DNA of 64,000 bases from the NCBI GenBank assembly GCA_021324305.1, contig JAJPJI010000029.1:9170-73169 (forward strand). The letters run 5' to 3'. Below, in pieces: positions 1 to 64,000 of the stretch; within the stretch, counting starts at the first letter, position 1, and every line of letters starts with the position of its first letter. A program made the position numbers and the translations under genes. The DNA comes from Gammaproteobacteria bacterium (GTDB lineage: Bacteria > Pseudomonadota > Gammaproteobacteria > DSM-16500). The notes beneath the pieces were generated by a model, which searched no databases, had not been told where the DNA came from, and saw only the letters and a list, made by a program, of their open reading frames with translations.

Positions 1-965
1 AACAACCTGATTGTCATCCCGGCAGGAAGCAGCTGAGGATATTGGCCTAATACTTTTGCCAGCGATTCGAGAATTGGTATTTCATTATCAAAAATATTAA
101 TCGTCACATCAGCTTGTTCCGGGTTGATCTGCAATGCTTTCAGCACATGAATCATGGCATCGTGCGCAAGTGCGTAGACAACCGTGAGCTTGGTCTTGTC
201 GTAAATATAGCAGGCATGATCAAGATGCACTGGTTTCTTGCCGGTTCGCTTCGTGAGTTCTTCCACTACTTTCCGGAAACTGACACCGCGCTCAAAATAG
301 CTGTATTCAACTTCATCTTTGGAATTGAATTTCGCATGTCCATAAACATCGCCCATGCTGAATTCACTAACGCTGCAAGTGATGCCGTATGATTTCAACT
401 GTTGATTAAAATACTCGGTCAAATCCAGCATGCTCAGATAAATCGAAGCGGTTGCATTCTGCTCCATGCCTGCATGATCATGAATATATGATTGCCGATT
501 GGTAGACATGGTCACAACCAGATGTTTTATTTCTTCAATAACGGACTGTCTGGATAAATACAATATCAAGTCCTCGTTAGCCCGGTAAAAAATCTGCTTC
601 ATTATCAGCGGACTCAATTTATCCAGACAGCCAATAAATTCAGAAAGTATTTTTATTTCCGCATGTTTTTTCTGGAATCCTGGTATAAAAGGGCTTAACT
701 TGCCGTAGACGTCTTTAATGCGTTTTTTTAACGCCGGATTCTGGATTTCCTGTTCAGCAAACGACATGGTTTCCGCATCGTTAAGCATATTGATGACCTG
801 GATACGTAAATAATCCTCATCACATTCTGTGTGCTTTTTTTTGTAAGAGGACAAAAAATCGTAGTATTTATCAATAATCTTGCCAAGGAGACGCGTATAC
901 TTTTTCAGGCTGAACAAACACCCATCTGCATCGAATGCATCGAATCTCACACGCGTCAGGGACAT
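1..965 (-). CDS. HAD-superfamily-like hypothetical protein, putative effector (3' end runs off the window)
   Basis: Not in the ORF track. Manual translation from ATG at 965 (GGAG upstream) is open to base 1: MSLTRVRFDAFDADGCLF...STNRQS...YDKTKLTVVY...IFDNE. DxDGCL at the N-terminus resembles HAD motif I. Confidence 0.75.
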   Translation of the reverse strand, partial: MSLTRVRFDAFDADGCLFSLKKYTRLLGKIIDKYYDFLSSYKKKHTECDEDYLRIQVINMLNDAETMSFAEQEIQNPALKKRIKDVYGKLSPFIPGFQKKHAEIKILSEFIGCLDKLSPLIMKQIFYRANEDLILYLSRQSVIEEIKHLVVTMSTNRQSYIHDHAGMEQNATASIYLSMLDLTEYFNQQLKSYGITCSVSEFSMGDVYGHAKFNSKDEVEYSYFERGVSFRKVVEELTKRTGKKPVHLDHACYIYDKTKLTVVYALAHDAMIHVLKALQINPEQADVTINIFDNEIPILESLAKVLGQYPQLLPAGMTIRL

Positions 966-993
966 ATGGGAGGCTCCGGAAATTCAATAAACT

Positions 994-2148
994 CTATTTT
1001 CTATTCATGACTTCCATCACCGCCTCGGATATGCAGCTGGCGGAATCCGTTCGTAACTCTTTGTGGAGCTGCGTGAATTTACTTTCCAGCGCATGCACCT
1101 TTTCAGGATGGTCCAGATAATCGAGAATATGTTCGCATATTGTTTCTGGTCTGGCTGCATCCTGAATCAATTCAGGTACCAATAATTGATTGCCAAGAAG
1201 ATTAGGCAATCCAGCGAATGGTGTTTTGACAAGCAGCCTGGCTAATTGATAGGTAAAACGCGACATGCGATAAGCGATAATCATCGGCTTTTTAAACAAC
1301 ATAGTTTCGAGGGTCGCTGTGCCTGACGTTACCACCACCACATCAGCTGCTGCCATGATGTCCTGTGAACGTCTGGTAAAGAATTGTAACGGCAAATCCG
1401 GTGTAAACTGCTTGAAGCTCTCATAAAATTCCTGGTAACGCTGCTCATTTACATGGGCTGTCAGGAAACGCAGATTGGGACGTTGCTGCCAGGCCAGCTT
1501 TGCGGCTCGCAAAAATGGCTCCGCCATAAATTTGATTTCCTGACGCCTGCTGCCTGGCAGTAATGCGACATAGGTCGCATTCTCATCAATGCATAATGCA
1601 CGGCGGGCGGCAATCTTGTCAGGATGCAGGGGTATTTGTTCAGCCAACGGATGCCCCACGTAACGGACGGGCACTTGATGCTGCTCGTAAAATTTTGCTT
1701 CAAACGGCAATAATGTCAGCATCAAGTCCACCGCCTTTGCGATTTTATGCACCCGGTATTGCCGCCATGCCCACACACTGGGGCTGACGTAATGAACAAC
1801 AGGAATCCCTGCCTGGCGCAATTTTAATTCCAGCCCGATATTGAAGTCTGGCGCATCAATGCCGATAAAAACATCTGGCGGGTTCCTGGTGAAATGTTTG
1901 TATAAATCATGGCGCAGTTTGATCAGATCAGGCAGGCGGAACAATGGTTCGACAATACCCATGACGGCGAGACGCTCGATATCAAAAAGACTCTCGCACC
2001 CGGCAGCAATCATTGCCGGACCGCCGATTCCTTCAATTTTCAGGTTGGGATACCGTTCACGTAACGAATGAATTAACTTGGCACCAAGCAAGTCACCTGA
2101 TGCTTCACCAGCCAGAATGCCTATTCGCTTCGTTTCCTGATTATTCAC
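994..2148 (-). CDS. lpxB: Lipid-A-disaccharide synthase
   Basis: AGEASGDLLG, IDAPDFN, YVSPSVWAWR, LLPGSR and SGTATLE motifs; follows lpxA. Confidence 0.98.
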   Translation of the reverse strand: MNNQETKRIGILAGEASGDLLGAKLIHSLRERYPNLKIEGIGGPAMIAAGCESLFDIERLAVMGIVEPLFRLPDLIKLRHDLYKHFTRNPPDVFIGIDAPDFNIGLELKLRQAGIPVVHYVSPSVWAWRQYRVHKIAKAVDLMLTLLPFEAKFYEQHQVPVRYVGHPLAEQIPLHPDKIAARRALCIDENATYVALLPGSRRQEIKFMAEPFLRAAKLAWQQRPNLRFLTAHVNEQRYQEFYESFKQFTPDLPLQFFTRRSQDIMAAADVVVVTSGTATLETMLFKKPMIIAYRMSRFTYQLARLLVKTPFAGLPNLLGNQLLVPELIQDAARPETICEHILDYLDHPEKVHALESKFTQLHKELRTDSASCISEAVMEVMNRK

Positions 2149-2198
2149 GTTTACCCCTGGAATCGCTCTATGCCCTGGAAAAAAGTGGCGGCAGCGTC

Positions 2199-2963
2199 CT
2201 AACGCACTATTCCGATATTGGATGTCTCAATAAACTGAATGAGCTGATGTATTTCAGGCGTCTGCATCTTTTGTAATTCTTCGATTGCCTTGGCAACCGT
2301 TAATCCATTGCGATAAATGATTTTATACGCACGGCGAAGTTCAGTTAAAACCTCTTCTGCGAATCCGCGCCGCTGCAATCCAACCGTATTCAAGCCAAAC
2401 GGTTTTGCATAATAGCCAGACACTTTGACAAATGGCGGGACGTCCTTGATAACAACCGAGTTTGTGGCAATAAACCCATGTGCACCAACACGGCAACGCT
2501 GAAACACGCCTGAAAATCCGCCAAGAATAACATAATCCTCAATGACAGCATGTCCTGCCAATGAGGCGTTGTTTGAAAAAATAGTATGATTGCCAACAAC
2601 GCAATCATGGGCGATATGCACATATGCCATAAAAAGATTGTCATTGCCGATTTTGGTGACAACTTTGTCTTGCGCAGTACCACGGTTAAATGTGCAGAAT
2701 TCACGTATGGTATTGCCGTCACCAATCTCGAGATACGTTTTCTCACCCTTGAATTTCAGATCCTGCGGCATTTCGCCGATTGAGGAAAACTGGAAAATCC
2801 TGTTATCGCGTCCGATTCTGGTTGGACCCTGAATGACAACATGCGGCCCAATCCATGTGCCTTCACCAATTTCAACATCAGCGCCAATCACTGAATAAGG
2901 ACCAATGTGAACGTTATTCGCAATTTTTGCAGAAGGATCGATTATCGCCGTATTATGGATCAC
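2199..2963 (-). CDS. lpxA: UDP-N-acetylglucosamine O-acyltransferase
   Basis: Hexapeptide repeats, PQDLKFKGE, HIAHDC. Likely GTG start at 2963 after GAGG (ORF track starts at 2990). Confidence 0.98.
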   Translation of the reverse strand: MIHNTAIIDPSAKIANNVHIGPYSVIGADVEIGEGTWIGPHVVIQGPTRIGRDNRIFQFSSIGEMPQDLKFKGEKTYLEIGDGNTIREFCTFNRGTAQDKVVTKIGNDNLFMAYVHIAHDCVVGNHTIFSNNASLAGHAVIEDYVILGGFSGVFQRCRVGAHGFIATNSVVIKDVPPFVKVSGYYAKPFGLNTVGLQRRGFAEEVLTELRRAYKIIYRNGLTVAKAIEELQKMQTPEIHQLIQFIETSNIGIVR

Positions 2964-2967
2964 AGAC

Positions 2968-3411
2968 TTAGCCTCTTTGTTTTTGTGCACTCATGAATTC
3001 TGCCGAACATGCCAGCTCATCGCCTACATAGGCAGAACCCTCAAGCTTCCAGATTTCACGTTTGGAACGAAGAACTTTTACCTCCAGCCGCAGCTGGTCA
3101 CCTGGCTCGACAACACGGCGAAACCGCGCATTATCAATGCCGGCGAAATAATAAAGCGTTCCATCACTGGGGGAACTGTTCGTTGATTTGTAAGCGAGCA
3201 CACCCCCGGCCTGTGCCATTGCCTCGAGAATCAACACGCCTGGCATCACGGGACGGTTAGGGAAATGTCCAGTAAAAAACGCTTCATTCATGGTCACATT
3301 TTTCAGGGCGACAAGCGATTTCCCCATATCTATTTCCAGCACTCTGTCAATCAGCAGGAAGGGATAACGATGCGGTAAAAATTTTAATATCTCATGTATG
3401 TCCATGACCAT
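2968..3411 (-). CDS. fabZ: 3-hydroxyacyl-ACP dehydratase
   Basis: [17 protein letters not shown] and [14 protein letters not shown] motifs. Confidence 0.98.
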
Positions 3412-4457
3412 TATTCTTTTCTCTCTTTTAGGGCTGCTTCCAGATCTTTTACACGCTGCATTAAATTTTCCAGTCGGTGGAACCTGGCATTGTTCTTGCG
3501 GAATTCATGATTGGGCACTGCACCAACAATACCGGAAGAATAAATACCCGGCTCATGTATGGATTTTGTCACCGCAGTCATACCTGTAATCATGACATTA
3601 TCACCGATGCTGATATGACCAGCGAAACAGGTTGCTCCGCCTACCATACAATTTTTGCCAATCACGGTGCTGCCGGCGATTGCGACACATCCCGCGATAA
3701 TAGTATTCGCGCCAATATGCACGTTGTGGCCAACCTGAATCAGGTTATCCAGCTTAACGCCATCTTCAATCACCGTGTTTTCGATCGCACCGCGATCAAT
3801 GGTCGTATTCGCACCAATATCAACATCATCACCGATGATCACACTGCCAAGCTGCGGAACCTTGTGCCAGACACCTTTCTGATTGGCAAAACCAAAGCCA
3901 TCACTTCCGATCACAGCGCCGCTGGCAATGCGTGAACGCTTACCAATTTTAACCTTGCTATAGAGGGTAACGCGTGCATCCAGAATAGTGGATTCATCAA
4001 TTTCAACATGATCCGCAATGATACAGCCGGGACCTATCACCACATTCGCTGCAATTTTCACATGGCTGCCAATCACGCAGTTCGCGTTGATCACAGCGGA
4101 AGAATCAATTTGGGAATCATTGCCCACAACCACAGTCGGATGAATGCCTGTGACTACTTCAGATTGGTCTGCAAAATAGCCGGCAATTTTCGCATACGTA
4201 AAATACGGATTACGACTGATAATGGCATTCACCGCACATGCTTCAGCATCGTTTTCCGTAAGAATGACTGCCGAGGCCTGCGTGGTCGCAAGATGTTTTC
4301 GATAAAGTGAATTCGTGAGAAAGGTTATGTGACCCGGCTGCGACTGCTGTATAGGGCTTATCCCGCTTATCAGACAATCAGGGTCGCCTTTAATGGTAAC
4401 ATCCAGACCGTTAATCAATTCCGATAATTTATACTGAGACTTTTTTGATGAATTCAT
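3411..4457 (-). CDS. lpxD: UDP-3-O-acylglucosamine N-acyltransferase
   Basis: Hexapeptide repeats, [29 protein letters not shown]. Likely start 4457, because the track start at 4547 lies inside a terminator hairpin. Confidence 0.97.
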
Positions 4458-4528
4458 GACTACAAGTTTATTCACTAGATGCCGGCTTTTGCTGGGACCA
4501 AAACTAGCGCGACAAATCCAAATATTAA

Positions 4529-4563
4529 AAAAGCAAATCTCCCCCATAAAGGGGGAGATTTGA
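4529..4563 (-). terminator. Intrinsic terminator after skp
   Basis: Perfect 12-bp stem caaatctccccc/gggggagatttg with a 5-nt loop, followed on the minus strand by a U-tract. Confidence 0.8.
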
Positions 4564-4582
4564 TCAACCTTTGTAAAACGAC

Positions 4583-5119
4583 TTACTTTTTAGCGTTGAA
4601 TTGCTTTGCAACATCGCTGGTAATATCGTTTCCGCTGCCAGCAAAAATGACAGCCTGAGAATCAAGCACCAAAGCATAATTCTGGGATTTTGCAATGGAA
4701 GCAACGATACCGTTCAGATCACTCAGAATACCTTGCATGATTTTGTTTTGTTCTTTCTGCAGATCCTGCTGGTAAGCCACCACCTGTTTTACGAGATCAG
4801 CTCTGTCAGCAGCGATTTTCTTCTGCATGGCATCCTTGTCTTTCTGGCTCATTGTTGGTGATTCTTTTTTGAACTTATCTAATTCATCCTGCAGAGCCTT
4901 TTGTTCATCGCCAATTTTAGCCTGACGGTTTTTGAATTCACCTTCGAGTTTCTTGCTGAGCTCGGCGACGCGTGGTGATTGCTGCAATACTTGCTGAACA
5001 TTCACAACCGCTAACTTTAATCCAGCTGGTGCTGCTGTGTCCGCTGCAAAACCGGTTCCAGCACTTGCGGCAATCAAAAGTGCACCCACCAAAATGCCAA
5101 ATTTTTTCACGATCTTCAT
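4583..5119 (-). CDS. skp: Periplasmic chaperone Skp/OmpH
   Basis: Signal peptide, KLAVVNVQQVLQQSP, coiled coil, LVLD...DIT..V; lies between bamA and lpxD. Likely start 5119 with GGAGA RBS. Confidence 0.93.
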   Translation of the reverse strand: MKIVKKFGILVGALLIAASAGTGFAADTAAPAGLKLAVVNVQQVLQQSPRVAELSKKLEGEFKNRQAKIGDEQKALQDELDKFKKESPTMSQKDKDAMQKKIAADRADLVKQVVAYQQDLQKEQNKIMQGILSDLNGIVASIAKSQNYALVLDSQAVIFAGSGNDITSDVAKQFNAKK

Positions 5120-5219
5120 GATATTCTCCAAAATAAAATTAATTACTACAGTTCCCTTTTCTACCAAAACCCCAATACCATACCCATCTGACAAAACAGA
5201 AGCAATGATGCCATGTTTA

Positions 5220-7541
5220 TCAGAAATTCGCACCTAGAGCAAACTGGAATGTTTCACGTTCATCATGTTTGCGCAAGTTAAGCGGCTGAGCCAGACTGAG
5301 TTCAATCGGACCGAACGGCGTCAGCCAATCCGCCTCGATACCCGCCGAATAACGCAGCGGGCCAGAGTTGGTGCTTTGACCACCAAAACTTATATTATTC
5401 AATGAGCTATAGACGTTGCCAGCATCAAGGAACGCGCTGGTACGCAAGCTGTCCGAAATAAAGTTCGGGAAAATCAAGCTAACACTGCCGTCGACCAGCA
5501 TATTAGCACCAAATGGGTGATAATTCGAATCTTTTGGTCCCAGACTGTAACCCTGATAACCGCGAACGGTATCAATGCCGCCTGCATAATAATTCTTGAA
5601 GAAAGGAAAATCACGCGCGCCATGGAAACCGCTACCATAGCCAAGATTTGCCTTGCCCAGAAGAATGAATTGGCTATAAATGGGCTGATAGAATTTACCA
5701 GCATAATTGAGTGTATAAAAACTGACCGAACCTTTGTCCAACGGAGCATATGCATCCAAAAAGAGTGACTGAATGGAACCGCTGGTAGGGAAAATGGCCT
5801 TATCCCGGCTGTCACGCGAAATACCCAGTTTGAAATCAGCTTCCTGGAAATGCCGGCTATGGCGGTTAATGTAAGTATTGACCTGATTTGAGACCTTGCC
5901 AGGTATCAGATTGACCAACACGTTCTGATAACTCACCCCTGCAAGCAACCGGCTGATAGCCCGGCGCTCCTGACCTATAGGTATACCGTACAATACGCCC
6001 ATATTATATTCATTGCTGGTATAACCCGCATCCACACCAGCACCGCCTGGGTCAACTCGTGACAGCGAGAGGTTAAAGCTGCGGCTGATACCATCTTCCG
6101 TGTAATACGGATTGGTATAATCAATGCCATAGAACTGTTCATATTTGCTGCGCGAGAAATTAATACCCAGCGTATTGCCTGTGCCAAAAAAGTTTTTCTG
6201 GTTCAACCCTGCGCCAAGTATCACACGATAAACCTGTGAATAACCGACCTTGAACGATGCCTGTGCTGAGTTGTCTTCTTTAACCTTGTAATTGACATCC
6301 ACCTGGTCATCGACACCTGGTACCGGCTTGACTGACATTTCAGCTTCTTTGATATACGGCAGCAATAACAGGCGCTGCTTGGATTCATCCAGCCTGGATG
6401 TGGATGCCGGAGCAGCTTCCATCTGTTGAACTTCACGACGCAAGACAACATCGTTCGTGCGTGTGTTATCCGAGAATGTCACTTGTCTGACATAAGCACG
6501 CTTGCCGGATTTGATGTCAAACACCAGCGCAACCTGATGCATATTCTCATTTACCTGCGGACGCACAGAAATGCTTGCGAACATATAACCTTTTTCGCCG
6601 TACACTTTTGTGATCGATTTCTCGGTATCCAGCACTTTTTGTCGAGAGAATGTTTCGCCAGGCTTGATGAGAACATATTTCATCAATTCATCGCGCGGCA
6701 TCAACAAGTCGCCAGCGAGATCAACACGGTCAACAGTATATTTCTGGCCTTCTGAGACAACTATCGTCACATAGACAGATTTCCTGTCCGGCGTGACTTG
6801 CGCCTGGGCTGATTTCACCTCAAACCGCAAATAACCATGGTCCATGTAATAACCACGAATCTTCTCAACACTCGATTCGAGTTTTTCTTCAGAATAGCGA
6901 TCCGTCTGGGTGATAAATGTGGTCAGACCAGAAGTAGTAAGATCCATTTGCTTGATGAGTGTACTCTCATCGAAAACATGATTGCCTATAATGGAAATAC
7001 GGCGGACTTTGGCAACCAGGCCTTCAGAAATATCTATTTTGACCAAAACACGATTGCGCGACATGGGCGTGACATTGACATCAACTCGCGCATTATAACG
7101 TCCAAGCTGATAATACTGGTTCAAAAGACTTTGTTTGATTTTATCCAGCACTGCGGCGTTATAGACACGGCCTTCAGCAACATCCAGCGACTTCATTACG
7201 GTTGTTAACTTGTCAGTTGGAATAATGGAGTTGCCAGTGATTTTTAACTGGCCAATTGTTGGGCGCTCAACAACATGGATGATTAATGTATTGTCTTCTT
7301 TCGAGAGTGTCACCTGGTCAAAAAAACCTGTTTGATACAATGCCCTGAGAATGTCCGCCGTTTTGCCTGGCTGTAACGTCTGACCACGTTTGATAGGAAG
7401 ATAACTTTCAGCGGTTGCCGGTGTAACACGCTGTAATCCCTGGAATTCAATCCGTTTGACCACGAAAGATTGCTGGGCCCAGGCACTGCTGCCAACCAGC
7501 AGCTGTGATATCAAGATTAAAGATGCTATTTTTTTCTTCAT
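5220..7541 (-). CDS. bamA: Outer membrane protein assembly factor BamA
   Basis: POTRA repeats (IEFQGLQRV), YYAGGIDTVRGY (VRGF/Y motif), C-terminal FQFALGANF. Confidence 0.98.
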   Translation of the reverse strand: MKKKIASLILISQLLVGSSAWAQQSFVVKRIEFQGLQRVTPATAESYLPIKRGQTLQPGKTADILRALYQTGFFDQVTLSKEDNTLIIHVVERPTIGQLKITGNSIIPTDKLTTVMKSLDVAEGRVYNAAVLDKIKQSLLNQYYQLGRYNARVDVNVTPMSRNRVLVKIDISEGLVAKVRRISIIGNHVFDESTLIKQMDLTTSGLTTFITQTDRYSEEKLESSVEKIRGYYMDHGYLRFEVKSAQAQVTPDRKSVYVTIVVSEGQKYTVDRVDLAGDLLMPRDELMKYVLIKPGETFSRQKVLDTEKSITKVYGEKGYMFASISVRPQVNENMHQVALVFDIKSGKRAYVRQVTFSDNTRTNDVVLRREVQQMEAAPASTSRLDESKQRLLLLPYIKEAEMSVKPVPGVDDQVDVNYKVKEDNSAQASFKVGYSQVYRVILGAGLNQKNFFGTGNTLGINFSRSKYEQFYGIDYTNPYYTEDGISRSFNLSLSRVDPGGAGVDAGYTSNEYNMGVLYGIPIGQERRAISRLLAGVSYQNVLVNLIPGKVSNQVNTYINRHSRHFQEADFKLGISRDSRDKAIFPTSGSIQSLFLDAYAPLDKGSVSFYTLNYAGKFYQPIYSQFILLGKANLGYGSGFHGARDFPFFKNYYAGGIDTVRGYQGYSLGPKDSNYHPFGANMLVDGSVSLIFPNFISDSLRTSAFLDAGNVYSSLNNISFGGQSTNSGPLRYSAGIEADWLTPFGPIELSLAQPLNLRKHDERETFQFALGANF

Positions 7542-7657
7542 TGTATTTATGTTTTTGCAATCATTGCCAATATTGGAGCCGCTAATTATCTTGGCTTTTG
7601 AATTTAAAATCCAGTTCTTTTCAACTGGCCCATTTTATATCAAGAGAACAGCCGGGA

Positions 7658-8470
7658 TTAATCCAGATACATTCCCAGCAACAACCCGCCCATTACAAAA
7701 ACAGGTGCAGCGGCCGTCAAACTATCAATTCTGTCCAACAATCCGCCATGTCCAGGGAAAATATTTCCCGAATCCTTCAATCCACACTGGCGTTTCATCA
7801 TACTCTCAAATAAATCGCCGACAACTGAAAACATGACTGTGATAATGGAAAGCGCAATTGCCCAAGGCCACATCGCCGGCGGTATCTGGCAGAGAATCAA
7901 TGCGGCAACAGCAATAATCGTGCAAAAAATAATTGCCCCCAGAAAACCCTGCACACTTTTCCCAGGACTAACATGGGGTGCCAGTTTGGTTTTGCCCCAT
8001 CTCTTTCCTGTAAAATATGCCGCGGAATCCGCTCCCCAGATGAGGACAAACAGAAATAACAATGTATAAATGCCATCGTTTTGATTACGAATATAATTGA
8101 TTGCAGCCCAGCACGGACTTAGTACAACTATTCCCATCAGACCTCGCCAAAAAACACCACTTCCCCACCAGCTGCTGCAGCGCGGATACAGAACGACAAG
8201 CATGAATGCAAATATCCACCAAATTGAGCTGACGATAAAAATGAGTGCGACCGGAACAATAATCATCCAGGAAAGAACGAATGCGATCACCAGCAGATAC
8301 AAAACACGCTGGGAAGTTTTTTGCAGCCCCATCAGGTTAGACCATTCCCAGGCACCAACCAGAGTAATAATGGCTGTCATGACGCAAAACGGTGCTGGCG
8401 GGAGGTAAAACAAGACAAGAAGAGTGATTGGAATCAGAATAGCCGCGGTGATTATGCGTTGTTTGAGCAT
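7658..8470 (-). CDS. cdsA: Phosphatidate cytidylyltransferase
   Basis: [16 protein letters not shown] and [19 protein letters not shown] signature. Confidence 0.97.
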
Positions 8471-9216
8471 GCTTCTCTATCCCTGTCTTTGGTCAACTCA
8501 TTTAATTGTTCGCCGCTGTATCCAAATCGGCGCTCACGGTCTGCATAATGACGCAACGCTTTTTCCAGTTCTGCTTCATCAAAGTCTGGCCATAGTGTAT
8601 TAGTAAAATAAAGCTCCGAATAGGACAGCTGCCACAGCATAAAATTACTGATCCGCAATTCACCGCTGGTGCGTATGAACAAATCCGGATCGGGCAAATC
8701 CGCAAAAGAAAGCCTGCTGCTGATTGTTTCAGGAGTAATATCCGAACTGGTTAAATGCCCTGTTTCAATTTCTTTTGCCAGCCTGGTGACAGCCTGACAA
8801 ATATCCCATTTACCGCCGTAGTCGGCGGCAATAATCAATACCATGCCTGTATTATTGCGTGTCAGTCTTTCCACTTCGCCGATTTTCCGGCATAGCTTTT
8901 CACTGAACCGCGTACGGTCACCAATAAAACGCAATTGAATATTATGTTCATGCAGCATGGCCACTTCGCGTTCCAGACCCGTAAGGAATAATTCCATTAA
9001 ATAGCCGACTTCCTGCGCTGGACGGCGCCAGTTTTCGCTGCTGAATGCAAACAAGGACAGGACCTTGATATTGCGTTTTGCGCAATTACGTACAACTTGC
9101 CGTGCCGCTTCGACTCCGGAACGATGACCAGCAATACGCGGCATGAAACGTTGCTTGGCCCAACGACCATTTCCATCCATAATGATGGCGATATGCTGTG
9201 GCAAACTGGAACTCAT
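8452..9216 (-). CDS. uppS: Undecaprenyl diphosphate synthase
   Basis: [38 protein letters not shown]. Likely start 9216 after GAGG. Confidence 0.97.
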
Positions 9217-9254
9217 TTCAAAACCTCGTCTTGCTTCGTTCTGTTGCGTTATCA

Positions 9255-9278
9255 ACTCCGTGCCCGTTTGCACGGAGT
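9255..9278. other. Intergenic hairpin after frr
   Basis: 9-bp perfect stem actccgtgc/gcacggagt with no U-tract; possible processing or stability element. Confidence 0.45.
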
Positions 9279-9289
9279 CAACTGCTGGG

Positions 9290-9844
9290 TTATATCGCCA
9301 TGAGATCGGCTTCTTTTGCCGTCGTCAGCTGATCCACTTCAGCAACAAACTTATCCGTCAGCTTCTGAACATCATCCGATAATCGACGTTCTTCATCTTC
9401 GGTAATTTCTTTCTTCTTCAACAATTCTTTCAATTCCGCATTCGCGTCGCGACGCAAATTACGAATGCTGACACGTGCTGTCTCAGCTTCGTTGCGCACC
9501 ACTTTAATTAATTCCTTTCTTCTCTCTTCATTCAATGGCGGCATGGGTACACGAATAACTGTGCCAGCGGTAGCGGGATTGAGACCCAGGTCTGAATTCA
9601 GGATAGCTTTTTCAATGACGGACACCATGTTCTTTTCCCATGGAGTAATGGTCAAGGTACGCGCATCGGTTGCATTCACATTGGCTACCTGATTGAGTGG
9701 CATTTCATTGCCATAATAATCGACGCGGATATGATCCAGAATGCTTGGATGTGCGCGGCCTGTACGCAACTTTGCGATTTCAGCCTTGAATGAATCGATG
9801 CTTTTGCGCATTCGTGTTTCTGCGTCTTTAATAATTTTGTGCAT
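9290..9844 (-). CDS. frr: Ribosome recycling factor
   Basis: [26 protein letters not shown] motifs. Confidence 0.98.
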
Positions 9845-9965
9845 GAGTTTATTCTCCGTTTTCAGCCATCCCCACTGAAAAACGCGGGAAGGCTTCGATT
9901 ATTCATATGCGGTTTCACTGCGTGCCTTTATAGCCAGCACTATTGCATTTCGCTACGATGTCAGG

Positions 9966-10703
9966 CTATTCGGTGGCCTGTATCAAAGTCCCGATATCTT
10001 CGCCTAGCATGATACGCTTCAATGCGCCTTGCTTGTTCATATTAAAAACACGCAAAGGCAATCCATGATCCTGACACAATAAAATCGCTGTCAAATCCAT
10101 CACGCCAAGACGTTTGCTGATCACTTCATTATAAGAAAGCTGATGATAACGTTCAGCTTGTGGATTTTTGATAGGATCATCATTGAAAACACCTTCCACC
10201 TTGGTTGCCTTGAGTACAATATCAGCGCCGATTTCAATACCACGTAATGCTGCAGCGGAATCTGTGGTGACCAATGGATTGCCCGTGCCTGCTGAAAGAA
10301 TGACAACCTTGCCCTGCTGCAATTTATCCTGTGCCTTGGAACGATCATACTGATCAGAGATACTGGGCACGGCAAACGCAGACATCAGAGCCGTTGGAAT
10401 GGATTTTTTTTCGAGTGCATCGCGTAATGCCAGTCCATTGATGACAGTAGCAAGCATGCCCATCTGGTCAGCAGAAATTCGATCGAATCCGGCGGCGCAT
10501 AAGTCTGCGCCGCGGATCAGGTTTCCACCGCCAATGACCAAAGCAACCTGTACACCTAACTGTGTCGCTCCAGCAATTTCCTGTGCGATACGTGACAACT
10601 TGCTGGCATCAATTCCAAACAGATGATCGCCTTGCAGTGCTTCACCGCTGAGCTTGAGTAATATACGCCTGTATATTGGTTTTACAGATGCATCAGTTTC
10701 CAT
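9966..10703 (-). CDS. pyrH: Uridylate kinase
   Basis: [31 protein letters not shown]. Confidence 0.98.
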
Positions 10704-10708
10704 AATTT

Positions 10709-11596
10709 TTAGCTGCCTTGCACTTGTGACATGACTGCTTCTTTAAAATCTTCTGTCACTTTTTCAATTCCTTCACCCACTTCGAAACGATGGAAAGACA
10801 ATACCTTTGCGCGATGCTTGTTGAGCAGGCTGCCAACAGTCACATCAGGATCCTTGACAAAAGGCTGTCCAGTAAGACTGACTTCATCCAGGTACTTCTT
10901 CAACCGGCCAAGCACCATTTTCTCGATGATTTCAGCTGGCTTGCCGCTGGTCGCAGCCTGAGCCATGTAAATTTCCTTTTCTTTCGCAACGATATCCTGG
11001 GGCACATTTTCAGGTGAAACAACAATAGGCTTGCTGGCTGCAATATGCATTGCGATATCACGGGCCAGATCCTTGTTATCGGTATCCAGCTCGACAATCA
11101 CACCGATACGACTGCCGTGCAGATAAGTGCCGACAGACCCAGCAGAGGGATTGCTCAGTATAATGCGGCGAACCTGAACGTTTTCACCCACTTTGGAAAC
11201 GAGTTCCTGACGGACTTCTTCCACCGTCTTGGAACCGTGACCCTGCAAAGGCAATGCAGAAAATTTGCTGACATCCTGCTCTTGTGAATGCAGGGCTGTT
11301 TCTGCAACCGCTTTCACGAATGAAGTAAAATTGGCGTCGCGAGCGACGAAGTCAGTTTCACTATTGACTTCCGCCATGACTGCCTGCTTGCCACCATCAA
11401 TCATGACAATGGCGCCTTCCGCAGCGATACGACCGGCTTTTTTTCCAGCCTTGGTAATTCCCGCCTTGCGTAATTCTTCGATTGCACGCTCCATGTCACC
11501 GTTGCTGGCAGTGAGTGCCTTCTTGCATTCCATCATGCCTGCCCCGGTACGTTCGCGTAATTCTTTTACTTGAGAAGCTGAAATATTTGCTGTCAT
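10709..11596 (-). CDS. tsf: Elongation factor Ts
   Basis: [34 protein letters not shown]. Confidence 0.99.
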
Positions 11597-11608
11597 ATCA
11601 TTACCTCG

Positions 11609-12400
11609 TTACTTGCTTTGCTCATTTTCATCTGACTGATCATCTTCATCAGTGAGGTTGCTTTCAATCGCCGCTGCTTCAACTTCAATAAATTCATCAG
11701 CCGCTTCGCCACCGTCCAGCATGCTGGCACGTGCTTCCAGAATTACATCAGCAACACAGGATGCGAAGTACCGAATGGCACGAGTAGAGTCATCATTACC
11801 CGGGATAACATATGAGATACCGTCTGGATCATTGTTAGAGTCAACAATACCGACAACAGGAATGCCGAGACGATTTGCTTCACGAACAGCAATTTTCTCA
11901 TGACCAACATCGACAACAAACAGCGCGTCTGGAATACCGCCCATGTTTTTGATACCGCCAAGGCTGCTCATTAACTTGTCTTTTTCACGTTCCAGGCCAA
12001 GGATTTCCTTCTTGGTGAGACGACCAAACTTGCCTGAATCAAACATGCTTTCCAGCTCCTTGAGACGCTTGATGGATTGACGAATGGTTTTGTAGTTCGT
12101 CAACATACCACCCAGCCATCTGCGATTCACGTAAGGCATTTTGCAGCGTTCTGCTTCCTGCTGGATAATATCCTGAGCAGCATACTTGGTACCAACGAAG
12201 AGAATCTTGCCCTTCTTGGCTGCGGTGCTGCTAATAAAATTCAGTGCATCCTGGAATAATGGCAGGGTTTTGCCGAGATCGATAATATGGATTTTGTTAC
12301 GGGATCCATAAATATAAGCCCCCATTTTGGGGTTCCAGTAACGGGTTTGGTGGCCAAAATGTACGCCAGCTTTCAACATATCTTGAATAGATACTTGCAT
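11609..12400 (-). CDS. rpsB: 30S ribosomal protein S2
   Basis: [34 protein letters not shown]. Confidence 0.99.
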
Positions 12401-12414
12401 CTTTATTTCCTCTT

Positions 12415-12500
12415 TGGGTTAAGCCTCCGCCTATCCTGTCCGCCAACCCGGTCGTTAACCTGACAAGGCACCCGGCGAAAAGTTGAGATAAGCGTGTGGA
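12415..12500 (-). promoter_or_regulatory. rpsB leader (S2 autoregulatory/t44-like RNA structure)
   Basis: Minus strand ccacacgcttatc...gccgggtgcc...gataggcggaggcttaaccc resembles the gammaproteobacterial rpsB 5'UTR: paired acgcttatc/gataggcg followed by GGAGGC-TAACCC. Confidence 0.75.
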
Positions 12501-12671
12501 CTAAGTAATTTAAGTAGTTATTGCTTAATAAAGCACGTCTTTATACCATAGAACGCCAGCAATCAACAATATGCAGCATTACATATAGTATAGTAGGTAG
12601 TTCCAAAGAAGACGGCAGAACAGGCTTACGGTTGGATCAAGCCTCAAAGAATATGAATTTTAAGGTCAAAA

Positions 12672-13442
12672 ATGACAGAAATCACCATCAAGAACAACGA
12701 AGATATTGAAAAAATGCGCATCGCAGGACGGTTGGCTGCTGAAGTCCTGGAGATGATAACTCCCTATGTAAAAGAAGGAGTTACGACTGATGAGCTGGAT
12801 AAAATCTGCCACGATTATATAGTCAATGTCCAGCAGGCCATTCCAGCACCGCTCAACTATCACGGGTATCCCAAGTCAATCTGCACATCGGTCAATCACC
12901 AGGTATGCCATGGCATCCCCGGGCCCAGAAAGCTTAAGAACGGCGACATTGTCAATATTGATGTCACCGTACTGAAAGACGGTTACCATGGTGACACCAG
13001 TAAAATGTTTCTCATCGGCAAACCTTCGATACTGGCCGAGCGGCTGGTCAAAGTCACCCATGAATGCATGCTTCTCGGTATAGAACAAGTCAGACCGGGC
13101 GCGCATCTGGGCGATATTGGAGCAGCCATACAGGAACATGCCGAGAAAAACCGCTTCACAGTCGTGAGGGAGTATTGTGGACACGGGATCGGTAAAATAT
13201 TTCATGAACCTCCCAATGTACTGCATTATGGCAAGCGCGGCACAGGTGACGAACTCAGGCCAGGAATGATTTTCACCATTGAACCCATGATCAATGCTGG
13301 TAAACGGGATGTCAAACTGTTACCGGACAACTGGACAGTGGTAACCAAGGATCATAGCCTCTCCGCTCAATGGGAACATACCATTCTGGTAACAGAATCA
13401 GGATATGAAATATTAACGCTGCGTGCCGAAGAACGAATATAA
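12672..13442 (+). CDS. map: Methionine aminopeptidase type I
   Basis: [17 protein letters not shown]...DTS, GHGIG, EPM, EHT metal ligands; divergent from rpsB. Confidence 0.98.
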
Positions 13443-13504
13443 GCCTGGCGAAAATGCCGAACCAATTTGAACCCGCTTTAAAATTTCTAAAAAAGGAGAA
13501 ACAC

Positions 13505-14080
13505 ATGTTCGAATTACCCAAATTACCTTATGCGATGGATGCCCTGCAGCCGCATATCTCGAAGGAAACCCTGGAATATCATTACGGCAAACACCACCAG
13601 GCCTATGTCAACAATCTGAATAATCTGACCAAAGATACTGAATTCGCCGGTAAATCCCTGGAAGAAATCATTATGAAAGCATCTGGCGGCATCTTTAATA
13701 ACGCTGCCCAAGTGTGGAACCATACGTTTTACTGGAATTGTCTGACACCAAAAAGCGCTGGTGAACCCAATGGAAAACTGGCCGATGCCATAAAGAAAAA
13801 ATTTGGCTCATTCGAAGAATTCAAAAAATTATTCAGTCAGTCAGCAACAACCCTGTTTGGTTCCGGCTGGACCTGGCTTGCCAAGAATGCCCAAGGTGAA
13901 CTGGAAATCATGAACACCGGCAACGCGGGTCTGCCCATGAAAGATAACAAACAGGCATTGCTTACATGTGATGTGTGGGAACATGCCTATTACATTGATT
14001 ACCGGAATGTCCGCGCCAGTTATGTGGAAAATTTCTGGAAAATCGTCAACTGGGATTTTGTCGCACAAAATTTTGCGTAA
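13505..14080 (+). CDS. sodB: Fe superoxide dismutase
   Basis: [19 protein letters not shown] (Fe-type Gln), DVWEHAYY. Start 13505 after AAGGAG. Confidence 0.95.
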
Positions 14081-14100
14081 CAAGCCGATTCAATTTGCAA

Positions 14101-14132
14101 AAATCCCTCTGGCATAAATGCCAGAGGGATTT
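14101..14132. terminator. Bidirectional intrinsic terminator between sodB and the calpain-like gene
   Basis: 14-bp perfect stem aaatccctctggca/tgccagagggattt between convergent genes. Confidence 0.8.
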
Positions 14133-14149
14133 ACACTGAAAGCCATTTC

Positions 14150-15553
14150 TTAATTCAGTCTTTGTTCGGGTTTATCTTGATAGTGTTTTTCAACACGCTT
14201 GTTGATCGCTTCCACTGAAACACAATCCATTGCATCGATATATTGAAATGCCTCGCAGAAATCACTCAATTCCATACGCGAAGTCGAGCTATTGGACGTT
14301 TGCACCTTGACTTCCCATCCGGTTTCATCATGCTTGCTCTTGACATCGATGGATGACCGGCTGCCCTTGAGGAGCAGCTTGGACAGAAACGGCCTGTCTT
14401 CGCCATAGGGATTGCGCACCAGAACATATTTCCGCCTGGTCTCGGCATTATCTTCTACTCCCACAACAGCATATGCGTGCAAGGGAATAATACCGTCAGG
14501 CTGCTCAACTTTTTCGCCGCTGCTGACGGATACAGGATAATTATTCTCAAGACGCTTTTTCAGATTTACAAATAATTCCAGCGCATCGTAAGAGTAGTGA
14601 TGTGAAAACTTTGGCCCAGGCAAAATATGATTATTCGTAACCCAGTCCTTTACTTGCTTGACCGCTGATTCAACTTCCACTTCAACCGGATGCTGCTTCA
14701 GGAATTCCGTGAAGTGATGCAGACAAACTGGATGCTGATGAGTAATTACCTCCTTCCAGGCGACTCTTTTATTTTTGATCCATGCTTTCCATAAATTAAA
14801 TAACTGTTTGTCCTTGTTAAACACCAGTTCATAAATACGTTCCTGAATATTCTTTGGCGTTTGATCGCTGAGCCGCATCAGTTCATGAAATGCATAGATA
14901 CCGTTACCGTCTATATAAGTATTCATCGTAGACAAAGGCGACCTGGCTTGCACCGGGAATGAGCAATACCCTTCAAAATTTGAATAATTGGTTGCGCCTG
15001 TGAGCGCTTCGATCACTTTTTCAGTATGGCCCTTGTCGAGAACAGAATATTTACCGCCGCGAAACATCGCGTATGCTTTTTCAATGAGTTTCACCCATAA
15101 TGCGCCGGAACTTAAAATACCAAAATTCGTTGGCACGGATTTTTCCACAGCAAGAAAATGCGGCTTTCGATAATCATCAAAAAACCTGACAATGACATGG
15201 TCTCCCATATCCTTGATCATGCTTCGGATGATTTTGTTGCCGTCCGGGAGTGCCACAATGGCAGCAAGAGCAGCTAAAAGATAACAGTCTCCGGTAAAAC
15301 CGCCCTGCTTGATGTCATGGATGGAAGGATCTCCGGCAAAAACATCTTCATTTATCATCACATGATTTATACTTCTGAACATGGACGTGCCTTCAGGATT
15401 TTTACCTTTGATGATTTCTGCCTCGGCAGGAATCATCAGGCTACCTTTTGGGGACTTTTCATCCGTGTTTGATTTTGTCAAATTTGACATTTCTTCATCT
15501 TTTTCTGATTCTGTGAAAGATGATTTAAAAACACTGAAATTTCTAAAAGCCAT
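14150..15553 (-). CDS. Calpain-like (peptidase C2) cysteine protease, putative effector
   Basis: DIKQGGFTGDCYLLAAL (Cys), LWVKLIEKAYA, EALTG, HAYAV (His), VRNPYG (Asn). Start may be 15490. Confidence 0.88.
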   Translation of the reverse strand: MAFRNFSVFKSSFTESEKDEEMSNLTKSNTDEKSPKGSLMIPAEAEIIKGKNPEGTSMFRSINHVMINEDVFAGDPSIHDIKQGGFTGDCYLLAALAAIVALPDGNKIIRSMIKDMGDHVIVRFFDDYRKPHFLAVEKSVPTNFGILSSGALWVKLIEKAYAMFRGGKYSVLDKGHTEKVIEALTGATNYSNFEGYCSFPVQARSPLSTMNTYIDGNGIYAFHELMRLSDQTPKNIQERIYELVFNKDKQLFNLWKAWIKNKRVAWKEVITHQHPVCLHHFTEFLKQHPVEVEVESAVKQVKDWVTNNHILPGPKFSHHYSYDALELFVNLKKRLENNYPVSVSSGEKVEQPDGIIPLHAYAVVGVEDNAETRRKYVLVRNPYGEDRPFLSKLLLKGSRSSIDVKSKHDETGWEVKVQTSNSSTSRMELSDFCEAFQYIDAMDCVSVEAINKRVEKHYQDKPEQRLN

Positions 15554-15667
15554 GATAGTTGTTTCTTGTGCAATTGAATGAGCAACTATCTTATCATAGT
15601 CATTCTTAGGGTAAGCTTATTACTAAAAGCACTTATTTATAAATGACTTACAGAGGACTCTCCCAAA

Positions 15668-16027
15668 ATGTCAGACAGTATAGATGTTAATGAATTAAAA
15701 ACTCTCTTACAGCAATTTGCAGACGCCAGAGACTGGAACCAGTTTCATACCCCAAAAAATTTATCCATGGCACTGGCTGGCGAATCGGGGGAATTGCTGG
15801 AAATATTCCAGTGGATGTCTGACAGTGAATCCCTGTCTGCAAAATCAGATGCTGCAATCAGGGAAAAAACCGCGCATGAACTCGCTGACATCATGCTTTA
15901 CCTTGTTCGGCTTGCCGGGCTCATGAATATCAATTTAAGCAAGGCCATCAAGGAGAAGCTCATTCTCAACAGTCAAAAATATCCGGCTGATCTAGTAAAA
16001 GGCAGCGCAAGGAAATCAGGTAAATAA
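15668..16027 (+). CDS. MazG-like nucleotide pyrophosphohydrolase
   Basis: RDWNQFHTPKNLSMALAGESGELLEIFQW...ELADIMLY family pattern. Confidence 0.9.
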   Translation: MSDSIDVNELKTLLQQFADARDWNQFHTPKNLSMALAGESGELLEIFQWMSDSESLSAKSDAAIREKTAHELADIMLYLVRLAGLMNINLSKAIKEKLILNSQKYPADLVKGSARKSGK

Positions 16028-16813
16028 CACGGGTTCACATGACACCGCATTAGTCAAAGAGGCGAGAATATATTCATACCTTGCCTCCGCTGCGAGGGAT
16101 TCGGTAATTGCCGTCATGACTGGCTGTGCAAGTTCAGTGCAACGTTGCGCATCGCCATGTCTTGCAGCTGCAAGACGTACCATTGCCAGAGCCCACGCAG
16201 GATAATCATTTGATGCAGCAGACCGAAGCAAGCCAAATGATAATGCATCCATGACTGTTTGCTGGTGTGTCAAAGTTAGTATCCGGGAAAATGCATCATC
16301 ATACATTTCATCATCCCTGGCAGCTGATGCTGCCAGCAGACACATGATCCACCCCCAAATGGCATTCGATAAATGCGCCTGTGAGTTGTGTGCAGCATGA
16401 TCTGCTGATAACTTCTCACATTCCCGACGCATGCGGTTTTTTGCAAACATATATTCTTCGTGGTTGATCCCGGCAAGATATCCCCAGGCCCAGCAGGAAT
16501 AAGCATCGGCTGTTTTCAGGCTAACCAATAATTCCCTGAGACGCACACAGGCATTTGCTGCATTGACTTCATCCCGCATCAGACCCGCGGCAAACACAAT
16601 TCGTCCATAAATCCATGCCTTGAAAGAATCGGCTGCATTGATGAATGCAATACCATCAAGCAAATCCATCATTGCTGAAATATTTTTTTTGTAATACGCA
16701 TTATCTTTAAGCAGTGCACCAGCCATCAGCAGCATGCTCAGGCAATAGATATCTTCTTTGGCTTCTTCAAAAAGAACATCCATTTCATTAATGATTCGCT
16801 GATCGATTTTCAT
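16016..16813 (-). CDS. Hypothetical Trp/Ala-rich helical protein
   Basis: 265-aa ORF whose ATG follows the phytase TAA by 1 nt; no motif recognised. Confidence 0.75.
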   Translation of the reverse strand: MKIDQRIINEMDVLFEEAKEDIYCLSMLLMAGALLKDNAYYKKNISAMMDLLDGIAFINAADSFKAWIYGRIVFAAGLMRDEVNAANACVRLRELLVSLKTADAYSCWAWGYLAGINHEEYMFAKNRMRRECEKLSADHAAHNSQAHLSNAIWGWIMCLLAASAARDDEMYDDAFSRILTLTHQQTVMDALSFGLLRSAASNDYPAWALAMVRLAAARHGDAQRCTELAQPVMTAITESLAAEARYEYILASLTNAVSCEPVLFT

Positions 16814-16814
16814 T

Positions 16815-17738
16815 TTAGGTGGACTTGGTTATTTGTTTCCATTCCGTCCAGAGTGTCTGGAAATTATCAGTATTAGTGCGGGAATATGCATAAAACTGTT
16901 GTAAAAATTTCAATCGGTTCACTGCCCATTTATATTTGAAATTTTTCTTGTTTGGCAACCGTGTTAAATCCTTACCGCCTAATGCAGTCTGGCGTGCCAT
17001 GATGTCTGCAAACGAAACCTTTTTGGCATTACGCATCATGTCATACATCGCCATGAAAACTGTCGTCCTTCCAACGCCGCCGCGGCAGTGGAAAAAAATC
17101 CACTCATCTTTAGGCAGCTCATTGACAATACTGATGAAACGGTCGACCTGATCAGCAGCGGGAGCATGAAAGTCCTGAACGTAAATGCGCTGGTATCTCA
17201 CACCCATTCCGGAGAGGAATTCCTGCTCGGTAGATGTTTGATGGACCAGAAATTCAATCGGTTTGACTTTTTCGATTTCTCCTTCATCTGACTTTTTCAC
17301 TATTTGATTCACAAGTGCAATTTCATCTTCGCCCAATGTGATCAAAAGCTGGGATTGCCGCGTCTCAATTTGTTCAGGTGATTTTCCGGCATTTGCCGCA
17401 TCGCGCGGGCCATACCAGCTTACGGCATTCCCATTTAACATCCCGTGCGATTCCTGGCGCAAATCAATTACAAGCAGTTTGTCTGTCTGCATGCGCTCGC
17501 GAGCCAGTTTGAATGCCAACGCAGAAAACTGCCCTGACCCGGCAGCGTGCAATTCAGCCAATCCTGTCGGATTGACTGATTGGGGCAGTACATTTGAAGT
17601 TGTCCGGAAATGCTTGGGTAATTCAGGTGAATTCCGCATGTCCAGCACCAGCAGCGGACGATAATAATTCGCCCAAACCATAGCGCTTGCGCACATTATC
17701 AGAATGAATGTCGTCCCCAGCAATAGACTTTTTAGCAA
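16815..17738 (-). CDS. PTP-like (cysteine) phytase / inositol polyphosphate phosphatase with signal peptide
   Basis: HCRGGVGRTT (CX5R), SGSGQFS, DLRQESHG, DFHAP. Probable TTG start at 17738 after AAGGA gives signal peptide MLKSLLLGTTFILIMCASAMVWA. Confidence 0.9.
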   Translation of the reverse strand: MLKSLLLGTTFILIMCASAMVWANYYRPLLVLDMRNSPELPKHFRTTSNVLPQSVNPTGLAELHAAGSGQFSALAFKLARERMQTDKLLVIDLRQESHGMLNGNAVSWYGPRDAANAGKSPEQIETRQSQLLITLGEDEIALVNQIVKKSDEGEIEKVKPIEFLVHQTSTEQEFLSGMGVRYQRIYVQDFHAPAADQVDRFISIVNELPKDEWIFFHCRGGVGRTTVFMAMYDMMRNAKKVSFADIMARQTALGGKDLTRLPNKKNFKYKWAVNRLKFLQQFYAYSRTNTDNFQTLWTEWKQITKST

Positions 17739-17835
17739 TATCTTGTCCTTTTGATTGGTGATGCCGTCAAAAATATCATTGTTGAATCGCACACTCAGGC
17801 GCCTGTCCTGCCGCGCCGCAATCTCATGCTTTGGA

Positions 17836-18159
17836 CTAATGTCGTGAAGTATGCCGCTCGAGTATTTCAGCTTGCTGTCGTAATTCCCTGAGTTCATCCA
17901 GCAAATCCAGCACCAGCGCCACCCCCGCCAGATTGATTTCCAGATCACGCTGCAAACGCAATGCCGTCTTTATCTTCTGTAGTTCGGTGAGATCAAACAT
18001 CCACTCGGAATGATTGATATGGGTTGGATGAATAATTCCATAGGCAACCAGATCATGAATGATGTCTGTTGAAATCTGGCAAATTTGGCATAGTTCATCC
18101 AGAGTCAGGAATGTCTCTTGAGAATAATCTGCAACAATCATCAGTTCATGTTTTACCAT
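17836..18159 (-). CDS. cbpM: Chaperone modulator CbpM
   Basis: LTLDELCQ, LVAYGII.P, RLQRDLEINLAGVALVLDLLDE; directly downstream of cbpA. Confidence 0.88.
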   Translation of the reverse strand: MVKHELMIVADYSQETFLTLDELCQICQISTDIIHDLVAYGIIHPTHINHSEWMFDLTELQKIKTALRLQRDLEINLAGVALVLDLLDELRELRQQAEILERHTSRH

Positions 18160-18167
18160 ACGATCTC

Positions 18168-19136
18168 TCACACCTGCCAGTGACTTCGAGGATTAAACGG
18201 CATCATCTGTGACATTTTCTCATATAATTGACGCTGCTCATCATTGTTAGCCTGAGGGGTTTCAATCTGCAATATGGCATATTGATCACCCGGCTCCGGC
18301 TTGCCTGGCATACCGCGCCCTTTTAATCGCAGCTTTTGACCTGACTGTGAGTTCGGTGCCAGTTTTAATCCAACACGACCGCCCAAGGTGGGTATTTTGA
18401 TTTCTGCACCCAGTGCTGCTTCCCAGGGCGTCACCGGCAAGGTGAGATAGACATCTTTATCTTTCAGCGAAAACAGCGGATGAGGCTGAATTTCAACTTC
18501 CAGGTAAAGATCGCCAGCTTCACCGCCATTCATTCCCGGACCACCTTGTTTTGCAAGACGTAGTTGCTGCCCTGCTATAGCGCCTGCTGGTATATTCACC
18601 TTGATTGTTCGCAATGATTGACGAATTTGACCGGATGAATCAATTTCAGGCATTTGCAACTGGAGTGTTTTAGTGGTGCCGTGAAACGCTTCATCCAGAG
18701 TAATTTTGATTTTTGCATGTTCATCATTGCCGCGCTGCCTGAACCTGGAAAACTCATCACCATGAGACCTGGACCGCGACTCGGACCGGCCGAATAAATT
18801 TGCAAAAAAATCGCTAAACCCGCCCCAATCTCTTTCAGAAAAAGCACCGCTATCATCCGATGTATAGAAATGGGTTTTGGCATCCCATCCCGGCGGCGGC
18901 CTGAATTCCTGGCCCTGTTTCCAATTACTGCCAAGCTGATCATATGCAGCACGTTTCTCGGGGTCTTTTAAAACCTCATAGGCTTCCTGCAGGTTTTTGA
19001 ATTTTTCTTCCGCATTTGCTTCTTTGCTGACATCAGGATGATATTTTCTGGCAAGGCGCCGATAGGCCTGCTTGATATCATCCTGCGTTGCTTTTCTATC
19101 TACACCTAAAACAGCGTAATAGTCTTTGTATTCCAT
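18168..19136 (-). CDS. cbpA: Curved-DNA-binding DnaJ-class co-chaperone CbpA
   Basis: J domain (KDYY, YHPD), no Zn finger, [15 protein letters not shown]. Confidence 0.93.
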
Positions 19137-19145
19137 GTATGCTAA

Positions 19146-19583
19146 TTATTGCTCTTCTGGTAAACGTACGGTTAACACATCACACTTCGCGCCATGAAGA
19201 ATGGCATTTGCGGTAGAACCCAGCAAAAGCGATAACCCGTGACGGCCATGACTTCCGCATATGATTAGGTCCACACCGATGTCTTCAGCGGTCTTGAGGA
19301 TTTTGGTTTTTGTTGGCCCAACTTCAATATATTGATCACCCGATCCCACATTTAATTTACCGCCGAGTTTTTCTATGGATTGGCGCGCTTCGGTAAGCAA
19401 TTGGCCTTCGATATCTTCAATCCCAAGGTAGGCATAACTATAGCCCGGCAACGGCTCAACAACATGAATCAGACTGAGTTTCGCACCGGTAAAACTGCGC
19501 ATGGTGCGGACTTTTTCAAGCAGATATTCAGTATCTTCCGTTAAGTCAGTTGCGAATAGAATGTGTTTATACATATATGTCAT
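19146..19583 (-). CDS. Universal stress protein (UspA family)
   Basis: YKHILFATD, DLIICGSHGRHG, LLGSTANAILHGAKCDVL. Confidence 0.95.
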   Translation of the reverse strand: MTYMYKHILFATDLTEDTEYLLEKVRTMRSFTGAKLSLIHVVEPLPGYSYAYLGIEDIEGQLLTEARQSIEKLGGKLNVGSGDQYIEVGPTKTKILKTAEDIGVDLIICGSHGRHGLSLLLGSTANAILHGAKCDVLTVRLPEEQ

Positions 19584-19625
19584 CCTTTATCGGTATGTAT
19601 GGTTGAGGACGCTAGTATCGTTAAA

Positions 19626-22217
19626 TCAAACCGTTGCTTTTTCCTTGGTAAATTCGATACGGTCTTTATTTAATCCTACATGGATTGTATCGCCAGGTAT
19701 GAATTTACCGGACAAGATTTCTTGTGCCAAAGGATTTTCAATATGAAACTGTATGGCGCGCTTTAACGGCCTTGCCCCATAAACAGGATCATACCCGGTA
19801 GCAGCCAAATAATCCAATGCTTCATCGGAAATCGAGATTCCATACTCACGCTCAGCCAGTCGTGCATGCAAGCGTTTGATTTGAATCTGTGCAATCATCT
19901 TGATTTGTTCTTTATCAAGCGGATGGAAGACAACGATTTCATCAATACGGTTAATAAATTCCGGGCGGAAGTGTTTACCAACCACACCCATTACCGCTTC
20001 CTTCATTTCGAAATAATCACCGTGTCTGGAAATATCCTGTATGAGTTCAGAGCCAAGGTTGGAGGTCATGACAATGACTGTGTTCTTGAAATCAACCGTA
20101 CGTCCCTGGCTGTCTGTCAAACGGCCGTCATCCAGTATTTGCAACAATACATTAAAGACATCAGGATGTGCTTTTTCCATTTCATCCAGCAAAATCACAG
20201 AATAAGGTTTACGTCGCACCTGTTCGGTCAGATAACCACCCTCTTCATATCCTACATAACCGGGAGGTGCGCCCAGTATGCGTGACACCGAATGTTTTTC
20301 CATGAATTCAGACATATCAAGACGAATCATGGCTTCTTCCGTATCAAATAAGAATTCAGCCAGCGATTTGCAAAGCTCCGTTTTTCCTACACCCGTCGGA
20401 CCCAGGAACAAAAACGACCCGATAGGCTTGTTAGGGTCGCCTAATCCCGCACGTGAGCGGCGAATCGCATTACAGACCGCTGTCACCGCCTGGCTTTGAC
20501 CTACAATGCGTTTATGCAGCGCTTCTTCCATTTTCAGTAATTTGGATTTTTCACTCTCAAGCATTTTCGAAACAGGAATGTGTGTCCATTTGGAAACAAC
20601 TTCGGCAATTTCTTCATCGGTAACCTTGTTGCGTAACAGCTGCTTTTCTTTTTTCTGACCGCCCGTCGTTGCCTCAGCCAACTGCTTTTCCAGCTCGGGA
20701 ATACGGGCATATTGCAATTCTGCCATACGGGTCAAATCACTCGCACGCCGTGCATTATCAAATTCCATGCGTGCTCTTTCCAGTTCGGTTTTTATTGCCT
20801 GCGTATCCTGCAAGGATCCCTTCTCTGCTTTCCAGACAGATTCCAGCTGCTTGTACTCCTGTTCCAGCTTATGCAAATCTGCTTCGAGCTTTTCCAGGTG
20901 CTTCCTGGATCCCTCATCGGATTCTTTCTTTAATGCTTCGCGTTCAATCTTAAGCTGTATGATGCGGCGTTCCAGATTGTCCATTATTTCCGGTTTGGAA
21001 TCGATCTCCATACGGATGTTGCTTCCCGCCTCATCAATCAGGTCAATAGCTTTATCAGGCAGGTTACGGTCTGTGATATAACGATGCGACAAAGTTGCGG
21101 CAGCCACAATCGCCGCATCCGTAATTTCCACACCATGATGTACTTCATAGCGTTCTTTCAAGCCACGCAAAATTGCAATCGTATCTGGTACCGATGGTTC
21201 ATCCACCAACACACGCTGGAAACGGCGCTCCAATGCTGCGTCTTTTTCCACATATTTTCGGTATTCATCCAGCGTGGTCGCACCAACGCAGTGCAATTCA
21301 CCGCGAGCCAAAGCCGGTTTCAGCATGTTCCCAGCATCCATGGAACCTTCAGCCTTGCCGGCACCAACCATGGTATGCAACTCATCGATGAATAAGATAA
21401 TCTGGCCTTCCTGTTTGGACAATTCCTTTAAGACTGCCTTTAGCCGCTCTTCAAATTCACCACGGAATTTCGCACCCGCAATCAATGCACCCAGATCAAG
21501 CGCAAGCAATCGCTTGTCACGCAAGCCTTCAGGTACTTCTCCATTAACAATGCGCTGGGCAAGACCTTCAACAATTGCTGTTTTACCTACGCCTGGCTCA
21601 CCGATTAGCACCGGATTATTCTTGGTCCTGCGCTGCAATACCTGTATTGTGCGACGGATTTCCGCATCCCTTCCAATCACGGGATCCAGCTTCCCCTGGC
21701 CAGCAAGCGCCGTGAGATCCACCGTATATTTGGCAAGTGCATTGCGCTGGTCTTCTGCATTTGGGTCCTCGACCGTCTGTCCACCGCGCTCTTCCTCAAT
21801 GGCTTTTTCGATAGAGGCTTTTGTTGCGCCGCACTTGCGCAGGATATCGCCTAATGTTCCATTGTCTTCAATGCCCGCAAGCAGGAAAAGTTCGCTGGAA
21901 ATGTACTGGTCTTTACGTTTTTGCGCGAGTTTGTCAGTGAGATTTAATATCCGGGTCAGTTCATTGGAAACATGCACTTCACCGCCTGTGCCCTCCACTT
22001 TTGGCAAACGTTTAATGGCGGTATCCAGCTCGGAACGTAATTTGGGCAGGTTGGCATTCGCTTTCGCGAGTATCGAAGATATACTGCCGCCTTCCTGGTC
22101 AAGCAACACTTTCATCACGTGTACCGGTTCAATCACAGCATGATCATTGCCCAGGGCAAGTGATTGGGCATCCGCTAACGCCATCTGAAATTTGCTGGTT
22201 AATTTATCCATGCGCAT
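19626..22217 (-). CDS. clpB: ATP-dependent disaggregase ClpB
   Basis: Two AAA+ modules ([16 protein letters not shown]), middle coiled coil, GYVGY pore loop. Confidence 0.98.
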
Positions 22218-22252
22218 GTTTACTGGCCTCTCTTTTGTATTCTATTTCTTTA

Positions 22253-22280
22253 AGATGAGGGCAGTTTGAACGAGTTCAAG
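22253..22280 (-). promoter_or_regulatory. Sigma-32 heat-shock promoter of clpB
   Basis: Minus strand CTTGAA-N14-CCTCATCT versus consensus CTTGAA-N13-17-CCCCATNT, about 35 nt upstream of the clpB ATG. Confidence 0.75.
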
Positions 22281-22345
22281 TAAATTAATTTATTATTTTT
22301 TAAAGCGTAAGTCGATGAATATTAATACTATTGTGTAATTAAGAC

Positions 22346-22418
22346 TGGGTCGTCTGCGATTCGAACGCAGGACCAACAGGTTAAAAGCCTGCTGCTCTAC
22401 CGACTGAGCTAACGACCC
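22346..22418 (-). tRNA. tRNA-Lys(UUU), 3' CCA not encoded
   Basis: GGGTCGT/ACGACCC acceptor, GCTC/GAGC D-stem, anticodon loop CTTTTAA, T-arm CTGCG-TTCGAAT-CGCAG. Confidence 0.97.
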
Positions 22419-22457
22419 ATTTGACAAGACAAGCAATCATGTCCAGCAGAGCCGCAT

Positions 22458-22485
22458 ATATTACTGATTCTCAGGAAAATATCAA
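22458..22485 (-). promoter_or_regulatory. Sigma-70-type promoter for tRNA-Lys
   Basis: TTGATA-N16-TAATAT followed by a GC-rich discriminator (GCGGC). Confidence 0.5.
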
Positions 22486-22591
22486 CGCCTGGATGCAGTC
22501 AGAACGCATATGACATCACCCGGGCATCGGTACACGCTCATTTACACAGGCTGTACGACAACCCAGACAGTATTTGCATTGGATAGACCAG

Positions 22592-22736
22592 ATCATTTGT
22601 TGCTGAATGATAGCTTGATTTGCTAACAGAATATGCACATCTTCACGCTTCATCGTCGGTTCGAGGCCTTGTCGGCCGCTTAATAGCAACACCTCTGAAC
22701 AGGATATGATTCAGCAATGACGAGTTCGGATTGATT
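22592..22736. repeat. Dispersed intergenic element, copy A, bounded by imperfect inverted repeats
   Basis: ttgctgaat (22600-22608) and attcagcaa (22709-22717) are inverted. Blocks are shared with 44539-44648 and 56649-56760. Confidence 0.65.
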
Positions 22737-22745
22737 CGCAGTCTC

Positions 22746-23483
22746 TTATGCCAGAAAACCGCCATCAAGGGCAATCGCCTGTCCGGTCAAGCCAGCTGCA
22801 GCTTCTGATGCCACGAGAAAATATGCCAGATCCGCCACTTCCTGCGGCTCGATAAATCTTCCCAGCGGAACAGATTTTTGAAGATTCGATTCAGAAATTC
22901 CGATCTCCTGCATGCGCGTAAGTGCCATATCGGTGCGGACCCAGCCTGGGCAGATAGCATTCACGGTAATGTGCCGTTTGGCGGCATCATGCGCCAATGC
23001 CCTGGTAAATCCCACCACCCCATGCTTGGCTGCACAGTAGGCAGCTGCATCAGGGACCCCTTTCAGGCCCAGAACAGAGGAAATATTAACAATGCGGCCG
23101 GAATAATCTGGCAAATAAGGAAGAGCATGCTTGCTGACATAGTACGTGCCATTGAGATTGATATTAATGACACGATGCCATTCAGAATCATCGTCCGGAT
23201 TCAAGGAATAGCCGCCAGCCACGCCCGCATTATTTATCACTGCATCCAAACGGCCAAATGTCCGGATCACAGACTGTATGGTTTGTCCGACCTGTACCGA
23301 GTTGCCAACATCGCAGACCAAACCAAGATCAGAACCGCCCGCCTGAACTCCCTGAGCTGATGTTGAACAGGCAGCGACTACCCACCCATGCGATTGAAAT
23401 TTTTCGATTATGGCTTTCCCTATGCCGCGAGAACCGCCAGTGACAAACAATACCGGCTTCTGAGAACGCTGATTGGCATTCAT
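22746..23483 (-). CDS. Short-chain dehydrogenase/reductase (FabG-like)
   Basis: TGGSRGIG, NNAG, YCAAK, PGWVRT. Confidence 0.93.
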   Translation of the reverse strand: MNANQRSQKPVLFVTGGSRGIGKAIIEKFQSHGWVVAACSTSAQGVQAGGSDLGLVCDVGNSVQVGQTIQSVIRTFGRLDAVINNAGVAGGYSLNPDDDSEWHRVININLNGTYYVSKHALPYLPDYSGRIVNISSVLGLKGVPDAAAYCAAKHGVVGFTRALAHDAAKRHITVNAICPGWVRTDMALTRMQEIGISESNLQKSVPLGRFIEPQEVADLAYFLVASEAAAGLTGQAIALDGGFLA

Positions 23484-24214
23484 TGTGCTATAAAACCTCC
23501 ATCAACAGGAATAACCGCGCCAGTCATGAATGACGCGGCATCCGAAGCCAAAAAGACCATCGCCCAGGCGATTTCCATTGGATTGGCGAATCGCTTTAAA
23601 GGTACGCCATCCTTATAAAATGATTCGGAATTCGTGGGAAAGCTTTGCGGATAGCGACTATGCAGTTCATTGATGACGCGTCTCAGCATTGATGTATCTG
23701 TGCTCCCCGGCGCGACACAGTTTACACGTATGCCTTGCGGTCCGAAGTCCAGCGCCGCACTCTTGGTTAACTGGGCGATTGCAGCCTTGCTGGCACCATA
23801 AACAGCAGAATACCGCTTGCCTATGAACGCCTGATCGCTGGCATTATTGACAATGGCTCCCTTTTTTCGCGCCAGCATGTAAGGCAATACTGCCTTTATC
23901 AAAAAAAACGGGGCTTTGAAATTGACATCAAGAACGTTATCTATATCGTTTATACTGGATTCGAGAATATCGCCAAGCAACGTGACACCCGCATTATTGA
24001 TCAGTATATCGATGCTCCCGCCTTCCATTTTCGCGACATCATCAACATAAGACTGGATGCGTGCTGTCTCCGATAAATCGATTTCCGGCAAATCAAACCC
24101 ATGCACGCGCGCGCCCATATCTTGTAATAACTTGTAAACTGCGGCCCCGATTCCCGATTTATGGCCGGTTACAATCGCGACTTTATCTTTGATTCCGGGT
24201 AACTGATATTCCAT
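23480..24214 (-). CDS. Short-chain dehydrogenase/reductase
   Basis: TGHKSGIG, NNAG, YGASK, VAPGSTDT. ATGA overlap with the next SDR; likely start 24214. Confidence 0.92.
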   Translation of the reverse strand: MEYQLPGIKDKVAIVTGHKSGIGAAVYKLLQDMGARVHGFDLPEIDLSETARIQSYVDDVAKMEGGSIDILINNAGVTLLGDILESSINDIDNVLDVNFKAPFFLIKAVLPYMLARKKGAIVNNASDQAFIGKRYSAVYGASKAAIAQLTKSAALDFGPQGIRVNCVAPGSTDTSMLRRVINELHSRYPQSFPTNSESFYKDGVPLKRFANPMEIAWAMVFLASDAASFMTGAVIPVDGGFIAQ

Positions 24215-24245
24215 TGTCTTCACCTCGCATGCTTCGCCGTGCGCT

Positions 24246-24887
24246 TTATCTTCCCGCTACATCACCCCATAAGTACTTGTGCAACTGTATCTGAAGACGA
24301 ACAGGCAATTGATCCCGCAAAATCCAGTCCGCAAGCTCGCCAGGATTGATCTGCTGGTAACTTGGAGAAAGCAGGATCTGGCAAATGTCCGGCAACTGAT
24401 ACTGGCGCATGATTTGTTTTGTCCACTCATAATCATGCTGATCACAGATAACGAATTTGATTTGATCGTGTGGCAGCAGGTAACGAATATTGTCCCAATG
24501 ATTTTTTCCTGTTTCCAATGAACCTGGTGTTTTGATATCCATCACTTTAACCACCCTTGGATCCACCTGGGATACCGGCAATGCACCGCTGGTTTCAAGA
24601 GACACCTCATATCCCTCATCGCACAGACGTGAAAGCAGGGACAAACACGCTTTTTGTGCCAACGGCTCACCTCCAGTGACTGTCACATAATGTGCGTTAT
24701 ATTTTTTAACTTCGGCAAGTATGGTATCAAGCTCTATCCAGTTTCCTCCATGGAAGGCATAAGCCGTGTCGCAATATTGACATCGTAAAGGGCAGCCTGT
24801 TAAACGCACAAAGACAGTTGGGAGGCCAACTGTCCTTGTTTCACCTTGCAGGGAAAAGAAAATTTCAGAAACGCGTAGTCGTTCCAC
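24246..24887 (-). CDS. queE: 7-carboxy-7-deazaguanine synthase (radical SAM)
   Basis: EIFFSLQGE, GCPLRCQYCDT, TGGEP, LETSG, QLHK. GTG start overlaps the cpoB TAG. Confidence 0.96.
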   Translation of the reverse strand: MERLRVSEIFFSLQGETRTVGLPTVFVRLTGCPLRCQYCDTAYAFHGGNWIELDTILAEVKKYNAHYVTVTGGEPLAQKACLSLLSRLCDEGYEVSLETSGALPVSQVDPRVVKVMDIKTPGSLETGKNHWDNIRYLLPHDQIKFVICDQHDYEWTKQIMRQYQLPDICQILLSPSYQQINPGELADWILRDQLPVRLQIQLHKYLWGDVAGR

Positions 24888-25936
24888 TAATGGCCCGCTT
24901 GCTTTATCTGCTTCAGCTGTTCTGCAGCCAGTCTCGCAGATGCCGTACCTGGGTAATGATTGATGACTTTCTTGAGAGCAGCCTTTGCATCCGGCCATTT
25001 AAGCTGTGAAGCCAGAATCAGAGCCACTTTCAATTGTGCATCAGATACACGCGGACTATCCGGGAATGTTTTCACTACTGAATTGAATTCAGACAGCGCG
25101 AGATCATTTTTGCCCAGCAATCCATATAACTCACCCAGCCAATAATGCGCATTTGATGCAAACTGACCAGATGGGTATTTCTTCAACATACCCTGGAGTG
25201 CAGTGACAGCTTCATTGTATTTTTTGGCTTTGATCAGGTTATATGCCGTCTGGTAAATCTGCTGCTCTTCGGCAACATTTGGCTGCGAATTACTGGCAGC
25301 ATCGGCAGGTTTGTTGACCGGAGTCGCGGTTAAAGATTTGGTTGTTGACTTGGCAGCCGTTGATTTGACAGGCTTGACGGGTGCCGGAGCAGATGTATCA
25401 TCATCCGCATTTCCTGCATTAGTCGCTGTACCAGTGGCTGCACTCACCGCTGCAGCTGCCTGCTGCTGGGTTTGATTGGCCGCCAACTGGGATAACTGCT
25501 TGTCCAGGTCTGTATACATGTTCTTTTGCTGGTTCTGGAGCTGTTCAAGCTGATGGGTTAACTGTTCCACCTGTCCACGCAGTGCCTGTACCTGGTCCTG
25601 AAGTGAATCAACACGTGTGTTTGGATCATTGGTTTGCATATTGTCTATGCGCTGTTCAATACGGCGCATGCGCTGATCCAGAGTTGACTGTGTCATTTGA
25701 GGAGCTGGCGGCGGCTCAACAGATACTTGAGGAGTCTGCCCGGGAACAAATGCTCCGCTCTCCTGGCCTGGCGGTGGTGGAGGCGGCAAGTCCTGAGACT
25801 GATCGGAAGCCTGATTATCATCTGGCTGCATGGTATCAGCATCAAAAACCGGAGCTGACTCAGCATAAACAGGTATAGCAACGCTCAAACACATTGCTAT
25901 ACCAAGGATTTTGACCAAGCGTGATATGTTTTGCAT
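24887..25936 (-). CDS. cpoB: Tol-Pal system protein CpoB/YbgF
   Basis: Signal peptide, coiled coil, C-terminal TPRs (NAHYWLGE, DAQLK); follows pal. Confidence 0.93.
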   Translation of the reverse strand: MQNISRLVKILGIAMCLSVAIPVYAESAPVFDADTMQPDDNQASDQSQDLPPPPPPGQESGAFVPGQTPQVSVEPPPAPQMTQSTLDQRMRRIEQRIDNMQTNDPNTRVDSLQDQVQALRGQVEQLTHQLEQLQNQQKNMYTDLDKQLSQLAANQTQQQAAAAVSAATGTATNAGNADDDTSAPAPVKPVKSTAAKSTTKSLTATPVNKPADAASNSQPNVAEEQQIYQTAYNLIKAKKYNEAVTALQGMLKKYPSGQFASNAHYWLGELYGLLGKNDLALSEFNSVVKTFPDSPRVSDAQLKVALILASQLKWPDAKAALKKVINHYPGTASARLAAEQLKQIKQAGH

Positions 25937-25939
25937 ATG

Positions 25940-26485
25940 TTATCGCTTAAGAATAACAAGAACAGCACGGCGATCTAACTGGTACGCTGACTCATCATGA
26001 CCCAGTGCCGCCAATTTTTCAGCGCCATAACTCACAACGCGTATCTGGGATGGATTGACACCTTTGGAGGTAAGCAGTTCAGCAACTGACTTCGCGCGGC
26101 GTTCACCCAGGCCGATGTTGTATTCACGGCTGCCGCGAGGATCGGTATGACCTTCCAGCAGGATTTTTGCTTTCGGATGAGCAGCCAGATAATTGGCGTT
26201 TGCGATAATAGCCGGCTTATCTTCATCATGTACAACATTGCTGTCGAAATCGAAGTAGTAAACACGCTTAGCCAGTAACTTTTCACGGCCGTTTCCATTT
26301 GCCTGATCGCCAAAACCGGATTCATCACCGAGACCGGAAGCCTGAGCACCATCGTTGCTGCTGTACGCGGCATTGGCTTCGTTTACGGCGGACTGATCCT
26401 GATTTTTATGTGCAGAGGAGCAAGCGGCAAGAGTAATGATACTGCTGCTTACCAAAATAACCTTTATCCATTTTTTAAGATTCAT
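25940..26485 (-). CDS. pal: Peptidoglycan-associated lipoprotein
   Basis: Lipobox LAAC, YFDFD, EGHTDPRGSREYNIGLGERRA. Likely start 26485. Confidence 0.97.
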   Translation of the reverse strand: MNLKKWIKVILVSSSIITLAACSSAHKNQDQSAVNEANAAYSSNDGAQASGLGDESGFGDQANGNGREKLLAKRVYYFDFDSNVVHDEDKPAIIANANYLAAHPKAKILLEGHTDPRGSREYNIGLGERRAKSVAELLTSKGVNPSQIRVVSYGAEKLAALGHDESAYQLDRRAVLVILKR

Positions 26486-26526
26486 AATCTCCCCCTTCCC
26501 CCATGAAAAATTGAATTTAATGCCAA

Positions 26527-26554
26527 AGTATACCCTGAAATTGCGAGTTATCAA
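26527..26554 (-). promoter_or_regulatory. Internal sigma-70 promoter upstream of pal
   Basis: TTGATA-N16-TATACT on the minus strand between tolB and pal. Confidence 0.55.
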
Positions 26555-26578
26555 CTAGGGGTTATTGACAAATTTTTT

Positions 26579-26620
26579 CCATGTCCGCCAGAAAACTGTG
26601 TGCATTCTGGCCAGACATGG
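26579..26620. other. Long tolB-pal intergenic hairpin
   Basis: ccatgtc/gacatgg plus gccagaa/ttctggc stems. Confidence 0.5.
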
Positions 26621-26678
26621 TAAACGGTCAAACTGTCCCCGATATTCTAAAGCCGTACGACTACCAGGTTTTCAGAAT

Positions 26679-27986
26679 TTATCCCAGATAAGGTGACCAT
26701 GCTGGATCTTGTGCCTCTCCATTGCGCGCGGGCAAACGCAACTGGATCCGGCCATCTGATGAAACCATGCCCAACACATTTCTGCCGCCATAAACAGTAT
26801 CATAAAGAATCATGCTGCCATTGGGTGCAACACTAGGTGAAGAACTATCGCCAGCTGAGCTGTTAAGAACCCGCATGTTTCCTGAATCCAGATCAAGAAT
26901 GGCGATATTATATACTCCGGAGACACGGTGTATCATGGCAACATATTTTCCATCCGACGTATATGAGGCCCTGGCATTGTAATCACCATCGTATGAAACA
27001 CGCGAAATGGACCCACCGGCCAGCTTAACCTGATAAATTTGTGGACCGCCACTACGGTTGGAAGTGTAAAGCAAGGATCTACCGTCTGGCGACCATGCCG
27101 GTTCAGTATTGATATAAAAATCGTTCGTCACCTGTGTCAGGCGTCCTGAGGCAATGTCCATGACATAAATGTTTGGTGAACCACTTTTCGAAAGAACAAG
27201 AGCCAGCTTGCGGCCATCCGGCGACCAGGCAGGTGCGCCATTAATACCAGGGAAGTTACTTAACAAGCGTCTACCGCCGGTTGCGACATCTTCGAGATAA
27301 ATCCCCGCTCTCTGGTTTTCAAATGATACATACGCAATCTGTTTACCGTTTGGCGACCACGAGGGTGACATGATAGGCTCAGGTGAATTCAGCAAAGGTC
27401 TTGGATTATATCCATCCTGATCCGCAACCTCTAGAATGTAGCGCTGGGGTGCATTTTGATAACGCTGGACGACAACATAGGCAATCTTGGTTGAAAAAAT
27501 ACCGCGGGTGCCCGTAATTTGCTGATAAACAAGATCACTGATGTGGTGTGCAAGCTTGCGCATCTCACCGCCGGAGACAGTGAATTTTTTATTTAGCACA
27601 ACACCGGCCGCGCCGCTGCCGCGATACATGTCCAACAGCTGGAAGCTGACCTGATAACTGTTCCCGCCAAGCGACGTAACCTTGCCGACGACCACATTGT
27701 CCGTACCCAGACTCCGAAAATAGTCAGTTGATACATTTGCTGCATCATTAGGAAACTGATTCAGCGCATTACGACCATAGACTTTGAACCGTCCACTGTT
27801 TTGCAAATCGGCAGTCACTATCCCGGAGACATCCTGTGGAGCGTCAGCCTGGCTTGCGAATGGCACAATTGCGATCGGAATCGCACCAGACACTCCGCGT
27901 GTCAATTCCATGCTTAAAATGGCAAATGCTGAATACGGTACTATTAATGTGTATGTGAATAATAAAAGGCTGATAAGTTTGCGCAT
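26679..27986 (-). CDS. tolB: Tol-Pal beta-propeller protein TolB
   Basis: [17 protein letters not shown], repeated P.WSP.G. Likely start 27986 after GAGGTG. Confidence 0.97.
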
Positions 27987-28087
27987 AATGCACCTCACCT
28001 CTTAGAAATTGTCAACTTTATATCATATCTTTATCCGGGAGGCTAATGCTGCTTCCCCCTTCTTTGGCATTTGCCGGGGGACAGGTT

Positions 28088-29572
28088 CTATTTTGTGACC
28101 ATCTTTTCGACCACTTCCTTTTCGGATATCTGAGTTCCGATCAACCTGCCCTGCATAAGGTTACAGCCCAATCCTTTCCAGATCAGGGCCTGGTGATCTG
28201 AATCAATTCCCTTGATAACGAGCTCAGCATGCAAACTTTTTGACAGCTGAATCAGTGACTTTGCCAGATCTACGCTCTGTTCATTCTGTTCAATATCATC
28301 AAGCAGATTTTGATCCAGCTTTAGATAGTTGACATGAGAGTGCTTGATATCACGCAATGAAAACGGTCCAGCCCCGAAATCATCGATAGCAATCTTGATA
28401 TTGAGGTACTTGATCATATTGAATGCCTTTTCCAGCACATCGAATGATATTTGCGATATGTTTTCCCGGATCTCGAGCAGCAGCCACTCCGGATTAAAAT
28501 CCAGCTCCTGCAACACCTGTGATATTCGATAAACGAAATGACTGTTCTCCAACTGGCGGATGGACATTGATATTCCCAGGAAATCAGGATAAAAATTCAG
28601 CGTACGCCAGTAGGTAAATTGCCGGCAGGCATTTTTTAACAGCCATTCGGAAATGACATTCAACTTGCCCTGTTTTTCTGCATAGGCAACCAGTTCAGCG
28701 GGAGCAATCAGGCCTAACTCGGGATGCTGCCAATGCAGCAGTGCTTCCATACAAAATATTTTTTCATTCAGCATGTTTTTGATGGGCTGATAAAAGATCA
28801 GAAATTCACTTGGGAGCGAATCGCGCTTAATTCCCGTTGACAAGGCCAGTTCACGCTGGCTGTTAATAAAGATTTTTTCCTGGAAGAACTGATAAATCTG
28901 ATTGCCCTTTTTCTTGGCCATGCGCAATGCATGATCAGCGCTTCTAAACAGCGTCGCTGCATCCTGCCCATCAGACGGATAAATCGAAATGCCTATGCAT
29001 GCGGTCAAGTAAAGGTGATGCTCATTTACCTGCACAGGCTGCGCCAGGGCTTGCAGCATGCGTTGCGCAACAATCGCGGCGGTTTCCGGCTTACCCAGCT
29101 GTGTCAGCAGCACAGCAAATGTGTCTTTCGCAAATCGGCTGATGCTGTCAACCTGCCGTATGCAGGATTTCAGGCGTACTGATAGTTCCCGCAAGACTGC
29201 ATTTCCCACTTCGTTTCCCAGGGCATCATTGATGACTTTGAAGTCATCAATATCTATGTACAAGATCCCCATGGTTAATTGATAGCGCGCACCTTCCACA
29301 ATCGACTGATTGACCCGATCCTCAAATAATTGCCAGCCTGGCAGTCCGGTTACCGGATCTTCAATGGCATGACGCAATTTGGTTTTTAATGTGCTTAATT
29401 CGTAGCGCAGCGTCTGCTCGCTGTTGCGGAGCTTGAGTAATTCTGATTCATTGGCCGTAGCGGCTGATTTTAATTTTTTTGCCTGATGCCTGCATTGCAG
29501 CAATGCAAATACGGAAAAAATTAAGCCAATGCTGATTACTGCCAGTATGAACACCACTGTAACCATCTCCAT
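28088..29572 (-). CDS. Membrane-anchored GGDEF-EAL protein with degenerate active sites
   Basis: N-terminal TM helix. GGDEF position reads AKDTF with RQVD I-site; EAL and DDFGAG present but AEGVE reads IKGID. Confidence 0.9.
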   Translation of the reverse strand: MEMVTVVFILAVISIGLIFSVFALLQCRHQAKKLKSAATANESELLKLRNSEQTLRYELSTLKTKLRHAIEDPVTGLPGWQLFEDRVNQSIVEGARYQLTMGILYIDIDDFKVINDALGNEVGNAVLRELSVRLKSCIRQVDSISRFAKDTFAVLLTQLGKPETAAIVAQRMLQALAQPVQVNEHHLYLTACIGISIYPSDGQDAATLFRSADHALRMAKKKGNQIYQFFQEKIFINSQRELALSTGIKRDSLPSEFLIFYQPIKNMLNEKIFCMEALLHWQHPELGLIAPAELVAYAEKQGKLNVISEWLLKNACRQFTYWRTLNFYPDFLGISMSIRQLENSHFVYRISQVLQELDFNPEWLLLEIRENISQISFDVLEKAFNMIKYLNIKIAIDDFGAGPFSLRDIKHSHVNYLKLDQNLLDDIEQNEQSVDLAKSLIQLSKSLHAELVIKGIDSDHQALIWKGLGCNLMQGRLIGTQISEKEVVEKMVTK

Positions 29573-29586
29573 ATGGAAAAGTTGGC

Positions 29587-29607
29587 GTCATTGCGAGACG
29601 CAATGAC
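29587..29607. repeat. REP/RPE-like palindrome GTCATTGCG-AGA-CGCAATGAC
   Basis: Perfect 9-bp inverted repeat with GTCATTGCG/CGCAATGAC ends typical of palindromic repeat elements. Confidence 0.55.
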
Positions 29608-29669
29608 AACGGATACCATTGATAGAATACAATATTTACGCAGCTGTTCCTAGAACCCGTTTTAAAACC

Positions 29670-29717
29670 GCCAGTATTGCATGAATGCTTCCCTGGGTTG
29701 TCATTGCACAATACTGG
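29670..29717. other. Long imperfect hairpin directly after tolA
   Basis: ccagtattg/caatactgg 9-bp outer stem; may terminate or stabilise the tolA transcript. Confidence 0.45.
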
Positions 29718-29722
29718 TGGCT

Positions 29723-30718
29723 TTAGCCAGGCCCCATGCCGCCATCCGCTGCCAGGATGTTTTCCGGTTTAACTTTCAGGACAAACTGACGGAAAGCCGC
29801 AAAGGCATCGGGATCCGAAGGTACTGGTAACGGTGACGCCTTGAGAACCGCAGAACGCGCAGAACTGTCAAGGGAAGGATCACCGCTAGTACGGGTTACC
29901 TGCACATCCAGCACCATGCCGCCTGGCGCAAGTCTGATCATCAGTTCACAATACAACTTTCGGTTGGCCTGAGTCGGCACTATCCAGTGCTCACTGATGG
30001 CCTGCAGAATGAGCGCCTTGTATTTGTTCACCTCACCCTGGGATTGACGCGACTGCATGCCTTGTAACTTGATTTCCTCATTTAATAATTGCTGCCGCAA
30101 TGACTGCTCGGCCTGTTCGCGCAAGGTTTTCTGGAATTGTGCCTGTAATTGCTTTTGCTTTATTTTTTTCTGCTTGTCAGACTGCTTCTTGATATCCGCC
30201 AACAAGTCATTGGCAAACAGATTACGCTGCTTCAAGACTTCCAGCGCTTTTTGTGCCGCAAGCTTCTTTTTATCGTCCGCTTTCTTTAAAGCTATCACAT
30301 CCTTCTTAATTTCCGCCTGTTTGACGGGCTGCGGTGCAGGCTCTATTTTCGGTTTGGGCAACGGCGTGACCTGACGCTGGGCCCGCGGCTGCGATGCAGG
30401 TTGCTTGGGTAAAATCCTGCTCTTTGCAGAATCACCCAGTATGACTGCACTGATGACATCATTTTTATTCGTGTTTTCGATCACTGGCATGGTTGATGAA
30501 AAATCAAAACCAAGCACCAGCACCAGCAAGACACCGATATGAAAAACAATCGATGTTAAAAAAAAATTATTCATCGGGGTTACCCCGCGGCTTGCCACGG
30601 GATTGTCTGCGCGATGGGGTTTCTCAAGAGGAGAATCGCGAGTCTCCCCTTGAGTCGATACGCGGGGATTTACTCCTCGCGTGTCGAAATTAGATTGAGT
30701 TTCCTGGGGCGCCGCCAT
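29723..30718 (-). CDS. tolA: Cell envelope integrity protein TolA with N-terminal palindrome-derived extension
   Basis: TM helix with S..FH motif, Pro/Lys/Gln-rich stalk, C-terminal SGDPSLDSSARSAVLKASPLPVP; follows tolR. Confidence 0.93.
   Translation of the reverse strand: MAAPQETQSNFDTRGVNPRVSTQGETRDSPLEKPHRADNPVASRGVTPMNNFFLTSIVFHIGVLLVLVLGFDFSSTMPVIENTNKNDVISAVILGDSAKSRILPKQPASQPRAQRQVTPLPKPKIEPAPQPVKQAEIKKDVIALKKADDKKKLAAQKALEVLKQRNLFANDLLADIKKQSDKQKKIKQKQLQAQFQKTLREQAEQSLRQQLLNEEIKLQGMQSRQSQGEVNKYKALILQAISEHWIVPTQANRKLYCELMIRLAPGGMVLDVQVTRTSGDPSLDSSARSAVLKASPLPVPSDPDAFAAFRQFVLKVKPENILAADGGMGPG
30575..30685. repeat. Cluster of palindromes in the 5' end of tolA
   Basis: cggggttaccccg; accccgcggcttgccacgggatt (REP-like half); ctcaag-a-ggaga/tctcc-c-cttgag; gatacgcgggga/tcctcgcgtgtc. 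Confidence 0.65.
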
Positions 30719-30724
30719 GATACC

Positions 30725-31174
30725 TCAGCCAACATTTTTGTCAGGAGCCGGCTGCGTAATCAGCCCAACGCTTTTCGCACCAGCCTGTTGCAGCAACACC
30801 ATCGCCTCCACGACTTTTCCATAATTGACATTTTTGTCTCCACGTACCAGCACAGGCCGCTGCTCCGCACCTTGCTTGGATAACTGACTGGTAACCAGAT
30901 AACTCAATGTACGCGCAGTAATCGGCTGATTGGGTTTGTCCGCAAGATTCAGGTAGAAGTTTCCTGCTGAATCAACTGTAACAATCAGTGGTTCTTTCTG
31001 CTGATCATCAATTGCCTTCGCTGCTGTTTTGGGTAAATCAACCTTCACACCCTGTGTCAGCAAAGGCGCAGTAATCATGAAGATCACCAGCAATACCAAC
31101 ATGACATCAATAAATGGAACGACATTGATGTCAGACATTGGCCGCCGTGATCCGGGTTGATGCATGTGCGCCAT
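30725..31174 (-). CDS. tolR: TolR
   Basis: DINVVPFIDVMLVLLVIFMITAP, VLVRGDKNVNYG. Confidence 0.97.
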   Translation of the reverse strand: MAHMHQPGSRRPMSDINVVPFIDVMLVLLVIFMITAPLLTQGVKVDLPKTAAKAIDDQQKEPLIVTVDSAGNFYLNLADKPNQPITARTLSYLVTSQLSKQGAEQRPVLVRGDKNVNYGKVVEAMVLLQQAGAKSVGLITQPAPDKNVG

Positions 31175-31180
31175 AGTTGA

Positions 31181-31882
31181 TTACTCCGCAGTTTCCAGTC
31201 TCACCGTGTTCTGTTGTGACTGGCGGATGAGAATATTGGTGAATTCTTCTTCGAACGCACTGAAGCGATTCATCAGCCTGCCGATGTCCGTGATAAATCG
31301 GTTATAGGCAATCACAGCCGGGATAGCGGCGAAAAGACCCAGCGCAGTTGCGATAAGCGCTTCGGCGATACCGGGTGCCACCATGGAAATCGTAGCCTGC
31401 TGCACATTAGCCAATGCACGAAACGCTTGCATGATTCCCCAGACCGTACCGAATAAACCAACATAGGGACTGGTTGAACCGACAATAGCGAGAAACGGCA
31501 AATGAGTTTCCAGTTTGTCCTGCTCCCGCATTTGCGCAACACGCATCGCACGTCTGGTATTTTCCATGATGAGGTCCATGCTCGCGCCAGCCTGTTTGCG
31601 AAAACGCAGAAATTCCTTGAAACCGGCATAAAAAACAGCTTCGAGTCCTTCGCGTGACTCTCTATGCTTGCTGCCTTCCGAATACAGGGTTGCAAGATCC
31701 TCGCCCGACCAGAATGCATTCTCGAATTTACTGGCGGATTTGCTGATATCCTTCAGATAAAAGCCCCGTTGCAGGATATAAGCCCAGGAGAAAATGGATG
31801 CGCCAATCAAGATCAGCATGACGCATTTCACCACCAAACTGGCATGTAAAAAATACCCGATTAAACTGGCATCGTAATTCAC
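31181..31882 (-). CDS. tolQ: TolQ
   Basis: GSTSPYVGLFGTVWGIM, VAPGIAEALIATALGLFAAIPAV. Confidence 0.97.
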   Translation of the reverse strand: MNYDASLIGYFLHASLVVKCVMLILIGASIFSWAYILQRGFYLKDISKSASKFENAFWSGEDLATLYSEGSKHRESREGLEAVFYAGFKEFLRFRKQAGASMDLIMENTRRAMRVAQMREQDKLETHLPFLAIVGSTSPYVGLFGTVWGIMQAFRALANVQQATISMVAPGIAEALIATALGLFAAIPAVIAYNRFITDIGRLMNRFSAFEEEFTNILIRQSQQNTVRLETAE

Positions 31883-32313
31883 GTTTTTATTCTCCCAATC
31901 TTTTCATAAAAAGTTTCAGGTAATGCAGCAGGTTGTATGTTTTTATCGACACAAACAACCTTGATTTCCGCCTTGCATAATATTTTATCGGGCTGTCCGG
32001 CCAAGCGCAAATGCTGAGCGAAAATAATGCTGGCAGGCTTGAGTGTCTTGATGACACTGACCACTTCCACATATTCATGTACGCGCGCCGGTTTCAGGAA
32101 TTGAATAGCAGCAGAGTGAATGACAAAGAGCAGCTCGTGCTCTTTCTGCCAGGCGATGCCCATCCCCAGGTTCTCTATCCATTCTGAACGTGCCCGCTCC
32201 ATGAAATTGAAATAATTGGCATGAAAAACCAGCCCCGTACAGTCAGTATCCTCTATATGAACCCGCAATGGATAAACAAACTCCAGCTGTTCCTGCGAAA
32301 TGCCGGCTGCCAA
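31879..32313 (-). CDS. ybgC: Tol-Pal-associated acyl-CoA thioesterase
   Basis: RVHIEDTDCTGLVFHANYFNFMERAR; precedes tolQ. Confidence 0.92.
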   Translation of the reverse strand: MAAGISQEQLEFVYPLRVHIEDTDCTGLVFHANYFNFMERARSEWIENLGMGIAWQKEHELLFVIHSAAIQFLKPARVHEYVEVVSVIKTLKPASIIFAQHLRLAGQPDKILCKAEIKVVCVDKNIQPAALPETFYEKIGRIKT

Positions 32314-33357
32314 TTATTCGACTCCTTCAAACAGGCTTACATTTTGCGCAGTATGCAGCTTTTCAGGCGCCTTTAATCCAAAATGCTGATATGCGTGTTT
32401 TGTAGCCATTCGGCCGCGCGGTGTGCGCAGCATAAATCCCTGCTGGATAAGAAAAGGTTCAATCACATCTTCAATCGTGCCTTTCTCTTCATTGATGAAA
32501 GCAGCCAGGCTTTCGAGGCCGACCGGTCCGCCGCTGAATTTTTCCATCAATGCCAATAATAATTTCTGGTCCATGACATCGAAACCCTGACTGTCTACCT
32601 TGAGGAAATCAAGCGCACTTCGGACTATCGATTCTGTTACCTGACCGTTTGCCTTGACTTGCGCATAATCACGCACGCGCCGCAGCAGCCGGTTGGCAAT
32701 ACGCGGCGTACCGCGCGAACGCCGTGCAACTTCTTCCGCACCGGACAAATCAAAGGCAACATTCAGGATATTCGCTGAGCGCAGTACAATCTGGGTTAAA
32801 TCCCTGGTCTGATAAAACTCCAGCCGCTGCACGATGCCGAACCGGTCGCGCAGAGGTGAAGTAAGCAATCCCGCGCGGGTGGTTGCTCCGATGAGAGTAA
32901 ATTTTGGCAAATCCAGTTTGATGGAGCGTGCTGCCGGTCCTTCTCCAATCATGATATCAATCTGGTAATCTTCCATTGCCGGATAAAGGACTTCTTCCAC
33001 GACCGGACTCAAGCGGTGAATTTCATCGATAAACAAGACATCGCCTGCCTGCAGATTGGTCAGTATCGCCGCGACATCCCCCGGACGTTCAAGCACAGGG
33101 CCTGATGTCTGTTTCAGGCCGACGCCCAGTTCATTGGCGATAATATTCGCGAGTGTGGTTTTACCCAAGCCCGGCGGCCCAAAAATCAGGACATGGTCGA
33201 GCGCATCCTGCCGTCCTTTCGCTGCCTGGATAAAGATATCCATTTGATCGCGCACGGATTCCTGTCCGATATAATCCTGCAAATACTTTGGGCGTAAGGC
33301 ACGATCAACCGGATCATTTTCCAATTGTTCAGGGGTAATAATTCTATCTGCTTGCAT
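32314..33357 (-). CDS. ruvB: Holliday junction helicase RuvB
   Basis: [33 protein letters not shown]. Confidence 0.98.
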
Positions 33358-33404
33358 AAGAACCTCGCATCACTTGCCTATTTACCAGGAGAGCGGAACT
33401 GACC

Positions 33405-34010
33405 TTACATCATTTCCCTTAAAGCCCGGCGTATGAGTTCTTCACTGCCAGCTGCGCCGTCATCAATTTTGGTCACGGTGCGGCTTGCTTCCTGTTGCTT
33501 GTATCCTAACGTAATCAGGGCTGCTATCGCATCCTGTAAAATCTGATGACGGCCCTGATTTTCCTGCTTGACCAGTGACGCGCCTTCCACAGGCGCACCC
33601 TGGTACCAGTCAGATAATTTGTCACGCATTTCAATGACCAGGCGTTCAGCTGTTTTCTTTCCGATTCCTGGAAGCCGAACCAGACTTGCCGTATCATTAT
33701 TCAGCACACAGCGCACAAATTCTTCCGGCGCTGTACTTGATAAAATTGTCAGCGCCAATCTTGGACCAACACCGTTAACTTTCAACAAGGTACGAAACAA
33801 CAGACGCTCATCGCGTGTGTAAAAGCCATAAAGATGCTGCGCATCCTCACGTACCACGAAGTGTGTGAATAAAGTCACTTCCTGGCCAATGTCTGGCAAT
33901 TGGTAAAACGTGCTCATCGGAGCATCAATTTCATAACCTATGCCATGCACATCCACGAGTAACAAAGGAGGTTGCTTTTCGAGAATAATGCCACGTACCT
34001 GCCCAATCAT
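33405..34010 (-). CDS. ruvA: Holliday junction DNA-binding protein RuvA
   Basis: GIGYEI, VVREDA, VNGVGP, PGIGKKTAERL. Confidence 0.98.
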   Translation of the reverse strand: MIGQVRGIILEKQPPLLLVDVHGIGYEIDAPMSTFYQLPDIGQEVTLFTHFVVREDAQHLYGFYTRDERLLFRTLLKVNGVGPRLALTILSSTAPEEFVRCVLNNDTASLVRLPGIGKKTAERLVIEMRDKLSDWYQGAPVEGASLVKQENQGRHQILQDAIAALITLGYKQQEASRTVTKIDDGAAGSEELIRRALREMM

Positions 34011-34169
34011 GCCGAAATCCTTGCCAAAAAATGCTTGTTACGCTCAATGATATAGCCTGTGGAGGAGTTTTCAATCATTACTTTACTGTCTTGCATACCA
34101 CACCTCGAGTGCTCAATATACGAACAAAATGATTTTCGTGATACAATCATCGCCATCTAAAAATACAAA

Positions 34170-35300
34170 ATGCTTTTTTCAGTAACATACGAGGAGCCAT
34201 CCATGATTATTGTGGTTTATTATCCTGATTCAACTTCACACATCGCGATAGGATTGACTGGTCTTGGGAAAGAAAAAAATATTTACATCAGTTTTTTTCC
34301 CGGAAATGAAAAGTCTATCGCCGGTTTTCGCCTGCACGAACTGAATCACGACAGGTTCAAGGAGAATCATCAGAATCGCGCAGCCACAGTGGTGATCCTG
34401 CCAACCGAAGAAAGCTGCGGTTATGGTCTTTCGGAAAACGCCATTTACCACTGGTGGAAAAACGAATTTCATCCGGGCAGAGAGAGCTTTAACTGGTTTA
34501 CCAATAATTGTTCCTCGATTGTTTACAGGGCCTTATGCGTCGGTCAGATCCATTCACATACATTAAACAAGACATCGCTCGAGAAGGATTTCTGGCTCTG
34601 CTCACCAGGAAAAATCCTTTCTTACGCGATTGACCTTGCGGATGCCATGTATGCAGACAAAACCATAGAGGGGGACCTGTTCCTGAAATTCTCGGAATTG
34701 AAAACGATATGCGAATTGGGCAAATTGAAAAATCCTTATTGTCAGGTATTAGCCCTCTACACGCGAATCAGTCAATTTAACACGGACAATTACAGTCTTA
34801 TCCTCAATAAACCTTTTTGCGACATGATTAAAAACGTACTGGTTGAATTCAGTAACAAGCTTGCTGATTCATCCGGAACAGACTGCGAACAGCTTCGTTT
34901 ACTTGCATCACTGAACAGTGATGAATTCTCGACAGTCAATCCGGATTTATTTTTTGAAAAACTGAAAAATCTGATGGAGCACATTCTGGCATTTGACAAC
35001 AGCAAGGTGCTCGCCAAACACGGCATCAAGGAAGGCCCGGAATTTATCAGAAGCCAGTTGTTACAGCACGCATTGCAAGTCCTGCAAACCACCATTGCAA
35101 ATCAGTTATTGACGCCAATGAGCGCCTATATCGATCAATTCGTTCCGCATGTATTTCAGCAGCGCGCGAATATCATCAAGGCACTGGACGGTTTCGCGGA
35201 AAATCTGGACGCTAACAATAATCCTCATAAAAAATACGTCCAGAAATCCGAACCCATCCCTCAGGAATTCCGGAATATCAGCTTCGGCCGTGTGATGTGA
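34170..35300 (+). CDS. Hypothetical protein with permuted papain-like (His...NC) N-terminal domain, putative effector
   Basis: SHIAIG...YISFFPG...FNWFTNNCSSIVYRAL resembles PPPDE/LRAT-type His-before-Cys catalytic order. Confidence 0.6.
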   Translation: MLFSVTYEEPSMIIVVYYPDSTSHIAIGLTGLGKEKNIYISFFPGNEKSIAGFRLHELNHDRFKENHQNRAATVVILPTEESCGYGLSENAIYHWWKNEFHPGRESFNWFTNNCSSIVYRALCVGQIHSHTLNKTSLEKDFWLCSPGKILSYAIDLADAMYADKTIEGDLFLKFSELKTICELGKLKNPYCQVLALYTRISQFNTDNYSLILNKPFCDMIKNVLVEFSNKLADSSGTDCEQLRLLASLNSDEFSTVNPDLFFEKLKNLMEHILAFDNSKVLAKHGIKEGPEFIRSQLLQHALQVLQTTIANQLLTPMSAYIDQFVPHVFQQRANIIKALDGFAENLDANNNPHKKYVQKSEPIPQEFRNISFGRVM

Positions 35301-35306
35301 ACTCCC

Positions 35307-35342
35307 GCATTCGCCGCATCGCACTCTGATGGCGGCGGATGC
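35307..35342. terminator. Hairpin between convergent accessory genes
   Basis: gcattcgccg/cggcggatgc 10 bp plus inner catc/gatg; no clear U-tract. Confidence 0.45.
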
Positions 35343-35420
35343 CTGTTTCAAACAGCTGGTTGAAGGCACATCAACAGGGCGCTGAAAACAGACAGACTCC
35401 CGGAACAATACGTAAACATT

Positions 35421-38228
35421 TCAGATCGTGCGTCGCTGCACGGCCTGCAATTTTTCCAGCGGCTCTTTTATTTTTGCCATGCATTGCCTGAACTTGCATT
35501 GAGGATTGTTCCTGTCCTGCTCATTGCCCTTGTATATCCGGTTATAATCCTTATCAAACAGGCCAAGAAAAACATGCGATGCTTTTTTCAGCTGTTCTGA
35601 ATTTTTTTTCTCCGGCCCTGCGCTGGCAAGCACCGTATCCACATGCTCCCGATAGCGAAGTGCGAAATCCATTTTTTTGGTTCCGAGTGTACTGATATCC
35701 AGCTTGTTCAATACCCCGTAATAGAAGCGCCTGAAGCCGGTATGGTTCTTTTTAATAAATTCATCGAGATTTTTCTTGATCTCGATCAAGGGATCCATGA
35801 TATCCCTGACCTGGTTATTTTCAATATAGCGTGTATATGCCATGGCCATTAGCTCGCATTTGTCCTTGTATGATCCATCTATATTCGCGATATCTTTCAG
35901 CGCCAGAAATTCAGCTTTCTGTGCGTCATTCGCAAGCGTCAATGCGTAGGCCTCCATCTTCTTCAATAATTCCTCGAACTTTGCTTTCCAAATCCGGTTT
36001 TCCTCAAAGGTATCTTTCGCCGTCAGATTTTCAGTCATTATCTTTGCGGTTTCTTCGCTTGCGTCAAGACCTTCAAGATCAATGAACGCCACGGTTTCAT
36101 TATGTCTTGCCTGTTCGGCAACCGGAGGACCAGATGGCGATGCCATTTCGGGCAATTCCTGGGATTTTGTCTCTTCTTCCAATCCCGGCAAATAGGCATC
36201 GAAACGCAAACTCATCGCTGCCAGCTCTTTCGCAAAATTTTCCGCCTTGGTGACCGTCGCTGGCTTGCGGAGCAGGTTCATCATGGTTAACTTGGTCACA
36301 GCTTCATGATAGTTTTCTGCCACGGGGACGATGGCATCAGCCAACGCCTGAAAAGTGGTCGTCGCCCGTACCTTGTCTTTGGCTGCTTCCAGCATCGCCA
36401 GGTTTGGCGATTTGCCATTTTTGCCTTGCTTTTCGATTTCCTGTTTCAGCCAGCTGACCAATTCTCTCTGCTTGTCAATAAGCTTGTCCTGGGCATCTCT
36501 TTTAAATATCGCCTTGTAAAGATCGCTGTTCAGGGAATATGTCCTGGGCAGCTGCTTGAGTATTTCATTCCAGCGCGTTTTATCTGCATGCAGTTGATCG
36601 ACAATATAGTCGCAATAGGGTGCCGTATTGCCGATTGATTTCAAATTCCTGGCCGCATAATGGGAAAAGACACTCAGCAAATCCTGGTTCTTGTTTGCCT
36701 TCAGGATTTCATTTACCTCGATTCTGAATGCTTTGAGTTTCGCAATCTGGTCTGGCGTGAGATCAAAAACTGTTTTCCTGTCCGTCAAGAGGACATCAAG
36801 TTTTTGCATTGGTATCATCAATAATAATGAAACAGGATTATCGCTGCTTAAACTGATCGCTTCCTCTTTATGGATCTCCAGATATTCTCTTGTCTGCGCT
36901 TCACTTTTTGCCATTAATTCATCAGCCATTTCCTGGGCCTTCCCAAAACTCTGTGAACTAATGCCTCCAACAAACAATGGCACATTACGCTGGCCGAAAT
37001 CGGTGGCAATCTGCTTCAGGCCCCGCGCTTTTGCCTCCGTATTTTTGACAGGAGTTTTCACCTTGGCGAGTACTCTTGGCAGCAGGTTGCGATAAATTCG
37101 TTCGAATAAATTGGGCGCATAGAAATCGTGATCATCAAAGGCAGTGTATCCAAGATAAGGTGATTGATAGGTTTCCGGTGCAGGCGGCGTGGTCTCCCTG
37201 GATACCTGTGCCCTGGCTTCCTGAGAAGCAGATGGCTGGGGTAATTCCGCATAAGGGGTTTTTGTCGTTTCATCAAAAATAAATGCAAGTGTCTGTAAAT
37301 TTTGGCCTTGCTCGCCAAGATTCATACCCAGTTCTTTTTCCTGCCGCGAATCAACCGTGGAAACAGGGATATTATCGAGCAGGCCGCCATCGACGAAAAC
37401 ACCATCGCCTCGTTCCGCATAAATACCCAGAACTTCTTTTTTAATTGCCACTGGCGCCAAAAGAACAGGCAATGATGCCGAAGCGCGGCAAGCCAGGGCG
37501 ATTTCAAGGTTCTCGGTATTTTCATTGTTTAAAATATACAGCTCGCCAGTTTCTCTGTTGACAGAGGTGACCGACAGGCTTTTAAACGCACCATCAATTC
37601 CGGTTACCTGATTGAATTGCCGCAATGTATTGAGCGCCTTGAAACTGATATCACTGATCTCAATCTGATTTTCAGCAAGTAATTTCAATGTATTGGGTAA
37701 CTCATCCAATAGCGCATCCAAACCCTTTGTTTTATCCGGATCACCCAGAAGATGATGAATAATGCTTTTATCATTATCTGACAAATGCTGATAGACAGCT
37801 GTCATCTCCTGTCTGTCGCCCCGTTGCAGGGTGGTGAGAATACTGATTGCGATATGCTTTCTGAGAAATGCGAGAATGGGCTCGCCGGTTTTTTGGAGAT
37901 GTCCCGATCCCAGTAATTCGGCAAAATTCTGTTCTTTTGTTATCTTTTTGAATGTATCGCCGGTGATACCCGCAGCATAAAGAGCCGCTGTAATTGCACC
38001 AATGGATGAACCGGCAACATGTTTGATTTTCTGGCCTTCCAGGGCCTTGATGACACCAGGATAAACGGCACCCTTGGCGCCGCCTCCGCTAAACACGACA
38101 TTTTCTATCGGCGGAGCACTGGAGATATAAACATATTTTTTCTGGTTATTGGCAAACGTGGTTTCAATTAACGCGGTGTCCGTATCAACATCAACCTGCA
38201 CCATAACAGGAGTGGTGGTTTGCGACAT
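35421..38228 (-). CDS. Large patatin-like phospholipase (ExoU/VpdC-like), putative effector
   Basis: GGGAKG oxyanion loop, GSSIG nucleophile, DGG catalytic Asp, long helical C-terminal region. Confidence 0.9.
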   Translation of the reverse strand: MSQTTTPVMVQVDVDTDTALIETTFANNQKKYVYISSAPPIENVVFSGGGAKGAVYPGVIKALEGQKIKHVAGSSIGAITAALYAAGITGDTFKKITKEQNFAELLGSGHLQKTGEPILAFLRKHIAISILTTLQRGDRQEMTAVYQHLSDNDKSIIHHLLGDPDKTKGLDALLDELPNTLKLLAENQIEISDISFKALNTLRQFNQVTGIDGAFKSLSVTSVNRETGELYILNNENTENLEIALACRASASLPVLLAPVAIKKEVLGIYAERGDGVFVDGGLLDNIPVSTVDSRQEKELGMNLGEQGQNLQTLAFIFDETTKTPYAELPQPSASQEARAQVSRETTPPAPETYQSPYLGYTAFDDHDFYAPNLFERIYRNLLPRVLAKVKTPVKNTEAKARGLKQIATDFGQRNVPLFVGGISSQSFGKAQEMADELMAKSEAQTREYLEIHKEEAISLSSDNPVSLLLMIPMQKLDVLLTDRKTVFDLTPDQIAKLKAFRIEVNEILKANKNQDLLSVFSHYAARNLKSIGNTAPYCDYIVDQLHADKTRWNEILKQLPRTYSLNSDLYKAIFKRDAQDKLIDKQRELVSWLKQEIEKQGKNGKSPNLAMLEAAKDKVRATTTFQALADAIVPVAENYHEAVTKLTMMNLLRKPATVTKAENFAKELAAMSLRFDAYLPGLEEETKSQELPEMASPSGPPVAEQARHNETVAFIDLEGLDASEETAKIMTENLTAKDTFEENRIWKAKFEELLKKMEAYALTLANDAQKAEFLALKDIANIDGSYKDKCELMAMAYTRYIENNQVRDIMDPLIEIKKNLDEFIKKNHTGFRRFYYGVLNKLDISTLGTKKMDFALRYREHVDTVLASAGPEKKNSEQLKKASHVFLGLFDKDYNRIYKGNEQDRNNPQCKFRQCMAKIKEPLEKLQAVQRRTI

Positions 38229-38362
38229 ATGTTACCCTGCCTGAAGACCATTCATTTTATTATAGACAATTTCAATCTTTCCAGCAGGCTATTGTTTGTA
38301 TTGACAATGATATCGTGACTGATGCCATCGGTCGCCTGAAGCGGCGCAGGCAATACCGGATA

Positions 38363-38848
38363 TCAGCGAAAATGGATCCCCAGGTTACGCAAGTTACGTG
38401 CGTGCGCATGACAAAGCGCGACAGCCAATGCATCCGCTGCATCGGGCTGCAAATTGCCGCTTAAATTCAGCAGCCGCTTGACCATGAATTGAACCTGGTC
38501 TTTGTTGGCAGCGCCATGGCCCACAACCGATTTCTTGACCTGGCGCGCCGAATATTCCGCAACCGGCATATCCAGTGCGACAATTGCCGCTCCGCGTGCC
38601 TGCCCCAGCTTGAGTGCTGAATTGGCATTTTCCTGCATGAAAACCTGCTCGATTGCAGCTTCATGCGGCTGGTATGTCTGAATCACGGTTTGCAGGCCTA
38701 AAAAAATTTGCCGCAGCCTTTCAGAAACTGGATAGGAGGTTAGGTCAAGATATCCGCTTGCGAGATAAATGTGCCGATTTCCTTCAAGACGGATAATGCC
38801 ATATCCGGTACGGCGTGATCCTGGATCTATCCCTATGATCACTGTCAT
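38363..38848 (-). CDS. ruvC: Crossover junction endodeoxyribonuclease RuvC
   Basis: [31 protein letters not shown]. Likely start 38848. Confidence 0.97.
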
Positions 38849-39003
38849 ATGTTCTGTTTCCGTTTTAAACCCAAGCACATTGTTTCTCTCCTTCACAAGG
38901 CTGAAAGAGAGATAAAGGAAAGGATATAAGAATCCTTCCCCGTCTTAATCCTTTCTTCCTGTGCCATGCAGTAAACCCACACATAGGAAGAAAGAAACTG
39001 CAT
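38845..39003 (-). promoter_or_regulatory. Structured ruvC leader with 11-aa uORF and sequestered RBS
   Basis: uORF 38880-38845 ([11 protein letters not shown]) ends in ATGA overlapping the ruvC start. Its AAGGAG lies in an 11-bp stem; further overlapping hairpins lie upstream. Confidence 0.4.
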
Positions 39004-39008
39004 TGTTA

Positions 39009-39758
39009 TCAAGACAGTTTATTCAGAATTTCTTCCGCGATATCCGCATTTGAATAAACTGATTGCACGTCATCCAGGTCTTCCAGCGTGTCTATCAGTG
39101 TCACGACTTTTTCAGCCGTTTCCTTGTCCGTGATGGAAACATTCGTTGCAGCACGCATAGTTACATCCGCCTGTTCTGGGCGAAAACCAGACTTGACCAA
39201 TGCATCTTTAATCGGGATAAAGTTTTCCGGTGTGGTGATCACATCGATACTTTTGTCTTCATTTGAAATCACATCCTCAACTCCAAGCTCCAAAGCGTGT
39301 TCCATCAACCGCTCCTCGTCCACGCCCGGAGCGAAAGTAAGCAGCCCCTCTTTTTTGAACAAGTAGGCGACGGAACCATCCGTGCCAAGATTGCCGCCGC
39401 TCTTGGTGAATGCATGCCTGACTTCAGCAACCGTGCGATTACGATTATTTGTCATGCAATCGACCATCACGGCAATGCCGCCCGGGCCATAACCTTCATA
39501 ACGGACTTCTTCAACATTCTCACCTTCCATGCCACCGACCCCGCGCTTGATTGCGCGCTCGATGACATCTTTCGTCATATTGGCTTCCTGAGCTTTATCC
39601 AACGCAGCTCGCAACCGTGGATTGGAACCGGGATCACCACCGCCCATCTTGGCGGAAACAGTGACTTCACGAATGATTTTGGTGTAGAGCTTGCCGCGTT
39701 TAGCATCAACTTTTGCTTTATGCCGCTTGATATTAGCCCACTTGCTGTGTCCTGCCAT
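39009..39758 (-). CDS. yebC: YebC/PmpR family protein
   Basis: [28 protein letters not shown]. Confidence 0.96.
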
Positions 39759-39780
39759 TTTCGCACCCTAAATTGTGAAT

Positions 39781-41589
39781 TTATTTTTTCTCTGCCACTT
39801 TTTCCTCAGAAACTCCCGCATTTTCCTTGGCTTTGATTGCGATGCGTATGCCCAGTTCAATCAACTGCTCAGGCTCAACCGGTGCCGGCGCATCCATCAG
39901 CGGACAGCTGGCTGTCTGTGTTTTCGGGAAAGCAATCACATCACGAATTGAACTTGCGCCGGTCATTAACATGACAAGCCTGTCGAGACCAAACGCGATA
40001 CCACCGTGCGGGGGACAGCCTAAACGCATCGCCGTGAGTAAATGTCCGAATTTTTCTTCAGCTTCCTCATCGTTGATATTGAGAATGTTAAACACCGCCT
40101 TTTGTATTGCTGAAGAATTGATACGCACAGAACCGCCGCCAATTTCACTGCCATTCAACACCATGTCGTATGCACGCGCCAGCATGTTGTGAGGATCTTT
40201 CATCAACTCTTCCACCGTATCCGCCTTTGGAGACGTAAATGGATGATGGCATGCAGAAAGCCTTCCCTCCCCTTTTTCAAACATGGGGAAATCAACCACC
40301 CATAAAATGCGCCAGCCTGATTCAACGAGACCGCGATCATGACCAACCTTGAGCCTTAACGCGCCAAGTGATTCATTTACGATAGCGGTTTTGTCAGCAC
40401 CAAAGAAAATAATGTCACCGACTTTAGCCTGGGTACGCTCGAGAATGGCGTTAACGACTGACTCCGGCAGGAATTTCAATATCGGTGATTGCAATCCTTC
40501 CTTGCCTTCAGCATTAATCTTGATGTACGCAAGACCGCGGGCGCCAAAAACACTGATATAACTGGTGTAATCATCAATTTCCTTGCGGCTGATGGCGGCG
40601 CCGCCAGGTACACGCAACGCGGCAACGCGACCATGTGGATCTTTTGCAGGTTCTGCGAAAACCTTGAATTCCACGTCTTTCATGAGATCGCCGACATCGA
40701 TAATTTCCAGGGGAATACGCAGATCAGGTTTATCAGACCCATAACGATTCATGGCTTCTGCATAGGTCATGCGCGGAAACGGATTGGGTAATTTGACATC
40801 CAGTAATTCAGCAAACAAACCACGTATCATTTCTTCCATGATGGCCTGGATTTCAAATTCCGTCAGGAAGGAGGTTTCGATATCTAACTGGGTAAATTCA
40901 GGCTGACGGTCAGCACGCAAGTCTTCATCACGGAAACAGCGCACGATTTGATAATAACGGTCGATGCCGGACATCATCAGCAACTGCTTGAATTGCTGCG
41001 GCGATTGCGGCAAGGCAAAGAAACTGCCTGGCTTGGTGCGGCTTGGAACAAGATAATCACGCGCACCTTCAGGCGTGGCACGAGTCAGACAGGGTGTTTC
41101 AACATCAATAAATCCTTGCTCATCCAGATAACGCCGCAGATAACGCGCAATCCGGGCGCGAGTTTTCAGCCGCTCCAGCATTTCAGGGCGGCGGATATCG
41201 AGATATCGATATTTAAGGCGCGCCTCTTCACCAACGTCATGAAATTCATCATCAATTGGAAACGGCAATGGATCAGAGCGATTCAGGATATTCAGTTCCG
41301 ACACGGCAACTTCGATTTCACCTGTTTTAAGATTTGGATTGATCGTGCCGTCTGGTCGCTTTCTTACTTTTCCCACTACCTGGACAACAAATTCGCTGCG
41401 AACGGATTCCGCATTGGCGAATGCATTTTTCTGTTCCGGCGCGACAACCACTTGCACAATACCTTCGCGATCGCGTAAATCAATGAATATGACACCGCCA
41501 TGATCCCGACGGCGATGCACCCATCCTGCCAATTTGATTTCCTGACCTAATAAATCAGCTGTTGCCTGACCGCAATAATGACTACGCAT
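39781..41589 (-). CDS. aspS: Aspartate-tRNA ligase
   Basis: [53 protein letters not shown]. Confidence 0.99.
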
Positions 41590-41650
41590 GAAGTACTACC
41601 ACCTTATCTATATTTATTAATTTATGTCCAGCATGTTTGAAAAACGATGT

Positions 41651-42274
41651 TTATTTCTGTTTGATCGTGCCAGTTCCCGGCTGTACAACCCCTAATGAGA
41701 TCACGAATTTTAACGCCTGATCCACACTGATATCTAGTTCTTTTACCCTGCTTCGCGGCGCCATCATCAGAAATCCGGAAGTCGGATTGGGCGTGGTGGG
41801 AATAAAGTAACTTACCATTTGTTCGCCGCCCAGATTTCCTTCTATATCCTTGCCCACTTCACCCGTCTGAAATGCCACGCTCCACACACCTTCACATGGG
41901 TACTCGACCAGAAGCACCTTGCGAAACGACTGACCGCCAGGTTTAAACAGCGTCTCCGTGACCTGCTTGACGCCTGTGTAAACTGACCGCACCAGCGGTA
42001 TGCGCACCATGATCGCGTCACCCAGCGCAACCAGCCGCCGGCCGATAAAGTTGGCCACAAACAGCCCGGTAAAGAAAATCACCAGCAAGGTCAGGATAAC
42101 CCCCACACCAGGTACATGAAATCCGAACAGGACATCCGGCTGCAAACTATGTGGTAATAGCAATAGGGACTTGTCGAGCAAATCAACCAGGAATTTGATC
42201 ACCAGCAGCGTTATGATAACTGGAAGCCAAACCAACAGGCCGGAAATAAAATATTTGCGTATTGCTGCTATCAT
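41651..42274 (-). CDS. DUF502 family membrane protein
   Basis: RIPLVRSVY..VKQ, VLLVEYP, FIPTTPNPTSG; typical position next to aspS. Confidence 0.9.
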   Translation of the reverse strand: MIAAIRKYFISGLLVWLPVIITLLVIKFLVDLLDKSLLLLPHSLQPDVLFGFHVPGVGVILTLLVIFFTGLFVANFIGRRLVALGDAIMVRIPLVRSVYTGVKQVTETLFKPGGQSFRKVLLVEYPCEGVWSVAFQTGEVGKDIEGNLGGEQMVSYFIPTTPNPTSGFLMMAPRSRVKELDISVDQALKFVISLGVVQPGTGTIKQK

Positions 42275-42609
42275 GATGCTGATCCTGTATTGGTGGATGA
42301 CGCACTGGAACCGGATGATCCTCCCGATGACGTATCATTTGTCTTGGCATCAGCAGAATTGTTATCCGTTCCTTTGCTACTGCTATCGGAACCATCCACT
42401 TTTTCTGTCCCTGATTTAGGCTTGCCTTTTGAACTATAGTCTGTCTTGTACCAGCCCGTGCCCTTGAGCTGGAAACCAGCTGCAGAAACCAGCCTGGTTA
42501 ACGCTGGCTTGTGGCATTCCGGACAGTCAGTCAGCGGTTTATCGGACATTTTTTGAATAGCCTCAAGCTGATGACCACATGCTGTACATTGATATTCATA
42601 AATCGGCAT
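42271..42609 (-). CDS. FmdB family zinc-ribbon protein
   Basis: MPIYEYQCTACG...CPEC...GFQLKGTGWY.TDY; Ser/Gly-rich tail. Confidence 0.93.
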   Translation of the reverse strand: MPIYEYQCTACGHQLEAIQKMSDKPLTDCPECHKPALTRLVSAAGFQLKGTGWYKTDYSSKGKPKSGTEKVDGSDSSSKGTDNNSADAKTNDTSSGGSSGSSASSTNTGSAS

Positions 42610-42970
42610 ACACTACCTCAGTCACGTAAAGAACCTGAATTTTTATCAAGATAATGATTTATAATAATTTTTTTGAAGCTTTCCCGCCTGCAAGATACAA
42701 GCAGGCCTATCTCGGGTTATCGTCAAAGTCTCATTATTTTAATAAGATACGACAATAATAGTACAGATAAAATTAATATCATAAATATTCTCTTAAAAAT
42801 TGAGCAAGGTAACTGTCATGCTTTCCGTTCATGCGGATTCTTATTATTCCCCCATTAAATATTCTCAACCGATTGGCATACATCCTATCACCTTATCTTG
42901 AATATCCCGGTAAAAAGATCCGGGCTATAATCGTTCATCTCATCCCATTAGAAAAAAAACAGGATCTCGC

Positions 42971-44420
<1,450 letters not shown>

Positions 44421-44534
44421 CGAAGCCATAATCAAGACTTTTCTTGCCGCGGCGGAAAACATGGGTTTGTTATCGTGACTGTCCAGCTTCATCATGCGAC
44501 TTCTGGTTTCATCATTGCTGTATAGGTTAGATAA

Positions 44535-44742
44535 TTCATTGATGAATTATAGCTTGATTTGTTATCTTCATCTGACTATAGATATCAGATTGGATGTTAA
44601 ATGAAAATGAATATGCACATCGTCATGTTTCATCGTTGGCTCGAGGCCAGGGATAGCATCCTTGCAGACGAAGCTGCATTCTGCGATCGGGCGGCACACC
44701 CTTGTGCCACACGGTCTACGCGGATACCACCGCTGGCCTCGA
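44535..44742. repeat. Dispersed intergenic element, copy B, with multi-stem insert
   Basis: 44609-44648 is 35/40 identical to 22629-22668; 44539-44564 is 23/26 identical to 22600-22625; 10-bp inverted repeat 44641-44650/44733-44742. Confidence 0.65.
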
Positions 44743-44954
44743 TCTTCCCAGCACGTGGTCATGTTCTCATTTAGAAAATCATATCGATACGAATGAACCA
44801 AATTGAATGTTTGTTACAGGATTGCCTCCATCAAGTGAGTGCAACCGGCAATGAATAACTACATATTCAATGTCACCAATGGTTATTCGACACGACAGGT
44901 AGAGAAAGCAGCAGTCGCGGGTTCTGTATGAAAAAATTAAAATGGATTCATCAT

Positions 44955-45365
44955 ATGAAAAATAACTCATCCCATGGATTTCATCTCATTGAAATTTTAA
45001 CCACGGTCGCCATTCTTGGAATCATAATCACACTGAGCTTTCCTCTTTATTCGCAATATCTGATTACTACACGCAGAATGGAGGCTGCAACGACGCTCGG
45101 AAAACTCGCGATCGCGCTGGAACTGTACCATACTGAACACAATTCATATCATGCCGCCACGCTTGCTGCGCTGAAATTTCCAGAAATGATTGCCGGCAAC
45201 AACTATAAATTAAGTATCGAATCCGCCTCTGTGCACAGTTATATGGTCATGGCTACACCTGTTGGAAATCAGGCGAGGAAAGATCCTGCCTGCTCTGCGC
45301 TGATCTTGTACGCAGACGGAAAAATGGATATCAGCGGCACTGGGAATGTAAAGGATTGCTGGTAA
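44955..45365 (+). CDS. pilE: Type IV pilin (PilE-like)
   Basis: Class III signal G|FHLIE, PLYSQY..RR.EA, ATPVGNQ..D..C; likely start 44955. Confidence 0.85.
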   Translation: MKNNSSHGFHLIEILTTVAILGIIITLSFPLYSQYLITTRRMEAATTLGKLAIALELYHTEHNSYHAATLAALKFPEMIAGNNYKLSIESASVHSYMVMATPVGNQARKDPACSALILYADGKMDISGTGNVKDCW

Positions 45366-45370
45366 AGCCG

Positions 45371-45928
45371 TTATGTCATTTCGTCATCACAACGCAATGC
45401 CTGACCCCTGCCATCCTTGATCACGCCATTCTGGTCCGGGTAGACAAGACGTGTACGTCCCGTTTTATTGAGCACAATCGCCCACACAGCTGATTCATTG
45501 TGACAATGCCAAAATGTACCATTATCACTGTTTGCTGTATCAGCAGGCAGAAAAAGCAGATAGCGGCGATAGGATGGAAATGAACGCCAGAACAGGCTCC
45601 CATGTGACGGCGAAACACTAAATCTCAGTATTTGTTCTTCATCATGGACAACACCATCCTGATTGCTATCGATGAATACCAATAATCCATCTGTCCATGT
45701 TCCTGAACAGGATTTAGCGTCACTGCTTGCACAGAGCGCCACCGGCAGTTTTCTCAGGCGCGATTCAAATCTCGCCAGATTAACAGCGTCCAATAATTCT
45801 TTCCGCCAGATTTCATCACGCGCTTGATAGAGAATATTTTTAAGCGCAGGCAGTGCCATCGCCGTCAGTATGGCGATAATGAAAACCGCGATCATCGTTT
45901 CGATGAGTGAAATTCCATTGGGTTTCAT
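45371..45928 (-). CDS. fimT: FimT/GspH family minor pilin
   Basis: G|ISLIE, ARFES....VALCAS..C, NGTFWHC, C-terminal GRTR; likely start 45928. Confidence 0.8.
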   Translation of the reverse strand: MKPNGISLIETMIAVFIIAILTAMALPALKNILYQARDEIWRKELLDAVNLARFESRLRKLPVALCASSDAKSCSGTWTDGLLVFIDSNQDGVVHDEEQILRFSVSPSHGSLFWRSFPSYRRYLLFLPADTANSDNGTFWHCHNESAVWAIVLNKTGRTRLVYPDQNGVIKDGRGQALRCDDEMT

Positions 45929-46000
45929 GATAAGTGAACAACCGTTTGAATGAATAGCAAGCACACGCGGATGAGAGATGTGTTGAACAGAAATGAGATA

Positions 46001-46039
46001 CAAAACCGAGATGCCTCCCCGCCTGCGCGGAGAGGCATC
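46001..46039 (-). terminator. Intrinsic terminator after lysS
   Basis: 13-bp stem on the minus strand (one G-U) followed by tcggttttg. Confidence 0.65.
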
Positions 46040-46044
46040 GCTGC

Positions 46045-47562
46045 CTACTCTTTGGGCCGCATATGCGGGAAGAGAATGACATCGCGAATGGAGGGAGAAT
46101 CCGTGAACAGCATCACCAGCCTGTCTATACCTATTCCCTCACCTGCCGTAGGAGGCAGCCCATGCTCAAGCGCTGTAATGTAATCCGAATCATAGGGCAT
46201 GGCTTCCTCATCACCAGCAGCTTTATCTGCCATTTGCTGGCGAAAGCGCTCCGCCTGATCTTCTGGATCATTTAATTCAGAAAAGCCGTTCGCTATCTCA
46301 CGGCCAGCGATAAATAATTCAAATCGATCGGTAATAAATGGATTTTTGTCGTTGCGTCGCGCTAATGGCGATACTTCCGCGGGATACTCTGTGATAAAGG
46401 TGGGCTGTTTTAATTGATGCTCGACAGTCTTGTCAAATATCTCCACCTGCATTTTTCCGAGACCAAAACTTTCCTGAAATGGTATTTCCAGTTTAGCGGC
46501 CGTATTTTTTGCTGCATCCAGTGTATTAATGTCTTCTTCTTTCAGATGAGGATTAAATTTCAGAATGGATTCCCTGAGCGACAATCTTGCGAACGGTTTA
46601 CTAAAGTCAAATTCGATATTCTGATATGAGAATTGAAGACCGCCTGTTACTTCAATGGCGATTTTGCGGAACATGTCTTCCGTCAGATTCATCAGGTCGT
46701 GATAATCCGCATAAGCCTGATAAAACTCCAGCATGGTGAATTCCGGATTATGCTGCGTGGACAATCCTTCATTTCGGAAATTACGATTGATTTCAAATAC
46801 ACGTTCAAAGCCGCCGACCACCAGGCGTTTTAAATATAACTCTGGTGCAATACGTAAAAACAGCGGCAAATCCAGCGCATGGTGATGCGTGACAAACGGC
46901 TTGGCCGCCGCGCCGCCGGCAAGCACTTGCATCATCGGTGTTTCCACTTCCAGAAAGTGTTTTTCCTGTAAAAATACGCGAATGGTGTTGGTTATCCGGG
47001 AACGAATCAAGAAGGTACGACGCGTTTCATCATTCGCGATCAAATCCAGATAGCGCTGACGATAACGTGTTTCCTGGTCGGTCAATCCATGAAACTTGTC
47101 CGGCAAGGGACGAATTGCCTTGGTAAGCAAGTGAATTTTTTTTGCTTTCACTGAAATCTCGCCGGTTTTGGTTTTAAACACGACACCTTCAACGCCAATA
47201 ATATCGCCCAGATCCCATTGCTTGAATTCTTCATAGACTTCAGGCGTAACATCATCCTGGCGAATATAAAGCTGTATACGTCCTGACATATCCAGTATAT
47301 GCACAAAACTGGCTTTACCCATCATGCGCCTGGTCATAATGCGGCCGGCTACCTTGACATGAACAGGGTGAGCCTCCAGCTCAGGCTCTTCCATTTTGCC
47401 ATACTGCTGCAGCAGATCTGCAGCCAGGATATCCCGGCGAAAATCCGTTGGATAGGCGTGGCCCTTCACGCGCCATTCCGCAAGCTTGATACGGCGCTGT
47501 TCAATTAAATCATGCGTACTCATCTGTTCATTGTCTTGTTTCTGATCTGACATAGTCTTCAT
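46045..47562 (-). CDS. lysS: Lysine-tRNA ligase class II
   Basis: [39 protein letters not shown]. Confidence 0.99.
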
Positions 47563-47584
47563 CCGCCATCTTTACAATATTGCA

Positions 47585-48683
47585 CTAGAGACCAGCCAAT
47601 AAACTGGCTTCAATAAACTTATCCAGGTCGCCATCCAGTACCGCCTGGGTATTACCGACCTCCACGCCTGTGCGCAAATCCTTGATTCGTGACATATCGA
47701 GTACATAGGAACGAATCTGGCTGCCCCAGGTGATATCTTTCTTGTTAGCTTCCAAAGCAGCCTGCTTGTCACGCTGCTTCTGGATTTCCATTTCATACAA
47801 CCTTGCCCGCAGCTGTTTCATCGCCTGAGCCCTGTTCTTGTGCTGCGAACGATCAGACTGGCATTGCACGACGATATTGGTCGGAACATGTGTGATACGG
47901 ACAGCGGAATCAGTACGGTTAACATGCTGACCGCCGGCACCACTGGCTCGATAGGTATCGACCCGTAAGTCAGCAGGGTTAATTTCTATCTGCACATTGT
48001 CATCTATTTCCGGTGAAATGAACACGGAAGCAAATGAGGTATGACGCTTATTGTTGGAATCAAACGGCGATTTGCGGACCAGTCTGTGCACTCCACTTTC
48101 CGTGCGCAGTCAGCCATAAGCATAAGACCCCTCGAATTTTACGGTAGCACTTTTAATGCCAGCCACTTCACCAGGAGATACTTCTATCAATTCAGTCTTG
48201 AACCCGTGGCGTTCACCCCAGCGCAGATACATGCGTAACAGCATGTTTGCCCAGTCTTGTGCTTCCGTACCGCCAGATCCGGACTGGATATCCATATAGG
48301 CATGATTTGCGTCCATTTCTCCTGAGAACATCCGGCGGAATTCGAGTTCTTCAATCCGCTTGGTCAGTCTTTCCGCATCCTTGGCAATGGCATCAAGGGT
48401 ATCCGTATCATTCTCGGCAGCAGCAAGTTCGTACAATTCTTCTGTTTCACGCAGGGAATTCTGCAAGGATTCCATCATATCCACGACTTCCTCCAGCTGG
48501 GCACGTTCCTTACCCAATGCCTGGGTTTTTTCCTGCTGTTTCCAGATTTCCGGTGATTCCAGCTCCTGCCTGATTGCAGCTAAGCGCTCTTTCTTTTGAT
48601 CGACCTCAAAGATACCCCCAGATACCTTCCAGACGGGTTTGTAACTCTTTAAGGTAGTTTCGCATGGATGTAATTTCTATCAT
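47585..48683 (-). pseudogene. prfB: Peptide chain release factor 2 with programmed +1 frameshift and an extra in-frame TGA as sequenced (may be read through or be an error)
   Basis: 25 codons from 48683, then CTT TGA (48611-48606). The +1 frame continues to 47585 (365 aa in total) but has TGA at 48112-48110 where homologues have Trp (YAYGWLRTE). SPF and GGQ motifs lie downstream of that stop. Confidence 0.85.
48603..48622 (-). other. prfB programmed +1 frameshift site
   Basis: TGG GGG TAT CTT TGA G: internal SD-like run, then CTT TGA at codon 26. Confidence 0.92.
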
Positions 48684-48789
48684 GACCAAGGCCTTTTATA
48701 CTGCTCCACTCTGCTAGTGGAAAATTAATTAGTCTCGCGCGACAATTTAACAAGATTTTGACCAAGAATAAAGGAACGACTGAACCATG

Positions 48790-49245
48790 TCATTGCCGCT
48801 CTTGTTCTTCATGCAGACTGATGGCAAAAACCAGAGCATCCTCGTTGCCAGACACGGTGGGATAATAACCTTTCCGTTCTCCGATCTGATGAAACTTCAT
48901 CTGTCTGTATAAAGAGATAGCCCGCCTGTTTGAGCGCCGCACTTCAAGGTAAGCAATACCTATCCCGTGTTTGCGCACATGGTTTAAAGCATGTTCAAGC
49001 AGCGCCCGTCCCCAGCCTTTACCCTGAAACTCCCGCGCCACACACAGGTTCAGGATATGACACTCTTCGGAGGTAACTGAAATGATGATAAAACCGATTA
49101 TTTTTTTATCTGCTTCCACGACCCATCCAGTATATCCCGCCTGAAAACAGGCCTTGAACGTTTGCTCATTCCATGGCGCAATATGGACGGCATTCTCTAT
49201 CGCCAGTATTTGATTGATATCTGATTGATATAATGTTCTCAGCAT
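48790..49245 (-). CDS. rimI: Ribosomal protein S18 alanine N-acetyltransferase
   Basis: ECHILNLCV, QGKGWGR, AYLEVRRSN..AI.LY, YY..EDA; likely start 49245. Confidence 0.92.
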   Translation of the reverse strand: MLRTLYQSDINQILAIENAVHIAPWNEQTFKACFQAGYTGWVVEADKKIIGFIIISVTSEECHILNLCVAREFQGKGWGRALLEHALNHVRKHGIGIAYLEVRRSNRRAISLYRQMKFHQIGERKGYYPTVSGNEDALVFAISLHEEQERQ

Positions 49246-49360
49246 GACAAAAGTATCTATCAAGTTTGAACACGCGTCCATCAGTTTGAATACCAAGATG
49301 ACTGGCTCATCCCCTGCCGGACTGTTATAGTAGCGGCATTGATATATGAGTTAAACACCG

Positions 49361-49909
49361 ATGCCATACCGTCTTACAAAAATTTACACGCGCAAAGGCG
49401 ACGAAGGCTATACTACCCTGGGAGATAAACCCGTCTCCAAGGATGACTTGCTGATCGAAGCGCTCGGAACAATCGATGAATTAAACTCCGTCATTGGGTT
49501 GATCATTTCCCAGAAGATTAATGACAAAAACATTGAAACTCGCCTAACCAAAATCCAGAATGATTTGTTCGATCTGGGCGGTGAGCTGCATTTGCCTGAG
49601 CGCATCACTATCACCCCCGAAAAAGTCGCCGAACTGGAACATGCACTGGATACGTGGAATAAAACCCTTCCGCCACTCAAGGAATTTTTACTTCCGCGCG
49701 GCAATCCGAAATCAGCCGCCGCTCACGTAGCTCGAACCGTATGCCGGCGCGCTGAACGCTGCATGGTCAGGCTGCATAGACAAGTGACCCTGAACAACCC
49801 CGTCATGCTTTGTTATTTAAACCGTCTGTCCGATTTATTGTTCGTGATTGCACGCATGCTGGCCCGGGAAAGTGAAGAACAGGAATTGCTATGGGATCAC
49901 AGTAAATAA
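49361..49909 (+). CDS. Cob(I)alamin adenosyltransferase (PduO type)
   Basis: KIYTRKGDEG.T, GTIDELNS, RTVCRRAER, YLNRLSDLLF. Confidence 0.93.
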   Translation: MPYRLTKIYTRKGDEGYTTLGDKPVSKDDLLIEALGTIDELNSVIGLIISQKINDKNIETRLTKIQNDLFDLGGELHLPERITITPEKVAELEHALDTWNKTLPPLKEFLLPRGNPKSAAAHVARTVCRRAERCMVRLHRQVTLNNPVMLCYLNRLSDLLFVIARMLARESEEQELLWDHSK

Positions 49910-49920
49910 AAACTGTTACT

Positions 49921-50757
49921 TCATTTTGTTGAAAAATTCCTGTTTTTGTGACGTTCAGACACGACTTCTGAGGTCGTTACCACAGGCTCATAGATAACAA
50001 CGGGTAAAAATAAGGTAATCGTCTGGAACGTTGATCCATTCTTTTTCACATAAACCGGTGAAGGTACAGGATTAACCATGATCACTTCCTGCGTCCGCCA
50101 CTGCTGACGGTTAAGCCTGAAGTTGTCATACAGACATTTTGACATTTCTTCCGCCGTTTCTGTCGATGTGTCAAATATTTTCGCCCGGCCGTTAATATAA
50201 TTGGCGTCATATAGATAATATTTGCCGTCACGAAAATAAATTCCGATGGAATGCTTGTATATCGTATGGCTCATGACTGTGACAGACGTATTTTCTTTAA
50301 CATGATTATCGAGCAATTTGGCAAAGGATTTGTTGGAAAAGTAAGTACACCAATATAATTTGTCGGGTGTTTCCATGATTGAATCGACATCACGCTGCTG
50401 GATTCGCCTGCCGTAACCATACTGATTGATGTTCTGGGCAAATTCTACCTGGGCAAGAAATTTTTGCACATCGATGTCTTCATCCAGTTCTTTCAGTTTA
50501 TCCGTCGGCTGGTTTATGATTTTCTCTATCACAGCATAAAATTGCTCTTCATTATAATCCGCCATTTTCTGCTGCCACACGACATTCAGTCCGTGACAAT
50601 AACCTTTATCATCCCATAACGGCCGTTTGAGTTCCTTTAGATAAAGGTTAATGTGTTTTAACAACATGCCCTGGGATAAAACAGGAGGATGGACTGTTGC
50701 GACAGCCTGATTGTCATTAGAGCCCTGCGGATCTCTTCCCTGCATAACATTCTCCAT
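49921..50757 (-). CDS. YopT-like (C58) cysteine protease-fold protein, putative effector
   Basis: GYCHGL..VW (Cys), KHSIGI (His), YLYDAN (Asp), in YopT/AvrPphB order. Confidence 0.7.
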   Translation of the reverse strand: MENVMQGRDPQGSNDNQAVATVHPPVLSQGMLLKHINLYLKELKRPLWDDKGYCHGLNVVWQQKMADYNEEQFYAVIEKIINQPTDKLKELDEDIDVQKFLAQVEFAQNINQYGYGRRIQQRDVDSIMETPDKLYWCTYFSNKSFAKLLDNHVKENTSVTVMSHTIYKHSIGIYFRDGKYYLYDANYINGRAKIFDTSTETAEEMSKCLYDNFRLNRQQWRTQEVIMVNPVPSPVYVKKNGSTFQTITLFLPVVIYEPVVTTSEVVSERHKNRNFSTK

Positions 50758-50808
50758 GAATGAAGCGTGAACGCTTGTGAACCCCCGCCAAAAACAACCG
50801 GCGTATGT

Positions 50809-50846
50809 TTGAATGACACGCCGATATTCACTGGCGTGTCATTCAA
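50809..50846. repeat. Perfect 14-bp palindrome after lpdA
   Basis: ttgaatgacacgcc/ggcgtgtcattcaa with a 10-nt loop; no U-tract on either strand. Confidence 0.55.
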
Positions 50847-50906
50847 GTATTGCACAAAATGCGTCTATCTGTCAGATACGGAACGGCAGGGTGCCATCCT
50901 ATTGCA

Positions 50907-52340
50907 TTAACCAGTCACCTTATCGTGCTTTTTCTTTGGCATATACAAGTCAGTGATGGTGCCTTCAAAAACTTCCGCAGCAAGCATGACCGTTTCAGAA
51001 AGCGTCGGATGCGGATGGATAGTCAATGCAAGGTCTTCAACGTCACAGCCCATTTCAATGGCTAACGCGACTTCAGCAATTAACTCGCCTGCGTTGGGGC
51101 CCACGATACCCGCACCAATTACACGATGAGTAGTCTCATCAATAATCAGCTTGGTCAAGCCTTCACTGCGTCCAATACTCAGTGAACGGCCGCTGGCAGC
51201 CCATGGGAATACCCCTTTTCCGTATTTAATTCCTTTCGCCTTTGCTTCATTTTCGGTGACACCCACCCATGCAACCTCAGGGTCGGTATAAGCAACACTC
51301 GCTATGCATCTCGCATCAAAGAAATGCTTGAGTCCCGCGATCACTTCAGCCGCAATACGGCCTTCCGGCATGGCTTTGTGTGCCAGCATGGGATTACCGA
51401 CGACATCTCCAATTGCAAAAATATGCGGTACATTGGTTCGCATTTGCTTGTCGACCGGAATAAATCCGCGCTCATCAACCTTGATACCAGCCTTGGCTGC
51501 ATCAATCTGATCACCATTCGGACGTCTGCCAACTGCACAGAGAATTCGATCAAATTTTTCCGGCTTTTGCGGTGCGCCTTCACCCTCAAATGTCACATAC
51601 AAGCCATCTTTTTTTGCTTCCACCTTGGTGACTTTCGACTTGAGATAGATATTTTTGTAACGTCCCTTGATACGTTTATAAAGCGGCATCACCACATCAT
51701 TATCCGCACCAGGAATTATCTGATCCATCAATTCAACCACAGTGATTTCGGCTCCGAGTGTGTGATAAACCGTCGCCATTTCGAGGCCGATAATACCACC
51801 GCCAATCACCAGCATTTTACAGTCTGTTTCACCGAGTTCCAGCGCACCGGTGGAATCAATAATACGCGGGTCATCAGGCAGGAATGGCAGTTTTACCGGA
51901 CGAGAACCCACTGCAATAATCGCCTGTTCAAATTTCACAATTTCCTTTTTGCCATCTTTCATGGTCACTTCAATTTCGTGATCCGAAACAAATCTGGCAA
52001 CGCCGGTAACAATGTCAACCTTGCGGACTTTTGTCAGGGTTTTGACACCGCCCGTCAATTTGGTGACGACACTGTTCTTCCATTCGAGTAATTTTTTTGT
52101 ATCGATTTTTGGCTTGCCAAACTGTATGCCATGCTCAGCCATTTCAGCTGCGTCATCGATCACCTTGGCGGCATGTAATAATGCTTTTGACGGAATGCAG
52201 CCCACATTGAGGCAAACACCGCCCACTGTTTCATAGCGTTCAATCATGACGACTTTCTTGCCCAGATCGGCAGCGCGGAATGCTGCTGTATATCCACCTG
52301 GGCCACTGCCTATCACCACAACTTCTGTTTGGATACTCAT
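50907..52340 (-). CDS. lpdA: Dihydrolipoamide dehydrogenase
   Basis: GSGPGGY, GGVCLNVGCIPSK, HPHPTLSE. Confidence 0.98.
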   Translation of the reverse strand: MSIQTEVVVIGSGPGGYTAAFRAADLGKKVVMIERYETVGGVCLNVGCIPSKALLHAAKVIDDAAEMAEHGIQFGKPKIDTKKLLEWKNSVVTKLTGGVKTLTKVRKVDIVTGVARFVSDHEIEVTMKDGKKEIVKFEQAIIAVGSRPVKLPFLPDDPRIIDSTGALELGETDCKMLVIGGGIIGLEMATVYHTLGAEITVVELMDQIIPGADNDVVMPLYKRIKGRYKNIYLKSKVTKVEAKKDGLYVTFEGEGAPQKPEKFDRILCAVGRRPNGDQIDAAKAGIKVDERGFIPVDKQMRTNVPHIFAIGDVVGNPMLAHKAMPEGRIAAEVIAGLKHFFDARCIASVAYTDPEVAWVGVTENEAKAKGIKYGKGVFPWAASGRSLSIGRSEGLTKLIIDETTHRVIGAGIVGPNAGELIAEVALAIEMGCDVEDLALTIHPHPTLSETVMLAAEVFEGTITDLYMPKKKHDKVTG

Positions 52341-52352
52341 GTTTTTTGATCC

Positions 52353-53678
52353 TTATAACAACAAATTTCTAATGTCAGACAACATATTGCTTAAATGCAC
52401 AATAAAGCGCGCGCCATCAGCGCCATCAATGACCCGATGATCATAAGAGAATGATAACGGCAGCATGAGACGAGGAACAAATCCACCATCCTGATAAACG
52501 GGTTTATAAGATGATTTGGACACACCCAAAATTGCCACTTCCGGGGAGTTGATAATAGGGGTAAATGCTGTTCCGCCAATACCACCCAAACTGGAAATGG
52601 AAAAACAGCCGCCTTGCATGTCACCAGGCGTCAGCTGCTTGTTTCTTGCTTTTTCACTTACCTGTGCCAATTCCCTGGCAAGATCAACCAGCCCCTTTTT
52701 GTCAACATCACGAATCACCGGCACTACCAGACCATCCGGCGTATCGACCGCCACACCCAGATGGAAATACTTTTTCATCACCAGGTTTTCTCCCGAGGCG
52801 TCCAGAGATGCATTCACATGCGGGAAAGCCTTCAGGGATGCAACAACCGCTTTCATGATGAATACAAGCGGGGTCAGTTTGATTTTTTGCTTATCCATCT
52901 CGGCTTTTTGCGCCTGCCGGAACTCTTCCAGGGAAGTGATGTCAGCTTCGCCAAACTGGGTGACATGCGGAATCATCATCCAGTTACGCTGGAGATTTTT
53001 ACCTGAAATCTTTTTGATGCGTGATAGTCCCTGTGTTTCTATTGGACCAAACCTGGAAAAATCAATTACCGGCGCCGCAGGCAGCGACATGGGCAAAACG
53101 CCGCTTTGTAATTGTGACAGCTGGCTTTTAACATAGGATTGGACATCTTCTTTCAAAATTCGCTGCTTGGGACCCGTACCAGCTATCAGAGTCAAATTCA
53201 CCCCCAGTTCACGTGCCATGCGGCGCACACCAGGACCAGCATGTACATCGCCGGTCGATTGAACTGTACCAGTCAATACCTGGGCAACCGGCACTGCGGC
53301 TGGACCAGCTTCGGGCTTCGATGCTTCATGAGTGACGCTTGCCGCTTTCTCTGGCTGTCCAGATGGCTGAGCCGCTGCGGCAGGTCCGGGTACCTGCTCT
53401 TGTGTCCGGGCTTTTGCCGGTTCGGCTTCTGCTGCCCCGGCTTCCACTGTAACAAGAATCGAACCACTGGAAACTTTATCACCTACCTTGACTTTTACTT
53501 CCTTGACTATACCACTGTCAGCCGCCGGGACTTCCATCGTTGCCTTATCTGATTCAAGCGTAACAATAGAAGTTTCTGAATCAATTTTATCACCCGGTTT
53601 CACTAAGACTTCGATCACGGTGACATCCGCTGCACCGCCCAAATCAGGTGTTGTAATATTTTTCAATGCCAAAGTCAT
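52353..53678 (-). CDS. aceF: Dihydrolipoamide acetyltransferase (single lipoyl domain)
   Basis: LESDKAT lipoyl Lys, HAGPGVRR binding domain, YDHRVIDGA. Confidence 0.96.
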   Translation of the reverse strand: MTLALKNITTPDLGGAADVTVIEVLVKPGDKIDSETSIVTLESDKATMEVPAADSGIVKEVKVKVGDKVSSGSILVTVEAGAAEAEPAKARTQEQVPGPAAAAQPSGQPEKAASVTHEASKPEAGPAAVPVAQVLTGTVQSTGDVHAGPGVRRMARELGVNLTLIAGTGPKQRILKEDVQSYVKSQLSQLQSGVLPMSLPAAPVIDFSRFGPIETQGLSRIKKISGKNLQRNWMMIPHVTQFGEADITSLEEFRQAQKAEMDKQKIKLTPLVFIMKAVVASLKAFPHVNASLDASGENLVMKKYFHLGVAVDTPDGLVVPVIRDVDKKGLVDLARELAQVSEKARNKQLTPGDMQGGCFSISSLGGIGGTAFTPIINSPEVAILGVSKSSYKPVYQDGGFVPRLMLPLSFSYDHRVIDGADGARFIVHLSNMLSDIRNLLL

Positions 53679-53719
53679 GTCCTCCTAAAAGTCCAAGTAA
53701 GCGTAGAAGTTGGTCTCTT

Positions 53720-53748
53720 GTTGTGCCAGCTTTCGCTGGCATGACAAC
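53720..53748 (-). repeat. REP-like hairpin GTCATGCCAGC-GAAA-GCTGGCA between aceE and aceF
   Basis: GTCA-initiated hairpin with GAAA loop, a typical REP half-unit architecture. Confidence 0.55.
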
Positions 53749-53759
53749 GTTTTGTAATG

Positions 53760-56420
53760 CTAAACAGTTACAGGATTCGGTTTCTTGGGGTCAATACCAT
53801 ATTTCTTCATTGCGGCAGTAACCTGACTTGCGGGTAATTCACCATCTTTCACCAAGGCATAGATTGCAGCAACAGCGATATAATAACGATCGACTTCAAA
53901 GAACCGGCGTAACTTTTCCCGAGTATCACTACGCCCAAACCCATCCGTACCTAATGTAACATAGGTTCGCTGAAGATAGGGCCTGATTAATTCCGCATAA
54001 GCACGCACATAATCCGTTGCAGCAATAACCGGACCTTTATGATCTTTCAGATTGCGTTCCACATATGATAAAGCCGGTTTTTTATCTGCTGACAGCATGT
54101 TAGCACGTTCAACTTCGACACCGTCACGGTGTAATTCGCCGAAACTGGTTACACTCCAGACATCGGCGCCAATTTCAAAGTCTTTCCTGAGTAATTCAGC
54201 TGCAGCAATGACTTCATTCAGAATCGTGCCGCTGCCAAACAACTGGACCTTGTGCTTGGCCTTCCCAGCATCACTGAATAAATACATGCCCTTAATGATA
54301 CCTTCTTCCACACCCTTGGGCATAGCTGGCTGCGTGTAACGTTCATTCATGGCCATGACGTAATAAAAGACATCTTTCTCTTCAGCATACATTTCCTGCA
54401 TACCATGCTGAATGATGACCGCCATCTCGTAGCCGAATGCCGGATCATAAGCACGACAGTTAGGCACAGTAGAGGCTGATAACAGGCTTGTCCCATCCTG
54501 ATGCTGCAATCCTTCTCCCTCCAATGTCGTCCGGCCAGCGGTAGCGCCGATCAAAAAGCCGCGTGCGCGCATATCACCAGCAGCCCAGATCAAATCACCG
54601 ACACGCTGGAACCCAAACATGGAGTAATAAGTAAAAAATGGCACCATGGGGAACCGATTCGTAGCATAGGATGTTGCCGCAGCAATCTACGAACTCATGC
54701 ATCCGGCTTCAGTGATACCTTCCTCCAGCACCTGACCATTTTTGGCTTCATGATAATAAAGAAACTGCTCCTTATCTTCTGGCGTATAAAGCTGTCCCAC
54801 CGGAGAATAAATGCCAACCTGACGGAATAATGCTTCCAGACCAAATGTGCGTACTTCATCAGAGAAAATCGGGACGAGGCGCGGACCAACTGTCTTATCC
54901 TTGAGTAAAACATTAAGTATTCGCCCTAATACCATGGTTGTAGACATGGTTCTGTCCGCCGATCCCTGCAGTATGGCATCAAACGCTGACAACGCGGGAA
55001 CAGCCAATGGCTGCGAAACAACCTGGCGTGCAGGAAGATAGCCGCCCAGCTTTTCGCGTTGCCCATGGAGATACTGCATCTCCGCACTGTCATTTTTGGG
55101 CTTGATGAAACTGAGGCTGGTGAGTTCTTTATCGGTCAGCGGCAATTTGAAACGGTCACGAAATACTTTCAATTCCTCTTCACTCATATCCAGAGAGTTA
55201 TGAGCGATATTTCTGCCTTCGGCTGTAGTGGTTCCGAGTCCGAACCCTTTCACGCCTTGAGTCAGGATGACTGTCGGCTTGTCTTTATGCTGTATAGCAG
55301 CTGCATAAGCAGCATATATCTTTACTGGATCATGTGCACCGCGATGTAATCTGCCGAGATCTTCATCTGACAAATCCGCAACCAGGGCTTTTAATTCGTC
55401 TGTATTGAATAAAAATTCCCGTGTGTATGCACCGCCGCGCACATAAGCGGTTTGCAAATCGCCGTCGACGCATTCAGTCAAACGCTTCAACAAAGCGCCT
55501 GATTTATCTTTTGCGAACAGGTTATCCCAACGACTATCCCATAGTACCTTGATAACATTCCATCCAGCACCGCGGAAAATCCCTTCCAGCTCCTGAACAA
55601 TTTTTCCATTGCCGCGAACCAGCCCATCAAGACGCTGCAGATTGCAATTCACCACATAAATAAGGTTATTGAGATTTTCACGGCCCGCCAATGCCAGGCC
55701 TGCTATGGATTCAGGCTCATCCATTTCACCATCGCCGCAAAATACCCAAACCCGGCGGTCGCCGGCAGGCAGCAATCCACGATTATCCAGATATTTCAAA
55801 AATCTTGCCTGATAAACACCCTGTAATAATCCTAATCCCAACGAGACTGTCGCAAACTGCCAGAACTTTGGCATCAGCCAAGGATGCGGATAGGATGATA
55901 ATCCCTCGTCATCCACTTCCTGGCGAAAATTGGTTAAATGTTTTTCAGTCAGACGTCCTTCAAGGTACGCTCGGGCATAATTGCCTTCTGAAGAATGCCC
56001 CTGGAAATAGACCAGGTCTCCTGGGTTGTCCTTCGTCGCACCCCTGAAGAAATGGTTCATGCCCACTTCATAGAGTGTTGCAATCGAAGCAAATGAAGAC
56101 AAATGCCCGCCGATACCACCTGCCCCATTTTTCGCTTTTATGACCATGGCAATCGCATTCCAGCGTATCAATGCTTCAATCGCTGCTTCGAGTTCAAGGT
56201 TGCCCGGATAGGCAGGCTGGTTGTCCGGAGTAATGGTATTAACATACGGTGTGATTAACTGCGAGATACCGCTTTCCACACCCTGTTTTTGGGCTTCTTC
56301 AAGTAATTTTTGCAATACAAACTGAGCACGCTCTTTTCCTTCGTATTTAACAAGGGAAGCAAGTGCATCTAGCCACTCTTTCGTTTCGATAGGATCGTTA
56401 TCGCTCCACGCTTTCGACAT
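53760..56420 (-). pseudogene. aceE: Pyruvate dehydrogenase E1 with an in-frame TAG as sequenced
   Basis: The two track ORFs are in the same frame. TAG at 54689-54687 replaces the conserved Trp of AGCMSS-W-IAAATSY; joined length 886 codons. Confidence 0.85.
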
Positions 56421-56648
56421 TACTTTTTTCCTATTAGTCTAATTTGTGGCTAAGTTTACTCGAAACTGGTTAAAATCCAAAGCCTAGCCCGGCACTCGCA
56501 CGGGAATTGCTTCTATTTCATCCATAAAACCTTTATATATTGTAACTCATCTCAGGAGCCTGATGCTGGACTCCCGCCAGAATTGGCTCGCGATTTATAC
56601 AATTTTTTTATAATTATTATATACATATTTATTTTTATGACTGCCGGC

Positions 56649-56760
56649 GCTAACAGCATACGCTTAAGCCGCATGACTTTAGCTCCAGACCCCTACAGGC
56701 TGCCCGATTTTCATAACGACTGTAACAGACACCATTCAGCAATGACGCTTCGACTGATTT
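56649..56760. repeat. Dispersed intergenic element, copy C (partial)
   Basis: attcagcaatgacg (56734-56747) is identical to 22709-22722; 56649-56663 matches 22622-22636 at 13/15; block spacing is 85 versus 87 nt. Confidence 0.5.
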
Positions 56761-56824
56761 ATGTAACAATAATCTATCAGCCCCAGATTCATCGCTATTC
56801 TCAAGGAATGAGGAAGAAAACTGC

Positions 56825-57844
56825 ATGGCAAACAAAACGATTTCTTTTGCCGGTACTGAAATCGAACCTGGAACATCTCAAACGATCAGACTTCCGGCAC
56901 CCAATATCAATACACAGGTACAATTTGAAATTCCCATCCATGTTTTTCATGGTAAAAAAACGGGCCCAAAATTATTCATCGTCGGCACCATACACGGTGA
57001 TGAATTAAACAGTATAGAAATTATCCGCAGAGTCCATCAGCACATCAGCGTGAAAAAACTATCCGGCACAATCATCACGGTACCTGTGGTCAATGTTTAT
57101 GGACTTATATTGCAATCTCGCTACATGCCCGACAGGCGTGACCTGAACCGGTCATTTCCTGGATCAAAAAAAGGTTCGCTGGCAGCGCAATTAGCTCATG
57201 GATTAATCAAGCAGGTGGTTTCACAATGCGATTATGGTATTGACTTGCATACGGGGGCTATCGGAAGACTAAACATGCCGCAATTACGCGTCAACCTTTC
57301 AACACCAGGCACCAGGGAAATGGCGCAGGCATTCAACACACCAGTCATATTAAACGCCAAACTACGTGACGGCTCACTACGTCAGGCTGCCAGTGAATTG
57401 GGTATTCCCTTGCTTGTTTATGAAGGCGGGGAGGCTTTACGATATAACGAAATTTGTATTCGGGCAGGCGTACATGGCATTCTGAATGTCATGTCGCATC
57501 TGAAAATGATTCAGACAAGAAAAAAACGCTCGCACAATCATAAACCCGTCATCTCGCAATCCAGCCAATGGGTACGCGCACCCGTCAGCGGTCTCGTTCA
57601 GCCATCGAGTGATGTCATAGCAAAACCGGTTAAAAAAGGCGACCTGCTGGCGCATATTCATGATCCGTTTCTCATGAACAAATCAACGGAAGTAGTCGCG
57701 CCATTCGCCGGAATTGTGATTGGCCAGGCTTTAAAACCATTAGCAAGCCAGGGGGATGCCTTGTATCACATTGCCAGCTTTGAAAAGCTGGCGGGTGTTA
57801 GCGCATTCATCGAAGAGTACAGGGAAGAAATCATGTTCCGATAA
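56825..57844 (+). CDS. Succinylglutamate desuccinylase/aspartoacylase family (M14-like) protein
   Basis: HGDE, DLNRSFPG, DLHTG, YEGG motifs. Confidence 0.92.
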   Translation: MANKTISFAGTEIEPGTSQTIRLPAPNINTQVQFEIPIHVFHGKKTGPKLFIVGTIHGDELNSIEIIRRVHQHISVKKLSGTIITVPVVNVYGLILQSRYMPDRRDLNRSFPGSKKGSLAAQLAHGLIKQVVSQCDYGIDLHTGAIGRLNMPQLRVNLSTPGTREMAQAFNTPVILNAKLRDGSLRQAASELGIPLLVYEGGEALRYNEICIRAGVHGILNVMSHLKMIQTRKKRSHNHKPVISQSSQWVRAPVSGLVQPSSDVIAKPVKKGDLLAHIHDPFLMNKSTEVVAPFAGIVIGQALKPLASQGDALYHIASFEKLAGVSAFIEEYREEIMFR

Positions 57845-57895
57845 GATACTTCCGCACCAGATTAAACCCTGAGGGTTTTTCAGCGGAAAAATGGT

Positions 57896-58252
57896 TCAGA
57901 CAATCTTCCATTCGTTATTAAACTTGCAGAATTTATAAGTTGCCTTGGCATTTATCAGATTGGCGGAGTTAAACATTTTAACCTTACGGCAACTGATACC
58001 ATGAAAAGTGGTCGTATTCGTTGGCACAAAGTAACCATGACTTCCTGTACGTGAATTATTCCAGGCAATTTTTGTGCCATCCCTGCCATGCTCAAGCGCG
58101 TCTTTCTCTGCGATCTTGAATAAATGTATGTCTTCTTTTGTAAAATAACTCATTGCCGAGTTGCTGAAAAAACTCCAATGAGCGGCAAATCCTGTTAATG
58201 ATATTGAACCCAGCCAGATACCTGTCACTAACATTCTTATTAAATTTTTCAT
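57896..58252 (-). CDS. RT0821/Lpp0805-like exported surface protein
   Basis: Signal peptide, WNNSRTGSHG...CR...FCK pattern of 17-kDa-antigen-like domains; likely start 58252. Confidence 0.7.
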   Translation of the reverse strand: MKNLIRMLVTGIWLGSISLTGFAAHWSFFSNSAMSYFTKEDIHLFKIAEKDALEHGRDGTKIAWNNSRTGSHGYFVPTNTTTFHGISCRKVKMFNSANLINAKATYKFCKFNNEWKIV

Positions 58253-58538
58253 GATTGCATTCCTTCGCAAAACATTGATTGGCAAGCCATCTGAAATCAC
58301 ATCTTATCACAAGAAATTAGCATATCGATAAAAATTGCGCCAGCTTGTGCTGTTAATCCGCAATCATGCAATCCGGATTCAGAGAGAAGCTGACATACAG
58401 GGCATCGCATTGGTTTGCCTGATTGAAACTGATCAGGAATGATAACAATAATATTCTAGGTAATCTCCTCAGGCACAAGGTAAGATAGTTAGCACAATGG
58501 ATTTACTGCTGCACGACTAAGGAATATGAGTCCCAATA

Positions 58539-59063
58539 ATGACTACCCCTGATCCGCATAAAAAACCTCTCAATCAAGTTCTGGTTCATGAGACACGACG
58601 CTTTATCTATTACACAATATTTCTCACCCTGCTATTTACAACATTCAATATCTATGAACGAGTATTGCTTGGAGAATTCAGCAGCCGGGAAATGCCTTAT
58701 GGATATAGTATTATTGAAGCATTGATACTGGCCAAGATTATTATCATTGGGCAGCAAATGAGACTGGGCCAACGATTTTCAACGAAGCCGTTAATCATTC
58801 CTGTTCTCCACAAGACAATACTTTTTTGCCTGCTGACACTATTTCTGTCATTTTGCGAACATATTGTCAGAGGTGTAATGCACGGAAAATACATAAACGA
58901 TATTGTCCAGGAATTGATTTCAACACGTTTAAACATCGCCATCGCGAGAACCATCATCATGTTTTATGTTTTCATCTTCTTTTTCGCGGTACTCGAAACC
59001 TCGCAAGCCCTGGGCGACCATAAATTATTTAATCTGTTTTTCAAGCACAGACATCATTTCTGA
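58539..59063 (+). CDS. Hypothetical inner membrane protein
   Basis: 174-aa ORF with about four hydrophobic segments. Confidence 0.75.
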   Translation: MTTPDPHKKPLNQVLVHETRRFIYYTIFLTLLFTTFNIYERVLLGEFSSREMPYGYSIIEALILAKIIIIGQQMRLGQRFSTKPLIIPVLHKTILFCLLTLFLSFCEHIVRGVMHGKYINDIVQELISTRLNIAIARTIIMFYVFIFFFAVLETSQALGDHKLFNLFFKHRHHF

Positions 59064-59208
59064 TTCATCACTTATTTATATTTCGAACAATCCCTGACCG
59101 GAAGTTGTTTATTTCAACAGGGAAATCCTGCTAACAGATATGATAAAATGCCGGTTTATCTATTCTACAACCCTTTCTTCAAGGGTATATGCATTAAGGA
59201 GTGTGATT

Positions 59209-60768
59209 ATGAAAAGGAAGACATATTCACTGGCATTATCATCGATTGCTATTTCAGTTTTAGCACTGAATACCGTTGCAGCAGAAAAACATCCGGAAAA
59301 GATAACCGCCTCTACCAAACCGCATGTAAATGCCGTGGAGGCAGCCAAACCTCATTCCGTGCCAGCTGAAGCAACCAGACCAACCAAACTTGCCTCAGCA
59401 ATCCCAAAAAAGCTGGTAAAAATTGCTGAAAAAATCAGCCATCCTGTCAAAATTACTGAGGCAGAAGCCTTAAAACTGGGTACCGAAGCATACATTTATG
59501 GCTATCCACTGATTACCATGGACTTGACCAGGCAAATCATGACCAATGTTGTCACCCCTGACGCCGGCCGCGCGCCGATGGGTCAATTCAGCAGCATAAG
59601 ACAATACCCTGACGCCGCTTCCCGTAATGTCAGCGCACCGAATACCGACACATTATATTCTGTCGCCTGGATAGATGTTTCCAAAGAACCGTACGTCATA
59701 CATACCCCTGATGAAAACGGGCGTTATTATTCCATGCCCATGCTGAGTGCCTGGACTGATGTATTCGAAGTTCCGGGAACACGCACAACAGGAGCAAAAG
59801 CACATGACTACGCCATTGTTGGCCCAAACTGGAAAGGAACCCTGCCGCAAGGTCTGACGCAAATAAAATCTCCCACCAGTATGGTATGGATACTGGAACG
59901 AATCTATTGCGCCGGGACACAGGATGATTACGCAGCCGTTAGAAAACTCCAGGATGAACATACCATCATGCCTCTCAGTTATTATGGCAAGCCTTACACA
60001 CCGCCAGCCAATGTCGTCAATCCCGGCATTGACATGAATACACCAGTCCGTGACCAGGTAAATGCCCTCGACGCTGGTACTTATTTCAAACGTCTGGCTG
60101 CTCTCATGAAAGACAACCCGCCATCAAAAGCGGATGCCCCCATGGTAGCCAAACTAGCCAGACTGGGAATCTTGCCCGGCCGGGATTTTGATCTGACCAA
60201 GATGGATCCCGCCGAAGTAAATGGCCTGAAAGCAGCTGTCAAAAAAGCCCAGGAACAAATCCTGGCGCAAGTAAAAAACGCGGGTGAAGTCAAGAATGGC
60301 TGGACATACACGACAAATACCGGACTTTATGGCACGAATTACCTGCAGCGGGCGTTTATTGCCGCCATTGGTTTGGGTGCCAACCGGCCCCAGGATGCAA
60401 TTTATCCTACAGCATTGGAAGACAGCGCTGGCAAAAAATTAAATGGCGCCAATAAATACATCATTCATTTTGCCAAAAATGAGCTACCGCCCGTCAGAGG
60501 CTTCTGGTCGCTCACCATGTATGACAACAAATACTTTTTTGTTGAAAATCCAATCAAACGCTACTCTCTGAATGAGCGCAGTCATCTCAAACAAAACAAG
60601 GATGGCTCTGTAGATATTTACATCCAGAATACTCCACCGGATAAAGACAAGGAATCCAACTGGTTGCCTGCTCCTGACGGCGATTTTATTCTGATGTTCC
60701 GGTTTTATTGGCCTAAAGAAGCGCTTATTGATGGCAAATGGAATCCGCCTGCAGTAAAGAAAGTCTAA
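59209..60768 (+). CDS. DUF1254/DUF1214 domain exported protein
   Basis: Signal peptide, AYIYGYPL, PNTDTLYS, GFWSLTMY, FILMFRFYWP; likely start 59209. Confidence 0.9.
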   Translation: MKRKTYSLALSSIAISVLALNTVAAEKHPEKITASTKPHVNAVEAAKPHSVPAEATRPTKLASAIPKKLVKIAEKISHPVKITEAEALKLGTEAYIYGYPLITMDLTRQIMTNVVTPDAGRAPMGQFSSIRQYPDAASRNVSAPNTDTLYSVAWIDVSKEPYVIHTPDENGRYYSMPMLSAWTDVFEVPGTRTTGAKAHDYAIVGPNWKGTLPQGLTQIKSPTSMVWILERIYCAGTQDDYAAVRKLQDEHTIMPLSYYGKPYTPPANVVNPGIDMNTPVRDQVNALDAGTYFKRLAALMKDNPPSKADAPMVAKLARLGILPGRDFDLTKMDPAEVNGLKAAVKKAQEQILAQVKNAGEVKNGWTYTTNTGLYGTNYLQRAFIAAIGLGANRPQDAIYPTALEDSAGKKLNGANKYIIHFAKNELPPVRGFWSLTMYDNKYFFVENPIKRYSLNERSHLKQNKDGSVDIYIQNTPPDKDKESNWLPAPDGDFILMFRFYWPKEALIDGKWNPPAVKKV

Positions 60769-60778
60769 ATCTTCCGCA

Positions 60779-60812
60779 CCTCGCCTGCTCCCGTCTGCGG
60801 GAACAGGTGAGG
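60779..60812. terminator. Long hairpin between convergent DUF1254 gene and minE
   Basis: cctcgcctg/caggtgagg plus tcccg/cggga stems; REP-like or terminator. Confidence 0.5.
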
Positions 60813-60831
60813 ATAAGGGATACCCGGGCTT

Positions 60832-61113
60832 CTATGATTTTTCTTGTGCCGAAGGGAGAACAATATTCAATTCCAGAATGGAACATCCGTCCTGACGTTC
60901 CAGCTCGATCTTCACATCATCCCTTTTGATTTTTACATATTTTGCGATCACATCAAGCAAGTCTTTTTGCAGAGAAGGCAGATAATCAGGGTTGCCGCGC
61001 TCATCACGCTCATGCGCGATAATGATTTGCAAACGCTCTTTCGCGCATTGCGCAGTCGCTTCCGGACGGCGGAAATAATTTAGAATTTTATTGAGCTGGT
61101 CCTGAATAATCAT
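60832..61113 (-). CDS. minE: Cell division topological specificity factor MinE
   Basis: [33 protein letters not shown]. Confidence 0.96.
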
Positions 61114-61934
61114 ACCGCCTCCTTTTCCTTGAAGCTGAATAGTCGTTTAAACCAGGGTGTTTTTTCACTGATAAAGCGATGCGGCACTTCTTCGCCAAGA
61201 AAACGTGCGACAGCGTCATGATATGCCTGCCCTGCATCACTCTCCTTGTCCAGCAACACCGGCACGCCTGAATTCGACGCACGCAGAACAGCTTGTGATT
61301 CCGGAATGACTGCTAAAAGGGGAATCGATAAAATATCATTGACATCTGACAGGCTGAGCATGTCTCCATTGGCAACACGCTTTGGAGAGTATCGAGTTAA
61401 TAATAAATGTTCGCTGACAGGTTCACGTCCTTCCTTGGCGCGCAGTGTTTTACTTGCCAGTAACCCGAGTATTCGGTCAGAGTCGCGCACCGAAGAAACT
61501 TCCGGATTCGTCACAATAATCGCGCTATCAGCGAAATACATGGCAAGCTGCGCGCCGCGCTCAATGCCTGCAGGCGAATCACAAATAATATAATCAAACG
61601 TTTTGCTTAATTCCTTCAATACCGCTTCCACACCTTCTGATGTCAGCGCATCCTTGTCACGCGTTTGAGATGCGGCAAGTATATAGAGGTCCTTGACGTG
61701 TTTGTCGCGTATCAGGGCTTGTTGCAAACTGGCTTCGCCTCTGATCACGTTAACAAAATCGTAAACAACCCGGCGTTCACACCCCATGATCAGATCGAGA
61801 TTCCGCAGTCCGATATCAAAATCAATCACTACTGTTTTGAATCCACGCGTTGCTAACCCAACTGCAAAAGATGCACTGGTGGTTGTCTTGCCAACTCCGC
61901 CTTTGCCAGATGTAATGACGATAATTTTTGTCAC
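61110..61934 (-). CDS. minD: Septum site-determining ATPase MinD
   Basis: [40 protein letters not shown]. Confidence 0.98.
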
Positions 61935-61983
61935 ATTCGTTTCCTCTTTAAAATGGGAGCATTCTTTGAATACTCTCCAAAAT

Positions 61984-62691
61984 TCACAACATCTCTATCT
62001 GCAATTCATCATTCTTTAAAAAAATCTGTATCATGCCATTCTGTTCACGCATAGCGGGAAATTCATCTCGCGTCAAATAATATCCGGCAACGGCAACCAG
62101 CTCGGCTTCCAGTGACCGGCAGAATATCCTTGCTTCCTTGTTGCCATGTATTCCCGCCAATGCTCTGCCGCGCAGACAGCCATAAACATGAATATTGCCG
62201 TGAGCCATCAGTTCAGCGCCAGGGCTTACCTGGGCAGCAACAATCAAATCGGTTTCTTTCGCGTATATCTGCATGCCGGAGCGTATCGGATGCGTGATTA
62301 ATTTCGTAACAGACACTTGCTGAGCGACTTTGGTTTTTGCATTCTCACTGACCATTGATTTTCCTATGTTTGTCAGTGGCAGCCCCGCGGACATCGCGTC
62401 TTCCTGCTGTTCTGCGGTTCCGCCTCTGATCCCCACCGGCGTCATGCCATGAGCAAGGAACAACTGTTTCAGGACTTCAAAATTCACCCGCTCCGACGCT
62501 TTTAGCTTTTCCATGTCAATAACAACCATGGACCCGGTAAATAAATTTGGTGTCTTGTGTATGGTCTCCGCAAGCTGAAGTTTTAATTCACCAATGTCAT
62601 AGCGAAACAATTCAAAAATAATACAGGGAGAAAAACTCGCCTTGAATTGAAAGCACATTTGTGTGGTTGATAATTTACTCGATGATGACAT
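61984..62691 (-). CDS. minC: Septum site-determining protein MinC
   Basis: PIRSGMQIYA, GAELMAHGNIHVYG.LRGRALAG, LEAELVAVAG. Confidence 0.96.
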   Translation of the reverse strand: MSSSSKLSTTQMCFQFKASFSPCIIFELFRYDIGELKLQLAETIHKTPNLFTGSMVVIDMEKLKASERVNFEVLKQLFLAHGMTPVGIRGGTAEQQEDAMSAGLPLTNIGKSMVSENAKTKVAQQVSVTKLITHPIRSGMQIYAKETDLIVAAQVSPGAELMAHGNIHVYGCLRGRALAGIHGNKEARIFCRSLEAELVAVAGYYLTRDEFPAMREQNGMIQIFLKNDELQIEML

Positions 62692-62840
62692 AAGACGTTT
62701 AGTGATCGCATCCTTTCATAAATTTCATAAAACAGAATATTTCTGAAAATTGTTGCAGTATCCATGAAACGGGCGGCTAAATCAATTGATAAAATAGCCG
62801 CCCGGGACAGTCATGCACGGCGGACTTGCATGACGGCATA

Positions 62841-63740
62841 TTACCGCTTGCGCACAGCTTCAATCATCTGGCACATCTGCTCCGCGCCTTCGAGCAGGCG
62901 GGGGCTCGCACGCTCAATCAAATCGGGATTAATGGAAAATAAGTAATTATTTCTGACAGCAGGGATACTTCTCCATTGCAGCCAGCGCGCTTTCCAGTTT
63001 GCATCCTCTGCGTCACTGATGATCACTTGAGGGCTTGCTGTCACCACTGCTTCCCAGCTGACTTCCGCCGCAGGCAGCCTGGCTTCCGCAAATACGTTCA
63101 TGCCTCCGCAAAGCCGGATTACCTGATTGATCCAGCTGCTTTTATTGACAGTAAAAAGTGAATAAGACCCAATTTGATAAAATACCTTGATTTGCTGTTT
63201 GTCCCGGTATTTGATTGTCAGCCTTTCCAGCTGCCGCGAAAAATATTCTGCCTCGCGATGAGAAATCGCACGGTTGCCCGTAAGACAACCAAGATTGTTC
63301 ATCGTTCTTGGTATATCGTCAAGCTGTTCTGGCTCACTGACATAGACTGGAATAGCAAACTTCCTGAGCGCCTCAATCTGGCGTGAAAAAGTGTTGCCCC
63401 ATGTCACCACCAGATCAGGATGAAGAGAGATTATTTTCTCAAGGTCAATACCAGTATATGACCCGACCGGAGTAATGTGTCTTGCCTCCTGCGGATAATC
63501 ACTTCCCTGGATCACACCGGCAACCTGCTTGCCGGCACCGACCTTGAACAAGATCTCGGTAATATCCGGAGCAAGACTGATAATTCGTTGTGCCGGATTT
63601 TGTAAATGAATGAAAGCACCCTTGTCATCGACAACCCGGCAATCAGCGTGGGCGCCTGAAATCAGCATCGCATATAAAATTGATCCGGCGGACACCCTTC
63701 CCAAAAAACAGGCTGTTAAGCCGCTCAGGATCTTTTTCAA
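62841..63740 (-). CDS. btuF: Cobalamin-binding periplasmic protein BtuF-like
   Basis: QRIISLAPDITE, DLEKIISLHPDLV, SWEAVV...PQVI, RASPR. Confidence 0.8.
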   Translation of the reverse strand: MKKILSGLTACFLGRVSAGSILYAMLISGAHADCRVVDDKGAFIHLQNPAQRIISLAPDITEILFKVGAGKQVAGVIQGSDYPQEARHITPVGSYTGIDLEKIISLHPDLVVTWGNTFSRQIEALRKFAIPVYVSEPEQLDDIPRTMNNLGCLTGNRAISHREAEYFSRQLERLTIKYRDKQQIKVFYQIGSYSLFTVNKSSWINQVIRLCGGMNVFAEARLPAAEVSWEAVVTASPQVIISDAEDANWKARWLQWRSIPAVRNNYLFSINPDLIERASPRLLEGAEQMCQMIEAVRKR

Positions 63741-64000
63741 ATCAGCAGCACAACAATCGCAATAATGACCAGCGTAATGACAAACGCACGATCCAGTAAT
63801 CCCACGGCGCTTCGCTCCACTGAACCATCTTCGCGTACATGTTCGCTGTCATCACTGCCAAGCGCGGCAGCTCCGCAATCAGTCAGCAATTTTTCATTCA
63901 CGTCCAGTGTAAACACCGCTTTTTTACGCCAGCAGGAAACAACCTTCACGAAATGCCCCCCCAGGGCAAACATCCAGGTAAAAAGACGAATCGGGATCCA
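63737..64000 (-). CDS. AmpE/CobD-like membrane protein, C-terminal part (5' end outside window)
   Basis: Frame is open from the window edge: WIPIRLFTWMFALGGHF...LLDRAFVITLVIIA. Confidence 0.6.
   Translation of the reverse strand, partial: WIPIRLFTWMFALGGHFVKVVSCWRKKAVFTLDVNEKLLTDCGAAALGSDDSEHVREDGSVERSAVGLLDRAFVITLVIIAIVVLLI

Follow-up and report, generated by a model that had tools for sequence, protein, structure and literature searches.

A degenerate GGDEF-EAL protein encoded behind tolA in the Aquicella lineage: a probable c-di-GMP receptor with a plausible but unproven link to Tol-Pal

The window, a stretch of 64,000 nucleotides, contains a tol-pal cluster in which a gene for a GGDEF-EAL protein lies between tolA and tolB. 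The explanation that best fits our data, to which we assign a probability of roughly 50%, is that this gene encodes an inactive, inner-membrane-anchored GGDEF-EAL receptor of the Aquicella lineage that is expressed with tolQRA. The protein is of MorA/DibA-type bifunctional enzyme ancestry. Both of its active sites are lost as judged by alignment, and it is probably a non-catalytic c-di-GMP sensor or receptor that acts through the I-site of its GGDEF domain. A connection with the Tol-Pal system is plausible but unproven. The features discussed below are listed in Table 1.

Table 1. Positions in the window of the GGDEF-EAL gene, its domains and sites, and the neighbouring genes and spacer elements.
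Feature	Position	Strand	Basis or remark
GGDEF-EAL ORF	28088..29572	-	ATG 29572 gives 494 aa; GTG 29557, the probable start, gives 489 aa
Degenerate GGDEF domain, aa 70-224	28901..29365	-	Pfam PF00990; aligned to MorA, PA0575, PleD
Degenerate EAL domain, aa 255-479	28136..28810	-	Pfam PF00563; aligned to MorA and TBD1265
N-terminal TM helix, aa 4-25	29498..29563	-	Read from sequence; within AF2 helix 2-70
Stalk/signalling helix, aa 26-70, TM helix to GGDEF	29363..29497	-	Continuous helix in AF2 model
I-site RxxD, R139-Q-V-D142 = PleD R359/D362	29147..29158	-	hhalign to PleD
R171 = PleD R390, third primary I-site residue	29060..29062	-	hhalign to PleD
A-site remnant AKDTF, aa 148-152, replacing GG[DE]EF	29117..29131	-	Alignments; family consensus [S/T/A]-K-D-T-F
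tolA-gene spacer, 150 bp	29573..29722	-	
17-nt-arm hairpin overlapping tolA stop	29663-29725		Fold z = -3.1 for spacer hairpins
Perfect 9-bp hairpin just ahead of Shine-Dalgarno	29587-29607		
TGATATAAA box, extended -10-like, 31 nt 5' of tolB ATG	28017..28025	-	Candidate tolB promoter
tolA, upstream neighbour	29723..30718	-	Pfam TolA C-terminal domain PF06519
tolB, downstream neighbour; ATG 27986 after AAGAGGTGAGG	26679..27986	-	TolB_N and PD40 repeats

The 494-aa protein is laid out as an N-terminal transmembrane (TM) helix, a long stalk helix, a GGDEF domain and an EAL domain. Both domain matches are above the Pfam gathering scores (PF00990, 135.1 bits with a cut-off of 23.8, E 2.4e-39; PF00563, 176.1 bits with a cut-off of 31.3, E 9.6e-52), and the same search of the protein detected no HAMP, REC or PAS domain. 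In the AF2 model (pLDDT 88), residues 2-70 form a single unbroken helix that is hydrophobic at 4-25. Only 1–3 residues lie ahead of the TM helix and basic residues follow it, indicating an N-out, C-in anchor with no periplasmic domain. The stalk may be a coiled coil, as judged from the long helix and a heptad-like pattern; it is poorly conserved save for a charged/hydrophobic periodicity. The TM helix sequence is also unconserved in the family (entropy 2.2–2.7 bits), and a search of it turned up neither a conserved residue nor an SHLS-type motif like that of TolA. Translation probably starts at the GTG, 9 nt past GGAG. The GGAGAT Shine-Dalgarno sequence is kept in all four aligned loci (the window and three relatives), and the start codon of the three relatives is located 9–11 nt 3' of it. 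With a start at this GTG, the TM helix would begin at the very N-terminus.

Substitutions in the catalytic motifs were read residue by residue against the active enzymes MorA (4rnh) and PA0575 (5m3c), and by profile alignment to PleD. In the GGDEF domain of the window copy, LPNR has become LPGW, GH..GD has become GN..GN, and AKDTF is aligned opposite GGEEF of PleD, so that the second Gly of the GG turn is replaced by Lys. In the EAL domain, EAL is present, yet EALxR reads EALLH (Arg to His280). Alignment to MorA and TBD1265 places Ser335 at the conserved Asn, and EGVE reads KGID, with Lys454 at its first Glu. ExxE, DDFG, the K-x-D motif and QG are retained, and the window copy holds 6 of about 9 catalytic EAL positions. 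Mutagenesis of RocR and TBD1265 reportedly identifies the Asn and the first Glu of EGVE as metal ligands in active EAL enzymes.

The same pattern of loss is seen across the 119 family members. The A-site reads xKDTF (K in 110 members, D in 114, T in 90 and F in 116), the Glu of EAL is Asp, Gln or Asn in 86, Pro or Ser replaces the EAL-domain Asn in 102, and in 103 EGVE begins with Gln or Lys instead of Glu. The EALxR Arg is missing from 112. The window copy is atypical: most of the family has ‘DAL’ instead of EAL, and GY..GD is the consensus where the window copy has GN..GN. Of the two halves of the protein, the EAL domain is less conserved, least of all at its catalytic positions. As judged by alignment, both active sites are destroyed, in the window copy and family-wide. 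The protein has neither the GG[DE]EF motif with the A-site substrate residues of an active diguanylate cyclase nor the full set of residues of an active EAL phosphodiesterase (E of EAL, N, ExxE, DD, K, first E of EGVE and Q; residue roles partly after PMC7288161), and is very likely to be without catalysis.

The I-site, in contrast, is intact. RQVD stands five residues ahead of AKDTF, and R139 and D142 are unchanged in all 119 members. R171 is unchanged in 40 of 40 sequences and lies inside KPETAAIVAQR, where the protein is most strongly conserved (the KPETAAIVAQ block has the lowest entropy, 0.56 bits). An I-site consists of R359, D362 and R390, numbered as in PleD, with R313 given in trans (PMC7288161). 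The position of PleD R313 (WspR R198) is occupied by Glu93, and an invariant Arg96 is located three residues on in the same helix. We considered R96 as the counterpart of R313 and dropped it, since the profile alignment places Glu93 there. Similarly, Q170 is opposite PleD R390 in an ungapped BLASTP alignment and was rejected because the gapped profile and PA0575 alignments favour R171. Two residues that contact guanine, N115 and D124, are nearly invariant in the family. An RxxD motif five residues before the A-site, together with the alpha3 Arg, is the arrangement of I-site c-di-GMP binders, and binding of c-di-GMP by the protein appears reasonably likely. Since the EAL domain is less conserved and most members lack the EALxR Arg, a LapD-/FimX-style EAL receptor is less likely than a PelD-/PopA-style I-site receptor.

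These results agree with much of an earlier sequence-only reading of the window. It had called both domains degenerate, with GGDEF, LPNR, GH..GD, the EAL-domain Asn and the general-base Glu substituted, and with EAL, DDFG and QG retained; alignment to active enzymes bears out each of these assignments, and the degeneracy extends to the family as a whole. The N-terminal TM helix that it described corresponds to the hydrophobic residues of the AF2 helix, and the RxxD I-site that it found intact at 5-residue spacing proved to be invariant in the family.

A lineage-specific family of at least 120 clusters at 90% identity, with the window gene as its founding member, is confined to the GTDB genus of Aquicella lusitana and A. 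siphonis. The order on the minus strand is ruvA-ruvB-ybgC-tolQ-tolR-tolA-[GGDEF-EAL gene]-tolB-pal-cpoB. The real start of tolA is probably Met49 at 30574, as TolA similarity in relatives starts at residues 31–54. The synteny comparison suggested by the sequence-only reading was positive: in each of the 28 relative genomes with an orthologue (21 in-genus relatives and 7 further MAGs), the GGDEF-EAL gene comes directly behind tolA and shares its strand. Such a conserved, co-oriented position is typical of a Tol-Pal accessory gene such as ybgC or cpoB. Despite divergence of the gene to 40% identity, no relocation was found among the 28, and the gene remains beside tolA in two genomes with a split cluster. 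Downstream, tolB comes next in 24 of the 28, in some cases behind an inserted gene. Insertions at the tolA|tolB junction in various genomes include a PP2C-like gene, a gene for a DUF6159 membrane protein, a 362-aa ORF and a LysR gene. At least five genomes have such unrelated insertions, some on the opposite strand, and in several genomes opposite-strand insertions part tolB from the GGDEF-EAL gene.

The gene is absent from all 8 outgroup families, where tolA and tolB are adjacent, and has been lost at least twice within the genus. In the two gene-less genomes tol-pal is intact and the tolA-tolB adjacency is restored. Therefore, the gene is not part of the core Tol-Pal set, whose members are present wherever the cluster is. 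Supported pairs in the gene tree agree with the TolB tree. On the evidence of these genome comparisons, there was a single acquisition directly after tolA at the base of the Aquicella lineage, and inheritance has since been vertical and under purifying selection. The genome of the window encodes 16 GGDEF domains, indicating that a c-di-GMP network exists. The two gene-less genomes encode 1 and 2; however, since there are gene-bearing genomes with just 3–4 GGDEF domains, the correlation between gene loss and the size of the c-di-GMP network is only suggestive.

The spacer between tolA and the gene is 16–30 bp long in six relatives, and each gene has its own Shine-Dalgarno sequence. Attenuated or independent transcription of the gene is possible in the window, where the spacer is far longer and contains two hairpins. 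We considered these hairpins as conserved regulators and rejected them because they are not conserved in an 80%-identical relative (L080). A TATTCT element recurs in the long tolA-gene spacers. Upstream of tolB, a TGnTATA[AT]N box was found at 17 of 25 gene-bearing loci, in neither of the two gene-less genomes and in none of the 8 outgroups, with a chance rate of 1.4% per window of the search. Its distance to the alignment anchor is 19–33 nt at 13 loci and 48–72 nt at 4. It should also be noted that a scan for consensus promoters and terminators across 26.4–32.5 kb gave the same counts as shuffles, with both spacers empty. An apparent 4-nt overlap of the gene with tolB in one relative (G017) was an artefact of tblastn extension; the real spacer is about 23 bp. 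In our reading, the GGDEF-EAL gene would be the tail of the tolQRA unit, and tolB would start separately. The sequence-only reading had proposed co-expression with Tol-Pal, which is half right at best. Short spacers and the retention of the gene beside tolA in split clusters argue for co-expression with tolQRA, whereas the promoter-like box of tolB and the opposite-strand insertions in between argue against co-expression with tolB.

We propose a mechanism on this basis. With one TM helix and a long stalk, the protein would be a membrane-tethered parallel dimer. Intercalated (c-di-GMP)2 at the I-sites would lock or re-orient both GGDEF-EAL modules, as in product-inhibited cyclases, PelD and PopA, and either effect would alter the choice of partner made by the cytoplasmic module. 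If the gene is the final cistron of a (ybgC-)tolQ-tolR-tolA unit, as we propose, the partner we favour is the TolQRA motor at its cytoplasmic face, or the divisome that the motor joins. The outcome could be that envelope constriction or outer-membrane tethering responds to c-di-GMP. A Tol-related output is inferred from gene position only and is a tentative suggestion. It is more doubtful still that the protein is a c-di-GMP-controlled regulator of TolQRA, in which the (c-di-GMP)2-bound dimer engages or releases the cytoplasmic face of TolQ5R2 or controls its recruitment to the divisome. A role in developmental switching would be pure speculation.

Several observations weigh against this model. 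The TM helix would be the obvious contact element, yet neither this helix nor the stalk is conserved in sequence, which speaks against any specific TM-TM contact with TolQ, TolR or TolA. The two losses with intact tol-pal indicate that the gene is dispensable for Tol-Pal function, and the permissive tolA|tolB junction means that the position of the gene could reflect hitch-hiking in a rarely rearranged cluster. Also counting against the best explanation are the Glu93 found in place of the trans Arg of PleD, the scan that detected no consensus promoter or terminator beyond the chance level, and the 150-bp hairpin spacer, which may uncouple the gene from tolA transcription.

The hitch-hiking possibility can be stated more fully. 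A functional c-di-GMP receptor or scaffold with a target unrelated to Tol-Pal may have landed once in the permissive tolA/tolB boundary, where a rarely rearranged cluster leaves only retention or deletion. This possibility, which we regard as somewhat unlikely, is consistent with the unrelated insertions at the junction, with two clean deletions that make tolA and tolB adjacent again, with the unconserved TM helix and with a promoter-like box of tolB's own; furthermore, the hairpin spacer of the window and TATTCT in long spacers would permit the gene to have its own promoter. However, the gene is always on the tol strand, stays beside tolA in every split cluster and has not relocated in any of the 28 relatives, and the 16–30 bp spacers of six genomes leave no room for a promoter. 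Receptor function itself is disputed by a different explanation, that the dead domains form a ligand-independent, membrane-bound scaffold for protein or RNA, similar to CsrD or YdiV. The absence of the EALxR Arg from nearly all members, the drift of metal ligands and the Glu at the PleD R313 position would all be expected of such an adaptor. The family also has specific conserved surfaces, for example LEKAFNMLKY (K382 and N385 invariant), which resembles a protein interface more than a ligand site. Nevertheless, catalysis, and hence product inhibition, is gone, so the invariance of R139, D142 and R171 is hard to explain without a ligand; the guanine contacts are nearly invariant as well, and the CsrD equivalog score is 91 bits compared to the 663 required. 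We therefore consider a c-di-GMP-independent adaptor improbable.

It is very improbable that the protein is a residual enzyme or a GTP sensor, with some members, the window copy among them, weakly hydrolysing c-di-GMP or the A-site remnant binding GTP like that of Caulobacter PdeA (CC3396). While the window copy keeps EAL, ExxE, DD and K among its six catalytic EAL positions, the window copy and over 85% of the family have lost the Asn as well as the initial Glu of EGVE, and it is the catalytic positions that vary most within the EAL domain. GTP-sensing degenerate GGDEF domains are described (PMC7288161), and the family retains N115, D107, K220 and mostly D124 of the GTP pocket, but a Lys takes the place of the second Gly of the GG turn. 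An I-site receptor expressed with tolQRA is still our preferred reading.

Full-text literature searches found no c-di-GMP effector described inside a tol-pal cluster, and the sole reported c-di-GMP link of the cluster is indirect, YbgC altering c-di-GMP levels in Shewanella (PMC5479800). A whole deep lineage keeps a dead-enzyme, I-site-intact GGDEF-EAL protein at the tail of tolQRA, making this protein a concrete candidate for second-messenger input to the Tol motor or the late divisome. Should the Tol link be true, YcgR-type logic, in which a c-di-GMP receptor acts on a 5:2 ion-driven motor, would extend from flagella to envelope maintenance. If the protein does regulate TolQRA, a second-messenger brake or clutch would be known for the first time on a motor of the Tol/Ton family, and an amoeba-associated bacterium could adjust its outer-membrane constriction, its vesiculation or its cell size to c-di-GMP. 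If the Tol link is false, the family is still a clean natural case of a tandem GGDEF-EAL enzyme turned I-site-only receptor. In either case, xKDTF is a new conserved signature. Experiments are feasible, as both A. lusitana and A. siphonis are cultured and have an orthologue.

Against the NCBIfam equivalogs, the protein scores below every cut-off, with DibA the best match (316 bits compared to 980). The closest proteins by sequence and fold are the MorA (PA4601) and PA0575/DibA-type tandem enzymes of Pseudomonas (phmmer E 1e-71, 29–30% identity over both domains), and the AF2 model superposes on the tandem arrangement of MorA 4rnh/4rnf with a TM-score (TMt) of 0.82–0.83 and rmsd of 3.5–3.9 A. 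MorA and PA0575 have intact active sites and large sensory N-termini, whereas the protein described here has neither site and consists, ahead of its domains, of a TM helix and stalk only. In PelD and PopA likewise, the A-site is dead and a retained RxxD I-site serves for ligand binding (PMC7288161), the mechanism we favour here. PelD is also membrane-anchored, but by four TM helices, and has a GAF domain and no EAL domain; PopA differs in its two receiver domains. The homology seen to both is confined to the GGDEF fold, and ligand binding by our protein is a prediction.

LapD is similar in being an inner-membrane protein with an S-helix and dead GGDEF and EAL domains, through which an envelope process responds to cytoplasmic c-di-GMP, and LapD structures are among the structural matches (6pwj/6pwk, 3pjw). 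However, LapD binds its ligand in the EAL domain and signals via periplasmic and HAMP domains, and our protein has neither of these domains and no EALxR Arg. Identity to LapD is 17%, and the match to equivalog NF045673 scores 83.8 bits with a cut-off of 1020. FimX is also a receptor with dead GGDEF and EAL domains, and localises a machine (type IV pili). It is cytoplasmic, has REC and PAS domains and binds via EAL (contact residues in PMC7288161); our protein has neither the REC-PAS N-terminus nor the EALxR Arg, and the sequence match is weak (E 4e-19). E. coli CsrD is membrane-anchored and non-enzymatic with both domains degenerate, but it has two TM helices and a HAMP-like region, makes no use of c-di-GMP and targets the CsrB/C RNAs; the match to its equivalog, NF008281, is 90.9 bits. 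The YcgR and MotI c-di-GMP brakes on MotAB stators offer a functional analogy only, as our protein has no PilZ domain. TolQR belongs to the MotAB/ExbBD family of motors (Pfam MotA_ExbB, ExbD), and YcgR gates MotA according to a reference listed in PMC7288161. By analogy, a receptor encoded with the TolQR motor genes could gate that motor as YcgR gates MotA.

Our analyses show that the degenerate GGDEF-EAL gene beside tolA (hereafter the dead tandem gene) encodes a membrane-anchored dead tandem enzyme with a preserved I-site, and that it has descended vertically as the final gene following tolA. The gene lies exactly between tolA and tolB, as the sequence-only reading had placed it, and on the tol strand; the ORF and the Pfam assignments of its neighbours leave its position clear. 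Upstream are TolA (TolA C-terminal domain), TolR (ExbD), TolQ (MotA_ExbB), a YbgC-type thioesterase and RuvB/RuvA, and downstream are TolB (TolB_N and PD40 repeats), Pal (OmpA) and CpoB (TolA_bind_tri and TPR). The spacers in the window are 150 bp on the tolA side and ~100 bp up to the tolB ATG.

A GGAGAT Shine-Dalgarno sequence is kept in 4/4 aligned loci (the window and three relatives). Since the start codon lies 9–11 nt 3' of it in each of the three relatives, the alignment suggests that the real start of the dead tandem gene is an internal GTG (see table). The listed tolA ORF may also be too long. Its first 48 codons (window 30574-30718, minus strand) have no counterpart in any relative, so the true start is probably Met49 (MNNFFLTSIVFH...); TolA similarity to relatives begins at residues 31–54.

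Features of the dead tandem locus (positions in the window)
Feature	Position	Strand	Remarks
Dead tandem ORF	28088-29572	-	single ORF, 494 aa
Probable true start of dead tandem gene	GTG 29557	-	conserved GGAGAT Shine-Dalgarno and relatives' starts
tolB start	ATG 27986	-	downstream neighbour of dead tandem gene
TGnTATA[AT]N box, window copy	28017-28025	-	upstream of tolB
Hairpin, 17-nt arms (88% complementary)	29663-29725		spacer between tolA and dead tandem gene; overlaps tolA stop codon
Hairpin, perfect 9-bp stem GTCATTGCG/CGCAATGAC	29587-29607		spacer between tolA and dead tandem gene

Pfam places the GGDEF domain at residues 70–224 (E 2.4e-39) and the EAL domain at residues 255–479 (E 9.6e-52). 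Motifs were checked against two active tandem enzymes, MorA (4rnh) and PA0575 (5m3c), and the EAL enzyme TBD1265 (2r6o) by alignment, and against the GGDEF domain of PleD by profile alignment; together these bear out every substitution listed from sequence alone. Relative to the active enzymes, LPNR reads LPGW and GH..GD reads GN..GN, and the GG[DE]EF active site (A-site) is AKDTF, with RQVD five residues ahead of it. The EAL domain retains the EAL triplet, ExxE, DDFG, K-x-D and QG; His280 stands in for the Arg of EALxR and Ser335 for the conserved Asn, and EGVE reads KGID (Lys454).

The same erosion runs through the family. None of 119 members has GG[DE]EF at the A-site, where a new motif, [S/T/A]-K-D-T-F, is conserved (K in 110, D in 114, T in 90 and F in 116 of 119), and NR is replaced by G-W across these members. 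In the EAL domain, the EAL triplet has Asp, Gln or Asn in place of its Glu in 86/119, Pro or Ser occupies the Asn position in 102/119, and EGVE begins with Gln or Lys in 103/119; the second Asp of DDFG is retained in only 49/119 and the EALxR Arg in only 7/119. With EAL and DD intact, the window's copy is among the less degenerate members.

The I-site is preserved throughout. R139 and D142 of its RxxD motif are invariant (119/119), as is the alpha3 Arg, R171 (40/40), and profile alignment places the three on R359, D362 and R390 of PleD, precisely the cis triad by which the primary inhibitory site is defined (PMC7288161). Conservation peaks around R171, where KPETAAIVAQR contains the ten least variable residues of the protein (entropy 0.56 bits); entropy averages ~1.1 bits over the GGDEF domain and ~1.6 over the EAL domain, and the TM helix and stalk lie at 2.1–3.0 bits. 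Because loss of catalysis leaves no product inhibition to maintain, ligand sensing is the best explanation for the invariant I-site. As a caveat, Glu93 occupies the position of PleD's trans Arg, R313; Arg96, one helical turn further on, is invariant. The guanine contacts N115 and, among family members, D124 hardly vary, so the A-site remnant may also hold a nucleotide. The EAL pocket might still bind c-di-GMP: the YQP Gln and the QG motif, as used by FimX, are present, but the Arg is missing.

An AlphaFold2 model built from a 40-sequence family alignment (mean pLDDT 88) has one unbroken helix over residues 2–70, in which residues 4–25 are hydrophobic; a basic stretch comes next, ahead of the stalk. 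As the TM helix starts at residues 1–3 in nearly all family members, the protein has no periplasmic domain.

The family comprises at least 120 90%-identity clusters of ~490 aa proteins (47–80% identity) in a large protein database; the named clusters among the matches listed are only Aquicella lusitana, A. siphonis and "Gammaproteobacteria / uncultured Coxiellaceae" MAGs. Orthologues (40–58% identity) were found in 21/24 genomes of the same GTDB genus. In 16 further families of the class the best matches belong to the ordinary multi-domain GGDEF-EAL type (~33% identity), and a survey of 185,579 species, one genome each, found no family member outside the clade. One genome, G024 (72% complete, with neither tolA nor tolB found), carries a 489-aa paralogue of similar length outside a tol context (C18, L041:1563-2981; 32–33% identity).

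The position is fixed. The gene lies 3' of tolA on the same strand in 28/28 orthologue-carrying relatives (21 in-genus genomes and seven further MAGs), one contig stopping just upstream of the gene so that tolA is not visible on it, and tolB follows, with or without an inserted gene, in 24/28. tolA and tolB are directly adjacent in 8/8 outgroup families and in two in-genus genomes that lack the gene, G015 (1.4 Mb) and G002. A maximum-likelihood TolB tree nests both within gene-bearing clades (G015 sister to G005, support 94/98; G002 with G022 and G008), so the simplest history is a single gain at the root of the genus followed by two or more losses. The dead tandem gene tree, with branches ~1.8 times longer, recovers the same well-supported pairs as the TolB tree, which fits vertical descent.

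Co-expression with Tol-Pal, also proposed from sequence alone, is probable on the tolA side and less so on the tolB side. In six relatives the spacer from tolA is only 16–30 bp, each with a GGAG-type Shine-Dalgarno sequence, too short to accommodate a promoter. In two genomes with a broken cluster (G004, and x64, there on a 645-kb contig), the gene remains with tolQRA and other genes come next. An ORF separates it from tolA in one genome only, G013 (L027:1890-2978; 362 aa, same strand, function unassigned, part of the stretch being withheld or masked as N). The hairpin region of the window's longer spacer folds with z = -3.1; neither hairpin is kept in the closest relative (80% identical), so they may be REP-like elements of the window's genome. 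A generic promoter and terminator scan at the locus gave no more hits than expected by chance. Further upstream, ybgC lies between ruvB and tolQ in only some genus members (G000, G016, G007, G023, G018, G001 and x64); in many others ruvB is followed directly by tolQ.

On the tolB side, opposite-strand genes separate the dead tandem gene from tolB in G016 (an A. lusitana-type genome), G019 and G006. Furthermore, an extended -10-like box, TGnTATA[AT]N, lies 5' of tolB in 17/25 gene-bearing loci (chance of a box, 1.4% per search window); measured from an alignment anchor 12 nt before the tolB ATG, it is 19–33 nt away in 13 of these and 48–72 nt in the other four. It was found in 0/2 gene-less genomes and 0/8 outgroups. 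Its confinement to gene-bearing genomes suggests that a dedicated tolB promoter arose together with insertion of the gene. Given the tolA-side linkage, the tolB-side insertions and this promoter-like box, the gene is best described as the putative last cistron of a (ybgC-)tolQ-tolR-tolA unit, and tolB-pal-cpoB as having a start of its own.

The inserted genes differ. G016 and G019 carry a 330–340-aa PP2C-like phosphatase gene at the junction (L020:2398-3423 and L021:2073-3062, both plus strand). Its Pfam PP2C match is limited to profile positions 69–255 and the usually N-terminal xAVFDGHGG metal-binding motif sits C-terminally after DNxSVxV; it looks like a circularly permuted PP2C. Just 3' of the gene, G006 has an opposite-strand DUF6159 membrane protein (L023:4567-5385), and x64 an opposite-strand 673-aa ORF with a SAM-methyltransferase-like glycine motif (L064:4982-7003), after which the tol-pal cluster is split.

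The proposed c-di-GMP receptor is upheld in part: a non-catalytic receptor is likely and the positional link to tolQRA is real, but any functional tie to Tol-Pal is unproven. The TM helix and stalk would support a parallel dimer, in which (c-di-GMP)2 at the I-sites could hold the two GGDEF-EAL modules in a set arrangement, as happens in product-inhibited cyclases, PelD or PopA, and so switch partner binding. Speculatively, the partner might be the late divisome or the face that TolQ/TolR/TolA present to the cytoplasm. A Tol-motor partner is mechanistically reasonable, as TolQR is a MotAB-family motor and YcgR acting on MotA offers a precedent; caution is called for, however, because the TM helix is not conserved, the junction is permissive and the gene was twice lost cleanly.

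A Tol-Pal review stresses strong conservation of gene order, and full-text literature searches yielded no description of a GGDEF or EAL gene inside tol-pal. By sequence and fold, the protein descends from MorA/PA0575/DibA-type enzymes. It belongs to no named equivalog (bit score and cut-off: DibA, 316 and 980; LapD, 84 and 1020; CsrD, 91 and 663). In appearance it is closest to the membrane-anchored dead tandems LapD and CsrD; however, it differs from CsrD, and unlike LapD it has no periplasmic or HAMP module and its EAL domain lacks the Arg. It also differs from FimX in having no REC or PAS domains. In its proposed working mode, it is closest to PelD and PopA, I-site receptors with a dead A-site.
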